The notes below the pieces were generated by a model. That model did not search any database. It worked only from the letters and a program-made list of their open reading frames with translations, and was not told the origin of the DNA. DNA of 63,552 bases, the filler included, from Reclinomonas americana ATCC 50394 (lineage: Eukaryota): NCBI GenBank assembly GCA_048213135.1. It is 17 parts of 17 records of this genome, joined end to end, with 100 filler letters (N's around TTAATTAATTAA, not from the genome) between each part and the next. Parts side by side here need not be neighbours in the genome. Positions count along the whole stretch, not along the records: positions 1 to 9,234 come from AFZH01021213.1; 16 more parts are not named here. One strand, written 5' to 3'. This document shows positions 1 through 63,552 of this stretch, one piece after another (position 1 is the stretch's first letter; every line of letters begins with the position of its first letter). The translations under genes and the position numbers were made by a program.

Positions 1-322
1 CCTTTCCTCTCTCCCATTCCTCTCCCCTTTTCCACTCCTCCTTTCCTCTCCACCTTCCCTCTCTCCCTTTCCTCTCTCCCTTTCCTCTCCTCCTTTCCTC
101 TCCCCCTTGCCTCTCCCCCTTGCCTCTCCTCCTTTCCCCTCCCCCTTTCACTCCCCCTTTCACTCCCCTTGTCACTCTCCCCCTTGCCTCTCCTCCTTTC
201 CTCCCACCCCTTTCCTCTCCACCTTTCCTCTCCACCTTTCCTCCCACTCCTTTCCTCTCTCCCTTTCCTCCCTCCCACCCCTTATCCCCCTTCTCCCCCT
301 TTCCTTCTCCCCCGGCACACAG

Positions 323-548
323 CTACAGATCCCTGTGCACGGTCTGCATCACGCATCCGCACAAGTGCCACGCGCTGTTCCTGCATGTGCCCTCCCAGTG
401 TTGCGTGCAGCTCTCGACAGCACCCCCCTTTTGTTTTACGACTCTCTCACTACGCTCAGCGAGGGTCAAGGAGGAGGACCAGTTCGCGTTCGTAGTGGAG
501 CTGCTGGAGCGGTTGGCGGCGGCGGTGCATGAAGAAGAGGAGGCTTGA
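323..548 (+). CDS. 3' end of an unidentified spliced gene (last two exons, ...LQIPVHARVKEEDQFAFVVELLERLAAAVHEEEEA*)
   Basis: Polypyrimidine tract ending cacag, exon 323-341, GT..AG intron 342-459, exon 460-548 ending TGA. Phases are compatible. No family recognised. Confidence 0.45.
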
Positions 549-625
549 GATTTTTTGACACTGGGGTGATCATAGGCTTTTGCCTTCGGGTTCACTGAGC
601 GCACGAGTCTCGCAAGAAAGGCGCA

Positions 626-1122
626 TCAGGCGTCCTCGCCGCCATAGATAGCGTCGGTCACCATCTTGGAGACACCGGCGGCGACCGCACCCACTGCCGC
701 CTTGGTCGCCGCAGTGGCTCCTACGACGCCAGTCGATTGCAACGCGGCCACGCCGACTGCGAGAGCCTTGCCCACAACAGGGGTAGTGGCGGCCAGCGAC
801 ATCGCCTTGGCCGCGACGCTGCCGGCGGCGATACCAGCGGCACCAAAGCCGGCAGCCGCGACGACAAACGGAGTGCCGACGACGCCCGCCACCACGCCCA
901 CAGACAAGTGCGGGTGCTCCGTGACAAAGCCCCACACGGAGTCGACAAAGGTGCTCACAACGGAATCGTCGTTCTCCTCTGTGTGCGTACAAGAAATGGT
1001 GAGGGGCGAATGATGGTAAACCGGAACACGGACGCGCGCAACAAACCGCGGCAGGTGCCGGGGTGCGCAAGAGCGAAGAGACACATCGCGATGAGCGTAA
1101 TGCAAAGAGTGATGTTCTTCAT
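626..1122 (-). CDS. IFI6/IFI27 (ISG12)-family small hydrophobic protein with N-terminal signal peptide
   Basis: Exon 1122-1047 (MKNITLCITLIAMCLFALAHPGTCR), phase-1 intron 1046-979, exon 978-626. Contains AAGFGAAGIAAGSVAAKAMS...VAALQSTG, matching the ISG12 motif GF..GIAAGS.AA.MMS...VA.LQS.G. Confidence 0.8.
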
Positions 1123-1554
1123 GGTCAGCGCTCCGGGGGAAAGTGTGTCGGAAGAATAGGTTGCTGTCATGTGTTTGTGACAGGATCTAGAAGCCGTCGT
1201 GTCGGAAATGGAGTCGTGTTCGACGTAGGAAAACATGGGCGGTGGCCACGTGTCAACATACAGCTGGGGGCGACGATATTTCTAACGCGCAACTACAGAG
1301 TGTATGCACAGAAACAAGAGGGGCAGTCCAGAACGTAGGGTCAGCTGCAACAAAACACTTCCTTCACCACATTCCAATAATGCGACAAACGTCCACAAAT
1401 CCCTAGCCGACAATGACCTTGCCACACCATCAACATACAAAACGCATAATTACTCTTCTCCAACAGGCATCTTCCCTTTCAGTGCAATGGTATCAGCAAT
1501 TTACTATCTTACTCCCAATTTTACACGTACCCTCACATTCATCAAGAAGCCGTT

Positions 1555-2640
1555 TCACAGGTGCAACTGAGGATCAACAAGGCACCGATGTACCACTCCC
1601 TCCGCCTCCTCCACCAGAAAGCATCTCAGCACCAGCTCCGGTAAGCAACGTGAATCCACCACGTGCACTTCCCCATCTTGCATCTCCTGCACCGCCTGCA
1701 TCGCCGAACGCGCCCAATCGAGCTCGCTCCGAGCTAAGCCGCAAGGAGTGCACCACACTAGCACAGTATTGTCATAACCCCCACTGACAATGTGCTGCCC
1801 GTCCGGAGTGACGGCAACACATGACACCGTATCGGTGTGCCCCTCCAACCGATGCAATTCCTCACCGCTCGACAGCGACCACACGCGCACTGTCGTATCA
1901 TCACTGCAACTCACAATGTACATGCCGTTGAGAGTAACAGTGACAACGCGGACCGCACTGGAGTGCCCCTCCAGTCGTCGCGTCTCCACGCCACGCGCCA
2001 GCGACCACACACGCACTGTCCTATCATAACTCCCGCTCACAACGTGCTGGCCGTTGGGAGTGATGGCGAGAGACCACACCGAATCGGCGTGACCCTCCAG
2101 TCGTTGCACTTCTTCGCCACTCTCCATCGACCACACTCGTATTGTTGCATCACCGCTGCCGCTGACAACGTGCCGACCGTCGGGCGTGATGGCGACAGCT
2201 GACACCCACACAATGTGTCCTCTCAATAGCCACACGACCTCGCCGGTCGCCAGCGACCACACTCGCACTGTCATGTCGTCACTCCCGCTCACAAGGCGTT
2301 CACCGTTCCGAGTGATGACCACCGAGTGCACCCAGTTCGCGTGTCCCCTCACCTGTCGCACTTCTTCTCCAGTCGCCAACAACCATACACGCACAGTCGT
2401 GTCCGCGCTCCCGCTCACCACGAATCGACCATCGGGGGCGACGCTGACAGATGTAACCTCACGAGTGTGTCCAGTCAACCGTCGCACTTCCGCGCCAGTC
2501 GCCAGCGACCACACGCGTATCGCTCCATCGCCACATCCACCGACAACGAAGCGACCGTCGGGAGTGATGGCGAGGGACCACACAGTGGTGGTGACTCCCT
2601 CCAGCAGGCATTTTCGGAGGAAGAGGGGAGGGGTGGACAT
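1555..2640 (-). CDS. WD40 array copy 1: intronless 7-repeat WD40 protein plus conserved ~60-aa C-terminal tail
   Basis: Starts MSTPPLFLRKC (ATG 2640). Seven ~42-aa GH...TPDG...SG..D.TVRVW repeats. Tail CTPCGLARSEL...RCLPELVLRCFLVEEAE...DPQLHL. Confidence 0.9.
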   Translation of the reverse strand: MSTPPLFLRKCLLEGVTTTVWSLAITPDGRFVVGGCGDGAIRVWSLATGAEVRRLTGHTREVTSVSVAPDGRFVVSGSADTTVRVWLLATGEEVRQVRGHANWVHSVVITRNGERLVSGSDDMTVRVWSLATGEVVWLLRGHIVWVSAVAITPDGRHVVSGSGDATIRVWSMESGEEVQRLEGHADSVWSLAITPNGQHVVSGSYDRTVRVWSLARGVETRRLEGHSSAVRVVTVTLNGMYIVSCSDDTTVRVWSLSSGEELHRLEGHTDTVSCVAVTPDGQHIVSGGYDNTVLVWCTPCGLARSELDWARSAMQAVQEMQDGEVHVVDSRCLPELVLRCFLVEEAEGVVHRCLVDPQLHL

Positions 2641-3055
2641 GGGAGGGTGGAGAGAGGGTGGGAGGGGGAGATGAGAGGCGTAAGGGGAAGAGGGTGTGGA
2701 GGTGGTGGGATGGGATTGCGTGCACGCGAGTGTGCGAAATAAAAGAAGTGAATTGACGCAGGACGCGGCATACACGAAGAGCTGCACTCCTGAAGGCCTA
2801 CCGAGACGGGGGGCTCATCGCACGATGGAAAAAGAGGAAGAATTATCGTGCACGCATTCGCAGTTGAGGAAAGTGAAGCTCTCAAGAATCAGGTCTCCAC
2901 AACAGTGCAGTGCAACACCACTTTCGATCAATCGCCCTTCCAGCACCTCCTGCACCGCCTGCATCGACAGTAAGCCGCGTTCATCGACGACTTTATTCAA
3001 CAACACTTGAGTACCCAGTTTTGCAATCCCTTCCAGAACACTTCCCCATGAATCG

Positions 3056-4045
3056 TCACTCTCCTCCCACACAGCTACCCTCCTCTTGTCGGCATCGTCT
3101 CCGTTTCCGCCCCACCCCAATAATGGCCTCGCCGCGCGGCTTCACCTCACCCGTCACCGGATCGCTGGCGTTGGCGGCCAGCCACTGCACTGCGTGCCTC
3201 TCGAGATCTCCCACCGGCACGCCGGCATACGTGGCCAGGTCCTGCATCACCGGCATGCGCACAATGGCTTCCACCGCCTCGGCGGCCGACTGGAAAGTGG
3301 CGACCGGCTCCAGTGGCACCAGCGACGCGCGACAGTCACAAAACCCGGCCTCGCGCAACAGCTGCTCCATGCACTCGGTGGTGGGAATGGAGAGCGCACG
3401 CTGGATGCTGGCCGGCTGACCCTCCAGCGGCCGCCCCAACAACTCACTCGCAATCGTCAGCAGCCAGCCCACGTCTTCGTTGGAGGCCCACGAGCTGATC
3501 ACCACGGTGCCACGCGGTCCGCTGTCGTCGTCGTCGTCCTCCTCCTCCTCAGCAAACTTGAGCACTCGCAACATCTCTCGCAAGGCGGCGACTTGATCCG
3601 CAAAGAAGATCAGACCCCATCCGCACACCACCAGATCCACGGACTCGTCGGCGAACAGCGGGTGAAGGCACTGTGCATCTTGCACCACTCCGCGAATGAA
3701 TCGACGCAGGTCGCCCGACGCATGCTGCGCAGCACTGCGCAGCACAGTCTCAATCATGCGCGGAGCAATGTCCACTGCAGTGACGCTGCTGCTGCTGCTG
3801 CTGTGCGCATCCGTGGAAGCAAAGTGCTCGGCCGCCAGCAGCGACACAGGTCCACACCCGCACGCAATGTCCGCCACATGCAGTGGTGGCGCCGCCGCCG
3901 CGGAGGTCGTGGTCGGAAAAAAGCCGGCGGCGGACAACATGAGGCGCGCCATGAGGTCGGCCACGGGCCCGAAGCGTGCGAGTGCCTCACTGCCCTTGTC
4001 CCAGCCCTCGCTGGTGAAGGAGGCGGTGCCGTCGTCGTCGCTCAT
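3056..4045 (-). CDS. Class I SAM-dependent methyltransferase (UbiE/Methyltransf_11-like), intronless
   Basis: Motif I VADIACGCG, post-I VTAVDIAPRMI, then QDAQCL..FADESVDLVVCGWGLIFF..QVAALREMLRVLK. Likely start MSDDDG at 4045. Confidence 0.85.
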   Translation of the reverse strand: MSDDDGTASFTSEGWDKGSEALARFGPVADLMARLMLSAAGFFPTTTSAAAAPPLHVADIACGCGPVSLLAAEHFASTDAHSSSSSSVTAVDIAPRMIETVLRSAAQHASGDLRRFIRGVVQDAQCLHPLFADESVDLVVCGWGLIFFADQVAALREMLRVLKFAEEEEDDDDDSGPRGTVVISSWASNEDVGWLLTIASELLGRPLEGQPASIQRALSIPTTECMEQLLREAGFCDCRASLVPLEPVATFQSAAEAVEAIVRMPVMQDLATYAGVPVGDLERHAVQWLAANASDPVTGEVKPRGEAIIGVGRKRRRCRQEEGSCVGGE

Positions 4046-4221
4046 GCACGCCAATGAAAAAAAGTGATTTGCGGACGCGGACGAATGGGACAACAGCGAA
4101 GTGAAGGAGCCCTGGCGTGCCATTGGCGCAGTTTTCATTCACTCTTTTCTCCCCCTCACCCACTCTCTACTATTACACCTCCTATCTCGCGATCGACAAG
4201 CTTAATGCAGCAGACGCTCGC

Positions 4222-5325
4222 TCACGGTTCTGATGAAAGATACAACCACGTTTCCTCAACAGCGACGCACCGATGCACCACAGCCTCCGCCTCCTCGACT
4301 ATGAAGCAGCGCAGAACCATCTCGGGCAGGCACCGCGAATCCACCATCACCTCCTCGTCTTGCATTTCCTGCACGGCCTGCAACGCCCTGCGAGCCGTGT
4401 CGACGTCGCTGCGAGCGAGCCCGCGCGGCGTGGACCACACTCGGATCGTGTTGTCTGTGCCTCCGCTCACAATATGCTGCCCGTCGGGTGCCACCGCCAG
4501 GCACCACACTGCGCCAGTGTGTCCATCCAGCCGCTGCACTTCTTCGCCCGTCGCCAGTGACCACACCCGCACACTCATGTCCTCACCTCCACTCACAATG
4601 TGCTGACCGTCGGGGGTGATGGCAACACACAGAACTGCCTCGCTGTGACCCTCCAACACTTGCGATTCCTCCCTACTCACTGTCGACCACACTCGTACGG
4701 TCGCGTCGTCACCCGCACTCGCAATGTGCTGACCGTCGGGAGTAAAGGCGACAGACCACACCGCCCCGGTGTGACCCTCGAAGTTACGCCCTTGCTTTCC
4801 CGTCGCCACCGACCACATTCGCACCGTCGCATCACCGCTGGCACTCGCGATGTGTTGGCCATCGTGGCTGACGGCAGCGGACAGCACCTTGTCATCGTGG
4901 CCCTGCAACAGTTGCACCTCCTCAAACTCGTCAGTCATCGACCACACGCGAACTGTCTTGTCAAAGCTGCCGCTGACGATGCGCTGGTTGTCGGGAGTAA
5001 CGGCGACAGACCGCACCCAGTGAGCATGCCCGTCGAGTTGTCGGACCTCCTCGCCAGACGCCAGTGACCACACTCGTATTGTCAGATCCCAACTCCCACT
5101 GACAGCATACTGGCCGTCGGGAGTGACGGCCACACACTGCACAAAGCCAGCATGTCCCTCAAACCGTCGCACCTCCTCGCCACTCACCAACGACCACACT
5201 CGTGCTGTCTTGTCCTTGCTGCCGCTCACAACAAACTGGCAGTCGGGAGTGACGGCGAGGGACCACAGCGTGGCAGTGTGACCCACCAGCGAGCACTTGT
5301 GGAGGAAGAGAGGCGTGGTGGACAT
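4222..5325 (-). CDS. WD40 array copy 2: 7-repeat WD40 protein plus conserved tail
   Basis: Starts MSTTPLFLHKC (ATG 5325). Seven WD40 repeats. Tail ...RCLPEMVLRCFIVEEAE. Confidence 0.9.
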   Translation of the reverse strand: MSTTPLFLHKCSLVGHTATLWSLAVTPDCQFVVSGSKDKTARVWSLVSGEEVRRFEGHAGFVQCVAVTPDGQYAVSGSWDLTIRVWSLASGEEVRQLDGHAHWVRSVAVTPDNQRIVSGSFDKTVRVWSMTDEFEEVQLLQGHDDKVLSAAVSHDGQHIASASGDATVRMWSVATGKQGRNFEGHTGAVWSVAFTPDGQHIASAGDDATVRVWSTVSREESQVLEGHSEAVLCVAITPDGQHIVSGGEDMSVRVWSLATGEEVQRLDGHTGAVWCLAVAPDGQHIVSGGTDNTIRVWSTPRGLARSDVDTARRALQAVQEMQDEEVMVDSRCLPEMVLRCFIVEEAEAVVHRCVAVEETWLYLSSEP

Positions 5326-5510
5326 GTGGGGATGAGGGACTGGTATGCGGAGCTCTCCAAACAGGATCGAAAGAAAACAAGAGGCAAGCGGACAGACAAT
5401 GGCGTGCCAAAAAGAGATTTTGTCCGACCAAAGCAGATCAACACAAACGTACCTCGCTGGTTCATTAACACTGTAGCCATCGACTTCAAGTAAACGCTCC
5501 CGTAGCGCCG

Positions 5511-6587
5511 TTACAGGTGCAACTGGGGATCCGCAAGGCACCGATGCAGCACGACCTCCGCCTCCTCCACCAGGAAGCACCGCATCGCCATCTCTGGCAA
5601 GCAGCGCGAATCCTCCACCTCCCCAGCTTGCATCTCTTGCACCGCGCGCATCGCCAACCGCGCCTGGGCGAGCTCGCCACGAGCAAAACCGCAAGGAGTG
5701 CACCACACACTCACAACTCTATCAATACTGCCGCCCACAACGTGCTCACCATCGGGAGTGACGGCAACGGATGCCACAATAGACGTGTGCCCCTCCAGTC
5801 GTCGCGCCTCTCCACTCGCCAGCGACCATACGCACACAGTGCTGTCATCACTTCCACTGACCACGTACTGACCGCTGCGGGTGATGGCAACGGAGCGGAC
5901 CGCACTTGAGTGCCCTTTTAGTCGTCGCACCTCCTCGCCACTCGCCAGCGACCACACACGCATGGTGTTGTCGAAACTCCCGCTCACAACGAGGAGGCCG
6001 TCGGGAGTGACGGCGACAGCAAACACCGAATCATCGTGTCCCTCCAGCCGTCGCAGTTCCTCGCCGCTCACCAACGACCACAGTCGTATCGTCGTATCAC
6101 CGCTCCCAGTGAGAACGTGCTGACCGTCGGGCATGATGGCGACAGAGAGCACCGGCTCTGTGTGTCCCTCCAACCGTCGCACCTCCTCGCCACTCGTGGC
6201 AGACCACACGCGCACGGTGGCATCGAAACTCCCGCTCACAATCGAGCGGCCTTCAGGTGTCACAGCGACAGAGTACACCCAGTTTCTGTGCCCCTCCAAT
6301 CGCCGCACCTCCTCGCCACTCGCCAGTGACCACACGCGCACTGTCTTGTCGGCACTGCCACTCACGACATGGAGACCGTTGGGAGTGACGGCAACCGACA
6401 GCACCATGTCAGTGTGTCCCTCCAGCCGTCGCACTTCCTCGACACTCACCAGTGACCACACACGAATCGCTCCATCGCCACAGCCACCGACGAGGAACTG
6501 GCCGTCGGGAGTGACGGTGACCGAGTGCACAGCGGCGGTGAGTCCCTGCAGCGAGTGCTTGCAGAGAAGGAGAGGAGGGGTGGACAT
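5511..6587 (-). CDS. WD40 array copy 3: 7-repeat WD40 protein plus conserved tail
   Basis: Starts MSTPPLLLCKH (ATG 6587). Seven repeats. Tail ...RCLPEMAMRCFLVEEAE...DPQLHL. Confidence 0.9.
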   Translation of the reverse strand: MSTPPLLLCKHSLQGLTAAVHSVTVTPDGQFLVGGCGDGAIRVWSLVSVEEVRRLEGHTDMVLSVAVTPNGLHVVSGSADKTVRVWSLASGEEVRRLEGHRNWVYSVAVTPEGRSIVSGSFDATVRVWSATSGEEVRRLEGHTEPVLSVAIMPDGQHVLTGSGDTTIRLWSLVSGEELRRLEGHDDSVFAVAVTPDGLLVVSGSFDNTMRVWSLASGEEVRRLKGHSSAVRSVAITRSGQYVVSGSDDSTVCVWSLASGEARRLEGHTSIVASVAVTPDGEHVVGGSIDRVVSVWCTPCGFARGELAQARLAMRAVQEMQAGEVEDSRCLPEMAMRCFLVEEAEVVLHRCLADPQLHL

Positions 6588-7004
6588 GGGAGAGGGAAAG
6601 GGCGGGAGAGAGCGGGAGAAAAGGGAGAGGGAAGGGAGGGAGAGTGAGGGGGGAAGGGAGGGAGGGAAGAGTGTGTGAGAGGGACGAGCGAAACTTTGAT
6701 GAGGGGGAGAGTGTGAGGTGAGAGGTGTGAGAGAGGGAGAGAGGGGGACTTGTGGAAGTGTGTGTGTGAGATGGAAGGAGGAGAGAGAAGAACGATGCAA
6801 CGAGCGAGGGGAGAGAGAGAAAGAGAGAACGGAGGAGAAGAGCGAGGCTACACGTGCGCTATACAAACAAGTACGCATGAAATGGGACGACGGACGAACC
6901 GCATGCAGCGTGCACAACAAGCTTCACTTCTTAAGGCATGCCGAGTAAGAAGACCCATCATGCGATGGGGAAAAAGAGGAGTAGTTTTGGCAGCTGCAGT
7001 TAGC

Positions 7005-7757
7005 TCACAGGTGCAACTGGGGATCAACAAGACATCGATGCACCACAGCCTCGGCCTCCTCCACCATAAAGCAGCGCAACACCATCTCTGGTAAGCAGCG
7101 CGAATCCACCACCTCCCCGTCTTGCATCTCCTGCACAGCCTCCATAGCCGACCGCGCCCAGTCGACCTCGCCACGAGCAAAGCTGAATGGCGTGCACCAC
7201 ACGCGCACAGTTTTATCAAGACTGCCGCTGACAATGTGCTGGCCATCCGGGGTGACGGCAACCGACGTTACAGTTGCGGTGTGCCCCTCTAGCCGACACA
7301 CTTCATCGCCACTCGCCAGCGACCACACGCGCACGGTGGTGTCGGCGCTGCCAATCACAACGTGCTCGCCATCGGGAGTAAGAGCGACCGAGCGGACCGC
7401 GCCGTCGTGACCCTCCAGCCGCCGAACCTCCTCGCCACTCGCCAGCGACCACACACGCACTGTCTTGTCCCAACTCCCGCTCACAACGTGCTGGCCGTCG
7501 CGAGTGACGACGGCAGCAAACACTAAATCCGTGTGACCCTCCAACCTTTGTAGCTCCTCGCCACTCGCCAGAGACCACACCCGAATCGACATGTCACCGC
7601 TCGCGCTGACAACGTGCTGACCATCGGGCGTGACGGTGACAGACAGCACCGGATCCGTGTGTCCACGACATCGCAGCACTTCCTCGCCACTCGTGGCACA
7701 CCATATCTGCACTGTTTCGTCGTTGCTTCCGCTCATAATGTAACGAGCATCGGGAGT
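7005..7757 (-). pseudogene. WD40 array copy 4: 5'-truncated (about 4.5 repeats plus intact tail)
   Basis: Homology begins mid-repeat at TPDARYIMSG (~7757) and directly abuts the conserved upstream element. The MST-P start and first ~2.5 repeats are missing. Confidence 0.7.
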
Positions 7758-7920
7758 GCGCAAGTGTGTGACAGCGAAAGTAACGACAGGACGACGGACG
7801 CGTCGACAAATGCATGATCCAAGACGCAAAAGCTTCACTTCTTGAGGCGCAACCAAGAAAGGAGACCCATCGTGCGATGCACATAGTCAGAGTGTACTTG
7901 CAGGCATTTGGTTGCGAAGC

Positions 7921-9007
7921 TCACAGATGCAACTGGGGATCAACAAGACATCGATGCAACACGACCTCCGCTTCCTCCACCATGAAGCATCGCAGCGCCA
8001 ACTCCGGCAAGCAGCGCGAATGCACTTCGTCCTCGTCTTGCATCTCCTGCACTGCCTGCATTGCCGACCTCGCCTGCGCGAGCTCGCTTCGAGCAAAGCT
8101 ACAGGGAGTGCACCACACGCGCACAATCCTGTCATAACCGGCACTCATAATGTGCTGGCCGTCCGGAGCGACGGCGACAGCGGCTATCGGAGCAGTGTGC
8201 CCTTTCAGCCGACATCTTTCCTCCCCACTCGCCAGCGACCACACATGCACGTACATATTCTTGGCATCGCCGCTCGCACTGACCATGTGCAGGCCGTCGG
8301 GAGTAAGAGAGACAGCGCGGACCGCCCCAGCGTCCCTTCAATCGTCGCACTTGCTTGCCACTCGCCAGAGACCACACAAGCACTGTCTTGTCCCAGCTCC
8401 CGCTCACGACGTACTGGCCGTCGGGAGTGACGGCGACAGAGTACACCGTATCAGTGTGACCCTCCAATCGTCGCAGCTCCTCCCCACTCGCCAACGACCA
8501 TACACGCACTGTGTTATCTCCGCCTCCACTCACCACGTGCTGAGCATCGGGCGTAATCGCAACAGAGAGCACCCCACGACAGCGTCCCTCCAGCAGTTGC
8601 ACGTTCTTGCGGGTCGCCAGTGCCCCCACGCGAACGGAAGAGTCGAAACTCCCACTCACCACGTAACAGCCATCTGGAGTGACGGCGACAGACAACACGC
8701 ACTCAGTGTGTTCCCGTATGCTTCGCACTTGCTTGCCACTCACCAGCGACCAAATGCGCACTGTCTTATCCGCACTGCCACTCACAACATGCTGACCATC
8801 GGGAGTGATGGCGACACACAGCACCTCATCAGTGTGTCCTTCCAGCCTTCGCTCTTCCACGCTGCTCGCCAGCGACCACACTCGCACGGTGCTGTCAGCA
8901 CCGCCACTCACAATGTGCTGACCATCGGGAGTGACGGCGAGGGACCACACCACGTCGGTGTGTCCCTCCAGTGAGTGTTTGCAGAGAAGGAGAGGAGAGG
9001 TGGACAT
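7921..9007 (-). pseudogene. WD40 array copy 5: 7 repeats plus tail, frameshifted in repeat 6
   Basis: Starts MSTSPLLLCKH (ATG 9007). At ~8332 GGACGCT replaces the expected GGACACGCT (2-nt loss), splitting ORFs 8132-9007 and 7921-8286. Could be a sequencing error. Confidence 0.7.
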
Positions 9008-9014
9008 GGTAAAG

Positions 9015-9074
<60 letters not shown>

Positions 9075-9234
9075 TGTGTGAGAGAGAGAGAGAGAGAGAG
9101 TGTGAGAGGAGGAGGAGGAGGAGGAGAGAGAGAGGAGCGGCGAGTGTGAGAGAGAGACGACGACGACGACGACGTCGGTCGGTCGGTCGGTACGGTACGG
9201 TAACGGTTAAGGTAACGGTAACGGTAAACGGTAA

Positions 9235-9334
9235 NNNNNNNNNNNNNNNNNNNNNNNNNNNNNNNNNNNNNNNNNNNNTTAATTAATTAANNNNNNNNNN
9301 NNNNNNNNNNNNNNNNNNNNNNNNNNNNNNNNNN
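9235..9334. other. Assembly gap/linker, first of 16 (others start at 12001, 14520, 19166, 23689, 25280, 26593, 38392, 46016, 47737, 50845, 53127, 55676, 58021, 59793, 62181)
   Basis: Each is exactly 100 nt: 44 N + TTAATTAATTAA (six-frame stop) + 44 N. MCM10, ATG7, FANCJ and the NACHT gene continue collinearly across them. Confidence 0.97.
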
Positions 9335-9526
9335 TCCCCCCTCCTCTCTCTCTCTGCCTCTAAACACACACTCTTTCAAACGCTGAGAGACTTAAGGTGT
9401 CGTGTTAAGCAACAGAAAACAGACCTTAACCCTCACTCTCTTCACACTCTCTTCCCCCACTTTCTCTCACTTGTCCCTCCCTCCCTCCTCCCTCACTCCC
9501 TCTCTCCCCTTCTCTCCCCCTCACAG

Positions 9527-21042: not shown

Positions 21043-23412
21043 ATGGGCGCGTCTGTGTGCTCTCGTGGCGGCAACACCACGCCTCCACACGAACTCGCTG
21101 AGCGCATGATGCCTCCTCCTGCTGCTGCTCGCGGCACATTGGCGCGCACGGCCTCTGAGTTTGTGCGTGGGCGCATGCAGCAGGCCGACAGTGGCTTCTA
21201 CGCGACAGAGATGGACACGATGAGTGGCACTGTGGGCGGGGATAGTGATGATGATGATGAGTGGGCGAGTGTGACGTCGGCGGGTGGAAAGGGCGCGTTG
21301 AGGGACATAAGATTGGCGCTTGATAATTTGGATGATTACAAGGTGCGAGAAGGGAGAGGGGAAGGGAGAGGGGGAGGGGAGAAGAGGGCAAAGGGAGGGG
21401 GGAGGTGAAGGGGGAAGTTGGAAAGAGATTGTGTTTTCGATCGCTGCCTTCAGCTGCTCTCGCTGTCTCCTGCTGCTGCTGCTCTCACTGCCTTCTGCTG
21501 CTCTCGCTGCCCTCTGTTGCTCTCGCTGCATTCTGCTGCTCTCGCTGCCTTCTGCTGCTTTCGCTGTCACCTGCTGCTTCTGCTGCTCTCGCTGCCTTCT
21601 TGCGCTCTCGGTGCCTTGTGCTGCTCTCGCTGCCTTGAGCTGCTTTCGCTGCCTTCTGCTGCTCTCTGCGTTGTGCTGCTCTCTGCGTTGTGCTGCTCTC
21701 GCTGCCTTCTGCTGCTCTCGCTGCCTTGTGTTGCTCTCTCTGCCTTTGCTGCTCTCGCTGCCTTCTGCTCTCACTGCCTTGTGCTGCTCTCGCTGCCTTG
21801 TGTTGCTCCCTCTGCCTTGTGCGACTCTCGCTGCCTTGTGCTGCTCTCACTGCCTTGTGCTGCTCTCTGCCTTGTGCTGCTCTCGCTGCCTTGTGTTGCT
21901 CTCGCTGCCTGGTGCTGCTCTCGCTGCCTTGTGTTGCTCTCTCTGCCTGTGCTGCTCTCGTTGCCTTGTGTTACTCTCGCCGCCTTCTCTCTTCTCAGTC
22001 TCTTGTTGCCTGCGCAGCGCAATCGAGAGGAGCAACGAAAGGAACGCGAGGCCGCTGCACTCGCTCCTCCACGTCGATATCAGTACACCGTTGCGTCCTT
22101 GCTTCATCGCCCTCTCTTGCCCCTCTCCTTCTGCTCAATCTCCTGCGCAGGTGGTGGTGGCCGGCGACGCGGGTGTCGGCAAGACATCGTTCATTCGGCG
22201 TGTCGTCAATGAGCCCGTCACCGTGGGCAAGAGCGAATCGACGACTCGGCAGGGCGCTGGTGCGGGTGCGCATCCACTGGAGGTGTTTATGCGCACGTTT
22301 CGCTTTCATCACGAGGACGCCGATCATGACGTGCAGGTGGGTATCACTTCCCTTCTCCTCTAATTGCTCTATCTCTCATCCACCTTGTGCAGATCATTGA
22401 GCGCACCTCGCACCCCCGCCTGCGCGCCGTCACCGAAGGCTACTACCGCATCGCCGACGCCGTGATCGTGCTGGTGGATTGTGCGTCGTTCAGCGCCGAC
22501 TCGAGCTTCAGCCGTCACCGCCAGCACTTTGACGAGGTCAACAAGTGGCATCCGCGCGGTGTGTGCGACGGCGAGTTTGTGCGCGCCCTCATCGGCACCA
22601 AGTTCGACTTGTCGCGCTTGCCACCCACGGAGCGCATCGATCGCGAGGAGCGCGCACAGGCGGAGGAGCGCAGCAAGAAGCTGGCACACGTGGATGATCC
22701 CGCACGTGGAGTGCCGTGGCCAGTGGGTCGGGAGGCGGCGGCTGCGCTGGACACGACGTCGCGGTTGCAGTGGACTGTGTGCAGTGCGAAGGTGAGATGA
22801 CAATCAAGGAAAACAAGAGAAAGAGAGAGGGAGACAGAGAGAGAGAGAGAGAGAGAGAAAGAAGAGAAGAGAGAGAGAGAGAGACGAACGTAAGAGTGAG
22901 AATAACCCTCGCCATCACAGACACAACAAGCATACAATGAGACAGAGACAGAGAGAAAGAGTGGGAACAATCCTTGCCTTCACAGACACAACAAACATGC
23001 AATGAGAGAGAGAGAGGGAGCAAGGAAAAACACTGCGAGAGAGATGAACGAAAGAGTTTGAGTAACCCTTGCCATCACAGACTCAACAAGCATATAATGA
23101 GAGAGAGAGAGAGAGAGACGAACGCAAGAGTGTGAGTAACCCTTGCCATCACAGACACAACAAGCGTACATTGCCGACCTGATGAAAACAGTGGTGCTTC
23201 GCGTGCACCAACTGCAAGTCGAGCGCGAGGCGCAAATCGCGGCCGATCGTGAGATTCTCGACCGCTCGCAATACCTATTGCGCCTCTCACCGCGGCGCAA
23301 CGAGTGGGCGGGACTGAATGACAATCGCAGTCGACTGGCGCTGTTGCATCCGCATGCGAGGCCACTCACGGCGGCGCGGTTGTACAGGGATCCGTGGAGG
23401 ATATTGCGGTGA
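21043..23412 (+). CDS. Atypical Rab-like small GTPase with N-terminal extension and putative N-myristoylation
   Basis: Exons 21043-21342, 22151-22336, 22393-22791, 23155-~23412. G1 KVVVAGDAGVGKTS, Rab-like RAVTEGYYRIADAVIVLVD, G4 GTKFD, G5 CSAK. G3 is degenerate. Confidence 0.8.
21440..22010 (+). repeat. Intronic ~20-bp minisatellite (TGCTGCTCTCGCTGCCTTG-like)
   Basis: Directly visible degenerate tandem repeat in intron 1 of the Rab-like gene. Confidence 0.9.
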
Positions 23413-23467
23413 GTCTGGGAGAAGGGAGAAGGGAAAGAGAGAGAGAGAGGAGGGAGAGGGAGGGAGG

Positions 23468-23609
<142 letters not shown>

Positions 23610-24048
23610 GACGACGAGTAGTACGAGAGTAGAGTAAGTACGAGAGACGTAGACGTAGTACGTACGTACGACGACGTAGTAGTACGTANNNNNNNNNNNN
23701 NNNNNNNNNNNNNNNNNNNNNNNNNNNNNNNNTTAATTAATTAANNNNNNNNNNNNNNNNNNNNNNNNNNNNNNNNNNNNNNNNNNNNTAAAGGGGGCAA
23801 GAGCAGAGGGGGAAGGAGAAAAAGAGGAGGGAGTGTGAAAGAGAGAGACAGAAGAATAGAAGGAGGATCGATTGTGTTTTTTCGACGTCGATATCGATGA
23901 CCTGCAACAATGTCTCGCTGGCAGGCAAGGCACCTCATGTCACTGCGCTCCAAGTGCATTTATGTCTCACAGCTGCCTGTGCCACCAATTCTCTTCTCGT
24001 CGACGTTCGCGATGTTTCACAGGACATCTCTTCTTTGTTCTTGCAAGA

Positions 24049-25243
24049 ATGGGCGAGCTTCTCAAGTTTGAGCCGATTCGGTGTGTGGTTGACGCGTCGT
24101 TCTGGACGGAGATCTCGCGGATCAAGTTGGATGAGATCAAGTTGGAGAACAATGTCTCCATTCCGATAAAGGTGAAAAGAGGGGGAAAGGATGAGGGGGA
24201 AGACAAAGGAGAAGGGAATGTGAGTGTGTGTATGCGAATGAAAGAGAGAATGTGTGTGAGTGTATCAGAGGAAACAGACACGCAGAGATACACACACACA
24301 CACACACACAGACAGACAGAGAGAGAGAGAGAAAGAGAAAGAGCAAGAGAGATGGATAGAAAGTGAGTGAGTGTGCTTGTTTGTGAGTGAGTGTGTGCAA
24401 GAGGCGATGCGATGAGACGATCTCCTGTGTGCAAGTGAGAGAAGAGAGAGAGAGAGAGAGAAGAGGGAGAGAGAGAGAGAAAAGAGAGAGAGAGAAGAGG
24501 AGAGAGAGAAGGGAGAGAGAGAGAGAGACAGAGAGAGAGAATGTCAAGATCCTTGGTGATTGAGTGAATGTGTGCAAGAGGCAATGCTGTGAGACACACT
24601 CTTTGTGCAAGTGCGTGTGTGTGAGAGAGAGAACGGAGGGAAAGGACGAGTGCAAATGTGTGTGTGTGGAGAGAGAGAGAGAAAGTTAGAGAGACAACGC
24701 GATGAGACAGACGCTGTTGTGAGTGTGTCATTGTCTAGAGTGTGTGAATCTGTGTGCCAGGATGTAAGGAGAAGAGAGCAGGAGAAGCTATTGCCGGATA
24801 GCGGTGAGGATGTGAGTGTTGTCTCTGACAGCTGCCTTGTGATTGCATTTCTCCGTCAATGCATTCACTGTTCTGCGCCGTCTTTTTCTCTCTTGTGTTC
24901 CGCGTGGAGAGTTGTTTACAGTTCGTTGATTCCCTCCCTTGCTGCTTTCTCGGTGTTGCGGTTTTCTATGCTGCCTTCTCGTTGTCTCTGCTACGGCTTC
25001 CTTTGGTGCCGTCGCTTTTCCAATACTGCTTTCTCTCTTTCTTTGTTGCCTTCTCTCCCTCCGTTGTTGCTTTCTCTCTCTCTCTCTCGCAGCTGTGTGA
25101 TGCCCTCACGTTGTTTCGTCTCCATTGCGATCCTCATTCTTTGATGCCTTTCCTCGCTCACGCAATTGTCTTGTTGCTCAGGCTGTTTTTTCATTTGTAA
25201 CGCCTTCTCTTTCTTGCTGCCCCCACTCTCTGTCAATGTTGTT

Positions 25244-25279
<36 letters not shown>

Positions 25280-25391
25280 NNNNNNNNNNNNNNNNNNNNN
25301 NNNNNNNNNNNNNNNNNNNNNNNTTAATTAATTAANNNNNNNNNNNNNNNNNNNNNNNNNNNNNNNNNNNNNNNNNNNNCGTACTAGTTGT

Positions 25392-25426
<35 letters not shown>

Positions 25427-28400
25427 GTTTTCTTGCTGCCCTCTTTCGCTCTTATTCCGTTGCCCTCTCTCTTTCTCATTCATTTTTGCCTTCTCCCGTT
25501 CTTGACTCCGCCTGCCCTTCGCATTCGTTGCCCAACTTTCCGTCATCGCCATCTCTGTTTGTGTATTCTCCTCTGTTTCATGAATGCCTCCCTTCCGCTC
25601 TCTATCCCCCCTTCTCCCTTTCCCACTCTTCTCCTCATCCCCTTCCCCCTCCCCCAGGGCACCTACTCCTGGAGCACCTCCACCATCGCCAACGCCGCCC
25701 CCGGCTCCATCGCTCCCTCCCTGCTCTTCCTCTCCGCCGACTCGTTCGCCAAGACGGCGGCGGCGGCGGGCCTGGCCACCGAGTACACGGTCTATGTGCC
25801 GGGCACGGTGATTCTGTTCAACACGGCGCGCGACCTGAAAGACTGCGACAAGCAGGCGCTGATCAACACGCACGGGGAGGCGATTGTGGCACGCTGTCGC
25901 GATGAGGCGCTCGATAATCCCGAGGAGGAAGGTGAGTGGTGGGAAGGGGTAGGAGGGGGGAGGGGAAAGGGAAGGGAGGCGAGGAGAAAAGTCAGAAGGG
26001 GCCGTCAGGGTGGGCGCTTGAAAAGGAAGTGGGGGCTTGGAGTGAGAGCTACAGAGACTGGAGAAGTGAGTGATTCAAAGTGAGTGCGAAAGTAGGGAGT
26101 TTAGAGTACTCACCTTGTTGTTGTGTTTCCCTTTATTTGTCCTTCTCTAATGCCGCAGTCTCTGTCCTCTCGAGTCTTGTTTTAAAGAGGTAGTGGGGAG
26201 CTTGGAGAGCAAAAAGATTCAAAGCTTCGTGTGAAATGCATAACACGGAGCACTCTTTGTACGTTTGATCTCATGCATTGCATGTCCCTCGACTCTTTCC
26301 TTTCGGTTCTCTTCGTGATGGCTGGAGTGCTGTCTCAATTCCCTGCTGCTCGACTTCAACTCTTCCTCTTCAGCAGTGTATTCCTGTTCACATTGTGAGA
26401 CTTGCATGCATTGCTCTTGCAGTCTCCATCTCTTTTTTGTGCTGGCTCTTCTCATTCTTCCCTCTGTTGCTCTCCTCTCCTCTCCTCTCCTCTCCTCTCC
26501 TCTCCTCTCCTCTCCTCTTTTCTCGCCTCTCCTCTCCTCTCCTCTCCTCTCCTCTCCTCTCCTCTCCTCTCCTCTCCTCTCCTCTCCTCTCCNNNNNNNN
26601 NNNNNNNNNNNNNNNNNNNNNNNNNNNNNNNNNNNNTTAATTAATTAANNNNNNNNNNNNNNNNNNNNNNNNNNNNNNNNNNNNNNNNNNNNTCCTCCCC
26701 TCCCCCTCCCCTCACCCCCCCCCCCTTCCCCTTCATCGCAGTCTCCCTGCAATCCTTCGTGATGCTCGTCTTCGCCGACCTGAAACGCCACAAGTACACC
26801 TACTGGACGGCGCACATTGCCGTGCCCCTCCCGCACCCGGCCACAGTGCTGACGGCGGACGAGGCACAGCGCATTCAACTGCCGGCCCCCATTGCCGGCA
26901 GCGATGTGGGCGCATGTGCGCACGATGCCGAGTCCGGCGCTTTCATGATTGTCGACGAGGAGCAGCGCGGTGGCGTGCGGCGCTTCCTCCCGCTCTCGCG
27001 CACCTGGCTGCGTCGCAGCTGCCACTTTGTGCGCGACGAGACCGTGGGCGAGAAGAACACGGCGCTGTTTGAGTGCCGCGATGTGCGTCTGCTGGTGGCG
27101 GACCCGAGCAGTCGGCCGGACGGTGTGGGCTGGCCGGTGCGCAATGTGCTCTTTTGGTGCGATCAGGTGCTGCGGAAGCGCGTGCGTGAGTTGTCCGATC
27201 GGTGAGTCCTGTTTTTCACAAGGCCTTCTTTGTGTTGCACTCAGTGTGGTGTGTGGATGCAGATCGGCAGTACGCGTCACGCTGCCGCTCTTTTGCGTGC
27301 GTCACACAGCGGAGCTGGGCATGGACAGCAGTGTGTCGATTGTGGTGCAGCTGGCGATGGATTTCGAGGCGGAAGCGGCCAAGGCGGAGGGGGAGACGAT
27401 TCAGTGCATTGGGTGGGAGCGCAATGCGAATTCCAAGTTTGCGCCGAACACGGTGGATTTGGGGGCGTTTATGGATGCTGATCGGTGAGGGGGGGAAGAG
27501 AAGGGGAAGGGCGGGGGACGGGAAGGGTGAAGGGGGGAAGGGTAATGGGGAAGATTTGGGAAGGGGGAAGAGGAGGAAGAGTAGGGGAGGGAAAGGGTGA
27601 TAGGGGAAAGGGGAAGGGTAAAAGGGGTTGGGAGAGAAAGGGGAAGGGTGAGAGGGGACTGGAGAGGACCAGGAGTGGATCTTTGAGCGTGTGATTCAGC
27701 GGGGCATAGGGAGATGGGGAAGGGAAGGGCGAGAGGGGACTGGAGAGGACAAGGAGTGGACCTTTGAGCGTGTGATTCAGCGGGGCATGAGGGAGATGGG
27801 GAAGGTTACAAGTGTAACTGTGTGACAGTGTGTGAGGGGGAGAAGCGAGGATATGGACAGCTGCGTGAGAAGAATGAGTGAATGACCGAGCACAATCATG
27901 ATTGTCAACCTTCTCGTTCTTTTTGTAACTCTGCTGAGAAAGTAGACTGTTTTGTGATTGCCGCGATCTCGCATTCATGTCACGCTCAATCCTTGCTCGC
28001 CAACTTTCTCACTATTCTCACTCGCAACGCACCCGTGTGACGCTTCGTGAATGAGAAAGCTTGTTGTTCAGAGAGAGAGGAAGAGTGAGGGTGGCATTTC
28101 TTCAGAGAGAGAGAGAGAGAGCTGCAGAATGTGTGGAGGGTGAAACTGTGTCTTGAAGTGCGTTGGCGATTTCGCGAGCGTTTAGTGATAAGGGGAAGCA
28201 AAGAGTACGTCTTGGAGTGCATGTGTGGTGCGACCAGAGTTAAAAATGGAAAAAATCAAGAAAGAGTGTGGGTCAGCAGTGAGAAGAGAGCGGGAGTACG
28301 CAGACGATGGCGCATTATCCAGTTCTGCTTGGTCTTGCCCTATTCTCTCTCTTTGCTGACACTCGAGTGCCCAGGTTGGCCGATCGCGGAGCCATGCTCA

Positions 28401-30240
28401 ACCTGTCGCTCATGCGGTGGCGCATGGTGCCGTCGCTGGACTTGAACTTGCTCAACGCCACCAAGTGCCTGCTCATTGGCTCTGGAACGCTCGGCTGCGA
28501 TGTGGCGCGCAATTTGTTGGTGCGTAGGAGGGGAGAGTGGGAGGGCAAAGGCAGGGAAGGAATGACAGTGAGGGAGTGACCGGGAAGGGGGGACGTGGGA
28601 GAAGGTGCGAACAAGAGTGAGAGCGAAAGTGATAAACTCTCTCCACATTGTGTAGCACTTCTCCGCTTCTTCGCTGTCGCTCCTTCACTGTCACTCCTTC
28701 ACTGTCACTCCTTCACTGTCGCTCCTTCACTGTCACTCCTTCACTGTCGCTCCTTCACTGTCGCTCCTTCCATGTCGCTCCTTCGTTGTCGCTCTCTTCC
28801 CTGTCTCTTCTGTCATGTCGCTCCTTCACTGTCGCTCCTTCGTTGTCGCTCTTCCACTGTCGCTCCTTCGCTGTCGCTGTCTCCGCACTCCTTCGCTGTC
28901 GCTCCTTCGCTGTCGCTTCTTCCCTGTCGCTCCTCCACTGTCGCTCCTCCAGTGTCACGTCTTTCTCTCTCTCTCTCGTCTTTTCGTACCTCTCCACTCC
29001 TGCAATCTATCCTCACCCTTTGTCCTCCATCCTTCCCCTTCTTATAACAGGCCTGGGGCATCCGCCACATCTCCTTCGTGGACTACGGCCGCGTGGCCTA
29101 TAACAACCCCGTGCGGCAGACGCTCTTTACGCACGCCGACTGCCTCAACGGCGGACGCATGAAGGCCGAGGCGGCGGCCGATGCGCTGAAGGCCATCTTG
29201 CCCACTGTGGTGAGCACCTCATCCACGATGCTCGCTTGTCATTCTTCCGTCCATTCCTCACTCTGCGCGTGCGTGCAGTCGAGCACTGGCTACTCGTTCA
29301 GCATTCCCATGCCGGGCCACTTGTACACCGAGGACGCGGTGCACAAGGCCTACAATCAGCTGAATGAGCTGGTGGCCTCGCATGATGCCGTGTTTCTGCT
29401 GCTCGACTCACGCGAATCGCGCTGGTTGCCGACTGCGCTGGCGGCCATGCATGACAAGGTGCGGTCTCCCGAGATTTGAATCAACGTCTGCATGCAATTG
29501 TTGATTTCGCATTCATCAGATCTGCATCGGTTGCGCTCTCGGCTTCGAGTCATTCGTGGTCATGCGACACGGATCGTCGTCGCTGCCGGTGCACGACCGA
29601 CTGGCATGCTACTTTTGCCCGGATCCCACCTTGCCGTGTGATGTTGCGGACTACCCACTAGCATGTTCACCGTGTAGCCTGTACTCACCCTCCTTTTCTC
29701 GTATCGCAGAGTGTGAGCGATCGAACATTGGATCAGCAATGCACAGTGACGCGTCCGGGCGGTGCGCCCATGGCCAGCTCATTGGCTGTCGAGCTGCTCG
29801 TGTCCATTCTCCACCATCCTCTGCGGTGAATTCCTTCCTGCTACGATGTCTGTTCTATTTCTGCTCACCCCTCTCCTCCTCCCTCCAGTCACACTGCGGG
29901 CGCCAGCACGCAAATGGGAGCGCGTGTCGGCAACGTCGAGGGCTCCAGCATTCTCGGCGACGTGCCGCACCAGATTCGCGGCTCTCTGGCGCAATACTCG
30001 CTGACGCACATGGTAGGTTCGGCGCACGATCGTTGCGTTGCGTGCTCGCCAGTGGTAGTCGATCACATGCGACGGGAGGGTGGCGAGTTCGTGGCGCGAT
30101 GCGTGGCGGACCCGGAGTATCTCGACGAGGTGACGGGAATGGCGGAGCTGAAGCGGGAGGCGGCGCGCATGTTGGAGGAGCGGGCGAGGGAGGATTTTGC
30201 GGAGGATTCGGCGGTCAGTGATGAGTGGGAGGTGCTGTGA
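24049..30240 (+). CDS. ATG7: Autophagy E1-like activating enzyme Atg7 (multi-exon, spans two gaps)
   Basis: MGELLKFEP...[77 protein letters not shown], active site [24 protein letters not shown]. Confidence 0.95.
28675..28960 (+). repeat. Intronic ~14-bp minisatellite (CTGTCGCTCCTTCA)n
   Basis: Visible tandem repeat within ATG7 intron 28520-29050. Confidence 0.85.
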
Positions 30241-30469
30241 GTGGAAGGGGGAAGGGCGCATGAGGGAAAGGGGCGTGAGGGAGGAGATTGAATACGGGTA
30301 AAGGGAAGATGAATTCACGAACTCGCACCGTGCATAAAGGGGTGACGACAAGTATGGTAATTTGTTGCTTGTCTCGCGCAACTGCCAACTAAGGATCAGT
30401 GGTTCACGAAACGTTGAATCGCACACACCATGCACCAATAGGTAAGGATGGAGGGTAAGTGTTAGTGGC

Positions 30470-30770
30470 CCACGCAGCCACCAACAAAATGGTCAGGAGT
30501 CCACAAATGCTAGAACCACACTCACCGTGCATCAAAGGACGAAGAGAGATGTGTGAAGGGTTGATGGTGTCTCACGCAACCACCAACAAAAGGGTCGCGG
30601 GGCCACGCTCCTCCAGTCACACGCACCAAGCATCGGGGGGTGCAGGATGAGCATGTAACCACCAACAAAACGGTTAGGGGCCCACGATATCTCGAACCGC
30701 ACTGGGCGAAGAGAGATGCGCGAAAGGTCAATAGACACACACATCCACCAAAAAACGGGGGGTCCACGAA
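30470..30770 (+). repeat. Four spaced degenerate direct repeats (CCACCAACAAAA.GGT...GG.CCAC) in the ATG7-FANCJ intergenic region
   Basis: Copies start near 30478, 30580, 30659 and 30745. Confidence 0.65.
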
Positions 30771-30887
30771 ACCTCGAGCTGCAAGCACAGTATCAAGGGT
30801 GATGAAAGAATGGTAAATGGGCGTAAACACCGCAAACAAAGCTTTAAAGTGTCTCGATGGTGAGATCTGTCAACACTCACACTCACT

Positions 30888-33466
30888 TCATTCTTCGCCG
30901 CCATCTTCCTGTAATGGAGGTTCCGGTGGTTCCAACGCCGCCATCTGTGACGGTGGCCTGCTGCGCTTACGTGCCGGAGACTCGGTGGGCGACGCAGCAC
31001 TTGCGCGCTCTGACGGACCAGCACCTCCCTCCTCCTCCTCCGCATCGACATCCACAAGGACACGAGATCGCTCCCGCTTCCCCGCACCAAGCACACCCTG
31101 CGTGAGGTGTCAGTCGTCACCACGCTGATGAAGCGACATAAACACTGAGCATACAAACCGTCGCGGGCGGCTGCGAAATGGCGCCGTCAATCAAGAACAC
31201 CTTGCCGAGGAGCGCACAGTCGGCCTCGGTCGCCACCGACAAGACGGAGAATGCCAGTGGGCGCCGCCGACTCGGTTCACACTCGGAGCACATGATGACC
31301 TGATACACGCGTCCTTCGGAGGGAACAACGAGGGTGCTGAGGAGAAAAACAAGTGAGACGATTAAAACAGCAGCGGCAAGTTAACAGCCAGAGTCTGTTT
31401 GCGGTGCCGCCGCCATTCTCATGGCACATACGCAAATGCAGTCATCCACACACACACTAAACCTCCTCAACGCTGCTCTCCTTCTCCCATCACTCCCTCA
31501 CTCACCTCGGCGACGGCAACGCATCATCATCCACCGACTCGGCGACGAGCGCCTCCAAGCACGGACCGCGCAGATACTGCCGCCACACATCTCTGCGGAG
31601 GGGCGCGGTGGCAATCTGCACCCACTGCACCAGCACACACTCGGTCACCGACACCTCACCCAGCGACGAGTCGGGTGTGGCCAGCGGACTTGTGCAATTG
31701 TGATAGAGTGCACACATGAAGGCACTGGTGAGTGGAGCGGATTCGCCAACGCGCGCCACCACGGCCACTTTGGTGGCACACGAACTGCAGCGGACAACGG
31801 TCTGCGGCACCACTGTGAATTAGCACACACACGCGCGAGAGCTGTCGCGAAGATTTGCACCTGTGCCTCCGACGCCGTCGTGGTCGTCATCGGTGTCAAT
31901 GCCTGCGACGATTTTGGCACGGCGATGGATGGCGGTTCCTCCGGCACCGATTTCTTGCGCAGAAATGAGGCCAGTGTGCGCTGACTGCCGATTTGGTCTG
32001 CTGTCAGTCCTCGAAAATCATTGTCGATCTCGTCGTCGTCATCCGCTGCAGATGTGCCCTGCGAGCAAGCAATTGTAATGAGCGCCACATTTGGAAGAAG
32101 TGCCTGGCATGGAGGCAGAACCTCAAACTTGAGAAACGCCTTGCGCCTTCGTTTTCTGCGAGAATTTTCGACAGCAGGTGGCGCAGCCTGCGGAGGACAT
32201 GACAGTGAGTGCTCACCGCAAGCGCGAGCATGTATCAGTACAAACCGCAGTCGGTGCGCTGTTGCTGGCCTCTCCATCGCCGTTAGCTTTGGTGAGGCGA
32301 GCCAGTCCTGCACCTCACATGTGAGCTTCACGGCGGAGAGCGCTTGTGGATAGTGAACGAACCAGTGACTGCGGCACTCTTATCCTCCATGTCCACATCG
32401 GCACCGGAAAGCGAGACACCTGCAAGAAGGCGTGAACAGAGACGAATGCGAGTTGCGCGATTGTTGTCGGAGGGTACGAGTGAAGAAAGATGAGAACCGG
32501 AGCCATAGACAAACCTGACCGCGATGCCGCGGATTGGAGAGGAGCTGCACGCAGAGACGTGAGCCACAGATAGCCATAGAGACAACCGAGCAAGTACACA
32601 AACCGACTCTGCTGGCGGCCGATCGTTGCACAAAGTCGGCGCCGGTGCCAAACTCGCTTCGTGCGTTGGTGAAGAACGTGTCCAGCTCGTCGTAGATCTC
32701 ACTGCACACGACGTGTTGTCGCACCGCCGGTCGCAGCCAGCGACTCAGCATGGCGAGGCTGTTGGCCTCGGAGAAGCGGTCATCTGTAGAGAGGAAAGTG
32801 AGGACGCGGGAAATGGTGGGGTGAGGAGATGGGAGTGGGACTCGCCGACGAGGATGACGGCGCCGTAGTCGCGTTGGTGGCGGATGCAGCGGCCTGTTGA
32901 AAGGGAAGGAAGGGTGAGAGGGGAGAAGGGAGAAGCGGGGAAGGGAGAGGGAGAGGGAAGGGGGAGGAGGAGGGGGAGGAGGAGGGAAGGGGAAGGGGGA
33001 AGTGGAGAAGGGAAGAGCGATAGAGAAGAATAGGGAGAAGGACGGGAAGCAAGGGCGAGAAAGAGGAAGAGGGAGGGGAGGTAGGTGGAAGAGGGGTGGG
33101 AAGGAGAAGGGAGAGAGAGAAGAATAGAGTGATTGAGAACGCGTGACACGGAAAGCGTCGGTGAACACGATGGTGATAAGCGTGGAGTGTGTGTGTGAGA
33201 GAGAGAGAGAGAGAGACAGAGACAGAGAGAGAACGTAACGGTGAGGATAACATACAATAGAGAGACAAGGAGATGGAGAGGAAGCGGGGGAGAGAGGAAA
33301 GGGAGCGGGAAAGGAAGAGGGAGAGAGAGAGGAGTGGGGAGAGCGAGAGAGAAGAAATGGCGAGGATACCGCACAGGAATGAAGAGAAGGGGAGGAAGAG
33401 GCAAGGGTGTGAAAGTTGGAGCTCAACGACAAATAGCATTTACAAGTATGCTTGCGTGTGTGTGTG

Positions 33467-33521
<55 letters not shown>

Positions 33522-46616: not shown

Positions 46617-49600
46617 ATGAGTCTCCCCCTTCTGCCACTATGTCTTACTCGCCCACTTTCTCTTTGCCTCGCTCTTGCTTTCGCAAACGATTCTCTCTTA
46701 TTGTCTCTTCCTCTCCCTTCAGACATTCTCCTCATGTCTTCTTTTCCCCCATTCTCCTTGCCTCGCTCTCCCCCCCCCCCCCTCCCGCTCGTGCTTTTCT
46801 CTTTCACTCTCTCTAAATCTGACAATCTATTCACCTTCCCTTCCCACCCTGCACAGCTCCGTCGCATCGGCACCGTGGTGCTCGCGCTCGACGGGTACGA
46901 CGAGTGCGGCGAGGCACCCGGCAACGTGTACGTCAACCACGAACTGGATGTTGCGTTGCCCTTGTCAAGAAGAGTGACACACAATGCTGAGAGAGAGAGA
47001 AAGAGAGTGACTCGCTCAGTCGTGCAGAGCTGGCCCAACGTGCTGCTGGTGGTCTCGGTGCGACGCGAGTTCATCAGCCGCCTCGGCAACTTGTGGGCCG
47101 AGGGACATTTCGTGCCCGTGGACCCGAAGCTGTCGCGCGCCGAGCGGCTCCATCAGCCGGAGCGGACGCTCGTGCGGTGCATGCTGCGTCTGTTCTCCAA
47201 GGACGACGTTGATCTCTTTCTGCAAAAGTTGAGGGCAATTTCTGGTGAATCTCCCTTTGCCTTAGCTCACTCTGTGCGAGTAGGTTTGTGGAGTCGCGGG
47301 CGGATCGTTCTCGCTCCTGGGAGCAGCACAAGCAGCAGATCCAGCGCACACCCGGTCTGGATGGACTGGCCTCGTCGGTGAGTTGCTGGGAAAGGGAGAG
47401 AGATGAATGGGCCGTTGAAGTGGAGAAGTGGGTGTCGGAGGAGACTTGCGAGAAAGGGAGAGTCATCAGATGCAGACGAAGGAATAGTGCCGCGAGCAGG
47501 CGCATGCGTCGGGATTGTATGGAAGAAGATGACTACATTCGTAAGGGCAAGAGTTTTGTTGTGGAAAAGGCTCCCTGTATTAGACGCAAGTATTGTCGAA
47601 CCCATGGGGAAAAAGAGCCCGTCGCATGCTGATGGGAGAGGAGAGGAGAGGAGAGGAGAGGAGAGGAGAGGAGAGGAGAGGAGAGGAGAGGAGAGGAGAG
47701 GAGAGGAGAGGAGAGGAGAGGAGAGGAGAGGAGAGGNNNNNNNNNNNNNNNNNNNNNNNNNNNNNNNNNNNNNNNNNNNNTTAATTAATTAANNNNNNNN
47801 NNNNNNNNNNNNNNNNNNNNNNNNNNNNNNNNNNNNTCCCTACTCTCCCTCTCTCACTCTCCCTCCCTCTCTCCCTCCCTCCCACTCTCTCTCTCTCCCA
47901 TTACAGCGAACACAACAGGCTGTTGCGGAGCAAGACGTGTGGAACAAATGGTTCGATCGTGATGATCCACTGCAAAACTCCCTTGTGCGCGCTGTTGCGT
48001 CGTCGTCGTTTGCCCTCTCCCGTCGTCATATGTGTCCTTGCGTTCTCAATGGACAGGACGACACAGGCGTTGCTCAAATGGAGTCGACTCGGAGCGTCAC
48101 AACAGCGTGTGGAGTTCATGCACAAATCGGTGCTGGAGTACTTTGCCGCTCAATCGTGGCTGGCTGATGTGCGGCTGTTGGCCAATGAGGAGGTGGAGAT
48201 GGAGGTAGCATCGTCGTGCTTCTCTGATTGTCTCACTCGCATGGTGCTGAAATATCTTCGTGCAGGATCGACTCGACCGACTGTGCTCCAGCTTTAGTGG
48301 CCAGCGGGCACTGCTCACATCCGATGAAGTGAGTGCATCGATACCATCAACATGAGTGCTCCTGTGTTCACCTCCTTCGATGATTGCAGGGCCTCAACTC
48401 AATCCTGTCGTTCATCGCCGAGCAAGTGCAGTCGGATCCGTCCCTTCATGGTGTGATGTGGAAGGCCATGGCACTCTCGTGCACAGAGGAAAGAGTCGCG
48501 GTCGTGTCTTCGAGTGCCGCCAGTGCGCTGTGCCTCGCGGAGGTGTCGTTTAGTGGGCGAGATCTGTCGGGCGTGCGAATCCCAGGCGCGGATCTGAGGG
48601 ATGCAGTGATGCATAGGACGGTGTGGAAGGGGGCGGATTTGCGAGGGGTGAATGTGTGCCTGGCCTACGGGAGAGAGGCGGATTTCAGAGGAGCGGATGT
48701 GACGGGCGTGAAGTGGCCGAGCAAGCCAATGGAGGGACACACGAGGACGGTGCATGCAGTGGCTGTCACTCCCGACGGGCAGTATGCGGTAAGTAGGAGC
48801 TCTGACTGTACATTGCGTGTGTGGTCACTGGCGACTGGAACGGAGATGCAACGATTGTTGGGTCACTATCACTATGTACACGTCGTTGCTGTCACTCCCG
48901 ACGGCAAGCACATTGTTAGTGGGAGTGAAGACAACACTGCGCGAGTGTGGTCGCTGGCGACTGGAGAAGAGGTGCGACTGTTTGCCGGGCACGCTCAATA
49001 TGTATACTGTGTTGCCGTCTTTCCTGACGGTCAGCTCGTTGCAAGTGGGGGTGCCGACAATACAGTACGAGTGTGGTCACTGGCTGATGGAGAAGAGGTG
49101 CGACAGTTCGTGGGGGACGACGGTTGGGCGATGTGTGTCGCTGTCACTCCCGACGGGCAACACATCGTCAGCGGGAGCTTGGAGGGCACAATACGAGTGT
49201 GGTCTCTGGCGAGTGGGGATGAAGTGCATCGCCTGATGGGGCACACTGGTGGTGTGCGGTCAGTCGCCGTAACCCCCGATGGTCAGTGCATTGTGAGTGG
49301 CGGCAATGACGGCGGGACCGTGCGGGTATGGTCGATGGTCAGTGGAGAGGAGGTGCGAACGCTCGAGGGACACGCTGACGCGGTGTCGTCCGTCGCCGTT
49401 ACTCCGGATGGTCAGTACGTTGTGAGTGGAAGTGAAGACAGCACAATACGTATGTGGTCACTGGGAAGCGGTGAAGAGGTGCGCCGGTTGGAGGGACATA
49501 CGGATGCGGTGTCATCTGTTATTTGCACTCTCGACGGCCAGCGAATAGTGAGCGGCAGTAGAGACGAGAGTGTCCGAGTGTGGTCCATGGCAGGTGGAGA

Positions 49601-50573
49601 AGAGGTGCGACGATTGGAGGGGCACACCGACGTCGTGCAGTCTGTTGCAGTCAGTAGCGATGGCCGCTACATTGTGAGTGGAAGCATGGACCACTCTACC
49701 CGACTGTGGTCAGTGGCGAGTGGGGAAGAGGTGCGACGGTTGGAGGGCCACGAAGGCGAGGTGCGGTCGGTTGCCATCACTCCCGATGGCCTGCACATTG
49801 TGAGCGGGAGCGGAGCAGAAGGCGAAGACGGCATTGTGCGACTGTGGTCGGTGGCGAGTGGAGAAGAGGTTCTGCAGTTGGAGGGACATGAGGACTTGGT
49901 CAGCTCACTCGCCGTCACCCCCGATGGCCAGTACATTGTCAGTGGGAGTGCAGATGGCACTGTGCGAGTGTGGTCGCTGTCGAGTGGAGAGGAGGTGCGA
50001 ATGCTGAAGGGACACACTTACTTTGTGACTTCCGTCGTGATCACGGCTGACGGTGAGCACATTGTGAGCGGCGCTAGAGATGGAACCGTGCGTGTGTGGT
50101 CTGTGGCGGGAGGCGAAGAAGTGCAATGCATCAACTACGATGACAGCGTGTGGTCTGTCGCCGTCGCTCCCGACGGTCAGCAAATCGTCAGTGGAAGTGA
50201 GGACAGCATGATCTGTGTGTGGTCGCTGGCGAGTGGCGAGCGGGAACAAGAGCTGGAGGGTCACGCCGAACCGGTGATGGCAATTGCCGTGACACCCGAC
50301 GGGCAGTATATAGTGAGCGGCAGTGCGGATATGACGGTGAGCGTGTGGTCGCTGGCGAGTGGCGAGGAGGTGCAGACATTGGAGGGACACACGGGTCTTG
50401 TGATGTCAGTCGTCGTTATGCCGGATGGGCGGCACATTGTTAGTGCGGGTGAGGATAACACGATTCGGTTGTGGTCGATGGCGCAGGAGGAGGAGGGGTG
50501 GGAGGGGGTGTTGTTGCATCGTGTTTTTGGTTCTTTTTTGCCTGATTTTACTGGTGCGGTGTTTGAGGAATGA
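44155..50573 (+). CDS. NLR-like STAND protein: N-terminal region - NACHT NTPase - pentapeptide repeats - 14 WD40 repeats (5' end uncertain, possibly from ~43700)
   Basis: Walker A VLVVAGWSGGGKS (exon from 46327), Walker B VVLALDGYDE (~46875), sensor SWPNVLLVVSVRREF, WHD EFMHKSVLEYFAA (~48112), pentapeptides FSGRDLSGVRIPGADLRDAV...ADFRGADVTGV, 14 WD repeats in one final exon (~48390-50573). Some NACHT exons fall in gaps. Confidence 0.88.
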
Positions 50574-50944
50574 ATGGATGGAGAAGAGGTGGTGGGGGGA
50601 AGGGGGAATGGGGAAGGGAGATAGGGAGAAAAAGGAAAGGGGTGGGGGAAAGGGAGATAGGGGAAAGGGGGAGAAAAAGGGGAAGGGTGGGGAGGGGAGG
50701 GGAAGAGAAGGGGAAGGGAAAGGAAGGAGAAGGGGAGAGCAAGGGGAACAGGAAGGGGGAGGACGGAAGGGGGGAAGGGCGAAAGGGGGAAGGGCGAACG
50801 GGGAAGACGGAAGGGGGAAGACTGAAGGGGGAAGACGATGGGGGNNNNNNNNNNNNNNNNNNNNNNNNNNNNNNNNNNNNNNNNNNNNTTAATTAATTAA
50901 NNNNNNNNNNNNNNNNNNNNNNNNNNNNNNNNNNNNNNNNNNNN

Positions 50945-51888
50945 TCGGTGTTCCACTCGGCGGCCAGCGAAGGCCAACTGGCAGTTCTCGAGTACTTGTG
51001 GGCGGAGAGCGGAGTCGGCGGACAGCTGGCGCGCATGACTTCGGCTAACGGTTGGACTCCGCTCATGGCGGCCGCGGCAAAAGGGCGAGTGGGAGTGGTT
51101 GATTGGTTGCTGGCCGAGGAACGGCGGTGTCCGCCCGAGATCGTACACGCCGTCACCAATCGAGGCAGTAACGCGTCGCAGTGTAGTGCGCTGCATTTGG
51201 CGGCCATGAATGGGCGCGAGGGTGTGGTGCAGCTGCTGGCCAGACGGTTTCCGGAGCTGGTGCATGCGGTCAATGGGGCGGGCTTGACGCCGGCGCAGGC
51301 GGCGCGGGAGAAGGGGAAGCATGATGTGGCGGAGGTGCTGGATATGCATGCGAGAGAGTCGCCGGCCTCGCGCTTTCCTCCTCCTCCTCGGTCGCCATCT
51401 CCTCCTCCACCACCTCCTCCTCCACCACCGCGACAGGTGAGCGCGACTCACGCACTGTTCACAATGCGCGGTTGCTCACTGCACGATTGCAGCAGCAGCA
51501 TGACAAGAACGCGCCACTCGCGCCCTCGCAGGAGGAGAACGAGTACGCAGAGATTGTGGCGCAACTGCAGCGTGCCAACGAGGAGCTGCAGCGAGGCATG
51601 GAAAAGGCGCAGCTCGTGAATGAGCACTTGCAGGCGCAGCTGGCGGCGGTGCAGGGGGAGAGGGATGAGCTGGCGGCGCGATTGGTTGCCGTGCTGCAGC
51701 TGGTGGAGGAGAGGGAGGGCGAGGTGGAGCAGCTGCGGAGGGAGGCGGAGGGAGGAGGAGAGGGGAGGGGGAGGAGGAGGGGAGGGTGGAGAAGGGGAAG
51801 AGGAAGAGGGAGAAGGAGGGGAAGGGGAAGAGGAGGGAGAAGGAGAAGGGGAGGAGAAATGAATATAAGTGGCTTGCAATGTGCCTGA
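50945..51888 (+). CDS. Ankyrin-repeat protein with poly-Pro linker and C-terminal coiled coil (5' end lost in gap)
   Basis: GWTPLMAAAAKGRVGVVDWLL, SALHLAAMNGREGVVQLL, GLTPAQAAREKG. Intron ~51437-51492, then heptad-rich LQRANEELQ... exon. Confidence 0.8.
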
Positions 51889-52039
51889 GCTTTGTAGATA
51901 GGAGGGGCAGCTGGCACACAGAATACAGCTGTTGCTTGTTGTTTATCGTGAGCTTTCGCGCTGCAAGAAGAAGAGGAGCTGAGAAGAGAGGAAGGAGGAG
52001 AGGATGAAGAGGAGGAGGAGAGGAGGAAGGAGGAGGAGA

Positions 52040-52760
52040 ATAATGACAAGGAGAAGCGTGCACGTGGGGAGGATTTGGAGATCGTAGCTCAAAAGAGAAG
52101 GAAAGAACTGATGAAAGAGGGTGGAGGAGAAGAGAAAGGGTGCCTTGGACTGCGCTTTGCTGATGCTTTAGGAGGAGGAGGAGGCGGAGAAGAAGAAGAA
52201 GAAGAAGAAGAGTGAGGAAAAGAACGAGAACTCGAGAAGAGAGTGGAGAGAAAGACGAATGTAAGTGGCTGGAGGAGAGGCAAGGGTGCCTTTGAGGAGC
52301 TGGAGGTGAAAAGAACAAGAAGAAGAGGAGGATTCGGAGAACGAAGCTCAAGCGAGAAGGAAAGAACTGATGAAAGACGAGGCTGGAGGGGAAGAGAAAG
52401 AGTGCCTTGGAGGAGCTGGAGGAGAAAAAAGACAAGAAGAAGAGGAGTGAGGAAAAGAAGGAGAACTCGAGAAGAAAGAGGAGAGAAGGACGAATGTGAG
52501 TGCGTGGCTGGAGGATCCGGAAAGGAGAGAAAGAGGACAAGAAGAAGAAGAAGAGGATCTGGAGATCATACCTCACGAGACGAGGGTGAAGGAGAAGAGA
52601 AAGGGCGCCTCTGAGGAGCAAAGGGTGCCTTGGAGGAGCTGGATGAGAAGAAGGACAAGAGGAAGAGGAGGATCCGGAGATCGTTGCTCAAGAGTGAAGG
52701 AAAGAACTAATGAAAGGCGAGGCTGGAGGATAAGAGAAAGAGTGCTTCGATCTGCAAACC
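52040..52760 (+). repeat. Degenerate GA-rich tandem repeat (recurring GTGCCTTGGAGGAGCTGGA core)
   Basis: Core recurs near 52140, 52285, 52402 and 52625. Confidence 0.7.
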
Positions 52761-53005
52761 TTACAAAAGTGACAAAGAAAGAGAGCGCGCGGTGCTCGCC
52801 CTCACAAAGTCCCTCTGTTTTGCTCTCTCATGAGCGACCGTTCCCCTGCACAAGTGGTACACGAGGAGCTGACAAGAAGAGAACAAGAGGAGAAACAAGG
52901 AGAAGAAGAAGAAGTGGGAGATGAGGATAGTGTGGAGGCGGAGTTAATGCAACCAAAGAACTCGTTGTTTGGTGAGTGTGCTGAAAGAGAGTGAGTGTGT
53001 GTGTG

Positions 53006-53045
<40 letters not shown>

Positions 53046-53230
53046 GGTAGGGGAAGGTAAGAGGTGGAGGGTGGAGTGAGAGAAGAGTAGAGTGTATTGT
53101 TTGTTGTTTGTGTGAGTAAGTGTGTGNNNNNNNNNNNNNNNNNNNNNNNNNNNNNNNNNNNNNNNNNNNNTTAATTAATTAANNNNNNNNNNNNNNNNNN
53201 NNNNNNNNNNNNNNNNNNNNNNNNNNGGTA

Positions 53231-53285
<55 letters not shown>

Positions 53286-53329
53286 GGAAGGGTAAGAGTG
53301 AGGGTGGGAGTGTGAGAAGAGTACGAGTG

Positions 53330-54180
53330 TATATTTGTGTTTTGTGTGCAAAGTGTGTGCAAAGTGTGTGCAAAGTGAGTGGAAGTGTGTGCAAAGTGTG
53401 TGAGAGTGTGTGAGAGTGTGTAGAAGTGTGCGAATGAGTTGAAGTGCGAGAAAAAGTGTGTAAGTGCGAGAAAAGTGTGCAAAAGTGTGTGCAAAGTGTG
53501 CAAAAGTGTGTGCACAGTGAGTGGCAGTGTGCGTGTGTGTGCGAGTGAGTGTAAGTGAGTGTAAGTGAGTGTACAAGAGTGCAGAGTGTGTGCAAGTGAG
53601 TGAGAGTGTGCGAGAATGTGTGCAACAGTGAGTTTGAATGTGTCCAAAAGCGTGGAAGTGTGAAGAAGTGTGCGAAAGTGTGTGTAAAGTGAGTGCAAAG
53701 TGTGTGGAAGTGTGCGTAAGTGAGTGCGAGTGTGCGAGAGTGAGTGAGGAGTGTGAAGAAGTGAGTGTAAAGTGAGTGTTCTTGAGTGAAAGTGTGCGAA
53801 AGTGTGTGTAAAGTGTGTGTATGTGTGCGAAAGTGTGTGTAAAGTGAGCGCAAGTGTGTGGAAGTGTGCGTAAGTGAGTGCGAGTGTGCGGGAGTGAGTG
53901 AGAAGTGTGAGTAAGTGAGTGAACAGTGAGTGTTCTTGAGTGAAAGTGTGCAAAAGTGTGTGTAAAGTGTGTGTATGTGTGCGAAAGTGTGTGCAAGTGA
54001 GTGGAAGTGTGCGTAAGCGAGTGCGAGTGTGCGAGAGTGAGCGAGAAGTGTGTAAGTGCGAGAAAAAGTGTGCAAAAGTGAGTGAAAGTGTGCAAAAGTG
54101 TGTGTAAAGTGTGTGCATGTGTGCGAAAGTGTGCGTAAAGTGAGCGCTTGTGAGTAGGAGTGTGCACAAGTGAGTGCATT
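53330..54180 (+). repeat. GT/GA-rich minisatellite (AAAGTGTGTGC/GAGTGTGC variants)
   Basis: Visible tandem repeat. It gives rise to spurious His/Thr-rich ORFs on the minus strand. Confidence 0.9.
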
Positions 54181-54270
54181 ATGAGTGCGAGACTATTTTT
54201 CCTCATTGTTGTGTTCGTGATCAGACTGCGCCATTCTCACTCTCTTTCTCTCTGTTGTGTGTGATTGCAG

Positions 54271-57200
54271 CTCTTCGACTGCAACCACACTCGACTCGCA
54301 GTGCCAGTGGATCGGCTTCTCCATCGTCGCCTTCGTCGCCGGCGAATGGGAGCACGCAGTCGTCGCCGCCGACTTCCAGGTCCAGAGGTCCGTTTTTAAG
54401 AATGCATGTGCTAGAGTGTTTCTCTCTTCTTTATGTGCTGCTTGCTCTTGATTGCCCATTGTGTTTGTTGTTCTCGAGCTGTGCTGACCTCATTCGGTCA
54501 CGTCTTTCTTTCTCCTTTGCTGCTCATGAGCTCGTTTCTCCTTCACCGTTCTTTGTGAGTCTCCGCGCTCTCCAAGGGCTCGTTCCTTTCTGCGCCTCCT
54601 GTGCTAATCTTCTCTCTCTTTCTGTAGGTCACCATTCTTTGGGAGTTCGTCTGTCTCTTCTTCGCTCCTCAGCTCGTTTCTCACTGCACCTGCTGTGCTG
54701 ACCTCAGTCGTCCATCTCCCTTTGCAAGTCCTCTCTCTCTCTCGGTCTTGCTCCTCACTGCGCCTGCGTTGCTGATCTTCTTTCCCACTTCTTTTGTCTC
54801 TTCTTCGCCCCTGGGCTTGTTTTTCACTGCACCTGCTGTGCTGAACTCCTTTACTCCTTCGCTGTTCCTTGCGAGTCCTTTGTCTCTCCTGGACTCATTC
54901 CTCACTGGCCTGCTTTGTCGATCGCATCTCTCACTCTTCGCGGTCCTTTCGAGCTCTCTCTCTCTCTTTCGCAAGTTTCTCACTTCGCTTCCTGTGCTGA
55001 TCTCGCTCACTTTTTTATCTCCCTTTGCGAGTAACTCGCTCTCTCTCTCTCTCTCTGTCTCCTGGGCTCGTTCCTCACTGCGCCTCCTTTGCTGATCCCC
55101 CTCACCGTGTTTTCGAGCTCTCTCCTTCACACCTTCACTGCGCCTCTTGTGTTCATCTCATTCACCGTGTTTGTGAGCCCTCTCCTGCTCATCTTGGCTC
55201 GTTCCTCACGGCGCCTGTTTGCCGATCTTTGCTCTCGCTCATTCATCATCCTTTGCTAGCCCTTCTGAGTCTCTTCGGTCTTTGCCTCACTCCTTGACTT
55301 TGGCAATCCTCTCTCTGATATCTCTCTATGGCATGCACATGACGTGGCTCGCGTGCTTCTCCTCCTCCCTCCCCACCCCTTCCTCCTCCCCCCTTCCCCT
55401 TCCCCCCTTCCCCTTTCCCCCCCTTCCCCACCCTTCCCCCTGTTCTCCTCACCCTTCCCCCTTTTCTCCTCACCCTTTCCCCTTCCCGCCAGGCGACAGC
55501 GAACCCCACATCCTCCTCATGTTCCCCGACGCCCGAAAACGCCTCCGCGACCGCTCCTCGCTCCCGGCACCCCCCTCCGCCTCCCCCGCCGCCCTCCCCT
55601 CCTCCCCCCTGCCGCCCTCCCCCCGCTCACCAGTACTGGCGGCGGCCACCAACACCAACGGCAGCTCGTCGGCCANNNNNNNNNNNNNNNNNNNNNNNNN
55701 NNNNNNNNNNNNNNNNNNNTTAATTAATTAANNNNNNNNNNNNNNNNNNNNNNNNNNNNNNNNNNNNNNNNNNNNGCAAGGCTGGTGTGCCACTGTGGCA
55801 TGCCCCTGGTGTGTATAACATTGGTTTATTCTCTCTCTCTCTCTTCTTTACTCATCCCTTCTCCTCCCCACTCAGTACACCGCCTGTCGTTCGCCTCGCG
55901 CACCCAGCGACCGGCCACACCCTCGGTCGAGGCGCCAGTGCCGCAGAAGTGGATTCTCTCGCAGGACATTGTCGCCGAGCGCGTGTGGGGCTACGATGTG
56001 TCGCCGCTGTCGGCGCACATGGACGATGAGGAGGATCATGAGGATGGAGGCGACCAGCTGCTAGCCAACTCCCACAATTCAGCACCTTCGCAACCACCTC
56101 CACCTGCACCGACATCCACGCCCACCACCCTCTCGGTCGGCGGCAGTGATACGCGACCGCGTTCGCTCTCTGCCGTCACCGGGGCCACGACGCACGAGAC
56201 GCTGGGTACGACTGCCGCGCGCTACCGCGGCATGAGTGTCATGCGAGCGTTTCACGAAAAGGCGGCCGAGGAGGACGACGAGCGGTGGGAGGAGTTTTCG
56301 TCGTCGCTGGTCGGCGTGCGGCTACCACAGCGTGCGCCCTCGTCGACCGCAGGCAGCGAAAAATCGGCCAAGGTGGTCACCGTGCCTGCCTTGCGGGTTG
56401 AGGCGGTGGCGCCGATCGCTGTGCCCGTGTTGTTATTACCGGGCGCGGACGTGACGGTGCCGACTCCTCCCCAGCCACCACCGCCGCCTCCTATCATGAT
56501 GGAGACTCCGGTTGCGGCGACCAATCCCGGTGTGCCGATACTGAATCTCGCTGGTGAGTGACATGACGCGCATCCTGTTGTTGATAGTCGAGTGAGTGAG
56601 TGAGCGCATGTGCATGTACGACACAGGTTTGAATCCTCCAGGTCTGCAGCTTCTCGGTGACTGGTGATGGCGTGTTTTGCTTTTTTTGGATTACTCACCC
56701 GCCGCACACAGCTGCCTTGCCGCCGGTTCTGGGCGATGATGTCGCTCCGGCAATGTCGATGGCTTCCATGCCAGGTGAGTGCGACGAGGAGTGGGAAATA
56801 TGGAGGAATGTGACTCATCTGTTCGTGGATGCACACAGTACCACCGCCTCCGCCCTTTTTGCTTCCCGACGCGCCACCGCTGGATGGCGGTGCGTGATTT
56901 GCTTGACTCGCCTCCCTGAATTTCGCTCATTCTCTTGCACAGTCGACCTGCCATCCATGTTCGTGCCGCCGCCACCGCCTCCTCCACCGCCTCCGCCGGG
57001 GCTACCACTGGAGTTATTGGGAGGTGAGTGGCTGACACTAGAGAGGCGATGTCTGAGATGTGATTGTTCACGATTTGTGGCAGTGCCGATGGATGGAGAT
57101 TTTGCATCAGGTGTGCCTTTTCTGCGACCCTCTCTCTTCCCATGATCTTCCGCTGTTCCGTTGTTGTCTTGCTTCCTTCTTGTCGCATGCGATGCTTGTC

Positions 57201-58020
57201 TTCCCCTTCCAGACTTTACCCTTCCGTCTTCCCGCCTCCCTCGTGTTTCTTCCATCTTCCCCCCTCCCTCATTTCTCTTCCCCCAGTTCCCCCTTCCGTC
57301 TTCCCCCCTTCCGTCTTTCCCCGTTCTGTTTTCCCGCCTTCTCTACTTCCTTCTTCCTCTCCTTCCCCCTTCCTCTTTCCTCTTCCATGTTTCCCCTTCG
57401 GTCTGTCCCCCTTCCGTCGTTCCCTCTTCCATCTTTCCCCCTTCCGTCTTTCCGCCTTCCATCTCCCCCTTCCCATCTTCCCCTCTTCCCATCTTTTTCC
57501 CTCCGTCTTGCCGCCTTCCGTCGTTCCCCCTTCCCATCTTCCCCTCTTCCCATCTTTTTCCCTCCGTCTTGCCGCCTTCCGTCGTTCCCCCTTCCGTCTT
57601 CTCCCCTTCCGTCTTCTCCCCTTCTATCTTCCCCCCTTCCATTATCCCCCTTCCATCTTCCCCCCTTCCCCTTAACCCCTTCCCGATTCCCCTCTCCGCC
57701 CTGCCCCCTCACCCCCTTCCCCTCCGTCCCCCTCCCCTTCCCCTATCTGCAGTCAACCTTCCCTCCCACCTCCCACCACCACCTCCACCACCCCCGCCAC
57801 CACCGATCCTCCCCGACTCGCTCGCGCTCTCTCTGTCGGCACTGGCGCTCGACAATCCACTCCCTCTACACGACTCGCCCACCAATTTCGCGCTGCCGCC
57901 GCCACCACCACTGCCTGTGGAGTACGACGACATGGCCAGCTCGAGACCACAGCTGCCGCAGTCGCCGCAGTCGGGCGTCGCAGTGCCGCTGTTATCACTG
58001 CCTCCGCCGCCGCCGCTGCC
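54271..58020 (+). CDS. Multi-exon proline-rich low-complexity protein of unknown function (partial)
   Basis: GC-rich islands bounded by AG/GT at ~54271-54379, 55493-gap, 55876-56553, 56712-56773, 56943-57023, 57753-gap, encoding poly-Pro tracts. No recognisable domain, and some frames are ambiguous. Confidence 0.55.
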
Positions 58021-59209
58021 NNNNNNNNNNNNNNNNNNNNNNNNNNNNNNNNNNNNNNNNNNNNTTAATTAATTAANNNNNNNNNNNNNNNNNNNNNNNN
58101 NNNNNNNNNNNNNNNNNNNNACCAGCATAGAGGAATGAGAGAGAGAGAGAATGTGCGTAAAACAGGAATCGTGCTTGACTGGTTTGTTGAGAAGGAACTC
58201 TCTGCTCGTTGTCACCATCCCTTTCTGCGCTGTTTCTTGAGGTTTCCTTGCCAACTTGCATCTGCTCTCGCTACTCGCTCCTCTCGTCTCTCTCTCTCTC
58301 TCTCTCTCTCTTACTGTGCTTCGTCTCTTGCGTACATTTCCTGTCTCGTAATCTCATTCCCTCTCGTGTTCACGAATTGTTTTCCACTGTCCCCGGTCTT
58401 GCCGTCTCGGTCTTGATAGCTCACTGCCTCTCTTGCTCCATCTTTGGTTCGCTCTCTCGTTGTCTCTTCTCTCTCTCTCTCTCTCTCATTGCTTCTTCTC
58501 AGTCTTGGTATTTTCCCGTTTCTCTCTTTCTCTCTTCTGTGTTTGGCTTTTCTCAGAGTCCCGTTGGTGTTCCTCTTCTCTTTCTTCTCATCTGTCTTCT
58601 GGTCTCAAACACGGTTGTCTGGTGCCTGTTTCTCTCTGGTTCCACTGTTGTCGTCTATCTCGATCTCTCTCGTGGCGTTTCTGTTGTCTGGTCGTCTCCG
58701 GTTTCCTCACTCTTTAATTTACCCATTGGCTTTCTTCATGTTCTGTTGTTTTGCACTGTCTCCATCGTTTTCGTCGACTCAGTCACTCTTCCTCTCTTCA
58801 TCTGGATCATTCCTTGCATGCATATCCTTCTCTCTCTCTCTCTCTCTCGCACTCTCGGTCGTCCGTCGTCACCTTCTCTAACTCCCTGCTAATCAGTCGC
58901 ACTTCGCTTTTCCCCTCGCCTCCCCCTTTGCCTTACAATCGCCCCTCTCTTTCCCTTTTCATCACGGCGGGTGGATCACACACATTCACTCTCCTGCGAG
59001 CTTCTGGGCAAAAAAAAACACACTCTTGCCTTTGCTTTCCACAACCCCACCTCGTATGAGCAACCATTACGCTCGGTCTTGCAACACACACAGACACGCG
59101 AAGAAAAAAACACACACGAAAGTAAACGAATGGAGATATTTGAACAACAAACAAACAAACAAACAAACATATGCACAGTCGACAACAACAATACCAACAG
59201 ACACGCGCG

Positions 59210-59968
59210 TCAATCGTGCGTGGCCAAGTGGTGAAACACTTGCAATCGATGGTGATGCTTGATCTCGCTCAGACGCGTTTGGCTCCCGGACGTCGGCAGC
59301 ACCTCTCGGTCCAGCGCACTGTTGATTGGAAAAAGAGCAGTGTTGTGAGTAAGGGATGCGCAAGGAGAACAATTACTTCCCGCCACCAACCTAAAATCAT
59401 CTCCCGTCATGGTGAACAGGTCCGCGGCATCGTCCGGCGAGGCCAGTGGAGCGGCTGCTGACGGTACGGCAGGAGGCAGCGTGAATGGCGCTGGAGGCGG
59501 AGGCGTGTGGCCGTTACCGTTGTGCGCCGACGGGGCCAACGACGTGCGTTGCAGCTGGTGCTGCAGCGAATCCATCGCGTACGGCGTCGGCGAGAGCGGT
59601 GGCGTGCCGGTCTGCGAGTGCGAGGCGCTCGAGGTGCCACTGACCATCGACTCGCCACCGTGCGACCCGGCACTGCGCGCGGACGTCGGCCACTGCGGAT
59701 GGACAGCCAGATGATGATGCTGCTGATGGTGCTGCTGCTGCTGCTGCTGAGAAGGAGGAGGTGGAGGCAACTGGTGCTGAAAGTGGTGGTACNNNNNNNN
59801 NNNNNNNNNNNNNNNNNNNNNNNNNNNNNNNNNNNNTTAATTAATTAANNNNNNNNNNNNNNNNNNNNNNNNNNNNNNNNNNNNNNNNNNNNTGGCGGCG
59901 GCGCATACATGTGCTCCTGCGACAGCGAGAGCGGCTGCGGCTGTGGAGGCGAGTGGTGTGGTGGATGT

Positions 59969-60006
<38 letters not shown>

Positions 60007-61312
60007 TTGCTGCTGTTGCTGCTGTTGCTTCTGTGCCTTGCGACCTCCGGAGCGGGAACCACGAGAGCGCACCAACGGGCGCAACTCGGCCGGCCCGTGG
60101 GCGAACCTACAATGCTCGCCGTACGGGCACTCGCCGCTCTCGTCCCACCGCCTGCACAGCTGTGTCTTGTACTTGAGTGAGAGCGCCGAGGCCTTGGTCT
60201 GTTGCGCGGGTGTGGAGCCGTCGCCACCAGCCGCGGCGGCAGTGACGCTGCTGGAGGAGAGCGCGGCCGAGGAGCTCGTTTCGGAGGCCTCCGAGGCCGC
60301 GTCGTCCATCGAGGCTTGCACGTAGGGTGCGACAGAGTCGAGGAGGGCGCTGCGGAGCTCGATCTGGGGGAGGGGGAGGTGAGGAAAAGGAGGGAGGGAG
60401 AAGGCGGAGGGGGAGGGGGAGGGAGAGGGAGAAGGGGGAGGCGGAGGGGGAGGGGAGGGGGAATGACAAGGGGAATGACAAGGGGGAAGGGGGAGAGGGA
60501 GAAGGGGAGGGGGAGGGAGAGGGAGAGGAAGGAGAAGGCGAGAAAGAGAAGGTGGATGGAGAAGGGAAGGAGAAGGCGAGAAAGGAAGGGGAAGGAGAAG
60601 AAGGAGTTGGAGGGCGACGGAAAAGGGGAAGGAGAATGGGAAGGAGATGGGGAAGGAGATGGGGGAATGGAGAAGAAGGGTAGGAGAAGGGGAAGGGTGA
60701 GGGTAAGCTGGAAGGGGAAGGAGATGGGTGAAGGGGAAGAAGGAGTTGGAGGGTGACGGAAAAGGATAGGAGAAGGACAGAAGAAGGGGGATGAAACAGA
60801 GGGAAGGATCAGGGGAAAGAAAAAAGAAGAAACAAGAGGAAGAACAGTGGAATGGTCAAGGAAGGCACGAGAGAGAGTGAGAGAGAGAGAGAGATGGACC
60901 CCTTCATCATCATCAATCGACTCACCAAATCGCGCTGCGCCGCCGAACCACCGGTGGGTGGCGTCGATGCAAACCCAAAACTCCCCATGGCGGCCGCCGC
61001 AACAGCCGCAGCAGTGGCCCGCTGGTAGTCCGACTGCGACGAACCCATGTGCGAGTACGACATGGATTCCACCAGCGAGCCGAACGAATCCGACACTGGC
61101 AGCGCCGGAAACGACATGCTCTGCGGCAGCATGTTGCCTCCTACCGATACTGCGGCAGCTGCGGCGGCGGCGGCGGAGGCGGGAGTGAAGGTGGGTGCGC
61201 CGACGGTGGCGGCCATTAATGCGTCGCTTGGTGGTCCGTAGGCGCCGGGGGCCATGTAGGTGGTGGAGTAGGGGTTCATGTTTTGTTGTTGGGCGAGTTT
61301 TTGCGTCAATGC
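59210..61312 (-). CDS. Tristetraprolin (TTP/ZFP36)-like CCCH zinc-finger RNA-binding protein (5' end not found)
   Basis: [32 protein letters not shown] (C-x8-C-x5-C-x3-H with YKT lead-in), poly-Gln tracts, and C-terminal RLQVFHHLA resembling the TTP NOT1-binding motif RLPIFNRIS. Confidence 0.8.
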
Positions 61313-62910
61313 CTGTGAAAGTGGGGAAGGGTGAGAAGGGGGAAGGGTGAGGGGGAAAGATAGAAGGGGGGGGGAGGGGGGGTGGATGGTGCAGAGAGAG
61401 TTCTCAATTACACAATTGCTTTGCTTCCCGATTACTCTCTCTCTCTCTCGTACAATCACTCACTCTCCAGTCAAACTCTCTCACTCAAACGCACACTGAC
61501 ACGCAGACATCTCTCCCTGTGGCACTCTCTAGGACACGCCTGTCACACTCATCTCTCACACGGAAACACACACACACGCACATGTGCGTGTAAGTGAGAG
61601 AGAAAAGGGAGAGGCCAGGGAGGAATTGGGGTTGACTGCGGGAAGAGAATACGAGTATGAGAGAGGGATGGGAGAGAGCGAGACGTGTTGGTCTGCCCGA
61701 GAGACAGGAGGCAGGGTGTGCGAGAACGACAGCATGAATCACTCCCTCTCCGTCACTCTCTCCGAGACTCGCACACTCATGGGCTCCCCTCTCTCTAACC
61801 CAGACACACACACACGCACACACACTATTTGCCTCTCTTTCGATCTCCACTTCTCCTTCCAATCTCCTCTCCTCCACCATCAGCATCTCCGCCCGCTCTC
61901 CACTCATTTTCTCTCGCGCAGGCGCTCAAGACTCACTCCCTCATAGTCGCTGTGGATGAGAGAGAGAGAGAGAGACAGAGAGACACAGTGTGCGTGTCTG
62001 GGAGAGATAGACACACACCGTCCCCACTCGCTCAACCCTTACATTCCCTCCCCCATCTCCTGCCTTTACCTCCCATGCTCTCCCATTCTCTTCTGTCTCT
62101 CTCTCTCACACACACACTGCATCTCCTCTGAAGGTCTCTCTCTCTCCCTCGCGCTCCCACTCCCCCTCTTTCTCCTCTCANNNNNNNNNNNNNNNNNNNN
62201 NNNNNNNNNNNNNNNNNNNNNNNNTTAATTAATTAANNNNNNNNNNNNNNNNNNNNNNNNNNNNNNNNNNNNNNNNNNNNCTTCCCGTCACTGACTGATC
62301 CCTTGCTTCTCAGTCGCTCACTCGCATAAGTCTTCTTTCCTTGTCTTCCATTAATGTTCTCGTGTCTTCGTTCTCCTCCTCTCACTCACTATACATGCCC
62401 CATTCCTCCCTTCCTTGCCTTCCATTATGGTTCTCACCTCTCGTTCTTCTCCTCTACCTCAATGTATGTGCCTTTCCTCCCTTCCTTGCCTTCCATTAAT
62501 GTTTCTCGTCTCTCCTTCTCCTCCTCTCACTCATTATGCATGCCTCATTCTCTCTTCCTTGTCTTCCATTAGTGTTCTCGTCTCTCGTTCTTCCCGTTTC
62601 TCTCTTCCTTGTCTTCCATTAATGCTTCTTGTGTCTCCTCCTCTCACTCATTCCTCTCTTCCTTGCCTTCCATTATGGTTCTCACCTCTCGGTCTTCTCC
62701 TCTACCTCAATGCATGTGCCTTTTCCCCTCTTCTTTCTCTGCTATCAGTGCTTCACGTCTATCCTCCTCTCCTGCTTCCTCCATGCATGCCCTTTCCCAC
62801 TCTTCCTTGCCTTGATCCTTTGCATTCTCTTCCCAGTTTCTCCTCCCCTGACTCACTCTTTTCTCCCTCTCCTCTTCTCGCCACTCCACCCATTCCCATC
62901 ATCTGCGCAG

Positions 62911-63267
62911 GTGGCACTGGCGGCCATCATGGGTCGCGCCGTGCACATTACCAACATTCGTGCCAATCGTTTCGTTACATCGCCTAACCGCTCTGCTCTC
63001 TCACTCTCACGCATTGCCTTCTTGCAGGTCCCAAGGGAGGTGCGTTACATCACCACTCTTGGAGTCCTCGACGTGCTGTTGCCAATTACCGACCACTCGT
63101 TGATTGACTGCAGGCGGTCTGAAGGCGCAGCACCTGGCGGGCATTGTGGCCGTGGCCAAGGTCTGCAATGCGCACGTGGAGGGCGCGGAGATTGGCGCGA
63201 CGACGTTGCTTTTCGTTCCCGGACGGATCGCGGAGGGGGCGATTGAGGCCGACACGAAGACTGCAGG
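62911..63267 (+). CDS. RTCA: RNA 3'-terminal phosphate cyclase, internal exons
   Basis: Exons 62911-62968, 63028-63039, 63114-63267 give VALAAIMGRAVHITNIRANRPKGGGLKAQHLAGI...VEGAEIGATTLLFVPG...ADTKTAG, which is the RtcA rather than the Rcl1 pattern. Confidence 0.88.
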
Positions 63268-63552
63268 GTGCGTCTTTGTCAGGAACTGCCCACCTTGGTT
63301 GCCTTTCTTGTCTCACTCCATGTTGTCCCTTCCCCTTGTCGTCCTTCCCTCTCTCGCATCGATTCTTTTCGTTCCGTCTGTTCCCACTTGTTGCACGTCG
63401 TCCTCTTCACTCGTTGTTGTTTTTTCGCCGTACTCTCTCCCGTCCCTCCCCCTTCCCTTTTCTTCTGTTCTCTTCCTCCCTTCTTTTCCCTTCCCTTCTC
63501 CCGTCCCTTCTCCCGTCCCTTCTCTTCCCCTTCCCTTCCCTTCTCCCTTTCT

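What the first reader, a model, noticed from the sequence alone, without database searches (positions are those of the whole stretch)
1555..9007. Tandem array of single-propeller WD40 genes with an unrecognised conserved tail, possibly C-terminal F-box (PRANC-like) ubiquitin-ligase adaptors
Seen: five co-oriented intronless paralogs in an otherwise intron-dense genome. Complete copies have exactly 7 repeats with variable surface residues and a much more conserved ~60-aa tail (helix LARSEL..AR.AMQAVQEMQ, loop, RC-LPE-hh-RCF-h-VEEAE). Known: F-boxes begin LP.E-hh...hF, and poxvirus/Orientia ANK-PRANC proteins place such a motif at the C-terminus after a helix. Inference: a variable propeller plus a constant ligase-docking tail would form an expandable family of substrate receptors that send foreign or host proteins to a cullin ligase.
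Basis: partly seen in the sequence, partly recalled or inferred. Interest (0 to 1): 0.8.

Follow-up and report, generated by a model that had tools for sequence, protein, structure and literature searches.

The report
Thousand-copy variable WD40 genes, orphan tail
These five neighbouring genes belong to a family of about a thousand copies in one protist genome assembly; each makes a ring-shaped binding protein with a changeable binding face and a constant two-helix tail that does not look like an F-box, which suggests a large home-grown recognition repertoire whose partner is still unknown.

Summary
Observation largely confirmed: five co-oriented minus-strand copies, three intact (7 repeats, 358-367 aa), one 5'-truncated, one frameshifted. 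The family is far larger than seen: 1,156 exact matches to the tail motif in the assembly, control 2, perhaps half that per haplotype. The repeats share consensus and variable positions with the genome's many NACHT-WD40 NLR-like genes, and those positions match the HET-E selected sites (PMC1805685). Top-face dN/dS is 0.7-0.9 against 0.2-0.3 for the scaffold and 0.1-0.2 for tail helix 2; positive selection is not proven. The F-box/PRANC reading is weakly supported: a phi-P-x2-phi-x3-phi pattern is present (119 of 153), but tails score like shuffles against the organism's own F-boxes, Pfam finds no F-box, PRANC or SOCS box in 71 tails, and the model is a two-helix hairpin. Skp1 binding is untested. 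Best reading: variable-face recognition adaptors with an orphan docking hairpin. The scan noted this family before in other windows of this genome.

The parts
1555..2640 (-). copy 1, intact, 361 aa: short N-terminal strand that closes the propeller, 7 WD40 repeats of 42 aa, 65-aa tail
1555..1752 (-). tail of copy 1: helix 1, acidic loop of variable length, helix 2 with the invariant core L-x-E-x-V-x-R-C-F-x-V-E
2935..2966 (-). probable decayed relic of a sixth tail (QAVQE-like segment, 87.5% over 32 nt to the c1 tail)
   Evidence: blastn E 3e-5
4222..5325 (-). copy 2, intact, 367 aa, 7 repeats plus tail; groups with a different subfamily from c1 and c3
4222..4434 (-). tail of copy 2 (C-terminal end diverged)
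5511..6587 (-). copy 3, intact, 358 aa, 7 repeats plus tail; sister of c1 in the tree (support 0.98)
5511..5702 (-). tail of copy 3
7005..7790 (-). copy 4, 5'-truncated: four full repeats, part of a fifth, intact tail (7005-7196); no start codon in frame with a full propeller
7921..9007 (-). copy 5, 7 repeats plus tail (7921-8112), frameshift near 8335 (pseudogene or assembly error)
46548..50573 (+). NTPase-like region followed by pentapeptide-like repeats and 14 WD40 repeats of the same consensus; no tail. Read as a member of the genome's NACHT-WD40 family by motif only (Pfam gave no hit for 46551-47378)

Best explanation
The genes encode cytosolic recognition adaptors. Each folds into one 7-bladed propeller. 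The top face carries 4-5 nearly unconstrained residues per blade, so each paralog offers a different binding surface. A two-helix hairpin leaves from the opposite face and docks all paralogs on one conserved partner, or bundles them with each other, without being a canonical F-box. The repeats come from the same pool as the WD40 sensor domains of the genome's NACHT-WD40 NLR-like genes, so the family most likely serves non-self surveillance (catching viral, bacterial or altered self proteins and handing them to a common effector). Shown by computation: fold, variable positions, constraint on the tail, copy number, shared repeat type. Inferred: ligand binding, docking role of the tail, immune role.
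For: Propeller model pLDDT above 90. Entropy 3.2-3.8 bits at repeat positions 16, 17, 19, 35, 37 in all seven blades. These flank the conserved V and D exactly as the positively selected HET-E codon pairs 7/9 and 25/27 do (PMC1805685, passages). 518 distinct four-residue combinations in 573 repeats. dN/dS: top face 0.72-0.93, scaffold 0.22-0.30, tail helix 2 0.11-0.21. 1,156 motif copies; 103 of 115 assessable fetched copies intact. Same consensus and variable sites in 145 NLR repeats, with fourfold-site identity 0.44 between families against 0.27 expected from base composition. At least 97 NACHT matches in the genome. The tail core survives in two database proteins whose propellers are strongly diverged (P0002 is at most 33% identical to any genomic copy over long matches). 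One relative comes from an EST record, so the family is transcribed in a jakobid.
Against: dN/dS above 1 was not shown: interval 0.55-1.10, and fixing omega at 1 changes lnL by 0.4, so relaxed constraint also fits. These positions vary in many WD40 proteins (own knowledge). No ligand or partner is identified. None of 16 fetched NACHT loci carries the tail, and the tail does not match their N-terminal domain (hhalign 0.2%), so no physical link to the NLRs is shown. Shared codons could partly reflect position-specific codon bias. In the full-length model the tail has pLDDT of only about 60.
Confidence: 0.45

Rival explanations
1. One reading: the tail ends in a truncated, PRANC-like C-terminal F-box that binds Skp1, making the family SCF substrate receptors.
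For: phi-P-x2-phi-x3-phi, the poxviral F-box consensus given in PMC6232478 (passages), occurs in 119 of 153 tails. Hydrophobic positions 5, 6, 9 and 10 are kept in 149-153 of 153. Poxviral F-boxes work with two helices or even one (PMC4353913, passages), and 10 of 153 tails end within 16 residues of the RCF motif. Protist F-boxes can be cryptic (PMC9485057, passages). Skp1 and cullins are present. Variable domain plus constant tail is the usual plan of expanded F-box families (recalled).
Against: Own-genome F-box HMM: tails median -1.0 and maximum 1.1 bits, shuffles median -0.8, true F-boxes left out 12.8-35.7 (the HMM rests on only 10 sequences). hhalign 0.2-0.3%. No F-box or PRANC among Pfam hits at E up to 10 for 71 tails. 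Pro replaced by Val or Ala in 31 of 153 while R-C-F is fixed (fixed in A1 too). The model has one unbroken 24-residue helix where an F-box has a short helix and a turn. Only about three Skp1 paralogs per haplotype (my reading of paired hits).
Confidence: 0.15
2. The tail is a non-canonical adaptor for another cullin ligase: helix 1 plus a Cul2/Cul5-box-like helix for Elongin B/C (as in WD40-SOCS-box proteins, recalled), or an H-box-like helix for DDB1/Cul4.
For: C-terminal position is usual for BC/SOCS/VHL boxes (PMC6232478). The phi-P-x2-phi-x3-phi spacing is also the recalled Cul2-box spacing. H-boxes are single helices of only moderate sequence conservation (PMC3928422, passages). An Elongin C-like gene is present (L118; identification by my reading of the sequence).
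Against: BC-box pattern in only 3 of 153 tails. WDxR in 0 of 577 repeats. No Pfam SOCS-box hit in the tails, and no SOCS-box match over the cut-off in the genome.
Confidence: 0.15
3. The family is a set of ordinary scaffold or decoy proteins spread by tandem duplication and drift; the tail is a structural or oligomerising cap, and the variable face is simply unconstrained.
For: Top-face omega is not above 1. Most gene pairs are near synonymous saturation (median pS 0.585), so the family is old rather than recently amplified. Broken copies exist: 2 of 5 in this window and 12 of 115 assessable fetched copies.
Against: About 90% of assessable copies are intact with purifying selection on scaffold and tail, which drift alone would not sustain over hundreds of genes. 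Top-face codons accumulate about 3.8 times the tree length of scaffold codons. The variable sites coincide with a known ligand face under selection in HET-E.
Confidence: 0.2

Closest known systems
Podospora anserina NWD/HNWD family (HET-E, HET-D) WD-repeat sensor domains (PMC1805685)
   Same: Consensus-like 42-aa repeats; the same four variable positions on the top face; a family-wide shared repeat pool that includes NACHT-WD genes
   Different: Stand-alone single propeller with no NACHT or HET domain; orphan C-terminal hairpin; hundreds to a thousand genes instead of ten; repeats only about 59% identical; positive selection not shown here
Poxvirus and Orientia ANK-PRANC (C-terminal truncated F-box; PMC4353913, PMC6232478)
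   Same: Repeat domain followed by a helix and a C-terminal phi-P-x2-phi-x3-phi motif; multi-copy family
   Different: WD40 rather than ankyrin; no PRANC or F-box profile match; Pro not fixed; invariant RCF-x-VE core; predicted long hairpin; encoded by the cell itself
Highly repetitive WD40 propellers (PkwA 5yzv, WRAP-type 2ymu; PMC9218822)
   Same: Best Foldseek matches of the propeller, 37-40% identity, rmsd about 1 A
   Different: Those are bacterial kinase or STAND domains without this tail
WD40-SOCS-box proteins (WSB1/2) and DCAF receptors (WSB recalled; DCAF PMC3928422)
   Same: 7-bladed WD40 plus a short helical docking module
   Different: No BC box (3 of 153), no WDxR (0 of 577)

Membership tests
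F-box / PRANC | Match to F-box or PRANC profile | tested here: not met
   Pfam, 71 tails, none at E up to 10; own-genome F-box HMM, 153 tails at shuffle level with positive controls at 12.8-35.7 bits; hhalign 0.2-0.3%
F-box / PRANC | phi-P-x2-phi-x3-phi in the first helix | tested here: met
   119 of 153 tails; a short, unspecific pattern; Pro missing in 31
F-box / PRANC | Two or three short helices after L-P | tested here: not met
   Model of the free tail only: H3-26 and H36-59, mean pLDDT 86; a bound form could differ
F-box / PRANC | Structural match to solved F-box or PRANC domains | tested here: inconclusive
   Fold searches of the tail returned generic hairpins, best Z 8.7, rmsd 2.1, 62 aligned
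F-box / PRANC | Binds Skp1 | not tested
SOCS / VHL / BC box | BC box [TSP]-L-x3-[CSA]-x3-phi | tested here: not met
   3 of 153 tails; pattern from PMC6232478
SOCS / VHL / BC box | Downstream cullin box with Pro and hydrophobic residues | tested here: inconclusive
   phi-P-x2-phi-x3-phi in 119 of 153; Cul2-box spacing recalled, not from a call
SOCS / VHL / BC box | Binds Elongin B/C | not tested
   no complex prediction or experiment
DCAF / DWD (DDB1-Cul4) | WDxR motif | tested here: not met
   0 of 577 repeats
DCAF / DWD (DDB1-Cul4) | H-box helix | not testable with these tools
   motif only moderately conserved (PMC3928422); no profile held
NWD / HNWD NLR | NACHT domain in the same protein | tested here: not met
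   genes of about 360 aa with propeller and tail only; 0 of 16 NACHT loci carry the tail
NWD / HNWD NLR | Variable residues at HET-E codons 7, 9, 25, 27 | tested here: met
   positions 17, 19, 35, 37 flanking V18 and D36
NWD / HNWD NLR | Positive selection at those codons | tested here: inconclusive
   omega 0.72-0.93, not distinguishable from 1
NWD / HNWD NLR | Concerted evolution of repeats | tested here: inconclusive
   fourfold-site identity within genes 0.53, between genes 0.52, to NLR repeats 0.44, background 0.27; 55 of 145 NLR repeats have their nearest neighbour in the small family: shared pool, no sign of recent homogenisation
7-bladed WD40 propeller | Seven GH...WD-type repeats closing a ring | tested here: met

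The most novel reading that the evidence does not exclude
A free-living jakobid-like protist runs a germline-encoded, antibody-like intracellular repertoire: several hundred single-propeller receptors per haplotype share a repeat pool with about a hundred or more HEPN-like/NACHT/WD40 NLRs, and all plug through a new hairpin module into one effector, possibly a cullin ligase by a docking mode not yet described.
Probability: 0.3. Interest if true: 0.85.

Novelty: new variant of a known kind. Interest (0 to 1): 0.6.

Why it matters
How single-celled eukaryotes recognise viruses and intracellular bacteria is largely open. A family of roughly a thousand assembled copies with HET-E-like variable faces, next to a large NLR-like family with the same repeats, in a deep-branching lineage would be a strong candidate recognition system. 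The constant tail makes it testable: one pull-down could name the effector. If the effector is a cullin ligase, it would be a new substrate-receptor docking motif. The F-box label should not be used until binding is shown.

Tried and rejected
Tail relatives elsewhere: an HMM of 71 tails against 1.84 billion representatives gave 3 hits. A word-index search with the tail region gave none among 7 candidates. Pattern scans of viral, metagenome and prokaryote contigs confirmed none. PDB sequence search gave 0. ESM Atlas gave scores of 0.76 or less, and no named cluster. Fold searches with the tail model listed only generic hairpins and coiled coils, and no F-box, SOCS or VHL entry among the rows shown; this does not exclude them. 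The PRANC HMM found no candidate in the genome, but its controls were silent too. Other partner domains: 160 of 173 tail-bearing frames had a WD40 signature upstream; the other 13 were fragments, gaps or frame breaks, and none showed another domain; this sample is a small, similarity-biased part of 1,156. The longest 'open frames' examined turned out to be N-gap artefacts. A likeness between the tail and the NLR N-terminal helix was rejected. Expression: no RNA holder was listed. Literature: searches listed no paper whose title or abstract start describes this family; I saw listings only for those, and the library lacks most subscription papers. No supplements were read.
Full report
Observation. 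Window 1555-9007 holds five minus-strand paralogs. c1 (1555-2640), c2 (4222-5325) and c3 (5511-6587) are intact single ORFs of 361, 367 and 358 aa with seven Pfam WD40 stretches each. c4 is 5'-truncated and c5 has a frameshift near 8335. The copies are 65-76% identical in DNA; c1 and c3 are sisters, while c2 belongs elsewhere in the family tree. An unrelated methyltransferase ORF lies between c1 and c2. AlphaFold2 on 55 paralogs gives a confident 7-bladed propeller closed by an N-terminal strand, followed by two helices at pLDDT about 60. The closest solved propellers are the highly repetitive bacterial ones, 5yzv and 2ymu.

Scale. A search of the genome with the c1 tail gave 1,559 candidates; all 150 scored had E of 2e-21 or better. 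A 20-base pattern for R-C-F-x-V-E-[ED] has 1,156 exact matches, against 2 for the reversed control. Skp1, F-box and cullin hits come in near-identical pairs, so both haplotypes are probably assembled, and about half that number per haplotype is my inference. Of 165 distinct motif sites in fetched loci, 26 had N-gaps and 24 lay at an edge; 103 of the remaining 115 were intact. This sample is biased towards close relatives of the queries. No other partner domain was seen. Outside the genome the tail HMM found three proteins among 1.84 billion: an EST fragment labelled Reclinomonas americana and two unnamed Logan proteins with strongly diverged propellers that keep the tail core. The host is therefore probably a jakobid (inference), and the family is transcribed in at least that organism.

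Variation. Over 108 full-length genes, repeat positions 16, 17, 19, 35 and 37 have 3.2-3.8 bits of entropy in every blade. They flank the conserved V18 and D36 as the positively selected codon pairs 7/9 and 25/27 of Podospora HET-E do, which that paper places on the top face (PMC1805685, abstract and passages). There are 518 different four-residue combinations in 573 repeats. Counting on 14 disjoint close pairs gives dN/dS 0.84 (0.55-1.10) for the top face, 0.30 for the scaffold, 0.32 for tail helix 1 and 0.21 for helix 2. A codon model on all 108 gives 0.72-0.93, 0.22, 0.21 and 0.11-0.13 (scaffold from 60 sampled codons), with 3.8 times the tree length at top-face codons. The face is thus free or diversifying, but omega above 1 is not shown. 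The tail as a whole is only slightly more conserved than the repeats (63% against 58%); helix 2 is the most constrained part (73%).

Link to NLRs. The genome has at least 97 NACHT matches among 287 candidates, mostly in long uninterrupted frames. Of 16 fetched, 15 carry 9-16 WD motifs and none has the tail. Their 145 repeats have the same consensus and variable sites as the small family; fourfold-site identity between the families is 0.44, against 0.43 within NLRs and 0.27 from base composition. A gene of this type appears to lie in this window at 46548-50573 (Pfam confirmed the 14 repeats but not the NACHT part). The small genes therefore look like NLR-type sensor rings without the ATPase, fitted with their own tail. 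Which came first was not tested.

The tail. Folded alone on 73 diverse tails it is a confident antiparallel hairpin, helices 3-26 and 36-59, pLDDT 86. The loop is acidic and varies in length. By WD40 topology (own knowledge) it leaves from the face opposite the variable one. Nearly every position of residues 333-346 is conserved, more than one hairpin face needs, which suggests a binding or bundling surface (inference). For an F-box: phi-P-x2-phi-x3-phi, the poxviral consensus in PMC6232478 (passages), is in 119 of 153 tails; poxviral F-boxes can be cut to one or two helices (PMC4353913, passages); protist F-boxes can be cryptic (PMC9485057, passages). Against: no F-box, PRANC or SOCS hit for 71 tails in Pfam at E up to 10; profile-profile probability 0.2-0.3% against ten of the organism's own F-boxes; with an HMM of those ten, left-out F-boxes score 12.8-35.7 bits while 153 tails score a median of -1.0, like shuffles; the Pro is replaced in 31 of 153. 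A BC box occurs in 3 of 153 tails and WDxR in 0 of 577 repeats (motif from PMC3928422, passages).

Mechanism. Most likely (0.45) these are cytosolic adaptors: a variable top face binds diverse targets, and a constant non-F-box hairpin docks on one partner or bundles, within a non-self surveillance system shared with the NLRs. A cullin-ligase adaptor remains open at about 0.3 in total (Skp1 0.15, Elongin or DDB1 0.15), because this architecture is typical of such receptors (recalled). Drift of scaffold or decoy proteins gets 0.2.

Novelty. It works like the HET-E/NWD sensor domain but is not an NWD protein, and it should not be filed as an F-box protein. Highly repetitive WD40 propellers linked to STAND ATPases and immunity are known (PMC9218822, passages; PMC5587647, listing only). 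I found no paper on this family (listings only; no supplements read). Earlier notes of this scan describe the same family in other windows of this genome; they are unchecked and are not counted as support. This report adds the genome-wide count, the controlled F-box test and the repeat-level comparison with the NLRs. Verdict: real, a new variant of a known kind, interest 0.6.

Noticed in passing
G000 NACHT loci L126-L141; window 46548-50573 (+): A large family (at least 97 matches) of mostly uninterrupted ORFs of about 1,400 aa with a conserved N-terminal domain carrying an R-N-x-x-x-H motif (weak Swt1-like HEPN hits, E 0.01-0.02, in 2 of 4 tested), NACHT and 9-16 WD motifs: candidate RNase-armed NLRs in a protist.
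   Followed up: partly
window 3056-4138 (-): Uninterrupted SAM-dependent methyltransferase ORF (Methyltransf_11, E 3.5e-12) inside the array between copies 1 and 2.
   Followed up: no
window 626-1186 (-): Ifi-6-16 (interferon-induced 6-16 family) gene directly downstream of the array, same strand (E 1.1e-11).
   Followed up: no
window 2935-2966 (-): Probable decayed relic of a sixth tail between copy 1 and the methyltransferase.
   Followed up: partly
window 6919-7650 and 7830-8573: The spacer and 3' gene parts are duplicated at 76% identity, marking the tandem unit that gave copies 4 and 5.
   Followed up: partly
window 50948-51616 (+): Ankyrin-repeat ORF just after the NACHT-WD40-type gene, beyond an N gap.
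   Followed up: no
L099, L100, L101, L108, L116 (contigs C51, C56, C58): A subfamily whose tail stops right after the last R-C, and whose last ORF lacks a start Met (5' intron inferred).
   Followed up: partly
L098 (G000:C51:275991-277138): A cluster of five closely spaced tail fragments, mostly without intact propellers: local tandem decay.
   Followed up: partly
L063, L064, L066-L068: A separate small family of uninterrupted F-box genes with long Ala/Thr-rich N-termini.
   Followed up: no
G000, Skp1, F-box and cullin hits: Hits come in near-identical pairs, which suggests both haplotypes were assembled; about three Skp1 paralogs and one Elongin C-like gene.
   Followed up: partly
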